Assembly: GCA_045837725.1 (NCBI GenBank)
Contig: JBEWZL010000013.1
Span: 1-64,000 of the forward strand
Reading direction: 5' to 3'
Length of the DNA stretch: 64,000 bases
DNA from: Vermamoeba vermiformis
Lineage: Eukaryota
Shown here: positions 1 through 64,000 of the stretch, piece after piece
How the letters are laid out: every line of letters begins with the position of its first letter
Position numbering within the stretch: the first letter of the stretch is position 1
The notes under the pieces: model-generated
Told to the model about the DNA's origin: nothing
What the model saw: only the letters and a program-made list of their open reading frames with translations
Database searches by the model: none
Made by a program: the position numbers and the translations under genes

Positions 1-636
1 ATAACCTATTAAATTCAAATTAATATATTGTGTTAATTATAAAATAGAGAAAATTTGAATTTTACTCGAGCACAAAGCTCGATCCGTATAATTACTTACC
101 TATTTTAAATTATACGTGTAATTTTAAATTTTAAATTGACGCATTCTATGCGTATTATTGATTGTAATTATTATTAAAATTGAACTTACCAATTATTATG
201 ATGCGTCCAACGCATCCGATCTCGCCATCAAGTTGCCAAACCAACGAGCGAGCAGTGGTGATCGTACCTGCAGCGGGACACGAACGGAATGGGCCAGTAT
301 ACCAAAAAACGACCATCGGTGGTCGGGATCTCGCGCATCGAAAGTAAGTGGAACTATCGATCGCGTTAGAAAATCGGGACGAGTTTCTGTATTGAAAATT
401 AATCATTAATATACTGTAAAATAATTTGATAAAACGATAAGTTCAAACAGAAACCGAGTTAAATTACGAGCACGAAGCTCGATCCGGATCTGATTGATTT
501 ATAATTTCAAAAATTTAAAAATTGAATTTATGCTATGTTAATATTATACATAGGTGGAAGGATATTTAAAAAATTATTACCTTAAATTATCTCGGTCACT
601 GCACCGAGATTTGATCGCGTTTTGTTCGCGATCTTA

Positions 637-652
637 ACGCCGCGCTGAAATT

Positions 653-691
<39 letters not shown>

Positions 692-1056
692 GAACGACGC
701 TGATTGCCGTTGGGCGCGTGCTGACATATCAAATAATATATCTAAATTAATATCATAATTCGACCCCTGTGGTCGATCTGTTGCGAATCTTAGTTCGCAT
801 CGACTTCAATATCTAAATAACTCGCGCTGAACGACCGTCGTGGCCGTGGCGCGCAACTATCTGCTGTTAATAAACTATAATCAATAAATATAACGACCTT
901 TGTGGTCGTTCTGCTGAATTACTGACGCGAAATAGCCATGCGATTTTGACTGAACTTCGAAATAACCCGCGCTGTAACGACGTTGGTATAGTGGCGCGTA
1001 ACTGTCCTATGTAAAAATCGATAAATAAATGCTTAATCAACCGGTTTGGTCGATCT
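637..1056. repeat. Three diverged tandem ~130-145 bp units (CGCGCTG..AACGAC..GGCGCG..CGACC-N5-GGTCG); leftmost unit interrupted by T36 (655-690)
   Basis: aataactcgcgctgaacgac (~816) vs aataacccgcgctgtaacgac (~961); cgacccctgtggtcgatctg (761), cgacctttgtggtcgttctg (894), caaccggtttggtcgatctc (1038). Confidence 0.65.
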
Positions 1057-1722
1057 CCTCGGTTAAAAGTAAACTTACCTGCTCGATCCGTTGACGTATT
1101 TCTAAACCTCGTTAAAATCGAACCTGTAGCGATAAATTAAATCAGTACTATTGAAATTAATTACCAATAGAGCGCGAGTAAGGAGAATCTCGGTAATCTC
1201 GCGGATTTAAGAATTGATCAGCGTTCGAATCTGACCTCGAACGCATCCAATAAATAAAATTTTGCTAATATTGTTATTATTACATACCATGAATCATGCA
1301 ATAGCCATTAATTGTTCATAAATCTTCGTTGATCCGTCACTCTGAGTCAACGGATCGGCGCGACGATTTCTTGCTTTCTCTGCCACCGAGAATTTTGGCA
1401 ATAATTTCGCGCGTTGTTCCTCGGCGGTCTGAAGCCAAAAAAATTAATGAAAATTAATTGAGAGGTCTGGAACAAAATTTCAAGATCCAGGGGCCCGTTG
1501 GCTCCCTCGGATCCCCGCGCTATTTATGGCTTACCTTCTCGCTTTGACAAAAAAATTAATATGGACCTATTAGCTCATTGTTTGAGCTATTGTTTCTCAT
1601 TAACGCGAAATTGAACACTGTTCGTTAAAGACAGTACTGTTCAATTTCGTTCGATTTTTTGCCAGTAAATTCGGGGCGCCAAATTTTCCGGTTTTCCAGT
1701 CATTGGGCGCCCCCCCGTGCTC

Positions 1723-1734
1723 CCCTAACCCTAA
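1723..1734. repeat. Short telomere-like tract (CCCTAA)2
   Basis: Exact CCCTAACCCTAA at the boundary between the hairpin-rich segment and the Myb-like ORF. Confidence 0.5.
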
Positions 1735-2062
1735 AAGGGGTCCTTGGCTGGTGCTTTAAAGGTTTTCTTTTTGAAGGGCTGACGAAAAGCGGATTTAGAT
1801 GCGTTCAGCGAATTGAACTGGATCCGCAGTTTGTCAGATTCAACAACACTTGAAATCAAGTGTTCATCGTGCATCTTCTTTAATAATGACCCCCAATTCT
1901 TTCCATGTTGATCCACAAGCTGAATGAGACGACAGCGACTGGTCCAGTTCCAAGACGTCTCTCCAGATCCCCTTCGCCTACATCATCGTCATAGCTCTGA
2001 AACTGTTCTTCATTGTCAGATGGTTCGTCTTCTGTGACGACAATGCGATTTGTGTCGGCCAT
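1731..2062 (-). pseudogene. Myb/SANT-like accessory ORF of a PIF/Harbinger-type transposon (frameshifted, probably truncated)
   Basis: Joining ORFs 1880..2185 and 1731..1916 across a slip in a GA run (~1960) gives an acidic N-terminus followed by WNWTSRCRLIQLVDQHGKNWGSLLKKM..DKLRIQFNSL, a Myb-like W..L..V..HG..W pattern; divergent from the transposase. Confidence 0.55.
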
Positions 2063-2408
2063 GGCTGAATCGTTTGAAAATGAAAGTGGATGTGGCTGCG
2101 AAACAACGACAAGGAAAAATTCTGCCCTGGTAAACGCGAGATAATGCTGCAGTAAATATTTACGATGAATTTTTTCCATAGCCATTATTTCTATTGATAT
2201 TTTACATCCGACCAGATGGGAACCGAGTTAGATTGTTATGAACGAGATTTTAGCGAGATTACTTGTAGCGATATCTGTCGCACCCTTGTATTATATAAAT
2301 AAATGACCTTTCACTCTACGACCACAGAATAGGTCATAACAAGATCTGACGCTTAATCTTCTTATTTCTGTTCGCACTGCCATTATTGTATTAATTCAGT
2401 GCATTGCA

Positions 2409-3325
2409 ATGCATCTTCAACATTCTCGCTGGTTCCACATTGAAAATTACCTCAAGATCACCCGACATCTGCGCCGCGAGCGACAAAACAGGCCAAAGAA
2501 GCAAAGAGTGATTCCCCCACGAATGCCACGGCATCAACCAGTTGGACCAATAGATATTTATGACAGAACTGGGGTTGAACGATCATCATTTACGCAAATT
2601 TTTGGCCTTGTTAAAGCTGATCTAGAAAAACCACGATCTGGAACCCGCAAGATCAGAGTCACTCTATCCTCAGCTCATCGCCTGCTAATGGTACTTCAAT
2701 GGCTATGAGAATACCCAAAATTTAAAGTAATGGCTCAACTCTATGGAGTGTCTCGCTACTTCGTGAAGCGCGAGATCCGACACCAGATTCCAATTTTATT
2801 TGTCAGATTGAATTGGATTGGCTGGCCCGGCGAATACGAGTTAAGTCCTGTTGGTGCACATGCTGCCATTGATTGCTCTGCCCATCAACGATTGCGAGTT
2901 CACCCAAATCCGCCTACTATTATCGCGGAGACAAACGAATTAATATGATGGTCAGCCAGTTTGTCGTTGGATTCAATGGAGCTTTGTACGAACTTGCTGT
3001 GGGTAAAGGACATAATAACGACCAAGCAATGTTCAATATTACGGGGGTGAAACTTCACACAGAACTCGATCAGTTAACTCTGCTCGCGGATCGCGGTTAT
3101 ATGCATCACAGAATAATCACTCCTGCCTCTGTTGATTGGTCGCAGTGCTCATCAAGTCATAGAGTCATAGTTGAAAACGTAATTGGGCAAGTGAAGAGAT
3201 TTGCCGCCGCATCTGCTACTTTTCGGCAATCGCCCGAGTTGCAAGCTCTTGTTATTGTCGTCTGTGGAGAAATTGTTGCAGAAAAGAATCGAGGCAATAC
3301 GCAGCGGTTTTTCCAGCTTGAATAA
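2409..3325 (+). mobile_element. DDE transposase of the PIF/Harbinger-IS5 type (HTH_Tnp_4 + DDE_Tnp_4-like), degenerate
   Basis: LSSAHRLLMVLQWL*EYPKFKVMAQLYGVS HTH region; catalytic motifs AIDC, LLADRGY, HRVIVENVIGQVKRF; intronless; in-frame TGA at 2706-2708 and a frameshift at ~2908. Confidence 0.85.
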
Positions 3326-3559
3326 ACACTTTTAAAGAATAAATTTTGACTTTGCACTGTCCCGTCAAAAACTTTGTCAGAAAAATTTTTTATTTTTTCA
3401 CCAGCGGAGAATGACTTCCGCTTATTGATGAACAGAGATAAAAAGGTGTGGTTTTTTTTGTGTGCGTATTTTTTTGACAAACCAAACACGAGCACAACTT
3501 GGACAAGGTATAGAGATTATTAAATTTACTATTAATACAAATAAATTACAATATTTTCC

Positions 3560-6500
3560 TTAATTTTTGCTTGATTGACGATCTATGTCTTTCGTGGTAT
3601 CTGAGGACTTGTATTGCTCATTGATCGAATCAGCACGAGCAGAACCAGAGCCAACAACATTTGATATCTTTGAACGACCAGTGCTCGCACCTGGATTTGA
3701 GCCAGTGACAGTTTGAGAGGACGCGCTGAGCTTCTCTCGTTTGTTGATGATACGATAGAACTTCAGCACGTACAAGCAAAGAATTGACACAAGCGAAGAG
3801 AACAACAGACCAATCGAGGTGATGATCGCAGCAGTGGTTGTGTCATTCACGCCAATCAACGCAACCAATGGGATAACGATAATAAATAACAGGGTCATAT
3901 TATATACCTACGTTTCCGTTAGTCACGTTCTAAATGACTCCGAAGGAAGTAACTTACGGCAAAGAAGATTTCTTTGGTCTCTTTGTACGAGCCGAAGTTG
4001 ACGTTACGCGTACGGAAAGCAAAAAAGCAACCGATGAGGAACACAACACCCTGTAAGAACGATCAGATCAAGCAACGTGATGAAGTCCAACTTACAAAGT
4101 AGCATATCTGAGTAATCATAAAGGGGAATGAGTTGTCGGAATAGCAACCAAAGATACTGTCCTTTGTTCCTTCAAACTCGAGCGGACGAAGTTCTCCGAA
4201 GAATTGCCAGATGATGAGCAAGATCTAGCAGTAATTAGTACGCGCACTTAATAATGAAATAGAATGCAACTTACGACTTCCAAGCCCAACAGAACGGATA
4301 CTACAATCATCAGCTGACTGTCTCCAATCGGCTTAATCTTCGTCAACTTCTTTCGATGCCAGTTGAAGATACGATCAATGCGATAGCTCTTGACGGCCAT
4401 AGATCCAAAGAACAGAATAAAGCCGATGCAAACGAACCACAACCAGACCATGCATTGAGGAACAACCAAGACGATTAACACAGGCGAGAACATCATTAAG
4501 CCGGCACCAACGAGCGTCATCAAGCTAAAAGTGAGTGAGGAGTGCTTGATGGTCTTGGATTCACGGTGATAAAGAGAAAGAACGATGAAACTGATCGCTG
4601 CACCAACGCACGCGCAAGAAGCTGCTATCACTCCGCCACGAACCCCATCGCTCACGGGAATGAAATTCTCTGCTGGAGTCGTTTGTCAGTAACGTTTTGC
4701 TGATAAAAAGTAATAAAACTTACGAGGATACTGAACACCACAAGTATCGAACTTGAAGGCGTTCTCAGGAACTTCAGCGATCGAATAGTTTGACGAAGAC
4801 GAGATGCGTGTGGTAACGATTCGATGCAAACCTTGGTTGCACGTGCAGTTGTCAGCCGAGCCGCTGAAAGGACCAATCGCTTGACCGCCAATCAAAAAGA
4901 TGGTTTGACTGAAGACTGTGTCGAGGAAAGTCTCTCGAGTGATGTCCAAAGTGCTGTCAATGCTATCGAGCACTTTGATCAAAAACTCGGCAACAACGTA
5001 ACCCTCCAATGAGACGAAACCGAAAGTTGAAGATGCATCACGAGCCAGCATGGCATTTTGGTACAAAGCCACGAGCTGATTGCCGTCATCGGTGGGATCA
5101 GGTACCACTTGGGTGACGTAGACATTGTCGGTAGAGACCTGAACGGCACGGAGAGAACTTGCGAATGCCTCGCTGTCGACGAAAGAAACAGTGCCAAAGA
5201 CGAGGTCAGACTTCCAAGCAAGAGCCATTTGAACGAACTGGGCGAGTTGCTCGTATGTTCCAATGAGGACAATCGCTTGAGGATCACCTTCTTGAATGGA
5301 CGAGAAGCCGTCAGCAAGGTCGAAAGTGTTGCGCTCGTAGGTGCCTTGACTTTCCAGAGACATGGAGCGGTTCTTCAAAGCCAACTGAAGACCCTCGAGT
5401 CCCGCGCTGCCGAATCCGTCGTTTTGGTAGAAGATTGAAATGCGACGAAGACCCATATTGTCGATGAAATGTTGAGCCATTGCTGCAACCTCGTCAATGT
5501 ATGAGGCGCGCACATTGACGACATTGTGATTGCACGGATTACGCAAACTGCTAGCGCCAGTGAGTGCACCAATGAATGGCACGCGATTCTCGTTGATGAT
5601 GGGCAGAATAGCCTCGGAAGGAGCTGTGCCGACAGAACCCACTAAGCCAAAGACATTGCGCTCTCCAATGAAGTAGTTCGCATTTTCGGCTGCTGGATCC
5701 GGCTCGTAGCCATCATCGCGAGACAACAAGACCAACTTGCGATTGCGAACACCGCCTTGTTTGTTTCGAGCCAAGAATGATGCCAAAATACCTTGGCGCA
5801 GGCCAACACCGAGGTCCATCACGCTACCTGCTTGTCAAATAAAATGTCAGACATTCTCTCTCGTAATCACGTACAGGTAGTTACCTAAAAGAGGAGCGGA
5901 CTGGCCAAATACAATTGGAGGCACTACATCGCCGTTCGATGAGAGGCATGTGTCCCACGTGTACTTAGTCTCGGGCATATTAACTAAAGTCCCGTTCGCG
6001 TCGATGCTCAATAAGGAGACCGAACGCATGCCTTGATTGCAAGACTTTGAATAAGGTCCTAAGAGCAAGCCAGAGAGCGTAAAATATTGGCTGGACACGA
6101 GCACGTTCAAAAAGTTCTCGTGGCTAACATCTGGATAAGCTTGGGACAGCAGGTCGATGACCAAACGACCAGTAACATAACCTGTATTATTCGTAAGGAA
6201 TGCATACTATCTTACTGGCGTGCGCTTACCTTCAAATGAGAAGGTGGTCACTGAAGCGGAGGCGTTGTACGCGAACAAGGCACGTTCGTATTCTTTGATC
6301 AGATAGGGCTCTGCATTCGAGTGCAATGGAATAGCTTCGGAGATGTAGACCTCGCTCAGAGATACTCCGCTAATTATAATGCAACGAGAGTTAGCTAACG
6401 GAACAATTTTTGATACGCGTTTAAATTGCGCGTACCTCGAAGTAAGTGCATTGACGAATGATTCTGCGTTGACGAATGACACAGTGATGAAGATAATCGA

Positions 6501-7749
6501 TGAGTCGAGGGCTTTAGCTAAACCGACGAATTTTGCGAGGGGCTGATATATATTAAAAGCGTGTCAATAAAAGTTCAAAAGTTCACAATCAGATCGCAAA
6601 TTCACACCAGTACCAAACTTGATTTAAAAGATACTCGTGGTAAAAGGTAACATACCGCATAAGTACCAAACATTACAACTGCTTGAGGGCGAGCTGTGCC
6701 GCCAAGGATCGATTGATAAGCAGCGTCAACATCTTCGGTATTACGGACATAAGATCCTTCGCTATGGAAGTTCAGACCAAGAGCAGCTAGACTTCCATTG
6801 AGTGCCGTGTAACCTAGTTCGATTTAATTTTATTAGCCGAGTTAAATTTAAATGAATTGAACACAATTAGACAACCCGCTCACAACTTATGAAAGATTCT
6901 GTATACGCTTACCGGCCTGTCCAAATGCGTCATTTTGGTAAAGTATCGATATACGAGAAGCGAAGCGTTGGTTGACCAAATAATCGACCATTGCGGTGGT
7001 CTCATCCAAGTAGGAAGCGCGGATGTTGATGATCGTTGGGTCCGTCGGTAATCTGAATGCCATAGAACCTGTGGCAGGTGCAATTATGGGCATATTGCTA
7101 TCCAGAGCTTGGCGAACCTTTAGAGCAGCTGAAATAAACGGAGCTTAGTACAAGAATCTAGATTCGGTTATGAATGGAACCTAAAACAAAGCTTCGGAAA
7201 ATAATATGTATACTTTCAGCGAATACGTGCATTAAGAGAGCAATTCAATCGCATGCCTTGTGCAATTTCAATTTGAGTTGAAGGTTTAATTAAATTGACA
7301 CTTGGTGATTTTGTGAATCGCTTAGTTAGGTAAAAGCCGCGACATAATAAATGCAGAGCATTTACGTAAATTACCTTGAGTAGTTGCAGTGCCAACGTAG
7401 CCAATTAAGCCAAATACATTGTCTTGCGAAATCAAGCGTTGTGTATTTACAGTGGTATTTGCCGGCTCGTAAGCGTCGTCGTAGGACACTAAATTAAGTA
7501 AAATATCACCCTTTATGCCTCCAGCATCATTGACTTCTTTGAATGCCGCCAATAATCCCTGAAAAAAGTGTCACCTGGCGCGGATCTAAATCCAAAATTT
7601 TTGGTACTCACCTGACGTATTTCTTGGCCTAGCTGTCCGTTTCCACCCGTAAATGCAGCACTTTGGCCAAATGTAACGGTAGTTGCAGCGGCCGTTGCGC
7701 CGAAAAGGATGCAGATGGCAACGACGAAGCACAAGAGGGTAGAACTCAT
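3560..7749 (-). CDS. Family C (GABA-B/Grl-like) GPCR with signal peptide, two tandem type-1 periplasmic-binding (Venus flytrap) domains and a 7TM domain; multi-exon
   Basis: Two copies of FGQSA..G..(L/M)G..(I/L)RQG..A.F..N..GG..L...DD.YEP..VFGL.G.VGT..N.RASY.DE..ISI.YQND.FG..G; 7tm_3-like motifs (KHSSLTFS, GFILFFGSMAVKSYRIDRIF, RTRNV..YKETKEI..VYN). Confidence 0.9.
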
Positions 7750-7991
7750 CGCGTCGACTAGGTTATTAAAAATATTTTCGCACAAATTGAAGACGCGTGA
7801 CTTCTTCTTTGCCTTGTAGATTTTTAAAAAGTCAAAATCGCGCTACCATTTTATTCTTTTTACTTACCGGTGGGAAAAGTCACGGAAATTCGGAGGTCCT
7901 CGGCTAAACAGGAATGGAGTATCCGCGAATGCAAATTCTCGGTGCCGATAGTTTGTTTTCTAGAAAAGGTAATTTGTGGTAATGGATTTAT

Positions 7992-9362
7992 TTACCGCTC
8001 ATTCGTGTTGTTGTTTGCGTCCTCAACGCCGGATGTACTCTCTTGTGGCTCGTCTTCTTGATTCTTTCGCGGCACTTGCTTATTACGGTGGTAACCCCTC
8101 CGTTGAGGTACGTGTCTATTGAATGCTGCCGACCAATCACCGGTCTGAGCGACGTCCATCAGAATGTCGAACACTGCCAAGAGATATTTAATTTAACTGA
8201 TTTGTGTTTTCACCGTTATTAATTAACGCGAACTTATAACTCGCGTATCTCTATGACTTTATAAATTTAATGTGACCTTACCGTGATTTACATTGAGCGA
8301 GTTGGATTTGCTGAAGTTGGGCATGTATTGCACGATCGGCAGCTGTGCCGTCTCAATTCCCAGCGCTTCGGCTCTATTCAACGACGTATCCTATTATACC
8401 GGTTAATACTAGTTAATGTTATCGATTCTTGATTTACTTTTAAGCGATTATGGTCGACGATACCGCCAATAATATAAATTTTCTCGGGATCCACGTGCGT
8501 CAGTACATTCGGCGAGTCAGGCGACAAATACACCAATTTACTCGTGTCATATAATTCGCTGAAGCATTTCTCTTCTTTGAAAACCTATGCGAATCAGTTC
8601 TTCGTTAGTAAAAGTTATCGAGCAATTCATGCAGGGGTCGCGTGTCAATTTAAATTCTAAACTAACTCCGATTCATTTCCAAATAAGTTTAAATACGAAA
8701 TTATTGGTTATTAAATTTTGTGTTCTTATAACATACCTTCCACGTATCAACGCCCGATAGCTTATTTACATAATCAACTACCAACCCTTTGTAATTGCAA
8801 TAGATCGCCTTCAACGGACGTTCGGCACGTTTCAGTGATGCGTAAATGTGCATTAATTGTGATGCCAGCGAGGTGAGCTCCTGAAATAGCTGGATTAATC
8901 CCAGCTAGGTTTCGAATCCAGCTTTACTTTGCGAAATTTAAGTGAATAAATTTGGGCCATTAGAATAATAGCCAAAAAATGCTATAATTATTTTGCAACG
9001 ATAGGATTACTTACCCGAGATTCCAGCAATTCGTTGTAATTAAGATCTACCACAACCCAAGGTTTAAAAAATTCTATTTGATCAATAGTGACATCCTTCC
9101 ATTTCTTTTTCATTTCCTCTTCCATTCTGCGCCTCTTATATAAGTCGCTTTGCTCATATTCGGCTTTGGTTTTGTAAACCGACTTTTTCTCGATCCGTTT
9201 TTCTTTAATCCGTTCTTTTTTCTTTTTTCTAACGTCTTTCCATATGATCATTTTTTCTTCTTTTTTTTCTTTCTTAGATTTGTGCTCTTTAACAGGATCA
9301 TCCGGATTTGTCAAATCAAGGTTCGCAAATAGCGTGGCTGATTGATCCTCGTCAAATTCCAT
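7992..9362 (-). CDS. TRMT10: tRNA (guanine-N1)-methyltransferase, Trm10 family; multi-exon
   Basis: Basic N-terminus, VVVDLNY, LVYLSPDSPNVL, IYIIGGIVDHNRLK, AQLPI, LNVNH/VFDIL, W..AF..HVPQRR. Confidence 0.9.
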
Positions 9363-9502
9363 ATTTAAAAAATAAATATATAATAACTATTAATTGATTG
9401 TGCTGGCCGTTTACGGTTGTATTCCGTTTGAGATCCAAATAATAATTTGAACTTTCAACTTTTACTTCGCAGAGCATGACAAACACACTAGAATCGCAAT
9501 AA

Positions 9503-12500
9503 ATGAGCGATCCTAATGCGCTTCGAAGTGAAGGCGCTGCGGAAACGCCCTCTAATGGGATTGAAGGTAATTTAAGACCACCGGACACTAATTACACAAG
9601 ATCCGATCAAAGTATTTGCGTGTAATTTATTTATTGGTCATATTTTTTATCTGCTACTATTTTCTTGGTTTTATATCATTAAAAGACGATCGGTAAAAGA
9701 TATTCTGCAAAAAAAAAACCGTCCAAAAAACAATAAGGCTTGTGTTTTTCCTAAACGTACCAATAATATATTAGTACGTTTAATTAATTATTCCTCGGCT
9801 AAAAATATTTTATGCAGAGATCCCGATTGCAAACTACGGGACCATTTCTGACGAAAATGGAGTGACTAATGGCGAGACAGTCGTTGAACTAAATGAAAAG
9901 TAAGCGACCTTAACATAGTGTTGTAATATCATAATATTTAAAATTAATCGACACGCACGTGGCAATTGACATTTTATTTGTTTACGGAATAGAACAACAA
10001 CAATAACATGTTATTGTAAGATACGAATTGTGACGAATGCATAAGTGTATCTAACGTATTTTGCAGACCGCAGGAACTCGTGGACGATTTGATTGAGGTC
10101 AATAATTACCGCGAAGATGACTTTAAAATGCCCAAGTGCACGTCTCAAAAGGTCAAAAAATACTTCAAGGACAAGTTTAGCATCTCTGTAAGTGTTAATT
10201 GTAAAGAATAGACTAGAAGATTCGCGGAGTTAACCTTCGGAGTTTGGTGTAACGAGCTTGATCTAATTCCTGGCAGGCGTGGGTACGAGAATACAACAAA
10301 CATCACCTGCTCAACGACATTATTGCTGGCCTTACTGTAGGTGTCATGCTTGTACCTCAAGGCATGGCCTACGCGCTCGTTGCAAGTATGACACATCGTT
10401 CATGAAGGAATTTTTAACGACAGATCTGACACGTTCATAATTAGGCTTACCGCCAGTCTACGGATTGTATACCGCCATAACACCGTTACTAGTCTATGCT
10501 ATCCTTGGCACATCAAGACAAATGGCTGTAGGTCCCGTGGCCATTGTGTCGTTGTTGCTGACCGCAGGTACTTCAGCACGATAAAGCTCGTCAGTAATTA
10601 TTTTAATCGCGTGGAATAGGTCTCACTCCATTCGCGGACCCCAACAGCGAGCAATATATTCAGATGGCACTAGCCACATCATTCATCGTAGGTCTGCTCA
10701 GCATGGCCTTTGGCTTTGCGCACATTGGTGTCTTGGCCAATTTCTTATCTCATTCGGTCATTTCTGGATTCACCTCGGCCTCAGCTCTCATCATTGGCTT
10801 CAGTCAAGCGAAGCTGTTGTTTGGCATCAAGGTATGTCCCACACGAGCATTTAACCTACACGTTGATTACCTAACGCTTTTATTAGCTACCGCGCACTGA
10901 CACGTTCGAAGACACCGTGTACGAGCTGTTCACGCACTTGCACGAGACCAATTTGTGGACCCTGCTCGTGTCAGGAGTCGCGTTATTGCTGCTCTACGGC
11001 ATTCAATTCCTCAACCGCAAGAAAGGCTGGTTGGTGCCTGGACCGCTGATCGTCGTAGCTATCAGCACCGTCCTGTCTTTCACACTCGATCTCGAACACA
11101 CTGCGCACGTGGCCATTGTGGGAACCATTCCCGAAGGTTTCCCAAAGCCCGTATTTCCCGCCTTTTCCTTCAACGATTTTATCAACATTATTCCGACCGC
11201 TTTCTCCATTTCTCTAATTGGTACGTTCAAAGCATAATGATGCCATATTAATCTCGTTTAGGTTATTTGGAATCCTTGGCCGTGTCAGAAAAGGTATTTA
11301 ATATAGAAATAATCAAAGAAATCTAACCGATTCAGAAAAGTTTGCGGAGAAATTTAAATACAAAATCCGAGCCAACCGAGAACTGATCGCACTCGGTCTC
11401 GCTAACTTTGTTGGCTCGTTCTTCTCGGCCTATCCTGTCACAGGAAGCTTTTCACGAACAGCTGTCAATGCCAATGCTGGTGCCAAAACACCTTTGTCAG
11501 GTACGTCCAATTGATTTCAGCTCGAAGCCATAGTAACCATTTCCTTTGTAGGCGTATTTGCAGCCATTCTTGTAGCTTTATCGGCACTGTTTTTGACGAA
11601 GATTATTTACTACATCCCCACGTGCATTTTAGCTGCGGTCATCGTGGTGGCAGTGTCAAATCTCTTCGACTACGAGATTGCCATTGAACTGTGGCGCGTG
11701 AACAAAAAAGATCTGTTCGTACTCATCGTTGCATTTGTTGCTACTCTAGCACTGGGCGTTGAGATCGGCATTGTGTTGGCCGTGGTGACTTCGCTCGGCA
11801 TTATCGTGCAAAGAATTGCTTTCCCTCGTGTCACTTTGTTGGTCAAAATGACAGGTATTGTTTATCCACAAACCTGTAGCCTTACTAATACTAAACGTAA
11901 TGTTGTAGGATCTAGTCACACCTATGTAAATATGAAGGTCGCACCGCTCGCAGAAAGTACTCCCGGCTTGCTCATCGTGCACATTGACGCGCCGATTTTC
12001 TTCGCCAACGCCAAGTTGATCAAAAAGAAGATCATGAACAAGGTCAACAAGCGCGAGTACGTCAAGGCTGTTTTGTTGGAGTGTTCAGCGGTGTCTGATC
12101 TTGATGGTAAGGAGTAGTTTTATACTCAGTGACCGTGAGCTGACGCACCATTTAGCTCCTGGTCTGCACGCGATTGAAGAACTGAACGACACGCTGAAGA
12201 AAAAGAGCATTCACCTGTTGTTCGCGCACTTGTCCGGTCCTGCCAGAAATATGATTAAAAAGGGCAAGTCATGCAATGTTATATTATCTATCTATGTCTG
12301 ACGTTTCGTGCAGAACTTGCAGCTAAGATTGGCCTCAACAAGTTCTTTTGGAATTTGAATGAAGCCATCGAAGTGTACAAAGCTAAGATTATGAACACCG
12401 AAGAGTTCGATTTCACTGTGCAGCAAGAGGAAACGATGGATTATCATCCACTAACGTTCAGAGTGCAGGGGTTCAAAGCGCACAAATCTAGCAAGCGGAT

Positions 12501-12561
12501 CTCGCTAAAAAAGAGCGCAAAAATTGATAAAAGTGCAGAAAAGACAAGTTTACTGCAATAA
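9503..12561 (+). CDS. SulP/SLC26 sulfate/anion transporter with C-terminal STAS domain; multi-exon
   Basis: [83 protein letters not shown]. Confidence 0.92.
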
Positions 12562-12610
12562 ACATGTAATATATTAGCTTAATAATAACATGGTCGCCAT
12601 TATTAACTTC

Positions 12611-14669
12611 TTAACGTTGTTGCTTGGAATTGTGGTACTTGAGGAACTGTTCCACGAGAGGAGCCATAGATCCGATGCCGGGATATTGCAACTGCGCAAA
12701 AACATTCATCCACAGCTCAGGAGGCAACAAATTCATTGCTTCTTGGCTTCTGAAAATATTCGCGCACAATACCATCGTATTTGCAATGACGCTCTTTCTG
12801 TACTCCAAATTGCGCTTCAAATATCGGGTAAGTTCAGGCCCGCTGCTAAAATCAGATTCAAGGAGCCAATAATTCTTAGCGAATATGGACTCCAGATCTT
12901 TCGTAGAGTTGCGCATGATAGAGCCAAGCTGGAGGGTCGTCAGTGTGTTGTTGGACTTCAAGGCTTGCACAAATTCTGAAACGGATATTCGGAGCTGAGA
13001 AACGACACATGTCCTCTTCTACCTTCAAAAAGGTGATGTTTGGATTGCATGTGATTATCTCGGCAATACTCGACAGAACCGTTCTCTTGTATTGATTGAC
13101 ATCGACAATAGTGAGATAGGTTCCTATCACAACCTTCTTCAGCGAGCTGTTGACCTTGATAGCATCACATAAGGTCGGGTACTGAGCATAGTCGAAATCT
13201 TTGCTGTGGTGACTGAAGTCGATCTCGGCGAGAGATTTGTTCACTAGGAGTACATCTGACAGCTTGAACATTGCAGCACGTGACAAACTGCAATGCGAAA
13301 GATTGAGGGACTCTAGCGTCGCGTTGACTTTCAGAGCCTCGCAGAAGTTGGTGAGGTCCGATGCTGCGAATACATTGCACGATAAATTAAGTACTTTGAG
13401 CGTTCTGTTGAGTAGAAGCGCATCACCCAGTGCTTGCAAATCGTCGCGAATGCTGCTATGCTGCAAATCAAGCCTAGTCAAGGAGGTGTTGAGCTGAAGA
13501 GCCTTGCAAATGGACTGAAAACCGCGATCGACAGTTGGGTGATTGTTGTATACGTTAAATGATTCTCGAGAACCGATAGAGAGCTCTGTAAGAGTGACGT
13601 TTCTGGCAATCAGATCCGCAACATGTTCGGCAGCAGCATTGCTGATGAGACCACGTTTCTGAGAGATGGTCAGCTTCTTTGCGGATGTGTTTTGAGCCAG
13701 GCCTTGCATCACAGGACCCATGCTGACATCGTTGAGTGAATTAGTGAGCTCCAACTCCGAGACCTTGCAGTGCTTCAAGCCATCGAGGGCGGCATCAGTG
13801 AAATTGGACAGCAGAAGGGAAGACAGAGTTAATTTCGCAGAGGCCGGCAAGTACTTTAAGCCAGCCAAGATGTCGCCGCTTGTCTGCATATTTTCAAGCT
13901 TGATTTGGACCAGCGATTGGTTCGCTTTCAACTCTTCGAAGAACTTATGTACCGCTTCAGAGGAGCAGAGACTGCCAAAGACATTCATTCGCGTGATGGA
14001 CTTGTTGGCTGCAATGCCCTTGGCGAGTTGTTCGGCCTCGTAAACGGAGCTGAATGACAAGTCAACCTCTTGAAGTGATCGGTTGACACTCAGACCATGG
14101 CTGATGTACGGCAGTCCTGCAGCTTCTACGGGACAGTCGAAGGCAAAGTGCCACAACTTCGTCTGTTGCTCGAGTAGCTGTCCGATGTATTTGCAAGCTT
14201 CGACGGACAGTACATTTTGGGATTGACCGCGAGAACGACGAAAAGTAAGATCTTCGACGGAATCATTTTCGACTAGCTTCTGGAAGATTATACTGGGCAA
14301 AGGCGTTTCGTCGAGGTGCACATGATGAATAAAGCTCAAATTAATGCGCGATCTTGCATCCAATTCAGGCTGGATTTGACGGAAAATAGTTGGAAATACC
14401 TAACCCACGTATTAAAATTGCCAAAAACCACAATAATATTAATATGATCATACTACTTACCGTTTGACAATTTGGGCACTTAGGTGCTTCGAACTTCTTT
14501 GAATGAAGTTTATTTTTGCAAACGGGACATGAGTCGCATTTCTAGGATACAATAGCGATTAGATTACGCCAACGGATAATATTAGTTGGATTAAAATCAT
14601 TAATAAAGATAACAATACGAATTAATGTACACTGGATCGCTCACTTGTGGTACTTGCCAAACGATTCAT
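12611..14669 (-). CDS. RNI-like LRR protein with N-terminal Cys cluster and C-terminal F-box-like motif (one frameshift at ~12990)
   Basis: Repeats of the N.(T/S)L..L.L type; upstream exon KCDSCPVC..KCPNCQT; C-terminal LLPPELWMNVFAQL. Confidence 0.8.
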
Positions 14670-14915
14670 AAAAAATGACTTTCGTGGTTGGCAATAAAAA
14701 ATAATACGAAAGAAACAAAAACAAAGAAACCGTGTAAAGCGGGCAGTTTTGGGTCACCCACGTGCCAAAAATAGGTTTCAAAGAACATTGTGGTTACACG
14801 TGCAACGGTAGCGTGTGTGTATGGGTTAGAAAAAGATAAGAATACGGAATTCACAAACACGTGCAGTCAGATCGGAGGGCAGTAGTATGGTCGTATCATT
14901 AAATAACTTCGAATT

Positions 14916-17435
14916 TTAAGACAACAAACTGGACAAACTCATTTTCACAGGCTTCTCTTCTTGAGCTGCGGCAGAACTTTGTGTTGCAGGCGTCACGTGA
15001 CTGCTCTCCACTGCTGCCGTGGGAGAACTGCTCGGTGCACTGGTCGGGGCCGGTTTTCGATCAGGTGTGGCGGTATTGCCAGCGCTAAGTGCAGGCAATG
15101 CGAGCGGGGTCTGTTCAAGAGCGGGTTAGCTATTACTGACGCGTATCATTCTTTGCCGTACCTTGTTATGTTCTAATTGAGTAATCAGAGAATCAAGAAT
15201 AATCGCTTGCTTCGAATTGGCATCTGCAATTTTTCTATTGCAAACAGTTAATTGTATACGGCAAAATATAATAATCGCGAACGTACTTGCGAGCCTTCTT
15301 CAGCCGACTAATTAGACCTTTCTTGATGTCTTCAAAACCGTAGATCGGCACCAAACTCTGAAGCTTGTCGCACCTTAATAATCCGTTAATAATGAAGCTC
15401 GTCAATACGTCTATTGTCTACACTTACTCGTTCAAAAGCAACTCAGGCTTGTTCGGCAATGCCTTGGTCAATTTGAAAGATCTTTTTGATCGAGCTCTAA
15501 GAAGATGGTTAGTTATTTTTGTATGTACAAACGATTAGTGCCACCGTACCTGTAGTGAATCGTTGCTAATCGAAGGTAACTTTGTGCTGCCCTTGGTGAA
15601 AGTATCGTAGCTTCTCTTCTTGCCTCGTTTTAGCGGCAATGGCTTGCTATCGTTGGTAGCTGTACTGACGAGGTTGTTTATCTCGCCGAGCCATTCTACA
15701 TTGATTCCAGGGGGCAAAACCACCATCATCAACCCTGTCGCGATAAATGATTAACGGTCAGAGGTCTCACTTAGCTCGCTTCATGCAAAGTCTTACCGTT
15801 CTTCTCGACCTCGATCTCTTCTTCTACTTCTTCGTATTCAGGCTCCTCTTCGATCTTTTCTTTCTCGACAGGAGGTTGTTCAACAGGGGGTTGAGCAGGA
15901 GCACTTTGATGTGACTTGTCGGTCAAGAATTTGATCTTCAAGTTGCTCGAGTTGACGACGCTCACTACTTCTGTCTTTTCTTTTTCAACGGGCTTTTCGG
16001 GCTCGGGCTCTTCCTGCTTGACGACTTTTCTCTTTTTCTTCCTCTTCGTCTTGACCTTCTCGACGATTGTTTTCACTTCAACGTGGTGCATGAGCAAGCC
16101 ATACCAGTTCGGCCCGAGACTTAACAACGCAAACATGGAATTGGATTTAAACAACTCGTTCAACATTAAGCAGAAAGGATCGATCTAATAGACACGTGAG
16201 CAATAGTGTATGTAGACGTAATTGGTCCCTTTACCTCCGCATTTGTCTTTTGATACACGAGCGAGTACGGAACGACGCTGAACCTGCACAACTCTGGCAA
16301 ACTGTAGCACGCGTTAGTAACTTGTACCTCGACTATCGTGGAAGCATGAGACGATTGTACCTTTTAAAGTGACTCGCTTGAACGAAGCCCAGTAATTGAC
16401 ACAACCGCGGGCAAGAATGGAACTTGCTGTCCATTGTTCGCCACTGACTTCTCGTTGACTTGTTTCCACACGTGATGCGGATTCGGCAACAGCGTGATTG
16501 GTGAAGCGATGTGTCCGAAGAACAGTTGTGCCTTGTATTCTTTGTCTACAGGATTGAACACGAGTCAATAATTCCGTCAACGGTAAACACTTCTACATAC
16601 ATTCAGCCTTGCATATGCCTCCAATAGCCTCTCTAACAGTTTTGAAGCCGTCTTTGTTGGCCCTGTGCAAGTAAAATCCACCGGCTGTCATCCCGCACAA
16701 ACGACGTGCGTCTTCGGTTGTTTGATCTTCACGCTTCATGCTCGTAAATTGTATCATATGTACGCGATGGCTATGATCGAGTACCGGTAAAGCTAAAGAA
16801 TTGTCATTAACTACCGCTCGAGCAAGATCTTTGAGTTACATTACCTTTTCGAATGTTTGTCAGGTTATACGGATCTGAGAAGAAAATAATTTTCTTTGGC
16901 ACTGAACTCGGCACATTATGGAGTACAGTCGTCGTTATATACGTAAATAGCTGAGCAACGTCGCATTTCTGAGCAGAGTTTTCTGATTTGTTATTTTTGC
17001 CTAGCTTGTCACTAATAATAATTAATATTGGAATAGTTAATATTAGATAATAATTTTAGTGCACTTACGTTGCTGAAATAAGCTCATTTTTATGCGAGCT
17101 CAAAGCAGAGATGAGACGGAATTGTGATCCATGCAGAACAATTAAAGCAACAAGCTCGGACGGACAGCGCAAAAATATTTCATCGATAAGGCAACCATAT
17201 CCTGCAATTATTATCGTCAATGTTACATTAGCAATAATAAATGAAATTATTTCAAAATTAAAAAATCTACAAAAAAAAAACGATGCTATGTGTATGGATG
17301 CCAAGATATGATTTACGATCGAACGTAATTTAATATCTATTCACCTTTTTTAATTAAATTTTCTCGCTTCTTTCCTTCCTTGTAATTAGCTTGTAAATTA
17401 TTATCGTTTTCGTCAATCAATATTATCGTAGCCAT
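14916..17435 (-). CDS. INTS14: Integrator complex subunit 14 (VWA9)-like; multi-exon, two apparent 1-bp indels
   Basis: YKAQLFFGHIASPITLLPNP, FCLMLNELFKSNSMFALLSLGPNWYGLL, WLGEI, PLPLKRGKKRSY and KLTKALPNKPE match my recollection of INTS14 blocks; VWA-like N-terminus. Confidence 0.75.
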
Positions 17436-17859
17436 GCAATACTAATATAAGCACCAATCATTTAATACTTAATACGTGCTGTACATCAAATGAACATGAA
17501 AAAAATCGGCCTTTGGGCAAAATTAACGCGACAGGGAGCACGTGAAGCAGTATGATAACGCAACAGTAGAGTCGCCCCGGGCTTACTCTAGGTAGCGAGT
17601 AATGATGGAAAACCGTTTGGACTATTTATCGATAACGAAAACAAAAAAGACCAACGAAGCTAAAAATAGTCTTACTCTCATAGACACGGCACGATCGTCT
17701 TTGACCAATATTGCAAAATCGGCATCTATTAACACTTGTCGTTCAGTAACTTAGTGAAAATTTGGGAACGGCTTTATAGCAGATTTATTTGAAAAACTAC
17801 AACGGTTAAAGATTTGGTTTTTGGTAATTACCTTCTTTTAATCGTGCAGAACACCAGAA

Positions 17860-20242
17860 ATGAATAAGTCAGTGTTTATTACCATCATTTTTCTTTGCTT
17901 GCAGCGTTCGTTCGCCGCAATATTTTCAACTAATTCATTCGTCACTTATCAGTGGGAAACGCAGCTGAATTCGTTGGCTGTTGAAGAGTTCGATATTAAT
18001 GGTACACTACTTCAAAAAATAGCTCTCCCATCGTATGTATTTGTTCACCAATTATCTCCCCAAATCGGATGCGAATCTTTTTTAAATTAATTTTTATTGT
18101 ACAATCTTCATCGAACTGACATTGATTATCCTTGAAGAAGCTACTTGGCAGTCAATGGAGATCACAAGATTCGTTTGGACTCTAAAAGTACGACGTTGGC
18201 TGCGATGGCTTTTGAAAGCAGTTCAAATAGTCACATCTGCTATACATTGAACGCTAACGGTGAAAAAGTTGATATTACTTCATTCAAATCTAGTGGGTCG
18301 CGCGATTGCATCGTGGAAGGTCAAGACGTTTGGATGAACTACGGATCTGGCATTGCGTACACTACACGTGGCTCTACTGCAGTTAGCGTTTCTGGAAATT
18401 CAATTGTGACCGGATTATCGCAAATTATTTCCGCTCAAAGGGTTGGGACTAAGTTATTTTTGGCTGACGCACCAGGCTCATTTTATGGTGGTGATCCAAT
18501 CGTTACTTCCGGTACGATGACAATGACTAGTATTTTGACAAACGTTGCTGCCTTTTACATTCACAATCAAAACACTCTTTATGTTGCTTCGCTCCAACGT
18601 CCTATTAGCAGATACACTTTGAACGCTGCTGGAACAACGGCAACACTTGTTTGGACTTGGACTCCTAGCGTATTGACAAACATACCTCGATCGGTACTGG
18701 CTATGGATGTTGGAGGAAAGACTTACGTCTTTGTGACATATTATGACTCTAGCTTTAACTTCTTCGTTCAAAGATTTGTTGACGATGGCACAACGTTGAC
18801 GAATCAAGCTACAATCACTCAGCCCAGTCAAGATCAAATCCACTTTCTTAGTCTCTCACCAAAACCATCTTGCACTGATAAATTGGTTAATCAGGATGAA
18901 ACTGACGTTGACTGTGGTGGCACCAAGTGCAGCAAATGCACAGACGACAAGAAATGTTTGGTTAATGGAGACTGCAACAGTGGCTTTTGTAACTCGAACA
19001 AGATTTGCAGTAAGTAATAAGTTCTTTTTGGTGCAAATCAATTAATTTTAATCATTAGAAACTCCAACCTGCAGCGACTTGGCAAAAAATCAAGATGAAA
19101 CTGATGTTGACTGTGGTGGCTCGATATGCTCTGGTTGTGGCTTTGGCAAGAAGTGTGTTGTCAATGCAGATTGCTCCAGCAAAAGATGTACTGGTGGAAC
19201 GTGTAGTAAGTGTATTCCATCCATCAAATTGAACTTCAACTGACTCCTTTGCAGATGTTAGCTGTCTTGATGGTATCAAGAATCAAGATGAGACAGACAT
19301 TGATTGTGGTGGCCAAATTTGCCAGACATGCAATGACAATAAGTTATGTCTGAGTGGCTCCGATTGTACATCATCGTTTTGCAATCCAACCACTACCAAG
19401 TGTGGTAAGTTAGCATTAATTGACTAGAATCAATATTAATCTGTTTTGAAGCCACTCCTACTTGTCTAGACTCTTTCAAGAACCAAGATGAAACTGACGT
19501 TGACTGTGGTGGTGCAACATGTGCCACCAGATGTGCTGCTGGCAAGCACTGCAGTCTTGACTCTGATTGTTCTGAAGGGGTCTGCGAAGTTGGAACCTGT
19601 GGTATGTACAATTTGATGGTAACAAACCAAATACTAATTTCTATTCAGTTACTTGCAATGACAACATTATGAACCAAGATGAAACAGATGTTGATTGTGG
19701 AGGGGCAGCATGCTCTACCAGATGCGACATTGGCAAATCTTGCATTGATAATTCAGATTGCAACAGCAATAATTGTGCCAGCAATGTGTGTGGTAAGTTA
19801 AAGTACAAATTTGTTGAACAGTGACTGACTGTTCTGTGCATAGCTGCTGCCCCTGTAGCTGTCCCTGTAGCTATCCCTGTAGCTCCACAAGCAGGTCCAG
19901 TATCTCCCTCAGCATCACCTGTGACTACTCCTGTTGCTGCACCTGTGGCTAGCCCAACAGCTCCTCAAGCTACTCCAGGTAACTCCATTAGCTTCCCCTG
20001 TAACAGCACCAGTGGATGCTCCAACTGCCACTCCAGAGGTTCCTGTTGCTCTTCCTGTTACAGAAGCTCCAATAGCAGAACCAACAAATCAATCTCCACA
20101 GTCAAACATAAGTCCTGAGAGCTCAAATCCTGTTAAAGTCCCTTCTTCTTCAACACCTGTTGTGTTCCAAATCTCAAGTGCTGTTGGACTTCACTTCAGT
20201 TCACTTGGATTGATTGTATTAATTGTTCAAACACTCTTATAA
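17860..20242 (+). CDS. Secreted or GPI-anchored protein: beta-rich N-domain, five NQDETD(V/I)DCGG Cys-rich repeats, Pro/Ala/Thr stalk, hydrophobic C-terminus
   Basis: Signal peptide; five 8-Cys repeats at ~18870-19792; frameshift at ~19978 in the stalk. Confidence 0.85.
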
Positions 20243-20568
20243 TAAAGTAGACTAGCATCTGAATTGTTATTTGTTAGCCAAATCACCATGAAAATTGAAA
20301 TTGTCTCTTCGGTGCGACAATAATTTTTCGAATTTTTGGATCAGATGGCATCGATATCCAGCTCTTCGCTATTAAACAAAGTCCACTACGATCGAAATAG
20401 GTGATTTGGTTTTGGTTCCGGCAAACTGGCAAAATGACGGCTTTGAAATCGGAAGTCTGTTCAGTTTCAGTCCGCTCAGACAAACGTGTCCAATTTCAAG
20501 ACTTGCAATTTTGTTTCTGCCGACTCCACGCACACAAACGAGCACAAAATTCCGTTAAAGCACAGCCC

Positions 20569-21640
20569 ATGGAGATACTCGTTAACAACGCGCACTTGAA
20601 GTGGACTTCTCTAACAGATAACTATGACGCATTTCAGCTCACAGTCATTGGAACATATCTGATTGGCAACACAGTCTATTGGGCGCATGGTTTGCTGTAT
20701 CTTGTTCTCGATCTAACGCACAAGCCAGATTTTCTTTATCAATTCAAAATTCAGAAAAAGGTAAAACGATATTTAATTATGCATAATTAATAATAATTAC
20801 CAGTTTTCATAATTTGATAATATTATTATTTATTCCGTATCCTTCAAATTGCAACGTAGACATTTACGTTTCAATTTCAATTTAACGGTTTATCCTCAGG
20901 CGCAACTTGATTCGGCGTCATTAAAGCGTTTACTGAAGAATCTGATATTCAACTTCTTTTTCGTGCTTCCGATTTTGTCGATCGGGATCTACTACGCGGC
21001 CCGCTCACTTGGCTACGGCGTCGTGGTATCTAGAGACCTACCAGACTTGAAAACGTCAATTATTCACTTCATAGGATATGTTCTTATCTATGAGACATTC
21101 TTCTACTTCAGCCACAGACTGTTGCACTACGGATCTCTTTATCGAGCAATCCATAAAGTTCACCACGAGTTTAGGTAATATGATCATTACATTCATACGA
21201 ACGTTTACTTATCGAGATTAGATCTCCAGTAGCATTAGCGGCGGCCTACGCCCATCCAATTGAATTTATTATCGGTAAGACAAATCCGTTAATTGACGGA
21301 GCTCCATTAATAGTTGTCACTACAAGGCGATATTATCCCGTTAATGCTACCGCCTATATTACTTCAATCCCATTTGTTGCTATTTTGGGTTTGGACTATT
21401 TTTGGCAACATTTCAACACAGATCCATCATTCTGGTTACCGATTTCCGTGGACTTACGAGCATGCCACCGAACAGCCTGACTTCCACGACTTCCATCATG
21501 AAAATTTCGTCGGAAACTATGGTGTGCTTGGCTTCTACGATTGGTTCTTTAACACGAACGCTTCATGGATCCAGAGGAAAGAGAGTTTGAAGAACGCAAA
21601 CATTGCCAAAACACACCAGCAGTGCGAAATTGATTCCTAA
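20569..21640 (+). CDS. Fatty acid hydroxylase / sterol desaturase family protein (FAXDC2/ERG25-like)
   Basis: His boxes FYFSHRLLH, IHKVHH, AAYAHPIE, HHSGYRFPW, FHDFHH, GNYG. Confidence 0.9.
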
Positions 21641-21669
21641 TGCGCCAATACGGCAATAAATGTGTTTAT

Positions 21670-23014
21670 TTACATCTTGCTGGGATCTTCTTCCTCGAGC
21701 TCGTCCTCCTCTTGATTCACCGCACCGTCGTTGATGAACCAGAAAAACTCGAACTTTTCCATCGGTGTCATGTCCTCTTCTTTCTTATCTTTGAACACAT
21801 CCAAATACGATTGGTCGAGTGTCGGATCGGCCAGTTGTTTATCGAGAATTGCTGTCTGCTCGTGGATCACCTTTTCAATTTGATCGTGCAACGCGTAGTG
21901 CTTATTGCGCACGAGCCAAAACAACCGCTGAAAACTCTTCTTGGCAAAAGAGTGCTTCTTTAGCTCGGTGTAGATAAGCCCGAGGGAGAGCCACGAGTCG
22001 GTCAGCTGTACATTGATTTGAATACTCTTTTGAAAGCCTTCCAAACAGTCTAGTAAAATACATGTCAGACTCGATGAGGCTGCGAATTATGGCTTACCAA
22101 GCAAGGGCCTCTTGAGTTTCCATCTCAGCGATGAATATATATTCCAATAATTAGCGTCGTCCTTGAAATCAATAGTCTGAAACAACACAGTGTCAGTTAC
22201 GTTCGCGCGCTACTTGCGATCGACTTACGAGTGCTTCAAAATAGTCTACTGCAACGTCGATAGCGCCTAGTTGCATTAGACACCGAGCAATAGACTCTTC
22301 AACCTCACGTCGGGTCATCACGTGGAACTGAACTCCGCTCTTGTCCTGCTTTGCCTTCTTCTTGTGTGGATCTTCAATAGTCTTCTGTTGCTTGGCCTCT
22401 TCTTCCACGGGCTCGAACTCGCCTTTTAAATCTTCGCCCGCGAGCCTCTTTTTAATGTACACTTTCAAGCCGTCAATGATTTCACTGCGTGTGGGTGGCT
22501 GCTTGAGGTTGACAGGGAACTCGTACTTGAGCATTTGCACGACATTCTTTGCGCTAATCAAGAGGAGATTGGCGTACGCGAATAACGCTTCGTCGTATTG
22601 CTTTTTGTAGTACAGCCAGTCACATCGTGCTTTTAGGACTTGATAGCGCTTCTTGAACGAGCGCACGCTGTTGACGTTTGGATCTTGATACCACTAGAAC
22701 AAGTTATTAGTATTTTTTATTATTAATAATGATTATTAAGCGTCTAAAGGCGACCAATTGGGACGAAGCCTCGAGCTAGACGGCAATTAAAAATTCAGGA
22801 TCTGATCAAGAATTGTGTTTCGAGCGAGTGCGGCCAATGAATGTACAATTGGCACGTTATAATTAATTTTCGTAGATTGAAATATTACCAAATAATAGTC
22901 GATCTTCGCATCTTCCTTGTCGTTAATTCTGTTCGAAGGACCCTTTGCAACGTCAGGAAATAAGTCTTGAACGAAATCCCCAAAAGTAAAAGGGAAGTCT
23001 CCTCCCTCGCTCAT
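21670..23014 (-). CDS. Uncharacterised helical, TPR-like protein; multi-exon
   Basis: TPR-like segments (DWLYYKKQYDEALFAY; FQKSIQINVQLTDSWLSLGLIY..AKKSF); canonical splice sites. Confidence 0.6.
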
Positions 23015-23823
23015 GGTTCTGTGGTTGTGAGCGTCGTAGGATCAATCTTGAATAATAAATTGGTTTCAAAAAGCAAGGGAAGCCTACGACATTACTCGCC
23101 CACACAAACAACTACTAACAATTTACATATATAATATTTCAGTGCGATTATTAAGCTTTCTGTTGTGTCGCGGACCGGCAAGTCAATTTCCAAAAGCGGA
23201 TGACCACAACTATCAAAGAATCTGCCTATCTGGGTTGTTACTCGCGCAATTAGTATCAAAGGGTAGTAATATAAGGAAAATAACATAAGTTGACGTGTTG
23301 TTCCCTTGAACATTCGTGAGGTTAAAGAAGATTTTTTTGTTACCGTTTTGTTTGAGTTTGTGTGCGAGTATAGAACAACACCTCAGCCCTTTTATCACAG
23401 CACAAACACTACTTGTATTATTAGTCAGATTTGTATATTACTCTATTTATTATCTCTTAAAACTGAAGGTAACGTTTAGATTTTAAAATGCATCTAACGT
23501 ATAAAATTCTATTTACGCCGGTATTGCTTATTTAGAGTCAATATGATACTAATAACTATGGTTTAATTGTATATTAAATTATACAGAGGGTGTAGTAAAT
23601 TTTGGACTCCACCGTATATTAAATCTGCACCTCCAAATAATCTTTTCAGCTAAATGAAATTCCCTCAAGTAAATAAATAATACATAATACAATAAGCATT
23701 ATTCGTTGCATTATACGTCCAATTCACTATTAATAACCTCTTTTTGTATTATTAAATAACCGTTAAAATTGCATTCACTCGATCAGTTTCATTTCTAACC
23801 TGTTTTTATACGCTAGTTAAACA

Positions 23824-26154
23824 ATGGGTTGTACAAGCTCATCTGCTAAAGCACCAACGATTGCCCTCGAGATTGAAAGTAAGTTTATATCAAATCGGCT
23901 CAGATTCCACCAGCGATCAATGACACAGCGAGAAATGCACTTTTTTGGATTTTTATGACGAATTACAATCAAGTACAAATGCGTGTATCGATGCTATGGT
24001 ATTGGCAATTCCGTAGTAATTGCTAAATGGAGTCGACCCGATCAACCTCAACCAGCGTCTTGCTGCGAGATTGCCAGTACTACTCGACGCGCAATTTTAC
24101 TGATTATTTACAAGACGATAATTCCTCAAATTTGGCGTTTTTTTGAGGCTCAAGCGAGCGCGGAGTTACTAGCTGGATCCAACAGCCACCACATTTTATC
24201 TGATGCTTACTTTTGCTTTTAATTTATTTAAACGAAGCCCAATGAACTAACTTGAATTTCTCATTTCAGAATCTGTCGAGCCTCACTCAGAAGAAGAGCG
24301 ACAAGTCTTCGAGATGGTCGCTCCCGTTATGGAAAGGAGTCCAAAGGTTTTGAATGCACTAATAGAATACACTGGTTGCGAAGACCCTATCAGGAAGGTA
24401 CGTACCCGGTTTGCGTTCAATTTAGCCGCCGTATCTCGAACCGCGAGCTGCACAACGGCTATTTTTATTTTCGGTCAAATTCTTGCGCAAAATCTTTTTT
24501 TGTTCTCCCCTCTGCTCTGCCTCCTTTTGGAGCAGCATCTTTCATTTAATATTTCATCCTCGGTCTCGAGAACATTAATCTAAGCAAATCTTGTTCAGGC
24601 ACTCGGTGATCCAAGCCCGGAGAACGACAAGATCGCTTGGAACGCTGTCCGCAAAAATGTAGATATCCTCTATCAGTTCTACGCCCACTCTCAAGAATTA
24701 GGTACGTGTAATGAACATTCAAATAATTTTTTAGGCTTTTTAGAATATTTTTTTGCAATTACAAATCCACGATCAACAAGATCTAACCCAAGTTTACAGA
24801 GCACATCTTCCCCAAGTTGCTTGTTGCCCTTTGCGACGGTGATGCTTCACACAATATTGCTTCCAATCAAGTAAGTGCTCAAGGAACGCCTGGAGAGTTG
24901 GGTATTAACATCTGGTCCGTAGGCACTTGTAAAACAGTTCGCTGAAGTTCTTAGCTTTGGCTTCCGCTTCGACGAAAGCAAGGTAATATCACCTCACCCA
25001 ATTCATACGAAACAGAGACCTGACATAACCTTGACAGATGGTCAAGCCTGCCATCCAGAACGACTTTTCTTACTACCGTCGTGTGTTGACCAGAATGCGC
25101 GCAGCTCAGCGTATGGGAACTGTAAGTTAATGCCTCATTGTAGCTCGTGCGTTTCGTGGTCTAATCAGAATTGTAGAAAAAGCCAATTGAAGAAGACGAA
25201 GAGAAGGAGGAAGACCACATCAAGGTTGACGAAGAGTTGGCCAACAAAATTTCATTGTTCTTTGCCTATCCTACACCGATGATGAAAGTCCTGATTGATA
25301 CCACAACGGTAAGTTACCAGATCCGATCGGTTCGACGCCATAAGTAATAGCGCGTGCGCGAACCTTTTACAACTTTTGGTCGGGTTATCTTGGGCGAGGC
25401 AACTCGTCTGAGAGATGTCCCTGCCTTATACACGAAAGGGAAATTACTTCATCGAATCCTATCTAGTTGCGCGCCTCTCTTATGGCGTCTGACTTCGTCT
25501 AGATTCGTATATCTTTTCTTTCTTGCCCTTATAGTTCATATTATTAATCTTTACGATGTAGTCATACGAAAGTGGCAAATACAATGACACTTTTAGCAAT
25601 GGTTTGGCCATGATTGCTAACTTGTGCTACAGCAAGATTAACGATAGCCCGTAAGTATTTTCATCGTTAATTTTGGGCAATTCGAACAACTAGTCAATGA
25701 AGGGATGAATTTTTATACTTACGCTGATATCCCCATGATCAACACAATGGAATTCTGCTTTTCTGATCATTGACAATCTTTTTTTACCTTAATTACACGT
25801 TTCTTTATTGTCGGATTAGTTGCTAATATATTGCGATTAGGAATATGGATAAAGACAGTCAGTTGTTGTTGCTGTGCGCGATGACCGGTGCCATCATTTT
25901 GACCGATCACTTGCTGCACCCTCAGGGCGCTTTCCACAAAAAGTCTCCTATTATGGTACGTGCCTGTGACTCCCTTCAAATCGTCACGACCTCCTGTCTA
26001 ACTAATCGTGTCTCTTTAGATCAAGAACTGCATCCAGTGCTTGAAGAACGGAGTGCAACAACCCACCGACTTCTTGCTTAACTCAATCCGTTTCACTACC
26101 ATTCACTTAAACGAGCCTCAATCGATGCCCATTATCCAGAGAATGCTTGCTTAA
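23824..26154 (+). CDS. CYRI: CYRI/FAM49 (DUF1394) Rac interactor
   Basis: MGCTSS lipidation-type start; QALVKQFAEVL..FDESKM.KPAIQNDFSYYRR; DEELANKISLFFAYPTPMMKVL; AMTGAIIL.DH.HPQGAF. Confidence 0.92.
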
Positions 26155-26562
26155 GCGATGCCAACCAAACTTTTTGCGAACTTTCCCAACAACCCTTACC
26201 CTCATCCGTCCCAACTCTACTTGTTATTCTAGTGCCGGCTTCGTTGTCGACAAACCTCCCTTATTTATGGATCGATAGATCTTTTATCATCTTTTTGAAA
26301 CCTTACTATTAGCATTACGTACTTTATATTGAAAACAAAGTTTTTTTGGTTCTTGTTTGCTCGATCGAGCAAGAGAATGCTTGACTCTTTGTGTTTGTAA
26401 ATAAAGAAAAATCTTTATTAAAAGAACACTCGTTTCTCATTTCTTGTCTTTGACCTGCAAGACTTGCTGCGTAGTTGTAGATCCTTGTATTTTGTTAAAT
26501 TTCCTGTCACGAACACAACCACACTCCAGAGCGAGACCAACCTTTTACGTTTGAATACAAAC

Positions 26563-27109
26563 ATGAGTAAGCGAAAGATAATAGCGGCTGTTCAGAAGGT
26601 ATGAAATGCATTTGAATAGACAGGCTGGTCGTGATACTAAAGAAGCAAATCCGCTTAGGTCGTCGATATGTCGTTACCTAAATGTATACAATCGAACTCA
26701 GAAGGCAAAGTAGTCGTTCAAATACTCGCGAAGCCCGGAGCAAAGCAATCTGCGATCACTGGTGAGTTTCTCGCGAAGCAAATTGGTTTACAGTCGCGCT
26801 AATATATATTCAATAATACAGATATAAGTGATGAAGGTGTTGGCGTCCAAATAGGTGCTCCGCCAAGGTAATTAGGATTTTCAATGAATTATTTTATGTC
26901 CAGCTCTCTTGGTAGTTTACTCATTGACTATTAGGGACGGCGAAGCAAATGAAGAATTAATCGATTTTATGTCTGGAATATTAAATCTGAAAAAGAGAAG
27001 CGTTACACTGGACAAAGGAGGCAAATCTCGTTCGAAGCTTCTAGTTGTCAGTGATACAACTGCAGAAGACGTTTACGAGAAGATCAAAAAGCAAGTTAAC
27101 GGCGAATAA
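26563..27109 (+). CDS. UPF0235/DUF167 (YggU/C15orf40-like) protein
   Basis: AKPGAKQSAIT, IGAPP.DGEANEELI, KGGKSRSK. Confidence 0.88.
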
Positions 27110-27393
27110 TCAATTCAATCAATACAGTAATCTTTCAAGCTCGTTCACGGATCGGCATCCAACCAAATTTGTTAATCGTTCAAGCGCCCTGCAAACGCTA
27201 GAATTCCCAAGTTGGTTGGAGAGATATTTGCTGTCATTTGGCTGTTGTCCGGACTTCCACATTATTTCACTGAAAGACATCGACTATTCATGAAAATTCC
27301 GTTCACCAAATAAAACATTTCAGGACACTTAGCCCATTCCACAAGATAGTATTGAAGGTACTACAACATACTTAATTAATATTTAATCTACGA

Positions 27394-28762
27394 ATGGATC
27401 TTTTGCGCAAGTACAAGGTTGATGAGCACTTCCCTGCTCCTGGCATCGAGCATCTCGTGACCATTGGCGGTGATACGCCGATTTCGGATGCCCTTAAGGT
27501 AATTTTCATTTAGTCCGAAAATTTTTGACTATGGAGAGCTCTTTGCTTATCTCCAAATTTTTCTTTAATTTTTTTGAAATTTTCGGCTTTGATCCATCTC
27601 TTTTCCCTACTAATGTAAATTAGCTCATGGTTGGAAGAAATATTTTATCAGTTCCAGTCATTTCCTCAACAGATCAAGGTTAGTTCAGTCGATCGAATCG
27701 ACGCATAATTATATTTATATTGTCTGATGAATTTTGATTAGGACGCAAAATTGGCCTCATCGATATGACTGATATTGTCAAGTATATTTTGGACGTTGTT
27801 CAAAAGGAAGAATTGACTGATGAGAACTTCGAGGCATTTATGGAGCACAGAGGCGATATTTTTCGTTCGGCCTCCGCAGAGAAGGTTGGCAGTAAGTACT
27901 AACACAAGTGCGATAAAAAGAGAATACGTAAAACTGACCTATTCTGCCAGATTTGAGCAAGAACAACCCGTGCGTCGCTGTAAGCTCTGGATCTAACTTA
28001 GCTGATGTTGCACACGTAAGTCAGACCTTGCTGCGATTTACCATCACACATCGCTAACATGCGAGATTAAAATAGATCCTCGCTGAGCACGGTGTACATC
28101 GTATTCCAGTCGTGAACAGAAATGGTGATGTCGTCAATTTGATTACTCAATCGACAGTAGTCGTACGTGCATTGAAACGAAAGTCTAATTTAAGCAATTA
28201 CTAACGCTTAGCTAATAATAGGAACTGCTTGCCAAGCACGTTGATTCATTAGGTTCAGTTGTTAGCGATACTTTACACGAACTTCAAATGGGTTACAAGC
28301 CAGTCATTTCTATTCTCAAAGACAACAAAGTTATCGAAGCATTTGCTTTGATGGTCAAATTTGTAAGTATATGTATTCTAATGTGCCTTCATTTGGGACG
28401 ATCTAATTGTGCTCGTCTTGTAGAGAATCAGTGCAGTTTGCATTGTGGACAACACTCACAGCTTTGTTGGCAATATCAGCGTTAAGGACATTCAGGCCCT
28501 CACTCGGGAGAAGAATTTGATGAAGTACTTGTTCATGGATGCGCACGAGTTCGTCAAGGAGATCCGACACGAGATTCCTACTGACTCGTTGACTATTCAA
28601 CCCTCAAGTACGATTGCCACAGCTCTTGCTCGATTGCACGCTAACAAAGTGCATCGATTGTACGTCGTTAATGCGGACAAACAGATCGTCGGAGTTGTTT
28701 CTCTGCGAGATGTTTTATCTTTGTTCGCAGCTAGAGATTCAAAGAAATCCCATCAGCATTAA
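27394..28762 (+). CDS. Four-CBS-domain protein (AMPK-gamma/Sds23-like)
   Basis: NILSVPV, IGLIDMTDIV, GVHRIPVV, NLITQSTVV, VGNISVKDI, KVHRLYVV..VGVVSLRDVL. Confidence 0.88.
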
Positions 28763-28869
28763 TTTATGATTATGTAGCATTATAGTAAATAAAAACAATA
28801 CGAAAAATCAGTAATTGGTGGGTTTGTCTCTTGTTGTCAAATTTTTATCATTATTTATTTGCTTGTAAA

Positions 28870-29410
28870 ATGGAGAGCGACGAAGCTCACAATGCAGCAG
28901 CCGTCAAAAGCGAAAATGAGTCTGTAGAAAGTCAATTGAGCGGTACAAGTGGCGATGAGAAGGAGACAACAACAACCGTGCCAAATCTCCAGCGAGATGA
29001 AGAAGACGTCGACACAGAATACGTAAATATAGGTAAAAAAAATCGGATAATTATAGTTTATAATAGGCATATTGCAGGCAAGCAAAGTGAAGCTAATTTT
29101 AATTTTTAGGTTATTATAATTGGCTAGCGTTGAGACAAAATTGGAAAACACCTGCCCCTGGTTGGAAACCAACACCAAAAAAGTAATTATAATTTTACGT
29201 AATTTTACATGCGATCTAACAAACTTATTTTCTTTAGACACGTAGATGCGTCAAAAATTTACGAAGAAATGCAAAGTCACGGTAGTGTATCTCAACGAGT
29301 GCCATTAAGCGATTTCGTGCAAGTAGTATTCGAAATATGGGGTAATTATTGTCTGAAATTGTCGAAGGTCGATCGAATTCTAATGTATTTCTTCACTCAC
29401 AGAAACTGAA
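28870..29410 (+). CDS. Small hypothetical protein (acidic N-terminus), exon structure unresolved
   Basis: ATG-initiated coding-like stretch with flanking splice-like sites; no family recognised. Confidence 0.35.
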
Positions 29411-29660
29411 GGCTTTAATTAACAACCTGCTATTGTACGATTGTGTGATTGTAATTATTGTAAATAGAGCGTTATTACAACTGAAATCTTGCCTGTTGCG
29501 TGTTGGATGAGGAAGGTCAGGTAGGCGATAATTGTCGGACTGATAGCGAAAAAATTTTTGGGTTAGTGTCACCGTCGGGAATAGCGCGCCAGTGACACTT
29601 TTTTTTTTTTGCTATTTGTAGCTACCTTTCAAGTTGTGACATTAAAACAAACGAACACAA

Positions 29661-30464
29661 ATGCCAGGCTTTTGCAACACTCTACCTAACATCGTCATTA
29701 TTGGCGGTATATTCATCGTCGTTGGCATCGTATTGCTTGCTGTCGGTGGATCTTCCAACTCTTTCTTCTGTGGTGCCACTTGTGACGCCATTTGTCCCAA
29801 CAATAACTTCTACACCAACGCCGACGGAGACTATCGTTGTTCTAATTGCATCTATTACAACGGCGCATGCGAGACTATAACAGTAACGAAGCAAATGTAC
29901 GCAGTTTATTCCTCACTGACTGCGATCGGAGCGCTAATGCTTGGGTTTGCGGTGCTAATTTCGTTCGTAAAGCTACTCAAGTTGCTGCAAAAAGTCACTA
30001 TTGATACGAGCAAGAAGAATAATGTCACTTTAATCTTATTTTTCGTGTTGTTGGTGCTCGGTGTTATGTTTTTTGTGATCCGTTTCAATGCACCGGGAAT
30101 CGCCTGTCAATCTGTGTGTGATCCAGAGTGCGCAACACGAGGCAGCTCAAGGTTAGTTTACCATTACATAGCTATCCGTTAATATTCGTATCTTAGGTAC
30201 CGAACTCTTGGTTGGTATGCGGTCGTTGAATTTGATGGCAAAGATGTGGACTGCAGTACCTGTTTTTACTCCAGTAGTGGATCATGCACAACACTTTCAG
30301 CAACAACGGAGGCGGTAGTCGTTGCGCAAGCAGGCTTGGGCCTCGGAATCCCGTTCACTGTCCTGGGCGGAATTTTTGGTGTGATCTGGCTCATTCGGGC
30401 TGTGGTCATGCCTACGAAGAGCGGAGCTACTACCGCTAAGCCTAAGTCGACAACGCAGGCTTAG
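29661..30464 (+). CDS. Four-TM membrane protein with two similar Cys-rich loops
   Basis: TM-[C..TCDAIC..CSNCIY..G.C.T]-TM repeated as TM-[CQSVCDPEC..CSTCFY..GSC.T]-TM; one intron at ~30152-30196. Confidence 0.7.
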
Positions 30465-30762
30465 TTAAGTCACAGCATTGTTAGTTCAGAAGGAAGTCCT
30501 TTTTTGTAGTCAATAAAAAGAATTCTTCGCTGTAACCGCGCAGTATTTGCATAAAAAAGATGCAATATTGTATCTTAAATATGGATAGATGCACTCGGGC
30601 AGTATAATAAGGCGGCTCATTGGCGCCGTGCTAATTTTGGGGGCCATTTAAAAAAGTGATTTTTGTAACGTGGCGGCTACTTGCCGACCTTGTTGCAATA
30701 AAAATCAGCTGACTCCAAACCATTATTTGCGATTTAATTCAAGGACAATCAACACCACTTCT

Positions 30763-31461
30763 ATGTCCAAGTTATTAATTTCGCTGCTATTTGTTGTTGC
30801 ATTTGTCGCGTGTGCCTCTGGCGAGCAGCACTTGCGCTGGACTGTTTATCAAAACCAAGGCTGCCAAGGCCCTGAAGCCTGGTCTGCATTCATTCCGACC
30901 AAATGCACCGAGTTTAATTCGACATACCGCTACTACAGCTGCGAGAAAGACGTCATTTATCGCTACCATTGCGGATCTGATAAAGATTGTTCTTCTTGCA
31001 AGGTGATTTCCAACTACACGTCGGAGTGCAGTACGTTTTGACATAAATGATATGCGCCGTGGAACCCATTTTTTATTTATTAATAATAGTGATTCTATTC
31101 AGATTACATCTCGCAATATTCGTGCACAGACAAGGACTTTACCGATATTTATGGCCCGGATTCCCCTATTGAGTTCTACTACAAGCAACAGGATTGCAAA
31201 GGAGATCTGTACGGAACAATTGTCTACAATACTTCCGCGAAATATACGCAATGGGCCTCCTGCTCGAACGACCAATTTTACCTTCAAAACGCCACCTATT
31301 TGTGCGACGATTGTGCTACAAAGAAACCGATGGAGTGCACGTACGATCCGAAGAGTATGCTTGCCACTGAACGCTTCTGCGGCTGGCCTGGTGCTTCTAG
31401 CGATGCCTTTGTTTTATATTTAGGGTTTTACATTATTAGCTTCGTGACCTTGTTGGTGTAA
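30763..31461 (+). CDS. Secreted Cys-rich protein with hydrophobic (GPI-type) C-terminus
   Basis: Signal peptide MSKLLISLLFVVAFVACASG; two Y....C.G Cys modules; C-terminal hydrophobic tail. Confidence 0.7.
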
Positions 31462-32609
31462 TTGCGTCCATAGTCTTCACTTTAGACGATACTTTGACCA
31501 ATAAAGCGCTACTTTTGGGCTGTATGGATCAAAACTCAAAGAATAATATTATTTTGACATAGAGACAGCAATTTGACGCTTCAGCTGCTCCCTGAACGCG
31601 AGATCGCGGGAAAACTTCATTTTTGGTTATTATTTAGACGTTGCGCATTCAGTACGTATGTACGGCTAATATATTAATTTATTACAAAGTAACGTCGATT
31701 TTGTTATTCACATTGCCATCAAAATCGTGTTCTACGGGTTTAGATCCGTCGTACCTCCATTCACCGTTAACAATAAATTTGTATCTAAAGCGTATTGTAA
31801 TTAGGACATATATTTCATATGTGAGGTATCAACCGAAGAATCTAGTGGATTTTAACGGCAAATTGATTTCATTAAAAAGTCTGAAACTTCGTTTTGGCGG
31901 TAGATCCGCTTGAAATAGTGTGTAACTTACTGATAATGACCAGGAGGAAGTTGAGTAACATATACAAAGTTGCCACTGGCTTTTTCGTGGGTCATAGCAA
32001 TTGTCTTCCAGCTAGTAAACGTTCCAGCAATATCGACTTTTGCGTTCGGATCTTTAGTATGAACCCACGAGAATTTAACAGGCACTCGGTCCTATTTACG
32101 AGGTATTAATATCGTCATGCCAATTATCTAGCGTTAACAGAATTTTCACAAAAAAATTGGATCTTGTTTAGAATTGGTCTTAAACTCGAATTTTATCGCA
32201 ATTATAGTCGCACAATATTCTAAAAATAATTTAAAAATTCATTTTAGTCGTGAAGCGAAATTATAGAATATTCTCGAAGAAACGCGGGAGATCGACGGTT
32301 AAGCCATAAAACCCTTTAAAATTTCTTAATATTGTTACTATTATACTTACAACATCCCGGCTGAAGAATGTCTCGGGTTCGTTAGCCACAACTCGCGGGC
32401 TTTTTAAAGATGAGCGGGGTGCCGAAGAGCTCATAGTTTGAAAGCGTAAGAAATACTAATATACAAAATAAATAAACGTAATATTACTGCTTCGTGTTAG
32501 TTACAAAGCAATAACAGTTGAAATAAACGGGACTGGGAGCATGTGACATTAAAAATTTCCGTTAATTTAGCGCTAAATTCAAACCGGTGTGAATATCATT
32601 ATTGGATAG

Positions 32610-35600
32610 CCGTAGTATGCACTTTACATCGGCCATTGACGTTTAGCATTGAATCGACGTCGAAGACGTGCACGAAAGGATCGGATCTCTGATCGACAAG
32701 AAGGTGAATGTTGATACCATTAAATGGTCTCAATAAACCTGAACTACTCGAGTAATAGGCGCCACTACCAAAGATGACTTTTTGGTTCACAGAATGAGGG
32801 AATTTCAAGCGATTCAACGTGTCAGAACTTGACATGTCGTGGCCAAATAGTTTGGTTGCAATTAGTATTAATATTAAACGTGCTGCCAATTGCAATGCTG
32901 ATGATTTTATGCGAGATTGAATCAAGTTAAATATGAGCATTACGAGGAAAGTGATCAAGGATCCGCCAGCTGACTTCAATGTAAGTTGGCCGCTAGAAAA
33001 TAGAAATAAATAATCTATGAATAATATTATGATCTTCTTATTAACGCTAAATAATTTATTTGAATTGATAGGAAAGGCCGTCAATAAAAATTGGTTATTT
33101 ATCAAAACAAGGAGGAAGAATTAAAACTTGGCACCGACGATGGATGATATTAAAAGACGGATTAGTGGCTTATTACAAAGATGCAAATGTAAGTGGCGGT
33201 CTCGTCGAGAGACTAAATCCGAGATTCGATTTTTTATTTCGTTTCCTACCGTATTTTGCTCATTAACAATTATATAATTTTTTTAAAAAATATTATCAAC
33301 CATAACATAGTTTCATCTGGCAGTAAGCAAGATATTTTTCGATTATCCAGTTTTCTAACATGTTGTAACTCGTGTAATAATGATCTAAATATAGCTCCTA
33401 CCTCACCGAGGTGTCATAACACTAGCTAGCAGTTCAATCATCGAACGAGAGAACTATGAGAATAAGCCCAATGCATTTTCAATCGTTACCCCAGAACGAA
33501 TTTATCATTTATTTGCTGATACCGAGGTACTTACGATTAAAATAATGATATTATAAATCCACGATAACTAATGTATAATATGCGTGCTATATTAGAAAGA
33601 AATGCTGCAATGGATTGAAGCTTTAAGAGGTGCCAGGCCCCGCGCTGTTTTGCCGCAAGAAGATGCCTCGTTAATCTCGCTATTTAAAGATCAAGTAAGA
33701 ATCATGCTGATTACACATATTACTATGATAATAATAATCTAATATTATTTTAAAATTAATTTAGAGAGCTGCCAGTGTTGGAACGGTCAAAGAAACATTT
33801 GCAAAGGATTTCAACGCATCAGAAACGGACGTAAATTCCATATTAGAGTTCTTGGAATTTAATTTCAAAGATTCAAACGCATTGGTAGACGAAGACGTCT
33901 TATTCAAATTTTTATCGTGGTTTTACCCGCTGGATCTCGACACTGAAGAACAGAAAACAGGATTCAGAAATGTAGATAAGGATAAGGAGAAAGCGAGTGC
34001 TAAGGCCAACTATACGATATCAAGAATAGCCTTTTTAGTCCACAAACCGTACGTATTTTATGGATGTCGTAGTTTTGGATCACGTCAAAACATATCATCC
34101 TTTGTTATGGATTATTTAATTAATGAATTATTAGGTGGTTTTTCGGCTCGCTAAAACTAGAAGAAACTGAAGAATTACTGCGCTCAAAGCCCTTCGTAAG
34201 AATGAGTTTGAATTTCGCGAGGCTTGTTCATTAATCTTTGCGATTATTTCATCAGGGAACTTACCTAATTAGGTTCGGCGAAGACAGAGGCAGTTTTGTC
34301 TTGTCAATGAAGGATTCATCTTCAGTCGGGCATTGGAAAATATTAACGGATCCGGAAACGAACGAACTATATTTAGAACCATCAGAAAAATTCGCGCAAT
34401 TACACATATTAGTAAATCACTATCACAATCAAAAGCCACCCAGCAGCAATCAACGGTTGACAGCGCCGTGTCAAAAACGAAGAAAAGAACGAACCTTTTT
34501 AGCGATGAGCAGTCAGCGGAACAATAGAAATCCCGAATTGAATTCTTCAGACGAGAATCATAGTAACAATAATGAAGTCAAAAAGGCGAGTTCATCGTTA
34601 GCTTCATTACGTGTGTCAGATCCGATCAATGACATTGACTTCTGCTGAGGCTGTTATTCATGAAAAACTTTCAGGTACGGTCACTTTAATCATATTACCT
34701 AATCCATATATGACTATTTTCATTACAAGGATTTCATTAACGTGGCTCTTGTTTTTTGCAGAGAATTACAATTCATACGTGTATCGATGCACGGTGAAAG
34801 GCTTCTCGTGCGCGGTGAAAGTGTTTGATTTGGAGTTTTTGCCTGAAGTGTTCGAATCAGAAGTATTCAACGAAGTCAAGTTTTTGCAAGAAGTGAGCCA
34901 CAATCCGTTGTTCGTCAAGTACTTGTACCACATCTACACTGGCAACCAATTGAAGCTATTTACGGAATATTTGCCGACAAATCTCAAATCTGTGATCAAA
35001 CAACGAGCAGCGGATAAAAAACCACTCAAAGCGGTCAGCATCCGCGACATTTCATTTGAACTAGCTCGTGCATTGAGCTTATTACACTCGCACAAACCAA
35101 AGATCATTCACCGCGATCTAAAGGTAACTAACATTATCATTGCCTAATTAGGAAAGTTCTAATTATGACACGTGTTAGCCTGATAATGTTTACGTCACGT
35201 TTGGGCCTGGTGATAAAGCCTCAGTTGTGAAGCTGGGTAATTTTGGACTATCAAAGTTTGCGACAACAAATACTGCCTCTTCAGTCGCGCTCACTGCTTC
35301 CTCGAACACGGTGCCATTGGCCTCGTTAAGTACGTACTTTCACCTGTTTAAAGTACCCTTCAAACTTACATTTCAAAGGATACATTGCACCAGAAATGCG
35401 AAGGCCACACGCACTATACGACGAATCCGTCGATGGTAAGATTGTTGTTAATAGAGTCATTGAAGCAGTTGCACTAATTCAGCTCTTGTTCAGTGTTTGG
35501 ATTTGGCCTGACGATGGTGGAGATGATCACGCTGAAGCCGACAGAGTTCATAGATGCGAATGATACCAAGTCTATGACATTACCAGAGGTACCACAAGTA

Positions 35601-35705
35601 TATCAAGGCCTAATGGACATCGCGAAGAAGTGCTTGTCGCCGAATCCAGTCGACCGACCTTCTGCTGATCAGTTGATGAATGCCTTAAGCCGTCTGAGCG
35701 AATAA
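32610..35705 (+). CDS. PH domain - helical linker - SH2 domain - protein kinase-like domain (start uncertain)
   Basis: PH: GYLSKQGGRIKTWHRRWMIL..AFSIVTPERIYHLFADTE.EMLQWIEAL; SH2: WFFG..GTYLIRF..SFVLS..HWKI; kinase: CAVK, IIHRDLKPDN, KLGNFGLS, YIAPE, DRPSA. Confidence 0.85.
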
Positions 35706-36198
35706 AATTGTACATTAACAATGTATTACTCTCATTTATTCCGCTTATAACGACTAAAGCCTGAGGGTGAAGGCGAAAGGTTGAAAAAAAGTGGAATTTC
35801 CAAACGGCGTCATTTTCAAATTTATTTACTGATATTATCCACATGTTCGCCGAGGATAATATTCGACAGATTGAATTCTCTGTGGATGCAAGCAGTTCCG
35901 CTCCGACCGCAGTGTGGAACTCGACCAAATCTGAAGCTTGCTTCCACACTGAGCTTCAAATTGGCTCGTGGACCATTACCGAGCCTGCATTAGTACCAAC
36001 ATGTAAGATCTGAATGCAGTGGAGAATATTTAATGAAGAGATATTGATCAGCAATATTCGCATCAGCAATACACAGCATAAAAAATTAGAGAGCAGCATA
36101 TAATACATTGCATAATTTTCTTTATCATGATAATGCTCGAGGATATTTATTATTGCTGCTCAAGTCTAAAACTGATCAAAAAATTGTGGATTTACCAG

Positions 36199-37339
36199 TT
36201 GCCACTTAGTAACAGTATTTTATCGTAGGCATCTTGGCTGCAATTATTGGTATTTGTTGCGGATTGAAAATCAAGCGAACCAATGTCCAAGGCTCCTCTG
36301 CCTATTCGATCAGCTTTTTCATGTTCGCGTAAGTAATTCCCTCCGTAATTATTACAATACTTTATAACATATGTTATAGCTGTATGATGACTGATGCTAT
36401 GATCTGGCATTGCTTCTTGAACGGTTACAATAATTGGTCTTTCTGGGCGGATGTACGTGACACGAATTCATTTTCAGCGGTGAATTAATTCAATAATACC
36501 AATACCAATAGGTTACTGGCATCATTGACGGTGCTCTTAGTTCATGCGTCGCTATGAGCTTTGGTTTCAACGCTCTGTTTGACGTTGGTGTTATGAAAGA
36601 GGGCAGTCGCAAATCCGCAATCGTGAGTTTAAGCACCTAGCTCACTGTAACATTAGTACTCAAACTTACAATATCACGTACATAGGTCATGTCCGTCAGC
36701 TACTTGGCGATGATCGCTGCCTGGACCTACTCATTGATGTACTCGCAAAGCTGGAGCACTGCTTTCTTGGTGTTGTACGGTCTTGTCATTGCACTCTGCT
36801 GCGGTTTGTACAGCATTGTCACATTGGTCCGTGTCATTCAAAGCAAAGGCGTTGGTTTGAGTACGTAATAGATAGGCTCGTAATTGTGAAACAAGATGCT
36901 GATCGTGTCAACAGAGAACCTCACGATCGGTGTCCTTACTGGTGCCCTCGGTCTTGCTAGCGTGTTCTACTCACCTTTGAACGCATTCTGGTGCAGAGTG
37001 TTCGGTGCTTTCCTGAACTCTGAGTGGTGGTGGTTCATTTTGTCTGACATTTCAATGTATTATCTGTACAAGTACTTCATGGACAGCCACGTGCCTCAAA
37101 CTCCCAAGACCTACGCTTACTATGGCGACAGCGACGATAGTGACGTCGAATTGGACGAGGAAAGTGACGAAGAAGGTGACGAAGAGACTCCTATGCGCGT
37201 GCAACCTCGTTACATCCACGTTCCGCAACAACAAGTTCAACAACCTCAGCCCATCTACTACGTCTCTGTGCCTTATTATCCTACCCCTATGTATTATGCT
37301 CCTTCTCAAGTGACTCCTGTGTATCACACTCAACAATAA
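36199..37339 (+). CDS. Uncharacterised multi-pass membrane protein with acidic and Pro/Tyr/Gln-rich tail (5' end uncertain)
   Basis: Several hydrophobic exons with GT-AG boundaries; last exon in ORF 36896..37339. Confidence 0.55.
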
Positions 37340-37442
37340 ATGCTTGTGACTGGGCTAAAAATAGTTGTCGAGATTTTTTTCGAACACAGCCAACAACACG
37401 GCCAACCAACCAATCAATACAGTAGTTTCCAACACGGCACAA

Positions 37443-40400
37443 ATGTCCCTTTCAAATTTGCGTAGTTTTGAGATAAAAGATCTTCGTTCGGTCAATTATT
37501 GTTTCAATTTTCAACAATAGACGCCCTTGATAATTATTGAAAACAAACTAAATTTGGTAGTTATATTTACTCGATAAAGGTAAAATCTAATTCGTCATTG
37601 TTATGTTACAATAATATTTAAATGAAAGGCAAAACAAAAGATAAATTAGCTAATCTGTCTTCAAAACAATTTTAATTTGAAGATTTAATAGGTGTAATGT
37701 TACGAGTGGATACAAACTACAGCATTCGTGTTGGTTTCATCCACGATGAATCATTTCATTCCATCAGAAGCCTAGATGAAGTCACGGGCCGAGTTACCTT
37801 GCAAGCCAAGCAAAATACTTTGTGTTTTACCTTTGGCCCTTTTACCTACTCGTTTGCCAAGAGAAACTTAAAGAGATTCTATTGGAGCTCGGATTTGGAT
37901 GAGATCACCTTTGAATGGGATTACAACACTGGTCCAAAAATTCACGTAGGCACGAGTCGAACTACGCATAATCCCTTGCAGCTTGATGCGATTGAGTGCA
38001 ATGCGTTGTCGTTTTACGTGAAGCCTGCAGAGCCAGGCACTCAACGAACTTTCGAGAAGATCTTCCGCGTTGTCGACCACGATTTGCCCTTAGTAGAACA
38101 AAAGCAACACGAAGTACCTATGCCCAATGAGTTGCCTTTAATAGTAGGCTTGTATTTGGAGACCTTGTTATCGATGACAGATCCCGAGAGGCAGGATCAC
38201 ATGGAACTTTTGGCGGAAACTCCTCGATGCCAGTACCGACGAGGCTATAAGCGCGTTGATGCTGATGAAGAAGTCGAAGGCTATGATTCTCAATCCCACG
38301 GAAGCTCTGCAGCGTGAGCTCGAATATCTTGAGACGCTGGATCCGGAGGATTGGCCCTCGAAACAGCAGGAGAATCGACAAAAGAAGGACGAAGCAGCTT
38401 TGGTCTTTCAAATTGAAGTCACACCCACGAAGATGTACGTCATTGGACCCATCTTAGAGAGGTCCAACCGAATCTTGAAGAAGTACTGGAAGTACCGCGA
38501 TCATTTTGTACGAGTGCGCTTCACCGATGAAGATGGCTCGCCCATGCAAGCATCAGAGACCGAGATCGGACAGCTCGTGCACGATAAGCTCATGTATGGA
38601 ATTACGCTAGCTGGACGGTAAGTTTGTGTCAAACAAGCTTCTTCAGGTTGCTGACTTGTTTTTTGTTCTTGACAGCAACTTCACCTTTTTGGCGTGGTCC
38701 AATTCTCAGCTCCGCGGACACGCGTGTTTTCTATTCACCAAGATACTGAACGAGCATCGAATCGTCACCGCGCGAGACATTATCGATCAGCTGGGAGAGT
38801 TTTGGGATGATTCCCCTGCGAAACGTGGTTCCAGAGTCGGTCAGTGCTTGACTTCCTCACTTGGCGGTATTCGCATTTCCGTCAACAAGTGCGAAAAAAT
38901 CAAAGACATTACTCGAAATGGCTACGTGTTCTCAGATGGTGTTGGCACTGCGTCTCTTGGGGTGATGGAACTCGTTCAAAAGAGATTGAAGTTGCCGGAG
39001 GTGGTATCGGCGATTCAAATACGCTACGGAGGTAACAATACGGAGTACTTGCTATACCATTTGTAGTAACGGTTGGTTTTGACAGGTGCCAAGGGAGTGC
39101 TATCGTTGGACGATAGACTGCCCGGAGTGGGCATCAGACTTCGTCCAAGCATGTGCAAGTTCGATAGCTCGCATAGGGACTTGGAGGTTACAGACTACTC
39201 TACCTACCGCCCAGCGTATCTTAATCGACAGCTGATCACGCTGTTGCTGTCACTGGGGACTTCAGCAAAGTCATTGCAACGGCTCGAAGAGGCAATGACG
39301 TCAAACATTGACAAGCTATTGGCAGGTGTTGTCAATAAGAAAACGTTGGATCAGATCACTTGGGGCCATAGCAAAGAGATTCTGAAGGAGACGATTGGCA
39401 CCTTTGGATTCGACGACGCGTTCTTACGCGCCTTGATCAACAAGCACAGCAGCAAAGCACTCAAATTGTTGATCAAGAAGACTCGGATATTTATTCCGAA
39501 TAGCGCTTACGCGATGGGCATTCTTGACGAATACGGATGTCTTGAAGAAGACGAAGTGTTCTATCAAGGACGAAGTACGTCAATTTTTTCTCGAAAAGTG
39601 AGCACTTACTAATTGCATTGATGTAGCGGAAGACGGGAAAGTGATTCCGTTTGAAGGCGAGGTTATGGTAACCAGATCGCCAGCCGTGCATTCAGGAGAT
39701 GTTCGTATACTTAAAGCTGTGCATAGATACGACTTGTCACATCTCTACAACGTCGTTGTATTCTCCAGAAAAGGACAGCGACCAGTTCCAAACATGATTT
39801 CAGGTTAGTACCTTGGCTCGGCTAAATACGTATTTCCTGTTATGGTCAATTAACGCAACAGACAGGCGGAGATTTGGACGGCGACCACTACACAATAATT
39901 GCCGAGAAGTCAATTTTTCCTAAAAGAACAGTTGCTCCAATGGATTATACGACAAAACCAAAGTCAATTGCAACGAAAACCCACTCTTGGCCTGAGGATC
40001 CAATCAAATTCTTCGTGCATTACATGGCCAACGACAATCTGGGAAAGGTTGCTAATACTTGGCTGGCACAATGCGAAGTGCAGGAGAGAGGTGCGTTGTC
40101 ATCAATTGCAGTTGAGCTTGCCCACATCCACTCGACAATTGTAGATTTCCCGAAGACAGGTACGTCTTGTTGCGGGACAAAACTCCGTTCTAAACTATTG
40201 GACAGGCATTTCTGCCACTTTGCCTGACCACTGCAAAGCGTCAAAGTATCCTGATTACATGGGCAAATTACCGAAGAAGTCCTTTAAGTCTAAATCCTTC
40301 ATTGGGCAGTCGTTTAGAAGGTTAACGGCGAAATACGGCGATCCGTTCCAAGTCGATGATTTTACGCTTGAAGTGGACGGCGATTTGAGCTAATATCCTG

Positions 40401-40956
40401 GTACGCACCAATATTCAACACCAAACATTGTTTTTGCTGATAATGAACAGGCAACGAGGAATGGATCGACGAAGCCCTCGATGAATACAATGCGTACTGT
40501 ATTCAAATGCAAGGCTTGATCAATGATTTTAATGCATCTTCTGATGTCGATATTGTCACTGGAATACTACCTCCGACTGCACACAAACGATACCGTGGGA
40601 AGTAAGATCATTCGATGTACTCAATGTATTATTACTTTATTCATTCTCTGTACCAAAGGAAATCGAATACGGGTGAAAAGTTGGACATTGCATTCGCGGA
40701 CCTGAAGAAACGCTATTTGGAACGTTTTAATCAAGGAATCAGAGATCGTAAGTTGATGTTGTTCGAGATCACGCAATTTACCAAATTTTATTTAGATGAA
40801 GACAAGGTTGCGAAAGCTTCGGCTTGGTACCGCGCTGCGTACGAATTGTCAGACAAAAAGCCAGAATTTGCAAGCTTCGCTTGGATCTTGGCGGAACACT
40901 TGGTGGACATCAAAGAAACCGCAAGTTCTAGCCGCTCTAAGCGCCTTCGTTTTTGA
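37443..40956 (+). CDS. Cellular RNA-dependent RNA polymerase (RDR/QDE-1 family), copy 1; frameshift at ~38175 and in-frame TAA at 40391-40393, possibly a pseudogene; start uncertain
   Basis: SNRILK, FVRVRFTDE, FLAWSNSQLR, YVFSDGVG, QIRYG/GAKG, LNRQLI, TRSPAVHSGD, ISG/GDLDGD, VDFPKTG, YPDYM. Confidence 0.9.
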
Positions 40957-41048
40957 AATCATTTAAATTCTTAAATCTGATTGCGATGTTTTTTCACTGT
41001 TTCAGTTTTTTAATCGCAATAAAAGATCAACTTTTTGTGATCTTTTTG

Positions 41049-41077
41049 CAACACGGCGAAGATTCTCCGCCGTGTTG
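41049..41077. promoter_or_regulatory. Perfect 10-bp inverted repeat CAACACGGCG-N9-CGCCGTGTTG upstream of RdRP copy 2
   Basis: Direct sequence; CAACACGGC also occurs twice (37394, 37430) upstream of RdRP copy 1. Confidence 0.45.
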
Positions 41078-41128
41078 GGTTTAGTATTTGAAAGAACGAG
41101 CCAAACGAAACAAATTCTATTAATCTTA

Positions 41129-44100
41129 ATGGAAATGGAACGCGATTGGGGTTATGAACAGCTTAGCCAGGCAATGATGATGAACATGGAAGGTACTGAG
41201 AGAATTTGGTTACCAATTGCAATTTAACGTAAAAATACAGAATCTCTGCAATACTTCATTGACTTTGGTATGGAGCAATTATTTGATAATATGAATCAGC
41301 CTTCGCAAGGTATAAGCATCCGGATTCGCTAATTCAGACTTTTTTTAAATTTAATTGCAGAGTTATTTGTTCAATATCTCCTTGTTAGACCCCTACCTTC
41401 AGAAGAAGAAATAAGAGCTGAATTTTCACAATATGGAACAATTTTACGGATCAAAATAATGCCAACCAAATATTGCGCACTCGTTCGATTTTCCTCTGTG
41501 GAAAGGTTTGTCACACGTTTAAACTGTAATTTATTCTAACTATTCGTTCAGTGCGATTCAGGCTATTAGGACACCAAAATCAACTTTTGTTCGGAGACTA
41601 GACTACGGAAATGCTCGTGTTTTTCCTAAACCTCACTTTTCAGCCCTTGCTCTTGCCTCAGATTCGTCAATCATGGTTGGATTCTATCAAAATAACATTT
41701 TTTATTGCAACTTTACTGCGGATGCAGCACCCGTCAGTCTGGCGAACAGTCATAAGGAGCGTTTGATTCATCTCTACGTTAATGACAAACAAGTAACCTA
41801 TACATTCAAATACAGTCAAATTGAGAGGCTCGTCTATTGCGAAGGTACAGCACAGTTGTTGATGGAGTGGGCATTTGGCACGGGCCCTCAGATCTACACC
41901 TTCGAAGGTGAAAGAACACTCTCAAATCCGCTTCACCTGACTGAAAAAGATTGTCACGCATTTATTCTTACAATTCAAAGAGATCAGGACATTCACACGA
42001 TAATGAACGGAATTTTCGTACAAACCGTAGCATCACTCGAAATTGCGGACATGCCAAACAATGTCCCGATCCATCGAGAGCCAATACACTCACTCGACGT
42101 TGAATTGATGCTAGAATCATTGATATTAAGCAAAATTCCGAAGCGATTGATCACCGAAGAATTCTACGAAGTTATAAATCGAGCTGACGAAGAACGGCTG
42201 AAGTACGCGTTACGTCTATTAATACGCAACCAACGAGGATTCATTCTAGATCCTACGAAAGAGATCAAGCAGGCCTTAGTCAAAGTTGAACAGCGTTCTA
42301 TTCGACAATCGCTTCGAAGTAGATTGATGGACTCTAATGACGCAGAATACATGAGATTATTTGCACTTGAAATCACTCCCACGAAATGGTTCTTGACAGG
42401 TCCGATGATTGACAGGTCGAATAGAGTGCTGCGCAAGTACCAAGCCTACTCGTACCACTTCATTCGAGTCACTTTCCGCGATGACGACGGCAACAAATTG
42501 AACGCTATTAACGGCGAGCTTCAACAGTACATCACCGATAAATTGAAAAATGGAGTGACGTTGGCTGGAAAGTAAGACCTTACCAATTTATCGCGTGAGT
42601 CTAACTTCTTCAGAACATTCGTTTATCTGGCTTACGCAAATTCGGAACTGAAAAATCATTCCTGCTATCTCGTAGCGCCATTTGAACATGATGGACGGGT
42701 TATCACTGCAACGGACATTATTCACGGCCTTGGAGAATTCGACGAACAAACAGTTGCTAAGTGTGCTTCCAGAATAGGTAAGCGTACGCTTCGTAAGCTT
42801 TTCATTTCTTAATATCGTTCTTATACGATACCAGGTCAATGTTTTTCAGCGACTGTGGGTGGTGTCAAAGTCACATTTGATCCAAGATTAATCGATGACA
42901 TTCCAAAAAAAGGCAACCTCAAGTTCTCTGACGGAATAGGAAAAATTTCGCCTAGCATGGCACGAAAGCTCGTTTATCTGCCACAGTTGCGAGTGAAGCT
43001 GATGCCATGTGCCTTTCAAATAAGATTCAAAGGTAATAGTCAATAACATTATTTGCTATTTAATCTAGATTATAATTAAATTATTTCCAACGCAGGTTAT
43101 AAAGGCATGCTGGTCGTGGACAATTCTTTAAAGGGCGATCAAATTCACATGAGAGCAAGCATGGACAAGTTCACAGCTAATGAAGAGGACAATGAATTGG
43201 AAGTCAATGGATTCTCAGAGTACAGACCTGCATTCATGAACCGTCAAATGATCTTGCTATTATTAGCGCGTGGTGCATCAACAGAAGCAATGGAAATTCT
43301 CCGAAACAACATGATCAACAACTTGCAAGCTCTATTTGATGACAGCTTATCAAAGACTAAGTACCAACGCTTGCTTTCATTTACGATTGGATTCGGAGGC
43401 ACTGTTCTGCGGGAGGTAGCTCACGGGTTCAAGCACGATGCCTTTGTGCATGATTTGCTGAGCGTACAGTGCACGAAAGTCAATCCAGCAGTTAATCAAG
43501 AAGACAAGAATTCACGTACCTTTAGGAGCGCATTTGTACGGAGTGTTAGACGAAGATGGGTTATTGGAAGAAAATCAAATCTTCGTTCGTTTGCACGGTA
43601 ACATCAGCGAGTTGCTGTTTCGTGACGCTAATTTATCATCCAGATGATTCTCTTCAAAAGCACGTACAAACGATCAAAGGACCGGCATTTGTAACGCGAA
43701 GTCCGTCGCTGCATCCTGGTGACATTCGAATGGTCGAGTGTGTCGATGTGCCTCAGTTGCGGCACCTTGAAAATGTTATTGTACGTATAGTTAGATTATT
43801 CCAAATATAATAACGCTCACTTTTATTTAGGTTTTTCCTAGAAAAGGAACGCGACCCTTGACCGACATGATTTCGGGCGGAGATTTGGACGGGGATCGTT
43901 ACACCGTCATTTGGGACAAATCGTTGTTTCCAAAGCACGATTTTAAGCCAATGAAATTTACTAAGCCACAAGTGGCGGAAGAACTGAATGTCTATCCTGA
44001 CGCACACATCAACTTCTTTGTGAAGTTCATGGCTACAGACGCGCTCGGACAAATCGCAAACGCATGGTTAAGCCACGCTGAAAGTGACATCAAGAAAGGC

Positions 44101-44896
44101 GCAGCTTCAGATGATTGCAAGCAATTGGCCGAACTTTTTTCGCTGGCAGTTGATTATCCCAAGACAGGAGGTAATCCGATTGTCATGCCTGGGTACTTGA
44201 TCCCAAGGGAGTATCCAGAGTATATGATGAACCCGTTCAAACCATCATTCTACTCTAAATCGTTCATTGGCGACTCCCACCGCTATTTCAAAGAAATGTT
44301 GGGCTCGTTCATGCGCGATTTCGAGCAAGAGAAGCACCTCACAGTTGATAACGATCTAATTGACTACCCTGGTGAGCCTTCGCGAACATTACATACTGGA
44401 TATGGATTAACTAGTGTTCTAGGATCTGATCGATGGTTTGATGAGGCTCAACGAAGCTTTACCGAGTACGAGCAGCGAATGAACGAGCTGATCCGTATCT
44501 TTGAAATAACTGAGGTTGAAGCGTTTTCGGGCATAATGCTGTCATCTTCCAAGTACTCTAAACGCAGGTATGGCACTTATGATTAATTTGATACGACAAC
44601 TGACAAAGCTTCACTAGACAAAACACTGCTGAGCTGCGCATCAGATTCTCAAGCATTAGAAGCGAGCTCATGCGCCAATTTGATCGTGGAGTGTCAGGTG
44701 CGTGCGACATCTTGACCGTCGGTTTTTTTGTCTGACTGATTCTACAGGGCTCAACGATGAATTTGCTAAGGCTTCGATGTGGTATAAAGTGGCATACGTG
44801 GTCAACCAACGAATGCCTAGTTTTGCGTGGCTCGTGTACGACAAACTGCTGAAGATCAAAACAATGCGCCAACCAAGGTTTAACGACATACAGTGA
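41129..44896 (+). CDS. Cellular RNA-dependent RNA polymerase, copy 2, with N-terminal RRM; one apparent 1-bp indel at ~43477
   Basis: RRM-like SEEEIRAEFSQYGTILRIKI..CALVRFSS; SNRVLR, FSDGIG, FQIRFK/GYKG, TRSPSLHPGDIR, ISGGDLDGDRY, AVDYPKTG. Confidence 0.93.
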
Positions 44897-44967
44897 AGCG
44901 GAGTTTATTGACATTAGATTGTTTACGCGGCTGGATCTCAACAGCAGAATTTTATTAACAGCAAATA

Positions 44968-46728
44968 TTAAAAAATTTTATTTCTTTTTGCTTTCCATGT
45001 CTTCATAGCCAACGAAAACATCGCCGAAGATTGTAAAATGTGTTGCCAGATCTCGATCGGAAAAACTTTTTCTACCTGGCGAACGATATTACACCACAAT
45101 ATAACTGCATCTACACGATATTCTCTATTTCTTTTTAAATAAGGATCAATATCTCGGCGCTTTACCACTTCGGAGTTGAGTTGAACGAGAGTTTTGTTCG
45201 CTGAAAACACATCCGCTATAATTTTGAGTTCTGATTCGGTTCGATCTTTCGACTGCGCAAATAAGTCCAAACTATCTAGCGTATAGTTATACTTTAGGCT
45301 CGGCAGTATATTTTCTAAGGTTAAAGCTGCGGGTTTTCGTCGTTTCTCCTGGATCCCGCTGCACTTTAATTCCTTTAGCGTAGTATTGTATACTATTAAA
45401 TCGCTGATAAATTGAACTAATTTCTTTTCGTTTTCTTGGTATGTCATTTGCGAAATGTCTAAACTAGTCAAATTTTGATGCTGCATAATCGCGTTGTAAA
45501 AACTCGTCAGATCTTTAACGTAAATTTCTTTCAAGGAGATTTTTGTCAATGCCTTATTGTATTGTAATAAATCTATTATTTCTTTCGTGGTAATTATGCT
45601 CTTAGGATGAAGATCCAGTGTCTGTAGTGTTGTATTTGCTTTCAGTGCGTTGAGGAGAGTCGAATCATTTCCTGTTGGCTCTTCTATGTGGAATTTTCCA
45701 AGAAATAAATGCTTCAGCGTCGTATTTGTGGCTAACTCCGCGGCGAAATTTTTCAGGTGATCCACATCCAACAATAAATCATTGCCTGAACTATATTTTC
45801 GCTTATTTATCGTCAATGACCTTAATATATTATTACTGTTATTTTCCAACAAATGACCGGTAATTATTTTCATGCCCTCAGGCGAAATTCCGAGGATCTT
45901 AAATGACTCGATCGTTGGATGACATTTGACTGCTAATACTATCAGCTGAACATCTTCTATCAATTGAGTATTACTAGAGTCTATTATTAATGTCTTTAAT
46001 GACCTGTTTGCGGCAATTGCATCAGACAGATCCGAATAATTCTCTGGATAAAAAATGTTCAGTTCAAATAGCTCCAATTTCGTTGAATTGCGCAATATAT
46101 TCACAATAGACGTTAACACATTATCTATAGTTGGTATAAGTGATAGTTGTAGCTTGGTAATGTTGCTGCTCAAAACGAATCTATCAAAGCCAGATCCAAC
46201 TCCTTTCGTGTTGTTTAAAACCAGCCGTTTTAGATTTCTATTCGTATATAATAGATCAAATAATGGATCTAATATAAACTCGGGTATATCAGATAGCTCT
46301 AAGGATTCCACCGATGATCCGTTGATTGCTTTTGCCAAGATCTCGATCGATTGTTTGTCTGTCAGGACTGAAGTGACATGATCGGACAATATGAGCTTTT
46401 TAATAGTCTTATTCTTGCTCAAACAATTAGCTAGCAATTGCATTTGTTCGGATGTGACATAAGCAGTTGATCCAAAATAGCGACGTCTGAACTGGATCTC
46501 GAGTCTTCTTAATGCCGAATTGTTCAAAATAAATTCAACGATGTCATATGATTTATCATCTTCAACTGAAATCTCTATAACTAGTTCGTCAAGTGATCGC
46601 ATCTGGGCGACATGTTCGGCTAACTGTGGTAGTGAACAGCTTCCCGGATAAATAATTATTCGGTCCTTGGGCACAATTATATCGTCGCGCACTGAGTTGG
46701 GGAGAAAAATGAAAGGAGAGGCCTGCAT
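44968..46728 (-). CDS. RNI-like LRR protein with C-terminal F-box-like motif; paralog of the 12611-14669 gene; 5' exon(s) probably missing
   Basis: 586-aa ORF with N.TL..L.L repeats; YLKRNREYR..FPIEIWQHIL; preceded by a splice acceptor. Confidence 0.82.
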   Translation of the reverse strand: MQASPFIFLPNSVRDDIIVPKDRIIIYPGSCSLPQLAEHVAQMRSLDELVIEISVEDDKSYDIVEFILNNSALRRLEIQFRRRYFGSTAYVTSEQMQLLANCLSKNKTIKKLILSDHVTSVLTDKQSIEILAKAINGSSVESLELSDIPEFILDPLFDLLYTNRNLKRLVLNNTKGVGSGFDRFVLSSNITKLQLSLIPTIDNVLTSIVNILRNSTKLELFELNIFYPENYSDLSDAIAANRSLKTLIIDSSNTQLIEDVQLIVLAVKCHPTIESFKILGISPEGMKIITGHLLENNSNNILRSLTINKRKYSSGNDLLLDVDHLKNFAAELATNTTLKHLFLGKFHIEEPTGNDSTLLNALKANTTLQTLDLHPKSIITTKEIIDLLQYNKALTKISLKEIYVKDLTSFYNAIMQHQNLTSLDISQMTYQENEKKLVQFISDLIVYNTTLKELKCSGIQEKRRKPAALTLENILPSLKYNYTLDSLDLFAQSKDRTESELKIIADVFSANKTLVQLNSEVVKRRDIDPYLKRNREYRVDAVILWCNIVRQVEKVFPIEIWQHILQSSAMFSLAMKTWKAKRNKIF

Positions 46729-46889
46729 CTGAATGTAAAAAATAAAAATAATTATTAGTTTTTGTTCACCCGGCCTCTGTCACAATTAAACGTTATTATT
46801 AAAAATTGGTATTAATAATCATATATTTTATTATTATTTAATAGTTGTTGACTAGTCAAAGAAAAATTATGTAATGACGCAGAAAAAAA

Positions 46890-47700
46890 CAGGTGTACGA
46901 ACAAGAAAAACGGAGAGGCCCCAGACCCACGCAACCCGACCCTGTCGCACCGCCGCTAAGCGAGTACGTCTCCCCTCCTCCCTTTGCTCCCTTTGCTTCT
47001 TTTGAGCTCACGGACAAAACAGACAACCCCGAACGCGAGGCGACCGCGCCGCCGCTCGTCGCTCGCTCGCGGCCGTCGCGCAACAGCCGACGGGGCAGGT
47101 CCTCTCCCCCAATACGACGAAGGCCCGCCCCGGGCCGGGGGCGGGGCCCCCCCCGGGGGGCCGCGCCGGCGGCGAGGGCCAATGGGGGGAGGGGCGGAGG
47201 CGCCGGACGGGAGGGGTTTAGAGGGGGGGTTCCCGGTTATGTTTTTGGGTAGGGGGAGTAGAGCGGCGGGAGTGTTGGTGCGGCGGTGGCGGAGGGATGG
47301 GGGGTTTTTGTTCGGGTTTGTGGGGCGTTGTTTTGGTTTTTTGGAGTTTGTGTGTTTGAGAATGGGTGCGGTTTGGGGTAAGTTGAGGTAAGGGAGGGGG
47401 GGGGGGGGGAGTGGGGTGGGTAAGAGGGGTGTGTTGGGGCTGCAGTGACTGAGGGGGGGGGGGAGGTGGTTTTTGGTTCGGTAGAGGGTGTTTTTTTTGC
47501 CGGGATTTTGAGGGTAGGGTGGGGAGAGTGTGCTGGGAGGGTGATGTGTTAGGGGAGGGTAGGGGGGGGGTGAGATTTTTGAGGAGAATGGTTTGTTTGT
47601 TTTAATATATTGAAGTATCTCTATTTAACGTTGGGGGGGGGGTTGGGGAGGTGGGGGGGGGGGGGGGAAGTTTTTATGAGAAAAGGAGAGGGAAAGGGCG
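46890..47700. other. GC-rich low-complexity, strand-skewed tract; probably low-quality sequence
   Basis: Abrupt composition change, long G/T homopolymer runs, no credible ORF. Confidence 0.6.
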
Positions 47701-47759
47701 GTCCGTTGCCGGGAGCGATGCGTCACCGCGTAAAGAGGGTGTGTACGTCTGCCTTCACA

Positions 47760-49427
47760 ATTACCTCAAATCCTTTAGATCGGAGTTAAACAAGATTTGG
47801 CATGTAAGACTAAAGTTTGGAAGAAGAAAAACAAATAAATTGGTGTTTGACTTGTGGGGTTCGGTCAAAAAGGCGGCTGAAAAATCCTGGCTGTCGTTTT
47901 TTGAAGAACGTTGTTGGTTCATCCAAAAAACCAACAAACCAACGATGGCTACGCGATCTTTCGCGACCCTTATCCCGTTGCGTTGCTGTTTAGTGTGTTG
48001 GTTGCACATTTTGTACAAAATTCCAAGTTTGGTTGAAGCGAGCGTTTTAATTTATTCCAGATCCAGAGGATCTAAACCCACGTGGACATTATTCGTGAGA
48101 CGGTTTAAATAGCCACAACATCTTCGTATGAGGAAGGACAGCTATATTTCTCCACACGCGAACCATTTTCACGTTGTTAGCGCCGGTGAATTCTTCCGTC
48201 AATACTAAGTGCTCCAATTTTGGTACAACGACGCTATTGATAATAGCAAAACTTGGCAGATCTGCATCGATCGATCGTACTGTGAGGACTGGTTTGACAG
48301 TACGTAATGTCTCGATCAATTTAACATTTGCGGGGACTGGCTGCTGACCCGTCCAAAGGCCATCTATCAAATAACTCATTAAAATCCACAAAAATAGTGT
48401 AAAATTAAAAATAATATCGTTTTGTTAGTATAAAATGATAATAGTAAAGTCGTTTTGATAGAATATTAATTCTACGGTACCTTCAACTGTCGTTGTTTTG
48501 ACCGACATCCATGCAGATCCGTCAGGTGACCATCTCCAATCGCCATCAGCATAAATGTAGTAAATCGGAGTAGCGCCTGCTTCCCAATTAAGGAAAGCAA
48601 GACTATATTTGGAAATTTGTCCCTTGGATGTGAAACTGGTCGGCGCTGGTATTCCGAATATAGGACCGAAGTTATCGTGGTATAATATCGAGTTCATACG
48701 GTTTAAATAATGACTATATTCCATATCATTGATGCGTACTAATGGAACAACAGTCATGCTCGGTGCTGCAGAGATAGTAATGTCAGATCTGATTTTCAAA
48801 TAAAATTATGAGACTTAAAAATTTACCTTGCAGAGCCTCGCTTTGATTAGGTGTAATATTAAGCTCTAAATGAATTATTTAGCACTTAGAATGCGATAAA
48901 GGGAGCAGAGATTCGGATCTTACTGGATCTGCGCGATCGAAACAACGTTTTAACGCAATCTTGCCACGAAGCAAAGCATTTAGGCACTAAATAGTCTTCG
49001 CCTAAATAAAACTATAATAGGGTTAGCATTGAAGGCGATAAACACGCGAAGAAATTTCTCGATCAGCTTACCCCAACATTTTTATCTTCCCCTAGCATTT
49101 GAAAGTGATGCTTGAAACATAGATGCCATAATGTATCGTTAAATAGGGTCTGCCAGGTCTTGCAAACGGATTGACTGCGAGCGAACGGCACCGCTAGAAA
49201 ACTCGATCAGAACAGGAATTCCAACCCCAAAAATTACGAATATTATTTAGCTTGCAACAAATATTACCACATATCGAAACAAATAATAATTAGCGAATTG
49301 AACGTCTCAGATTATTCAGCACGTGTCATTGCAAATATTTGAAAATCTTTTTGATTGGCTTACCCTCTAAGTACGAGAATATCTGCGGCCATATCTCTAC
49401 GGGAATATTTTGAATAATATCTTCCAT
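47760..49427 (-). CDS. N-terminal F-box protein with unrecognised C-terminal domain (3' end uncertain)
   Basis: Exon 1 MEDIIQNIPVEIWPQIFSYLE; exon 2 QSVCKTWQTLFNDTLW. Confidence 0.72.
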
Positions 49428-49719
49428 AGATTTGCGTTTGTGCGTCTCTGGTGGTGTTCACTTGAAAAAGATAAACTTAACTGACCTTTCTCACCGGCAC
49501 AAGAGATGATTTTTGATAAGCAAAAGTTATACCCCTCCCTACGCAAATACTAGTGCCTTATTATATTGATCAGTTGACCTGGTCTTTCAGAAGAATTACC
49601 GCTAGATCCAAAGTCGCAACGCTCGCCGTGCACTAACTTCCTGTTTAACCAAGTTCAGTTTAATTGTACGATACTACACTAGCATACAAGTACATTATAT
49701 ACAGTAGGCTTAAGTTAGC

Positions 49720-51055
49720 TTAGTTGATCAAGGCCAATAGGGTCATGGCGAGAGGCACGATGGACCAAGAGAAGCGAGTGCTGCTGTTAATGTAGTACTT
49801 GAACTTCAAGTTCGAGTTACGCTCGCAGCCAGAGCCAGTGTCTGCGACACGAGTGTACACTTCATTGGTGCCAAAGTCGTACACGCCGTACATGTAGTCG
49901 GCAGATCCGAGAGCAAGAACGTAGCCACCATAGGACGACTTACTTAGCACTGACTCATAGTAATCGATCCAACAGAAGGCGTTGTTGTAGTAGCAGTAGC
50001 TTTGGAATGCAAGTTCGCGTCAGTACAAATTCACATCCACGAAAAAATTATAAATCGATTGTTCTCGCTGTACATGTTGTGATTACTTACCCATCAGAGT
50101 AGCCCCTAATGGTCTGGTTGTTTCCCGGACGGGTGAAGTTAGTGTATTCGTAGGAACCCTTCAAGTTACCATCGCCGTCGATGCAGATGTCCCAGTTGGG
50201 AGTAACAGTTCTACCGAGCTTGCTAGCCCAGCTACCAGCAATAGACTTGCCTATTGTATGTATTAATCATTAGCATTAATTTGAGAGAGTAAGCGAGATA
50301 AAAATTTGGGGGAAGTTGATCAGATTCGTACCAGTGTTAGGGTTGTTAGCAAAGCAAGAGAAAGGAGTGGGGATGGCATCGTCATATCTAGACATAATTC
50401 TGGGACCGAATTTGAAGAATTGAATGGTCTTATCGTCGTAAGCCATGCGAACTGATCAAATCCGTTAGAAACCCCCGCAGATGCGCAGAGATTGGAACTT
50501 ACTTTCGACCAAATCGTCAGTCAAGCGGTAGATCGTAAGGTCGCCCTTGTTTTGAGTGCAGCACTTGGTGGTCTTGGTAGCGGCCACTTGGACGGGGTAG
50601 TTATACCAGATTTGAGTGTCCCACCATTTGCCAGTAACGGTAGTTCCATCTGCAGAGAATGAACCTTGGAAATAGAAGGTACCATACATACCCTACATAG
50701 AAACGTTCATATTAATTCAATGAATGAATTCCACAAATAAATTAACTAATCCAGTAAATAATTTCGAAAAAGTCTTTGAACCGTCAACTTAAGGATAAAG
50801 TCGAAAATATAGTAAATTAGCAGTTAGGAATTGATTTTGCTTTGTTCGATTTCGTTGGTATTGTGGCAAATCCGTACAAATAATTATTAAAAATTAATTT
50901 CTAATTACCTGCAGAGTGGTATTGTCAGAGGTGGTACACATGTTCATGGAACCATCGTTGAAGGTCCATTTACCAGTCCAGCTCATAGGAGTGAAGTCGG
51001 CTTGAGCGAAGCAGATCGCAGCAAGAACGACGCAAGCAAAAAGTCTAGCGTTCAT
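49720..51055 (-). CDS. Secreted or GPI-type protein with a duplicated beta-rich domain
   Basis: Signal peptide; W(T/A)G(K/S)W...C.....L.G.Y module twice; hydrophobic C-terminus. Confidence 0.7.
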
Positions 51056-51180
51056 TTGTGTACCTATGTATCACTATCACTGAGATTGCGGTAAATAAAT
51101 TGTAAATATTTTTGATTTAGATTAGCCACAATTTTTTCGACGATTAATCGTACCAACGTCTTTTGTAATTGTTATTCGTT

Positions 51181-52899
51181 TTATAAACACAACGCAACAA
51201 GAGTAACGACTATTGTTACACTAACTGAAGCAATACTAGCGATGCTGACCGAATTCGATTCGGGCGAAGTAGTGCCTGGATCTACGGTCTTTGGCGCGAG
51301 TGCTTCAGGTTGATTTGATGCACTTTGAGGAGAGTTTGTTGCGGAAGGAGCTGCATTGGACGGAGCAGATGGAGTGACATTAGAGGGAGAGGTCGGAGTT
51401 TGTTGAGCGGTAGGGGCAATAGAGCTGGGAGGGCTAGTTGCAGCGGGACAATAGACCGTAGCGTTGCACGAAACAGTTTGATCGCGCTTTGCGAATGAAA
51501 ATCGAGCTGTGAATGTGTTGCCAACGATGCTCATGCCATTCACAGTGACATCAACGGCGCCACAGCTAGCGTCATAGGTGTACAATGAGTCTAGCGTAAG
51601 ATCAGAGCAGTCGTCGAGTGTTGCATTGAGGCACGTGACGTGGATTGGTTCAGTGTAGCAAGGCGAGATCGCGTACAATCGACCAATCAAACCGGTTTGA
51701 CTGGTGTTCGATAGACCAAGCTCCAAAGGTCAGAATGTGCTCGCTGTTGATGTCAATGCCCGTACCAAACAAAATAGACTCGCCAGAAGTGGATGTCATG
51801 TCAATTTGTGGCTCCCAGGTGCTTGTGGTCGAATTGAGCTCGAGGTACGTCATCTTTCCACCACCTGCCAAATTTGGGGAATTGTTAATCGAGTTTTCCA
51901 TTGGCCCAGATACGAGGAGTGTAGTCGGACTCTTAAATTTCAATCCCCCGCCAAGCATAGCGGTTCCGCGATAGCCTAGATCATCGGGAATAATTGTTTG
52001 CTGTAACGACCACTCTCCTTGTTGATTTTTCTTGAAAATTGATATCTCGCCAGATGTACCACTTGGTTGGGGCTTCATCGGTGCTGAAATGGCAATCGTA
52101 TCGACTCCGTTGTAAGTTGAAAGTCCATTCGCATAGTTAACGTCCACAGAAGGAAATGGAAACTGCTCCACGACGGTCCAAGACAGGTCCGCTTGAAGTT
52201 CCATCATGGTGAAAGTCAGTTCTGGCGTGCCAGAGGATCCCAGCGTGACATTCAAGCCAAAGAAGTACTTGTCTTGAAAGCACAATGTCGGGTAGTTAGG
52301 CGGCAACTGAAATCCGATGTTGAGTGGCGCGAATATGAACGTATTCAACACTTGGCGATACAGCTCGTCCCAACTATTCTTGCCGGGGTTGTATTGAAGA
52401 GTGACCAAAGAGTTCGTCGTGCTGTCGAATAAAGCCAATGTATTATTGTCGAATAGCTTGGCTCCAGATACTTTATAGCCTGAGAGAGTTACTGGATTGG
52501 AGATCTGGTTGTTGGCAAACTTCGCGATCGTGAGCACTTGATTTTGATCTACGGTACCGAACCAATTGCCATTAATTATCGGACCCAATCCGGTCATAGT
52601 AATAGTTGATACTACTGGATAGTTTCCTCCACTGTCTCTTCTGCGGACCTCGAAAGTATTGGGCTGAGTGCCGAGGACAAGAAGATCTTCAACCAGCGCA
52701 AACCGTTGAACGATTTGCCCCGAAGATAGATCGTAACTAGTAGCAGAATATTCGAAGGTGTCAATACTGGACACGGTATAAGCCTAGAAGAGGTTGGTTA
52801 GTATTTTCGGTTGACATCTTTGGATGTGCGTACGCGAGGTGCTGCTGACACGCATACTAAGACCACTGCAATCCATGCAAAAAATAATAATAGTTTCAT
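51181..52899 (-). CDS. Secreted or GPI-type protein: FG-GAP-like beta-propeller, Cys domain, Ser/Pro/Thr stalk (frameshift at ~51700)
   Basis: Signal peptide; IAISAP..SGEISIF...W, LLVSGP..GKMTYL...W, FGTGIDI..LTFGA blades; hydrophobic tail. Confidence 0.7.
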
Positions 52900-53378
52900 T
52901 GGTCTATCGTGCTTGTTGTGTTTAACAGTTTGAATAAAATAAACAAATTGCAATCAATCAATTAATTGTTTTTGAATTCGCCTAAAGATTGTGATTTGCG
53001 GAATTTGTTCCCGCTGGTGCATATATTTAAGAGCAATTAATAATGCTCATCATAATCAGCATAGTTGGACTTACATTTTATGACACCAAATGCACAGGTA
53101 ATCAGGATCCAGAATCTTTCGGATCAACTGTCCGACTGGCTATTTAAACATTGCACCGGCGAGAAGTATTCTTAAACCAGCATATTTGAGCAGGTAGATA
53201 CGTTTGGTGGTGTACCTGACACGATCATGTCAAGAATTCTTTTGTCGGGCTTTGGATCCGACTTTAGCTATTTTGAGCGTGGGCGGAAAATGCCGACGAT
53301 ATCGGCACAAGTATCTTCAATGAAATTGTTAGAAGCAAAAAATACAACGTAAATATTCTGTGTGTAATTGGATATTTA

Positions 53379-56300
53379 CTATAGTTCAAGCCATTTAGTG
53401 GCATTCTCGTTAACTTCTTCCAAACGGATGTACTCATCCAGCTCAACATTTTCTTCGATTCGCGACATTGTTCTATTAGAAGAATGATCTTCATTGATTT
53501 GGTTCGCTTCTCTTTGCTCTGACTCCTCAGCAGGCATATTCAAAAGTACATCCGACTTCAGGCCTGCGAACAAATGAGAATTCGCTAGTGTTGCAATTAT
53601 CAAACACATAATACTAACCATTCTTCGAATATACAGCCATAATTGGTATATTTGGATCTGCACTTATTACAGTATCGGCCAGCGAAGATCCGTAACCGAG
53701 CAAGCAGATCGAAAATTGTCGTGCTTCGTTGGCCAAGACTTGTCGAATTAGCTCTTCATCCTTATTTAATTGCTTAAATTCTACGAAAATTATATTAATT
53801 AAGAGAATTGAGAAACCAATAATTACTAACTCACCGATCAAACTTCTCGAATACAACGTGCTCATTAATCGATTATTCTGTTCTACTTGCTTAGTATTTG
53901 AATCTTCTATTTTAAGCACTAATAATCTCGCTTTTCTGGCTTCACTCATTTTTACAGCCAGTTCTAGCGCCAGATCGTCGTGAGCGAATCCGTTTTCGTA
54001 GATGAGCAAAATTGAATCTATAGCTAATGTACTAGCAATAGACCTTTGCAATACTACAGCCACTTTACCGCTACTAGAGCCAATAACTCGATCTACCGTC
54101 TAATTTTTTGTGAGATCTTGCCAAGTCAGATCGAGATCCGTTACTTACAGTTCCATGGAATGAAGATCTCTTGCAACCAACTATAATCAGCTCTACGTCT
54201 CGAATTTGTGCAGAGTTGCAAATATCTTCTGCGTAGCTCTCGCTGATGTGCGCAATCACCTCCGAGAAGTCCATGTGTAACATCTTGGCTCGTTGAACTG
54301 CACTAATTATAGCTTCGTCTGACTTTTTAGCCTGAATATAAGAAGGTCAGCTCGATCAGAACGAAAGCAATGCTTGATGAAAATGGCACTTGTATCGTAG
54401 GTGTCAAAGTTTGACACGTGTCATTCGGTGACATGTCACCAAAGTAGTACTTACTCGTTTAATGTTTAATACTGAACTTAAACTAGCTGATTCTAAGAAA
54501 CGAGCCAAATAAACTTTTGGAAGCTTTTTGTAGCGGAAGTTGACGAGGGATCTGACCACATATTAGCAGGCGTGCAACGAAAATAAGATAGTTTTCGAGG
54601 AACTTACTGAGCAATAGACACTAAGAATGGCGCAGTATGATGATAATTGACGCATACCATAATGTTAGTAGCATCGTGACTTGGTACAAAGTTAGATCTA
54701 CTCGTAGCATTTCATATTGGTTTACTTACTCGCGGGCTTCACTTGGCGGTTTTTGGTAATTTTTCGTTCGGTTCGTTATTTTGAATATGACAGCGACTAA
54801 TGGCGGAGGAATCAAAGTGTTGATCAAAACCATCATTATCAGAATTGCGAAGAGCTTCTCGGTGATAATATGATGAGAAATGCCCAAATTGAGCGAAATT
54901 AATGCCACCAAGCCTTTAGCGCTCATTAAAACTCCGAAGACGAGTGATTCCGGCCATTCGAATTTAGCGATGTACTTGGCTGGAATAGATCCGCCGATAA
55001 TCTTGGAAAATAGCGCAAAAACAATAACCAAGACTGTATAGCCCCATAATTCGCCTAAAATAGTCAAATTTTAGAAAATTAAGCAAAATTAGCAAAACGG
55101 ATCGAATCTCGTACCGGTGTTCAACAAGCCAAATTGTGTCTTCAAGCCGGAAATAGTGAAGAATAGAGGTAAAAATACTACAGTAATCAGGTCTTCAATT
55201 CTTTCCGTCAATTGGTGCTAAAATACAGCTAAGATTAGCCTGTTTTCCAAATTAGGCAAATAATGTTACCGGCAGATTGACGTATCGCGGAATAACAAGA
55301 CCAGTCAAAAATGCTCCGACGATGGCTGATAAGCCAATAGTCTCGCATATCCTGAAAGAGTGCGTAAGTTTTTCAGTTCGAAGATCTGATCCGCATTGAC
55401 GTACCAAGCCATCGAGAATACTATGGCCAATACACTGAAAATCGTGACCTGAGAGTATCTTTGTTGATGCCTCGTCTTCTTCGCAATAAAATGAAGCAAG
55501 TATCGTGCAGGGAAGAACAAGATAAGTCCAAAAGCCACGAGCGACAAGATGATCCACAAAATGCTCAACATACTGGATGCGCCCGCAAAAGCGAGAGTTA
55601 AAGCCAAAAGAGGCCACGCAATCTAAAAGTAACATTATTGTAAGTATAAACGTTTGATTTGATAGCGTACCAGATCGTCCAATGTCGTGACACTCAATGA
55701 AAATATTCCGATTTTAGTCTCCATCAAGCGATACTCGGACAAAATTCTCGCCAAAACGGGCAAGGCACTGATTCCCATGACCACCGTCATGAACAAAAAG
55801 AACACCATACGATTGATCTTCTCGACGTCGACAAACTCCTCGTTGTGAAAGATAAATGTCAAAATTAACGCGCACAGTGCTGGCACTCCAATGCCAAACA
55901 TTGACACGAGCGCGGATTGGCGCAGTTGTTCTGTCAATTGAAATTTCGTTAGAAAAAGTGTCACGTGCAATACATGCGTAATAGTGTGAACAGGTGACAC
56001 CATAGATATTACGCATATAAAATTTAACAACATATTTCCAATTATGAAGACGTGATTATGACACTGACTGAAGATCTGTTCAAGCGATTGCTGTACAAAA
56101 GTCGGGTCACATTACCTTTCATCGATTTAATATCGACTTCCATGCCTACGACAAACATATACAAAATAAGGCCTAGTTGTGCGATAATACTGGAAGAAAA
56201 GAAGAGTTAGGATCCGGATGTTGACAGTTCGAACTTTCACACGAAGAGTATATTGTGAATAATACCGGATACTGTATATATAGGGGTTATATTAATATTT

Positions 56301-56657
56301 TTAAAGACCTACTTCAACAACGGTAAACTGCTTGGCGGGAACAGATGAGTAGTGAATCCGTCGATACGGCCCATCACAGTGGGTCCCAAAATGATGCCCG
56401 TCACTAATTCTGCGATTACTGTGGGTTCTTTAATTTTTCTAAATACAAGAAATGCATTAAAATGACGTTGTTATCGTAAGAAAAATTCGATCTAGATGTT
56501 TCCCAAAAGTTCGTTATTTGATTCTGTACACTTACCTAACCACAAAACCAAGTAACCTCGATGTTATAATGATAATAAGGATCTGAACTAGCAGGAGGGA
56601 CACGGGGCTATTGAAGATGTAACCTCCGTTCAAAATTCCTTCGTCCTCGGCGCCCAT
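53379..56657 (-). CDS. CPA2 cation/H+ antiporter (KHA1/CHX-like) with USP-like C-terminal region; 3' end approximate
   Basis: EPTVIAELVTGIILGPTVMG, GLILYMFVVGME, ISALPVLARILSE, SAIVGAFLTGL, FLPLFFTISGLKT, GVLMSAKGLVALI. Confidence 0.9.
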
Positions 56658-57257
56658 CTCACTCGGATCTGTTGTTTAGTGTAATGACTAGCGAATTCTA
56701 GTATCAATAATAAGTTTCGCGATGACTATGGCGAGATTCATAATACTGATATTTACCCGAAGCGATTTCGCCAGCCAAACTATTTGGGCCAAAATCTTGC
56801 CCAAAATGAAGTCCTCTATTTCGCGCCATTGTTATGAACTAAAACCATAACTGCTATTAAATATTCCAAGTACCATCTCCTTGGTAGAATGACTCGTCCT
56901 TGTTATTGGATTTTCTCTAATTTTTTTAGATCAAATCCACCAGCTTAGAGTCTAATTTAGTAATATATTTATTTAATACTCTAAGCTTAGAGTTTACTTT
57001 AGTAATATATTTTGGAATTTTTTTTGCAATTTTTTAAATTATTTTAGTATAAGTACCTGATAGCGAGAACACCAAAAGTAATTTGTTAACTAGCTGCGAC
57101 AGCTAGTTTCCGCCTGGAAGGAATAATCATGTTGCCTTTGTTGGATTTGAACTCTTGTTCTTATGTTGCAACCAAAGGAAAAGATAGTTGCCACGAAATT
57201 TGGCTCCGATTATTAATTTTTTAAACAACTCACCTTTATTCTAACCAAACACTTTGA

Positions 57258-59541
57258 TTACTTGAAATAAAACTTTTGAACAATAAAAGCGGCCAAGAAA
57301 ACGACAGCCGAGATCTTGAGAATTGGCGACAATATACGGCTAATGATACCTGAGGTCGCCAGATCTGCGATCCAAGTCTAACAACAATCAATTAGTCAAC
57401 GCATATACGTGATACCATTATAAAGGCAAGGAATACTTACAACTTTGTCGGAGTAAGGCGGGTAACGCAAAGGCACGTCCATCAACGACGAAGTTGTTTG
57501 ACGCACGACAGCGCGCTTGTGCACGAAGGTGTCAAAGGTCAATTTGCCGTGATAAGCGCCAATACCACTCGCACCGACACCTCCGAAAGGAAGATTCGAG
57601 TTGGTGAAGTGAATGAGAAGGTCGTTCATTGCTGCGGCACCGGATCTTGTGCGAGCCATAACGTGGTCTTGCTTTTTCTTGTCGTTCGAGAAATAGTACA
57701 ACGCTAACGGCAATGGCTCTCTTGTTACTATTTCAAAATAACAAGTCATTAATAAACGTCTTCTGTAGTAAAACTATCCGTTAAAAAATAACGGATCCAT
57801 TAAGTTGAAACAGATTCGCAAATTCGTTCCAAAAGAAGGAGTATTATAATAGAATACTTACACAAACTGGATAGCTTCTTCGACATTATCAACAGTAACG
57901 ATAGGCAGAACAGGGCCGAAGATTTCGTCGGTCATCATCTCGGAGTTAAGGTCCGGATCAACGATCACTGTGGGAGAGATGTAATTCGTCTAAATAAGGA
58001 AATATCAGTACGTCGTCAACAATAGTGTACGTTTCCTTATTTGGAATAAATTCTTACCTCGACGTCTGCTTGACCTCCAATAACGACTTTTCCCATCTTG
58101 AACAAATTGGCCAATCGTTTCGTGTGGTCTTTGCTGATGACACGTGCAAATGATTTGCTATTTTTAGGCTCGTCGCCATAAAACTGCGTGATATATTTTT
58201 GCAAAGCTTGGACCAACTTGTCACGAATGTTTTTGTGCGCGAGAATGTAATCCGCGGTAATGCAAGTTTGACCCGCGTTGAAAAACTTTCCCCACGCAAT
58301 TCTTTTTGCTGTCAAATCGATATTTGCATCTTCATCGACAATGCAAGGATTTTTGCCTCCCAATTCAAGTGTGCAGGGCGTCAAATACTTCGCAGCGGCC
58401 TATTCAATAAATTAATAATAATGGCCATAATAAGGCAATTTATAATGCATTCGTAATAATCTAAAAATGATTTTCTAGCAATAATAATAAGACGTGCCTG
58501 ATAGATGATTGTGCCAACGGAGACAGATCCGGTGAAGAAGATGTAGTCCCACTGGCTCTCAATCAACTTGGTGATGAATCGTGCGCCACCCTCGTTCTCC
58601 ACGGCGATAGCTCGCGTGTCGAGATATTGCGGCAAAAGTTTTGCAAAGGTTTCGCCAGTAGTTTGGCTGTGACGACTGAACTTCATGAACACGGTGTTGC
58701 CCGCAGCAATGGCACCAGCCAACGGAACAATTGCCAAATTTATGGGGTAGTTCCATGGGCTACGAAGAAAAGCGTTTCAGTTTTTGTTGCTAAAAATAGA
58801 AGTTTTCGGTGGGATCTGCGTGTTTAGTATTTGGAAAATAACAGTAATATAAATATATGTGACTATAGATAAATCATTATTACAGAATTTCTTATTGTTA
58901 GTTTAGCATTGCAAATTGGAAGCGGGCCGCTCGACGGAGCTCCGATCGGGACTTACCTCATGATTAATACAGTGCCGCGAGGCTCAGGATGGATCCACGA
59001 TGAGGCAGGCAATACAACGATGCTACTAGTAACCTTTTCTGTAATATTTGAAGTTAGTTTTCGCCGATCCGCAAAAAGATTTTCGTTCACATTGAATAAA
59101 ATTATACGTCTTAGCTATAGAATTACCTGGCTTCATCCATGATTTTAAATGCGCGATATTTTCGTCAATTTCGGAAAGAGGCAAATTATACTCGGAAGAA
59201 ATTACTTCCATGTCCATCTGCTTTCCTAAATCTTTTCTGACCGCATCAATAATTTCTCTGCGATTCTCGACGAATAATTTGCGCAAAGCCTTCAATTGTT
59301 GAATGCGCCATTCATAAGGTCGGGTAATACTGCGGATCCCAATTGAAAAACATTAGTGTCAAAATTGAAATAATTCAATAATAGCTAAAATATTACAGTA
59401 ATCGATCAATATTATAATTTTCTTCGCGTATACGTAATTGCAAACTTACCCAGCAGCGAATGCGTTCTTCAAGTTTTGGTTCACTTGAGGCACGTCTTTC
59501 TCTTCGATTTTACCAGTATAAGAAGGTTGAATAGATGCCAT
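57258..59541 (-). CDS. ALDH3: Aldehyde dehydrogenase family 3 (fatty aldehyde dehydrogenase-like) with C-terminal TM
   Basis: [61 protein letters not shown]. Confidence 0.93.
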
Positions 59542-59711
59542 ATTGAATTTCTTAGTGACGCAGTATCAGTTGTGGTTAATTGCTTTACTAAAGAAAAAAT
59601 GGATTGCAAAAATATTTTAGGTTTGATCTTCTAAAGATTTTGTGTTGGTTTGTTTTTTTTTCGTGCACGCTTTTTGTTTTTGGTTCGAGTACTAAGAACA
59701 GTACTAATATT

Positions 59712-60817
59712 ATGTCACGAGAGTCATTACAATCATTTCTTGCGTCTTTATCAAGGCGAAGTCGAGCAATAGCATCCAGCCTTCAAACTCTCCAAAATAA
59801 CCATGCGAATCCAGTAATTAGCCCAGAAATGCAGCAATTTCATGACTCACTAAAAGAATATTCTAATGATGTATCGCCTATGAAGCTATTAAATATGGGA
59901 ATTGTAGATCTGGAGACAGGCGCGATTTCTACAGTTTCAAATAATTCCAGTAATAATTCAAATACGCACAATGTTAATAATGATATCATTTGTATATTAA
60001 AAGGAGACAAATCAATATATTGCGCGACGCAGAAGAAAAATGTGAATATTTTATTCAAATTTACAGAGAGCAGATCGTGCGTATTTACGAATATAATCAT
60101 AAAAGTGCCAGAAAACCCATCAAGGTAATATAAAATAATTTATACGAGCAGTATTCTCAATAAAATCATTAGCAAATAAAACTTCGCAACAGAAAATTCA
60201 AAATTGAATCAGATCGAGTAATTATACTAATTTATTTTGAATTATATAGTAAAGGAGCTCCATTACACGATTTTATGGTATTTGTCTCAGACGGTACGTG
60301 CCAACTTAACCTGCGAACTAGATATTTTTTAATCTGTTCGTTGGTGGTCGATATGAATATTCTGACTTATAATATTCTTAATATATATGGTTGATTCAGT
60401 AGCTAATTTCAATTTATTATTTTAGAGCCAATAGACGTGGATTCAACTTCGCGTTACGATGATTTTACAGAAGAACGTTGGAACGACTTTCTCGACGCTA
60501 AAAAAGGTTGCAATGAGCCAGTGAAGGGCGATGAACCCATGTTATATTACAAATTCAAGTCTAATCAGTGGTGCACGGTGGTCGATCTGCCCATCCCACG
60601 TTACGGCCAGTATGTGCTGGTCAAACTGCTTAGATCTCGTATAGCGCACGAGCCGATCGAAATACAAGTAAGACACTAATAATATAGGGCATATAAGGTT
60701 ATTTTATCATCTTACAAACTGGATCTTTTTCATCATCGTACTCACCATTTTTTTCAGTATATTGGATTCAAAGGCTTTATCGGTGGCATCAGCTCATCTT
60801 GCGCGTCATTAATTTAA
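59712..60817 (+). CDS. Uncharacterised protein, possibly galactose-binding-like (discoidin/Muskelin-N-like) fold
   Basis: ILKGDKSIYC..NILF..IIIKVP..AP..FMVFVS..GQYVLVKLL..IEIQYIGFKG pattern; clean GT-AG exons. Confidence 0.6.
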
Positions 60818-60999
60818 GAATGTAAGATATTATAATTTGTATTAAAGTTGTACAAAGTAGTGTATTATAAAAATGGTTGATCCAAACTCGGTTATTGATT
60901 GGTAAGGCGTTGATGCTAAATAATATTCCTCGAATAAATAAGAATAGAAGACGTTTGTCACTCAGATACAGAATTTCCATTTTTACTCCATTACTCGGA

Positions 61000-63900
61000 T
61001 TACCACAAGTTAGTTTTGTTGCGCAAGTCCTCGGGGACTTGATTGAGCTTCACTGGATCTATTTTTTTCATATTTTTCGCAACGGCCAATGCCGCGTGCT
61101 GCTCCAACGACAAATGTGGCACTAACTGCGACAAGTCAATTGTGAACATGTAATTGGTCGACAATGAATCTTCGAATCGTCCTCCGAACATGATCAATGT
61201 CGTCTGATATATCACCAATGAAACGTGGCCAAACGGGTATTTCTTTTGACCGAGCCAGACTTGCACTTTCTCTCGCGCCTTGCGGAAGTCATCTGCCAGG
61301 CCCGATTGCATCGGTACTCGAGTCTTGGTATCTTCAGGCACGTTAAAATCTTTTTCAGGCACGACGTCCAATTCAAAATCATGCAATGAATGACGCATAG
61401 TGTCTATTTTTGGATAGGTTAGTCTTAGTCAACAGCCCAATTCAATTCGAGTTACGTACGCAAATCTAATATGAATAGCTTGTGCGCAGAAGTATTCTCC
61501 GTGTGCTGTGTCATTGAAATTAAGAAACGATTTCCAAAGCACACTAACGATGACGTCAACTCAAAGTCAAACTCGAACACTTTGAAAATTCGACGCAGCT
61601 CTGCGGCACAGTTAGAGCCCTGATATTACGTCAAATATAGACTTACCTATATTGAGCGCAAATAATGTTCTAGGATATTTGTACGCAACGAACCAAATAA
61701 TGTGGTCTTGCAGCACACTACAAAAAATGACACGTGTCAAATAAGTCCGACTACAATGACAACTAGTACGTACCCATGACGATAAGCATAATCTACTTTC
61801 ACAAAGTCTCCTGAATCAATCTCTATATGGCTTAGCTGACCTGTAGTCTTGTCGGTAAAGTCTAGGCCCGTCAATTCAAAAGCGTTGACGCATTTTTGAT
61901 GCAAGATCTTGTTCTCGTAGTAGTTGTAATGGGGTCCTTGTCGATGATGATGGACCATACCATTTCTGGAAGGTCCTTGAGACCAAGTTTTAGTCTCTAC
62001 TAGCTTGTTAGTGCTTTTTCAAAATAATAAGAATAATTTACGTACCTGGATCGTAGATCAAGTAGTTTTGTTTGCCATTGAACCAAAGCTTGTTAACAAA
62101 TCGTTAATGCGGAGTAAATTATTAAGTTAATATTTACCTTATTGTTCACTTTTAAGAAGGTATCAGCTCGGTGGCTTTCTTCGAACCTTTCGCTACTCAT
62201 TTCAATTTCCTCCCAGGTGTGCGTCTTCGAAGGATCCAAAATTTCGTCTAAATAATCAAATATTAAGATTTCATCAACGCAAACTTCATTAAGCCTTACT
62301 TAAGGGCATTCGCATAAAATTTTTGACCCGATCTTGAAAAGATCGAATGGAATAGAAGCCATAGTCGTCCCAATAATCTAAATAACAGAAAGACCCTTCA
62401 TTCGCATATAAATAATCGCCAATGATGGCTAGGTTCGTGCCAAATCTATAAATAACCGATCAATCGCTGTATACCAGAAAACGAGTGTTGAACTTACTGC
62501 GGATGCGGCGGGTTCGTGAAGGCAACTTTAACAGCCTTAAATGTGTACATAGGCAGCGTTTCATCTTTTGAAAAGAGTGGTTTTACACCAAAGAGGGCAA
62601 CATCTAATCAATACGGTAAGAAAATAATTTTTCAAGATCTTTCAACGAACCTCTCGGGATCTGTCCACGAGCGTTTTTGATGAACTGATTGGCGCCTAGT
62701 TCAAGGAGCGTATTCACCATATTAGTATCTCCGCGTTCAGCTGCAATGTGTAAGGGCGTTGAATCGCTTTCTTGGTGACCGTTCGGGTTCGCTTCTGCAA
62801 TTGAAACATCGTCAGCTGACAATTTTAAGAGGTCAAGTCGCGCTACTTACTATGATTAATTATTAAAGCTTTGACAACCTCCGGCGATAGTAATGCTGCG
62901 GCAATGTGTAGCGGAGTTTGATAAAACGGGTTGAGCGATTGAACGTCGATTCCAGCCTACGAAATTTCGCCGTCAACACACGGGTCAGAAAAACATAAAA
63001 AAATGACAGATTGAACTTACTTCGATCATAGCGCGAGTTACGGTGATAATATCGTCGTTTTTAGTCTGCTTAGAGCGAATTAAGAATGCGTGCAAATATG
63101 TGCCCTGCTTCGTAGCGCTTGGTCGGTGAATGTCAATGCCGGCCTGAATCAACTTCAAGATGTACTACAGCAATACTTAGTCAGCAATATTCCGATGAAA
63201 ACAGTGAAATATTCGAATAAATTCTTGTAATAATAGGGTTTAAATACTTACTGGTATACTAAGGACCTCTATCGCGTGGTCTAACAACGACTTGCCATCT
63301 CTAATTTCATGAAAATCGAGATTTTTGTCGTTGAACACCGCAAGATCAACTTTCTCTTTGCAATACCACGCAACATTCAAACCCTCCTTGCTCTTGATAT
63401 TGATGTCTAATTTTGGATTGCGCATGAAATGCCCTGCTCGGTCCTTTTTCTGTGCCGCAACGAAAAATGCAGGCAATCTAACGAATAATTATTTAAATGA
63501 GCGGAAGATCGAATTAAATAACGTACCCGTCTTTAACTGTGTTTGGATCACCGCCAAGCTCCCAAACTCTATTGGCGACAACGTCCCAACCCTGGTGAAC
63601 GCAACTCTTGGCAAAATTGAGAATGCTTTCATGTTCCGGGTCGTTCAGATCCGCACCATTGGCTAAGCAAATTTCGATTACGTCAATGAGTTCGCGTGGG
63701 TAGTAAAGTGCAGGAAAAGACTAGAGAATAAGATTAATATAGCCTTTAAGGTTTCTACGAAAAGAAGCAATTACCTGCTCTAAAGCCTTGTTGAAAAATG
63801 CCTTGCGATCAGTGATAATTGCTACGTTGATAAACCATCGAAAACTGTGCAAATATTCACGGTATTGCCTAATTTGGTAAAATTAATATGTGCCTTAGAA

Positions 63901-64000
63901 ACGATGAGTGTTCGAGATACCTTTGCATCAAACCAGTCCACAGGCCAATAATATCGTCTTCTCCCTCACGCCAATTGTAGATTCGCGATGAGTCGCAGAC
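61000..64000 (-). CDS. Ankyrin-repeat plus kelch-like repeat protein, 5' end outside the window
   Basis: TPLHIAAALL, TPLHIAAERGDTNMVNTLLELGAN; kelch-like FGH..VIYQTTLIMFGG, LLFRLLG, HIIWF. Confidence 0.75.

Follow-up and report, generated by a model that had tools for sequence, protein, structure and literature searches.

To our knowledge, all G-protein-coupled receptors (GPCRs) of class C studied to date are activated through a pair of Venus-flytrap domains (VFTs) supplied by two chains; in the GABA-B receptor, the VFT of one partner, GABA-B2, is not known to bind an agonist. The seventh transmembrane helix (TM7) of the wider class carries the motif xPKxY. Among bacterial sensors with flytrap ectodomains, BvgS and EvgS use a class of periplasmic binding protein (PBP) different from that of the receptor described below. 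Outside Metazoa, the available portions of published accounts describe receptors in which a single PBP-type ectodomain is joined to a 7tm_3 domain, including the Dictyostelium Grl proteins, diatom PBP1+7tm_3 receptors and an architecture given as '/Peripla_BP//7tm_3/' (PMC3971589, PMC3727952, PMC12716839). More than one VFT per chain is described, again in sources available in part, for the receptor-type adenylate cyclases of trypanosomatids, with two extracellular VFTs (PMC6027212), and for the bacterial sensor kinase BvgS, with tandem VFTs (PMC4352136).

The gene described here lies on contig JBEWZL010000013.1 of the Vermamoeba vermiformis assembly GCA_045837725.1, within the stretch of 64,000 nucleotides that was analysed (hereafter, the window), and its predicted product resembles each of these systems in part. 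Like the Dictyostelium and diatom receptors, it joins an ectodomain of the bacterial PBP type to 7tm_3, but those proteins have one ligand-binding domain in the published accounts, as far as these are available, whereas two VFTs are present here. Tandem VFTs in series ahead of a membrane-embedded transducer are found both here and in BvgS and EvgS, judging from the available part of the literature; the likeness is one of architecture, and the bacterial proteins are histidine kinases. In the trypanosomatid cyclases the output is a single-pass cyclase, in contrast to the seven-transmembrane (7TM) domain of the present protein. The Pfam model of those cyclases, PF25493, passes its cut-off of 27.2 bits only in relatives, in the C-terminal part of their VFTs, which holds the cysteine pair (49 bits in P0002 and 53.5 bits in P0022), and not in the exons of the window (14.3 bits in exon 8 and 14.4 bits in exon 7).

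The coding sequence occupies positions 7749 to 3560 of the minus strand, and an ATG and a stop codon were found exactly at the two ends proposed in the preliminary description. It comprises 12 coding exons, preceded by a 5'UTR exon, and amounts to 3306 nt without the stop, or 1102 amino acids (aa), a length that follows from placing the acceptor of intron 8 at 4669 and not at 4672 (Table 1). The splice-site check of the gene model revealed GT..AG borders at every intron; the introns are 45-246 nt long. Further upstream, beyond the 5'UTR intron, a non-coding exon ends at 7868. The start of exon 8 differs between runs, being 5827 in X8 but 5830 in X4 and X11, and the latter variant adds one residue. 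The hydrophobic N-terminus immediately precedes the first strand of VFT1. GC content is 40-48%. ORFs with SH2 and kinase domains adjoin the receptor gene, and RdRP genes are also located nearby; scans of the 64-kb window for tRNA genes and for tandem repeats found none.

Table 1. Features of the receptor gene, with positions counted from the first letter of the window
Feature	Position	Strand	Basis
5'UTR intron, 55 nt	7813..7867	minus	run X4 joint 7811/7867 (cut +1); GT 7867-7866, AG 7814-7813
Start codon ATG	7749-7747	minus	read from sequence
Coding exons 1-6	7749-7612, 7558-7375, 7128-6913, 6813-6656, 6542-6436, 6369-6230	minus	exons assigned by hand
Coding exons 7-12	6181-5885, 5827-4724, 4669-4275, 4224-4096, 4050-3958, 3907-3563	minus	exons assigned by hand
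Predicted signal peptide, ~aa 1-23	7681..7749	minus	hydropathy segment 1-28; cleavage site inferred
VFT1 (distal), aa 17-389, exons 1-7	5958..7701	minus	E 7e-103 to own SBP profile (its positions 65-415)
NAGNAG alternative acceptor, intron 7	5828..5830	minus	joints 5824/5882 (cut +3), 5830/5885
VFT2 (membrane-proximal), aa 383-770	4758..5978	minus	own SBP profile E 4e-119; Pfam Peripla_BP_6 E 2.4e-34
Class C 7TM, exons 9-12	3746..4655	minus	Pfam 7tm_3 on exon 9, hydropathy segments
TM7 motif Y-V-L-K-F-Y	3755..3772	minus	sequence; alignment to 6wiv_A
Ser/Thr-rich cytoplasmic tail, ~61 aa	3563..3745	minus	translation
Stop codon	3562-3560	minus	read from sequence

The receptor gene is real and expressed. 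All 11 coding introns have been removed at GT..AG sites in intron-free contigs from 3 runs belonging to 3 studies, and every exon junction is represented in such contigs, although the mRNA chain is assembled from overlapping contigs, none of which covers the whole, and the RNA label of the runs is a guess. Because intron-free contigs bridge VFT1 to VFT2 and VFT2 to the 7TM domain, the gene yields one transcript; P0001, an uninterrupted ORF of 777 aa that is 90% identical over exon 8, likewise extends across the end of VFT1, VFT2 and the 7TM domain. It is extremely unlikely that two adjacent genes, one for a secreted binding protein and the other for a one-flytrap GPCR, have been misread as one. 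Nothing speaks for such a misreading other than the uneven distribution of introns, and it is contradicted by exon 7, whose single frame carries both the VFT1 end and VFT2's first strand, by contigs that join exons 6-7, 7-8 (the end of VFT1 to VFT2) and 8-9 (VFT2 to the 7TM domain), and by the presence of the VFT1-VFT2 junction both inside the ORF of P0001 and within one uninterrupted match of L001, an orthologue from a metagenome. Moreover, neither a stop codon nor a second signal peptide separates VFT1 from VFT2.

The ectodomain consists of two complete and mutually similar bacterial-type VFTs, as the preliminary description had proposed. A solute-binding protein (SBP) profile that we built from 99 relatives of bacterial length (420-500 aa) matches the spliced protein twice, each time over the full profile. 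Aligned with each other, VFT1 and VFT2 share 37% identity over 370 aa (E 6e-81), well above what chance would give. When exons were searched singly, Pfam Peripla_BP_6 was recovered in exon 8 (E 2.4e-34) and exon 2 (E 3e-13), with a further match in exon 3 (E 8e-06) that, at 26.2 bits, falls under the cut-off of 31.7 bits. The tether between the domains is of about 10 residues. The motifs listed in the preliminary description are kept in both VFTs, except that DDGYEP is exact in VFT2 only and reads DDAYEP in VFT1. Each domain is closed by the same conserved cysteine pair (CNQG...DTC in VFT1), the columns of which are invariant in an alignment of 20 relatives; this terminal pair is an addition of the eukaryotic domains relative to bacterial ABC-transporter SBPs of the 4kv7 type (Peripla_BP_6), which occur free in the periplasm, measure about 430 aa, lack a 7TM domain and are 40-47% identical to each VFT. 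Indeed, both VFTs are at least as similar to bacterial SBPs as to one another: across 99 bacterial proteins, identity reaches a maximum of 46.6% for VFT2 and 43.2% for VFT1, with medians of 40.6% and 37.6%, respectively. As a yardstick of conservation, not of pocket residues, we took the columns with a conservation of at least 85% among 98 bacterial SBPs; of these 162 columns, VFT2 keeps 106 and VFT1 keeps 96.

To judge from family models, both VFTs can be placed no more narrowly than in the superfamily Peripla_BP_6. The resemblance to branched-chain amino acid receptors noted in the preliminary description thus holds at the superfamily level and does not extend to the LivJ family, the NCBIfam model of which (NF011933) requires 477 bits and gave 19.5; with 62-76 bits, the nearest bacterial relatives likewise stay under this threshold. 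The score of the UrtA model was far under its cut-off as well. The family models accordingly lend no support to a branched-chain amino acid as the ligand, and a literature search on 4KV7, the structure that is also the best solved match of P0001 (E 2e-47), returned nothing relevant to the ligand of this subfamily.

The 7TM domain of the predicted receptor is most similar to GABA-B subunits. Pfam 7tm_3 was detected in exon 9 (77.5 bits, E 1.7e-21; cut-off 33.5), with a sub-threshold match in exon 11 (24.1 bits, E 3.3e-05), and in P0001 the same model scores 143 bits and spans positions 4-250 of its 251. The best solved matches of the 7TM domain are GABA-B1 and GABA-B2 (E 1.5e-17 to 1e-14), followed by metabotropic glutamate receptors (2e-13 and weaker). 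When the 7TM region of P0001 was used as the query of a word-index search, only 2 matches came up, namely P0001 itself and one 475-aa protein (2e-9). The cysteines of TM3 and of extracellular loop 2 (ECL2) align with those of GABA-B1 (6wiv_A), and the corresponding columns (C924 and C1008 of P0139) are invariant or nearly so in 20 relatives. As in GABA-B, the linker between the VFT and the 7TM domain is short (about 15-20 residues), and no cysteine-rich NCD3G domain was found in it by Pfam. In TM7, the YVLKF sequence reported in the preliminary description in place of the PK motif is indeed present (3772-3755): in L-K-F-Y (3766-3755), Leu occupies the position of the Pro of the GABA-B1 'PK', and the Lys, which aligns with that of GABA-B, is kept. 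Among relatives, P0008 and P0003 have P-K, and P0002 has M-K. Further differences from GABA-B are the presence of two VFTs per chain as opposed to one, the absence of any sequence match between these VFTs and those of GABA-B, all solved-structure matches being to bacterial SBPs, and a tail in which no coiled coil was seen. In the predicted fold of P0139, a relative with 35% identity, the C-terminal tail past the last helix has a pLDDT below 50, which is informative for the present protein by analogy only. With a 7tm_3 domain, the TM3 and ECL2 cysteines and predicted extracellular VFTs, the protein can be assigned on sequence features to class C (the Glutamate family) of GPCRs; since GABA-B1 and GABA-B2 are nearest by E-value, we refer to the 7TM domain as GABA-B-like and do not file the protein as a member of the GABA-B subfamily.

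The tandem-VFT class C architecture is not unique to this gene and appears to recur in protist database sequences. Two or three VFTs, detected as at least 2 stretches of Peripla_BP_6, together with 7tm_3 were present in 14 of the 52 database relatives scanned with Pfam, with 3 VFTs in P0002, P0003, P0136 and P0138. The preliminary description had regarded its own proposal as void if the architecture were already widely catalogued; at least 14 database proteins and the metagenome orthologue do carry it, but in the parts of the literature that were searched no account of class C receptors with tandem VFTs came up. The protein aligns over its full length with several relatives, among them P0002 (39% over 1085 columns), P0139 (35%) and P0021 (34%), and, having at least 2 VFTs with the cysteine pair followed collinearly by 7tm_3, it fits, by its sequence, a multi-VFT class C family. 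The architecture is also retained in L001, in which the end of VFT1 together with VFT2 forms a single uninterrupted match of 1467 nt with 65% identity, the 7TM pieces are 52-66% identical and the VFT1 pieces only 41-52%, so that conservation between the orthologues is far lower in VFT1 than in VFT2. Structure prediction for P0139 placed both VFTs and the 7TM domain mostly at pLDDT 80-97, and 4kv7 heads the structural matches of this predicted fold (TM 0.90, rmsd 2.2 Å); after bacterial SBPs, the best full-length matches are GABA-B chains, over 715-756 columns. With a pTM of only 0.46 at full length, however, the model does not define the VFT1-VFT2-7TM geometry.

The intron asymmetry between the two VFTs, pointed out in the preliminary description, is real: VFT1 contains 6 internal introns, whereas VFT2, the first strand of which is encoded in exon 7, has a single intron 30 aa past its start and is otherwise contained in one exon of 1104 nt (exon 8). 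This had been taken to suggest retro-duplication or separate acquisition. A later, separate VFT2 would have come in by bacterial transfer or retro-insertion, behind a VFT1 that was already there and ahead of the 7TM domain. Such an event would account for the single large exon, given that VFT2 has almost no introns here and none in L001, and VFT2 is slightly nearer to bacterial SBPs than VFT1 in both maximum and median identity. Nevertheless, we consider it very unlikely. The GC content at third codon positions is native (GC3 of 0.56 in VFT2, 0.54-0.58 in the 7TM domain and 0.38-0.57 in other ORFs of the window), every eukaryotic domain falls outside the single sampled bacterial clade in both VFT-domain trees (100% SH-aLRT), the second of which is a quick PMSF tree, and tandem VFTs are found throughout the family. 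Furthermore, a sister relationship of VFT1 and VFT2 was not rejected in the AU test (p 0.57), the constrained tree being better by 2.2 log-likelihood units. As the deep branching of VFTs does not resolve in either tree, we claim no order of duplication. The tandem arrangement is probably old and recurrent across the family and not a recent foreign insertion, a view that we hold jointly with the functional reading set out below and with the same moderate confidence.

That reading, on balance the probable one, is that the protein is a GABA-B-like class C GPCR with two solute-competent tandem VFTs that act in series. Both VFTs would be competent solute binders, because most conserved bacterial SBP positions are kept in each, and the tether lengths suggest the serial arrangement. 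VFT2, coupled directly to the 7TM domain as in GABA-B, would be the transducing module, and closure of VFT1 would be passed on through it, giving one G-protein output in which the signals of two solutes, or of a single solute bound with two affinities, might be combined. Such a receptor would probably sense extracellular nutrients. The faster divergence of VFT1 between orthologues is what would be expected if its specificity diversifies and VFT2 is held by coupling. The same contrast with L001 could, however, reflect a division of labour in which ligand binding falls to one VFT only, the other being closed or unable to bind and having a structural or allosteric role; the VFT of GABA-B2 would be a precedent. 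Many relatives have a far more diverged membrane-proximal domain, with long branches and, in several of them, only 54-76 of the 162 conserved SBP columns, which indicates that the family tolerates one degenerate flytrap. We regard this as a less likely but serious candidate, given that in the present protein both VFTs are conservative by this yardstick and share the same motifs.

The preliminary description also considered that VFT1 and VFT2 of the same chain pack against each other like the canonical class C VFT dimer, such that one chain suffices for signalling, as the similarity of the two domains, the shortness of their tether and the established requirement for a VFT pair in canonical class C activation would allow. 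This appears quite improbable: the full-length model of P0139 contains no confident VFT1-VFT2 packing, relatives with 3 VFTs do not fit a simple pair, and a lone 7TM domain would have to signal without the 7TM-7TM rearrangement of known class C receptors. Two serially acting, solute-competent VFTs thus remain our preferred explanation. A broader proposal, which we consider doubtful, is that tandem VFTs replace the obligate inter-chain VFT dimer, as an in-chain pair or a logic gate that requires binding of both solutes, in a receptor that could signal as a monomer, and that repeated tandem duplications of a binding domain of bacterial type gave rise to them in protists, with further use of the cassette ahead of cyclase, phosphodiesterase and kinase outputs. 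If true, monomer signalling would be a different way of activating class C receptors.

The present gene belongs to a multi-VFT family and is no singular oddity. The presence of 2-3 flytraps in one chain raises the questions of whether dimerisation is still needed, by which route closure of the distal flytrap reaches the 7TM domain and whether two solutes can be integrated by a single receptor. With VFTs 40-47% identical to free bacterial binding proteins, this receptor offers an unusually direct view of the transition from transporter protein to receptor ectodomain. VFT relatives in protists also carry cyclase, phosphodiesterase or kinase outputs, and the occurrence of the multi-VFT cassette on 7TM, guanylate or adenylate cyclase, phosphodiesterase and kinase outputs points to modular environmental sensing outside animals.

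The receptor gene consists of 12 coding exons, as read by hand from the sequence, with GT..AG borders at all introns, which are 45 to 113 nt long with the exception of intron 2 (246 nt). Four sequencing runs were aligned to the window, and contigs of 3 of them (X4, X8, and X11, from 3 studies under 3 coded organism labels and with a guessed "RNA" label) lack all 11 coding introns, each excised at CT..AC as seen on the plus strand. The contig junctions agreed with the hand-read model except at the acceptor of intron 8, a NAGNAG tandem (4669-4672, minus strand) of which the downstream site alone was seen in the contigs; therefore, exon 9 begins at 4669 and the protein is 1102 aa long. The tandem acceptor of intron 7 (5827-5830, minus strand) is used at 5827 in X8 and at 5830 in X4 and X11, which changes the protein by one residue.

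The distal flytrap domain (VFT1, exons 1-7), the membrane-proximal one (VFT2, end of exon 7 and exon 8), and the 7-transmembrane domain (7TM, exons 9-12) belong to a single transcript, as the preliminary description had supposed. Exons 7 and 8 are bridged by record 10 of X8 and record 7 of X4, and exons 8, 9, and 10 by record 5 of X4, record 3 of X11, and record 10 of X8, with no contig among those aligned covering the entire mRNA. Furthermore, P0001, a database relative 90% identical over exon 8, is an uninterrupted ORF of 777 aa which spans the end of VFT1, VFT2, and the 7TM, its junction residues being identical, and exon 7 by itself reads in a single frame from the last part of VFT1 into the first strand of VFT2. 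The alternative of 2 adjacent genes is therefore contradicted, and the receptor gene is real and expressed. The gene stretch was present, in whole or in part, in 20 of the 24 listed runs (10 studies), with at least half of its words in 3. Near-identical transcripts (95-99% alike) occur in runs X4-X11 and X16-X20 under several coded organism labels, water and aquifer metagenomes being among these runs; this may point to a source organism that is widespread in fresh water as an associate or contaminant of other cultures.

Features of the receptor gene and its surroundings
Feature	Position	Strand	Evidence
Receptor gene	ATG at 7749, stop 3562-3560	-	Stop-to-stop frames and minus-strand sequence of 3500-7900
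5'UTR intron, 55 nt	7867-7813	-	X4 contigs
Harbinger/PIF-type transposase ORF fragment, just downstream of the receptor gene	2873-3322	+	DDE_Tnp_4, E 3.4e-08
Intron-free ORF, 507 aa	12879-14399	-	Leucine-rich-repeat matches (LRR_6)
SH2 ORF, then protein-kinase ORF	34235-35144	+	E 4e-10 and E 1.5e-15; HRDLK-type catalytic loop
Two adjoining multi-exon eukaryotic RNA-dependent RNA polymerase genes	about 37.6-40.3 kb and 41.5-44.6 kb	+	Pfam RdRP over several ORF pieces in both, best E 8e-39
Intron-free ORF, 603 aa	44971-46779	-	Repetitive look similar to 12879-14399; no Pfam match
Strong GC skew (+0.26)	46000-48000		No tandem repeat called at score 80
Pro-rich low-complexity frame	46959-47624	-	

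Elsewhere in the window, the SH2 and kinase ORFs look, from their sequence, like an SH2-Ser/Thr-type kinase, a hint at the kind of protist.

The claim that 2 flytraps and a class C 7TM reside in one protein was borne out. When single exons were searched against Pfam, Peripla_BP_6 was matched by exon 8 (E 2.4e-34), exon 2 (3e-13), and, below the cut-off, exon 3 (8e-06), and 7tm_3 by exon 9 (1.7e-21) and, below the cut-off, exon 11 (3.3e-05); neither NCD3G nor any further ectodomain family was found in these searches. In a further search, 99 database relatives with lengths of 420-500 aa were treated as bacterial solute-binding proteins (SBPs) and combined into a profile, which matched the spliced protein twice over the full profile length: aa 17-389 (E 7e-103) for VFT1 and aa 383-770 (E 4e-119) for VFT2. 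P0026, which is among the 99, subsequently grouped with a eukaryotic domain and was excluded from then on, leaving 98. VFT1 and VFT2 share 37% identity over 370 aa, versus a maximum of 43.2% (median 37.6%) and 46.6% (median 40.6%), respectively, to the 99 bacterial-length proteins; thus, neither flytrap is closer to its neighbour than to bacterial proteins. Each terminates in a Cys pair (CNQG...C) at columns invariant in a 20-relative alignment. Hydropathy indicates a signal-like segment at the N-terminus and transmembrane segments clustered between aa 791 and 1041, with tethers of approximately 10 residues between VFT1 and VFT2 and approximately 15-20 between VFT2 and TM1. The protein thus combines a secreted-type N-terminus with 2 flytraps, both complete and conservative, that follow each other on short tethers ahead of a GABA-B-like 7TM.

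Solved-structure searches, run with the 90% relative P0001 as query, matched its flytrap to bacterial structures only (4kv7, 2e-47; 3lop; 4m88), with no class C VFT among the matches. Its 7TM was closest to GABA-B1/B2 (1.5e-17 to about 1e-14), followed by mGluRs (2e-13 and weaker); in the GABA-B1 alignment, the TM3 and ECL2 cysteines are aligned and "LK" stands where GABA-B1 has "PK," confirming the reported absence of the usual PK from TM7. The bacterial character of the flytraps, supported by 4kv7 and the SBP profile, holds, but the likeness to branched-chain amino acid receptors is one of superfamily only: the NCBIfam LivJ and UrtA models scored far below their cut-offs for both VFT2 and its nearest bacterial relatives. 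The fold was predicted for a full-length relative, P0139 (35% identical to the window protein; 20-row alignment). Mean pLDDT was 80, with both VFTs and the 7TM mostly at 80-97; pTM was just 0.46, and therefore the mutual placement of the 3 domains is not defined by the model. Foldseek with this model returned 4kv7 on top (TM 0.90), followed by GABA-B chains (715-756 columns, TM about 0.4).

One rival, improbable explanation of the tandem is later insertion of VFT2, the preliminary description having read the uneven distribution of introns as retro-duplication or separate acquisition. The asymmetry is real and is kept in an orthologue with the same domain order on metagenome contig L001 (a second contig, L002, carries a shorter copy of this type). 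There, VFT1 matches in pieces (41-52%) and the 7TM at 52-66% identity, and the end of VFT1 plus VFT2 form a single uninterrupted match of 1467 nt (2814-4280, 65% identity); intron 7 is missing, its flanking exons 7 and 8 corresponding to one continuous stretch. Nothing in the trees, the approximately unbiased (AU) test, or GC3 suggests that VFT2 came recently from a foreign source. In 2 quick trees, restricted to domains that span 270 or more profile positions (LG+G4 with 81 domains and, of the 99 bacterial-length proteins, every 4th; PMSF with 46 domains and every 8th of 98 after removal of P0026), the sampled bacterial proteins formed one clade without any eukaryotic domain (100% SH-aLRT in both), and the eukaryotic domains a poorly resolved bush. 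VFT1 had, with weak support, the distal domains of P0002, P0021, and P0022 as its neighbours, and the 2 domains of P0139 were sisters (95). A single clade of VFT1 plus the VFT2 group, chosen after seeing the tree, was not rejected (p 0.57), the constrained tree being better by 2.2 log-likelihood units. GC3 was 0.46 in VFT1, 0.56 in VFT2, and 0.54-0.58 in the 7TM (0.38 to 0.57 in other window ORFs). A duplication within the protein long ago, perhaps occurring more than once in separate lineages, is no less likely.

Functionally, both flytraps would bind small solutes, with VFT2 acting as the transducing module and VFT1, faster-evolving, as an extra sensor whose state would be passed on via VFT2 to a probable heterotrimeric G protein output. 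Less likely rival explanations are that one of the flytraps is silent or that the two form an intramolecular pseudo-dimer. VFT1 retains 96 and VFT2 106 of the 162 columns with at least 85% conservation among the 98 bacterial proteins; in the proximal domains of several relatives, the number is just 54-76.

The architecture recurs among relatives. The whole-library HMMER search gave 9984 matches at E <= 1e-3, of which 643 reached E <= 1e-30; judged from the 150 listed, many of the matches are bacterial-sized binding proteins. Pfam scanning of 52 relatives (9 + 14 + 29, the last being part of the long hits among those 150) detected 7tm_3 in 22, of which 14 have at least 2 Peripla_BP_6 stretches: 2 in P0005, P0008, P0013, P0031, P0048, P0021, P0022, P0029, P0139, and P0143 (P0008, P0013, P0031, and P0048 being mutually close) and 3 in P0002, P0003, P0136, and P0138. 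P0001, P0041, and P0144, scored as single-VFT, are N-terminally cut, with the tail of an upstream VFT still visible. The window protein aligns collinearly end to end with P0002 (39% over 1085 columns), P0139 (35%), P0021 (34%), P0143 and P0136 (31%), P0005 (30%), P0022 (29%), and P0008 (27%). The multi-VFT module is also found on Guanylate_cyc (P0006, P0014, P0147, P0153, and P0157), protein kinase (P0016 and P0017), and Ephrin_rec_like regions, and on PDEase_I (P0156). Tandem flytraps precede the cyclic-nucleotide phosphodiesterase domain in P0156 and guanylate/adenylate cyclase domains in P0147, P0153, and P0157; the sensor cassette is thus common to several output types.

Tandem VFTs in one chain, as in the window protein, are described for trypanosome receptor adenylate cyclases (PMC6027212) and bacterial BvgS/EvgS (PMC4352136 and others). 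For protist class C receptors, PMC12716839, PMC3727952, and PMC3971589 describe single ANF/PBP-type ectodomains. In a literature search that covered few subscription journals, no paper reporting tandem flytraps in a class C GPCR was found, a provisional negative. The window gene is a member of a recurrent, seemingly undescribed family of protist multi-flytrap class C receptors.

Follow-up and report, generated by a model that had tools for sequence, protein, structure and literature searches.

How are two closely spaced genes for cellular RNA-dependent RNA polymerases (RdRPs) related to each other and to the known RDR enzymes, and are both of them intact in the window, i.e., the whole stretch of 64,000 nucleotides that was analyzed? 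Two genes matching the eukaryotic RdRP family PF05183 were found head to tail on the + strand with 172 bp between them, in agreement with the first-pass annotation, which had described two co-oriented RDR-family genes about 170 bp apart. The gene models were as follows.

37697..40956, + strand: copy 1, RDR-alpha-type RdRP gene without an RRM, 9 exons, about 943 aa
37697-38617, 38676-39031, 39086-39574, 39627-39803, 39866-40159, + strand: copy 1, exons 1 to 5
40206-40400, 40451-40601, 40659-40747, 40796-40956, + strand: copy 1, exons 6 to 9
39871..39885, + strand: copy 1, catalytic DLDGD loop (motif in the sequence)
40957..41128, no strand: spacer of 172 bp, with AATAAA at about 41019 (read from the sequence)
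41129..44896, + strand: copy 2, RDR-alpha-type RdRP gene with an RRM, 12 exons, about 1070 aa
41129-41192, 41241-41309, 41361-41505, 41552-42571, 42614-42777, 42835-43032, + strand: copy 2, exons 1 to 6
43096-43597, 43644-43780, 43831-44371, 44423-44567, 44618-44697, 44748-44896, + strand: copy 2, exons 7 to 12
41361..41620, + strand: copy 2, RRM, split by the intron 41506-41551
43882..43896, + strand: copy 2, catalytic DLDGD loop (motif in the sequence)

The PF05183 profile matched 12 of the 16 exon pieces (five of eight in copy 1 and seven of eight in copy 2) with scores of 36-136 bits, the cut-off being 23.8. The matches are colinear with the profile, covering about positions 1-533 in copy 1 and 1-576 in copy 2 (1-582 at the widest), and the catalytic DLDGD is kept in both copies, as previously noted. 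All 19 introns have GT-AG ends, those of copy 1 being 46-62 nt long and frame-preserving, and the frames are open across the introns in both copies with the exception of three lesions. Copy 1 had been proposed to start at 37443, but only a 25-codon open reading frame (ORF) opens there. The start was instead assigned to the ATG at 37697; all three relatives likewise begin with MLR[VA]DT, a start that aligns near residue 140 of copy 2. The earlier intron set of copy 1 also overlooked an eighth intron (40748-40795), while the intron that it placed within the GGDLDGD region was found at 39804-39865, just upstream of the DLDGD loop (MIS/GGDLDGD). The spacer is limited by the copy 1 stop codon TGA (40954-40956) and the copy 2 ATG (41129), and no bacterial promoter or terminator pattern matched in it, a pattern set that is not informative for a eukaryote.

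The two copies differ at their N-termini. The RRM_1 profile matched the copy 2 exon only (41363-41503; E 9.5e-6 and 25.8 bits, where the cut-off is 20.7), and an RRM is also present in the copy 2 orthologue P0001 (26.4 bits), so that the comparison with the N-terminal RRM of plant RDR1/2/6 holds. The domain search found no RRM in the copy 1 pieces or in the 357 bp upstream, as expected from the first reading of this gene. The N-terminal helicase was likewise correctly reported as missing: the domain search revealed no helicase, and no other domain beyond RdRP and RRM, in the exon pieces of the two copies or in the ORFs upstream.

The copies are strongly diverged, with 36.2% identity (332 of 917 aligned positions). 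They share six intron positions in the same phase, including the three named before (after TLAG, in QIR..G and after YP) and three more. Each copy has its own orthologues in other eukaryotes, namely P0106 (943 aa, 73.3% identity), P0105 (63.5%) and P0321 for copy 1, and P0001 for copy 2 (57.8% overall and 73% in the catalytic exon). Trees were calculated under LG+G4 (43 rows) and LG+C20 (23 rows), and in both of them the copy 1 group with P0106 and P0105 and the copy 2 group with P0001 are sisters with an SH-aLRT of 100. The separate orthologues and the sister groups support the earlier suggestion of an old duplication, one that would be confined to a lineage with poor sampling. When 1.84 billion representative proteins were searched exhaustively, only P0001 (1341 bits) and P0321, a fragment, scored above a plateau at about 529 bits, and only three or four relatives stand out in this whole set. 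No metagenome contigs of close relatives were found in a scan with P0321, and a scan with the profile of the relatives gave seven loci, all distant (28-46% identity). Beyond their own orthologues, the nearest relatives of the pair are the cellular RDRs of plants, fungi and animals.

RDR-alpha comprises RDR1/2/6, SAD-1, Rdp1 and EGO-1/RRF, and QDE-1 belongs to RDR-gamma, in the grouping given in PMC8713982. In both trees, the pair lies on the side of plant RDR1/2 and fungal SAD-1, apart from the QDE-1 types. Neither RDR-beta, Dictyostelium Rrp, Rdp1 nor EGO-1 was represented in the trees by a labelled sequence, and it is only against the QDE-1 types that the alpha placement was judged. In the comparison with alpha, beta and gamma clades proposed in the first-pass annotation, the pair falls with alpha against gamma, and the part concerning beta is outside these trees. 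Both copies carry DLDGD, not the DFDGD of gamma types; the latter association is mentioned in PMC3610679 and PMC4442973.

When the profile of the relatives was compared with the PDB, RDR2 was matched with an E value of 7.5e-135, and QDE-1 only with about 1e-29 to 1e-30. A predicted structure was obtained for P0001, which is the copy 2 orthologue and not a protein of the window, with a pLDDT of 82.7. This model has a TM score of 0.73 to RDR2 and about 0.5 to QDE-1, and contains the double-psi beta-barrel polymerase fold. Its RRM occupies residues 47-113, followed by strands in 124-260 and helices in 275-356. RDR2 is described in PMC8713982 as having an RRM, a domain resembling a beta-barrel, and a bundle of helices. 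The predicted arrangement in P0001 matches this order, and copy 2 would accordingly be laid out like RDR2, with the RRM before the beta-barrel-like domain and the helical bundle.

The first-pass annotation regarded both genes as intact. In the window, however, copy 1 contains a frame break and an in-frame TAA, and copy 2 contains a frame break. A fourth site concerns a base at which the window and the reads differ.

38177..38180, + strand: copy 1, exon 1, extra base and frame break; the window reads LETLLSM[+1]IPRGR
40391..40393, + strand: copy 1, in-frame TAA (DGDLS*YPG); P0105 and P0106 have DLSSYP, with Ser
43475..43479, + strand: copy 2, extra base in or beside a GAAAG run inside the RdRP domain, frame break
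41694..41694, + strand: copy 2 exon, base present in the window and absent from read contigs; the window is in frame here

Read evidence was taken as contig depth from two DNA runs, X1 and X2, which come from one sample that is possibly the source of the assembly and hence do not give independent support. The relatives are in frame at the copy 1 break (SCQIPRGR, SMYIPRGR and SMQIPRGR), which lies outside any homopolymer run. The base at 38179 is absent in 304.2 of the 576.8 depth in X2 and 74.4 of 149.7 in X1, and the window letters are backed by 272.6 and 75.3, respectively. At the copy 2 break, P0001 reads QCTKSVQKLIDKTR uninterrupted. The X2 contigs lacking one base there, at 43475 (376.4) or at 43479 (380.7), make up the entire depth of 757.1; the evidence at this site is from X2, as X1 has no cover there. 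Since no read contig supports the extra base, the copy 2 break most likely arose as an error in the assembly consensus. The base at 41694 is absent in all of the X2 depth (330.2 of 330.2) and in 79.3 of 159.9 in X1. The window frame around this site is colinear with P0001, and a compensating change beyond the indels listed is possible; the difference could point to a second, broken version of copy 2. For each of the frame breaks, the reads include at least one version that is in frame.

Several other explanations of the lesions were tried and rejected. The GT..AG spans at the frame breaks are only 14-29 nt long, whereas the other introns have 46-62 nt, and a tiny intron there would also delete conserved residues. 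Reading TAA as a sense codon is at odds with a single in-frame TAA in about 2000 codons, at a position where the orthologues have Ser. An alternative donor near 40371 combined with the acceptor at 40458 would skip the TAA in frame, but the donor is weak and conserved residues would be lost.

We consider it probable that the genes are ancient RDR-alpha duplicates, of which copy 1 was recently disabled in the version represented by the window, and that the copy 2 break is an assembly error. That the disabling of copy 1 is recent is suggested by an end branch about equal to that of P0106, by the rough pN/pS between the two read versions and by the presence of the frame break in about half of the depth in two runs. 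Both genes might instead be fully functional, with all three lesions (two frame breaks and the TAA) being assembly errors, which we regard as unlikely. The extra base in copy 2, absent from every covering X2 contig, shows that errors of this type do occur in the assembly. Copy 1 also evolves no faster than its orthologue (end branch 0.17 versus 0.16 for P0106 in the 43-row tree), and the differences between the two read versions are enriched for silent changes: the 38 differences listed for copy 1 affect 29 codons, with 16 silent and 13 non-silent changes, giving a rough pN/pS of about 0.26. However, the copy 1 break is carried by about half of the contig depth in two runs and does not fall in a homopolymer run.

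It is very improbable that the locus is decaying, with both copies being pseudogenes or becoming so and amplification of RNA silencing being lost. Three lesions within 7.5 kb and the further 1-nt difference at 41694 would fit such a decay, but the GT-AG ends of 19 of 19 introns, the frames open apart from the lesions, the retained DLDGD loop and full Pfam colinearity, the short end branches, the rough pN/pS of about 0.26 and the in-frame versions at the frame breaks all argue against it. That the pair is cargo of a mobile element or a viral insertion rather than host silencing genes is scarcely credible. A DDE_Tnp_4 transposase-like ORF at 2873-3322, about 34 kb away, would fit it, but the genes have spliceosomal introns at common positions, a GC content like that of the surroundings, ordinary cellular neighbouring genes and cellular RDRs as closest relatives.

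Among the neighbouring genes, an SH2 piece gave weak matches to the SH2 domains of animal kinases and adaptors (E 1e-6 and weaker), and a kinase piece had no match at E 1e-10 or better. A skewed stretch at 46.7-48.3 kb contained no tandem repeats.

Under the preferred reading of ancient duplicates with a recently disabled copy 1, a short-intron microbial eukaryote would carry two cellular RDR-alpha genes head to tail. Copy 2 would keep the RDR2-like layout of RRM, beta-rich domain, helical bundle and a core with the DLDGD metal loop, and copy 1 would be the same enzyme minus the leader and the RRM. We infer a silencing role for the pair only from the family: each enzyme would copy single-stranded RNA and so supply small-RNA silencing with double-stranded RNA, and the pair may or may not form the specialised silencing or antiviral clade suggested in the first-pass annotation. 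Copy 2 probably holds its template with the help of the RRM, and copy 1 would have to find templates otherwise. The sequenced version of copy 1 would be an allele that was disabled recently by a frame break and a nonsense codon, next to a second version of equal depth that is in frame at the break. No Dicer or Argonaute was found among the window ORFs of at least 90 aa. Two RNA runs with the same species label (X15 and X17) gave 0 reads on the locus and are no test of expression.

With this pair, the RDR-alpha family gains a distinct branch that is sparsely sampled. The pair also shows clearly how an RRM was lost following a duplication, which could help to ask what the RRM adds to template choice. 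A more far-reaching idea, which we hold to be distinctly unlikely, is that the genes form a conserved module of an RRM-bearing and an RRM-less polymerase with divided tasks, e.g., a template-selecting primary enzyme and an amplifier, and that the two versions carry opposite null alleles, with copy 1 broken in the window version and another version having copy 2 altered at 41694. If so, each version would give only one working enzyme, pointing to early loss or dosage relaxation in RNA silencing. Annotation of the window as written would give two pseudogenes, even though an assembly error probably accounts for one of the breaks and another belongs to one sequence version only.

Among known enzymes, the Arabidopsis and maize RDR2 and plant RDR1 and RDR6 share the PF05183 core with DLDGD with both copies, and with copy 2 they also share an RRM at the N-terminus, after which come a beta-rich domain and a helical bundle; RDR2 is the top match in the PDB both by sequence and by fold. 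However, identity to plant RDRs is only about 30-35%, copy 1 has no RRM, the pair makes up a separate clade outside plants, and it has no known link to Pol IV or any partner. Both trees place the SAD-1-type and early-diverging fungal RdRPs (Mucoromycota and chytrids) together with the pair in the broad group apart from QDE-1, with about 43% identity in the catalytic exon and an RRM in some members (P0052, P0059 and, weakly, P0005). They are longer (1100-1600 aa), and a sister relation to the pair is unsupported, the forks being open or below 95. QDE-1 of RDR-gamma (Neurospora and Thielavia) has the double-psi beta-barrel fold in common with the pair (TM about 0.5 for the P0001 model), but it forms a separate, strongly supported clade and has a PH_fung_RdRP N-terminal domain and no RRM.

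Tandem RdRP paralogues are known from C. elegans (ego-1/rrf-1) and Arabidopsis (RDR3-5), which are likewise adjoining and co-oriented and have divided roles. These are far more alike than 36%, and the window pair also differs from them in that one partner has lost the RRM. Dictyostelium RrpA-C carry an N-terminal helicase domain, which is absent from the window pair. RrpA-C are described in PMC11014262 and PMC3950715 as cellular RdRPs by which an amoeboid protist silences transposons. Taken beside these systems, the gene pair is of an ordinary kind and leaves known views of RNA silencing unchallenged.

Exon models were scripted from the window, which is eukaryotic DNA of 38-48% GC with short GT-AG introns, and donor/acceptor combinations were checked for open frames. 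Two neighboring RdRP genes, copy 1 and copy 2, were modeled with a spacer of 172 bp between them:

37697-40956, + strand: copy 1, ATG 37697 to TGA 40954-40956; 9 exons, 8 introns of 46-62 nt
~38177-38180, + strand: frame break in copy 1 exon 1, between LETLLSM and IPRGR
39871-39885, + strand: DLDGD of copy 1, read from sequence
40391-40393, + strand: in-frame TAA in copy 1
41129-44896, + strand: copy 2, ATG 41129 to TGA 44894-44896; 12 exons
43475-43479, + strand: frame break in copy 2, one extra base in or beside the run GAAAG, inside the RdRP domain
43882-43896, + strand: DLDGD of copy 2, read from sequence

The first-pass annotation had started copy 1 at 37443, where the ATG opens a frame of just 25 codons. 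Because all three copy-1 relatives (P0105, P0106 and P0321) begin with MLR[VA]DT, corresponding to ATG 37697, the start was moved there. An eighth copy-1 intron (40748-40795) had also been overlooked. Six intron positions are common to both copies, each in the same phase, including the three already annotated after TLAG, inside QIR.G and after YP. Two introns are peculiar to copy 1: one follows DFPKT and the other, as had been claimed, falls at the catalytic motif, splitting MIS from GGDLDGD; those peculiar to copy 2 are three near the N-terminus plus one each following SRI and ENVI.

A Pfam scan of 16 exon pieces from both copies matched PF05183 in 12, in colinear order. A single piece, 41363-41503 in copy 2, matched RRM_1 (25.8 bits against a cut-off of 20.7), and three copy-1 pieces (the N-terminal 158 aa and two C-terminal pieces) matched no Pfam family. 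The proposed architecture thus holds: DLDGD is encoded in both copies, the RRM occurs in copy 2 only, and no helicase or other domain turned up in the exon pieces, in the short exons that open copy 2 or in ORFs within the 357 bp preceding copy 1.

A search with the catalytic exon of copy 2 revealed P0001 (jgi, 928 aa, RRM plus RdRP) at 73% identity, followed by fungal SAD-1-like proteins at ~43%. A copy-1 exon used as query returned P0105 (jgi, 950 aa) and P0106 (EukProt transcript, complete ORF, 943 aa) at 73-75%, followed by plant RDR1 at no more than 38%. A profile of P0001, P0105 and P0106 found no further relative above ~35% identity among the 120 matches listed, which came from Mucoromycota, plants, chytrids, an oomycete, arachnids and QDE-1 types. 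When 1.84 billion representatives were searched exhaustively by profile, 7426 matches reached E ≤0.001; P0001 (1341 bits) and the fragment P0321 were the only two to exceed the plateau, which starts at 529 bits. The gene pair is confined to a lineage with sparse sampling.

Trees were built from 43 rows under LG+G4 and 23 rows under LG+C20, hand-picked for taxon spread and including no labelled RDR-beta, Rrp, Rdp1 or EGO-1. In both, copy 1 with P0106 and P0105 and copy 2 with P0001 were sister groups, with SH-aLRT 100 for each group and for their union. The union fell among plant RDR1/2, SAD-1 types and chytrid, mucoralean and arachnid enzymes, and QDE-1/PH_fung_RdRP types formed a separate clade. 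The copies are 36.2% identical (332/917 aligned positions) and each has its own orthologues, bearing out the suggested old duplication. The pair is a real tandem of anciently diverged RdRP genes, probably of RDR-alpha type; in these trees, which contrast RDR1/2 and SAD-1 with QDE-1, it lies on the side of the former.

Neither gene is intact in the window. Relatives read through the copy-1 break in frame (SCQIPRGR, SMYIPRGR, SMQIPRGR), and the TAA corresponds to Ser in P0105 and P0106 (DLSSYP). In copy 2, the Pfam pieces before and after the break match profile positions 199-323 and 330-367, and P0001 is uninterrupted there (QCTKSVQK). Tiny introns as the cause of the frame breaks and a reassigned TAA were considered and rejected.

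Two DNA read runs, X2 and X1, come from one sample, possibly the one behind the window assembly. Over 37300-45100, their contigs fall into two sequence versions of similar depth that differ by roughly 2-4% and could represent alleles of a very heterozygous diploid, homeologues or two strains. Compared with the window, 45 X2 contigs were at least 99% identical and 39 were 95-99% identical (118 and 86 for X1). The versions differ by many substitutions and by 1-nt indels in introns. At 38179, one base is omitted in 304.2 of 576.8 depth (X2) and 74.4 of 149.7 (X1), so the copy-1 break is genuine for roughly half of the depth, and the second version keeps the frame. At 43475 and 43479, omissions (376.4 and 380.7) account for the whole X2 depth of 757.1, X1 having no cover there; no covering X2 contig has the extra base in copy 2, which is thus most likely an assembly error. 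Among the indels listed, one base at 41694 in a copy-2 exon is absent in 330.2 of 330.2 depth (X2) and 79.3 of 159.9 (X1); the window is in frame there and colinear with P0001. Two RNA runs with the same species label gave 0 matching reads, which has no bearing on expression.

Copy 1 is not an old pseudogene. Its end branch (0.17 and 0.15 in the two trees) matches the one leading to its orthologue P0106 (0.16 and 0.17). Of 40 listed substitution differences between versions, 38 lie inside copy 1: 6 are intronic and 32 alter 29 codons (16 silent, 13 non-silent), a rough pN/pS of ~0.26 in this partial sample of listed substitutions only. P0321, a 307-aa gene call, is 92% identical (283/307) to copy-1 exon 1 and in frame. 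As written in the window, copy 1 represents a disabled allele, its TAA being read from the window sequence.

The neighbors are ordinary cellular genes, including CYRI, an aldehyde dehydrogenase, a Na/H exchanger, a sulfate permease and LRR proteins; no Dicer or Argonaute domain was found among window ORFs of at least 90 aa. An intronless LRR-rich ORF of 603 aa (44968-46779, − strand) is convergent with copy 2, 72 bp from its stop, and has no Pfam match at E 0.001; another of 507 aa (12879-14399, − strand) matches LRR_6 and LRR_1. One gene at 34235-35144 (+ strand) encodes an SH2 domain, weakly like those of animal tyrosine kinases and adaptors, then a protein kinase domain with no PDB relative at E ≤1e-10. 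In a class C GPCR-like gene (4251-5834, − strand), 7tm_3 adjoins a periplasmic-binding/ANF-receptor ligand domain, and an ORF at 2873-3322 (+ strand) carries a DDE_Tnp_4 (Harbinger-type) transposase domain (E 3.4e-8). The interval 46001-48000 has strong GC skew (0.257), GC raised to 0.478 and several overlapping open frames, including a Pro-rich low-complexity reading on the − strand; tandem repeats were sought there and none found.

Beyond the family, catalytic loop, architecture, paralogy and lesions established here, family membership suggests that both enzymes would convert single-stranded RNA to the double-stranded form used in small-RNA silencing. In copy 2, the RRM may assist in guiding the template, as has been suggested for RDR2; in copy 1 it may have been lost following the duplication, given that some outgroups carry an RRM (the fungal P0052 and P0059, and plant RDR2). 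PMC8713982 sets out the order of domains in RDR2, demonstrates that the RDR2 RRM binds RNA and names alpha and gamma RdRP members.

A structure of P0001 was modeled from a 33-row alignment including two window exons (mean pLDDT 82.7). The C-terminal ~40 residues (~887-928) align to neither copy 2 nor other RdRPs, have pLDDT <50 and probably reflect an unspliced intron or frame error in the record. Isolated RRM domains matched the N-terminal unit in Foldseek. RDR2 of Arabidopsis and maize was the top Foldseek match (TM 0.70-0.73, up to 985 columns), whereas QDE-1 scored lower, at ~0.5; a PDB sequence profile search gave 7.5e-135 for RDR2 and ~1e-29 to 1e-30 for QDE-1.
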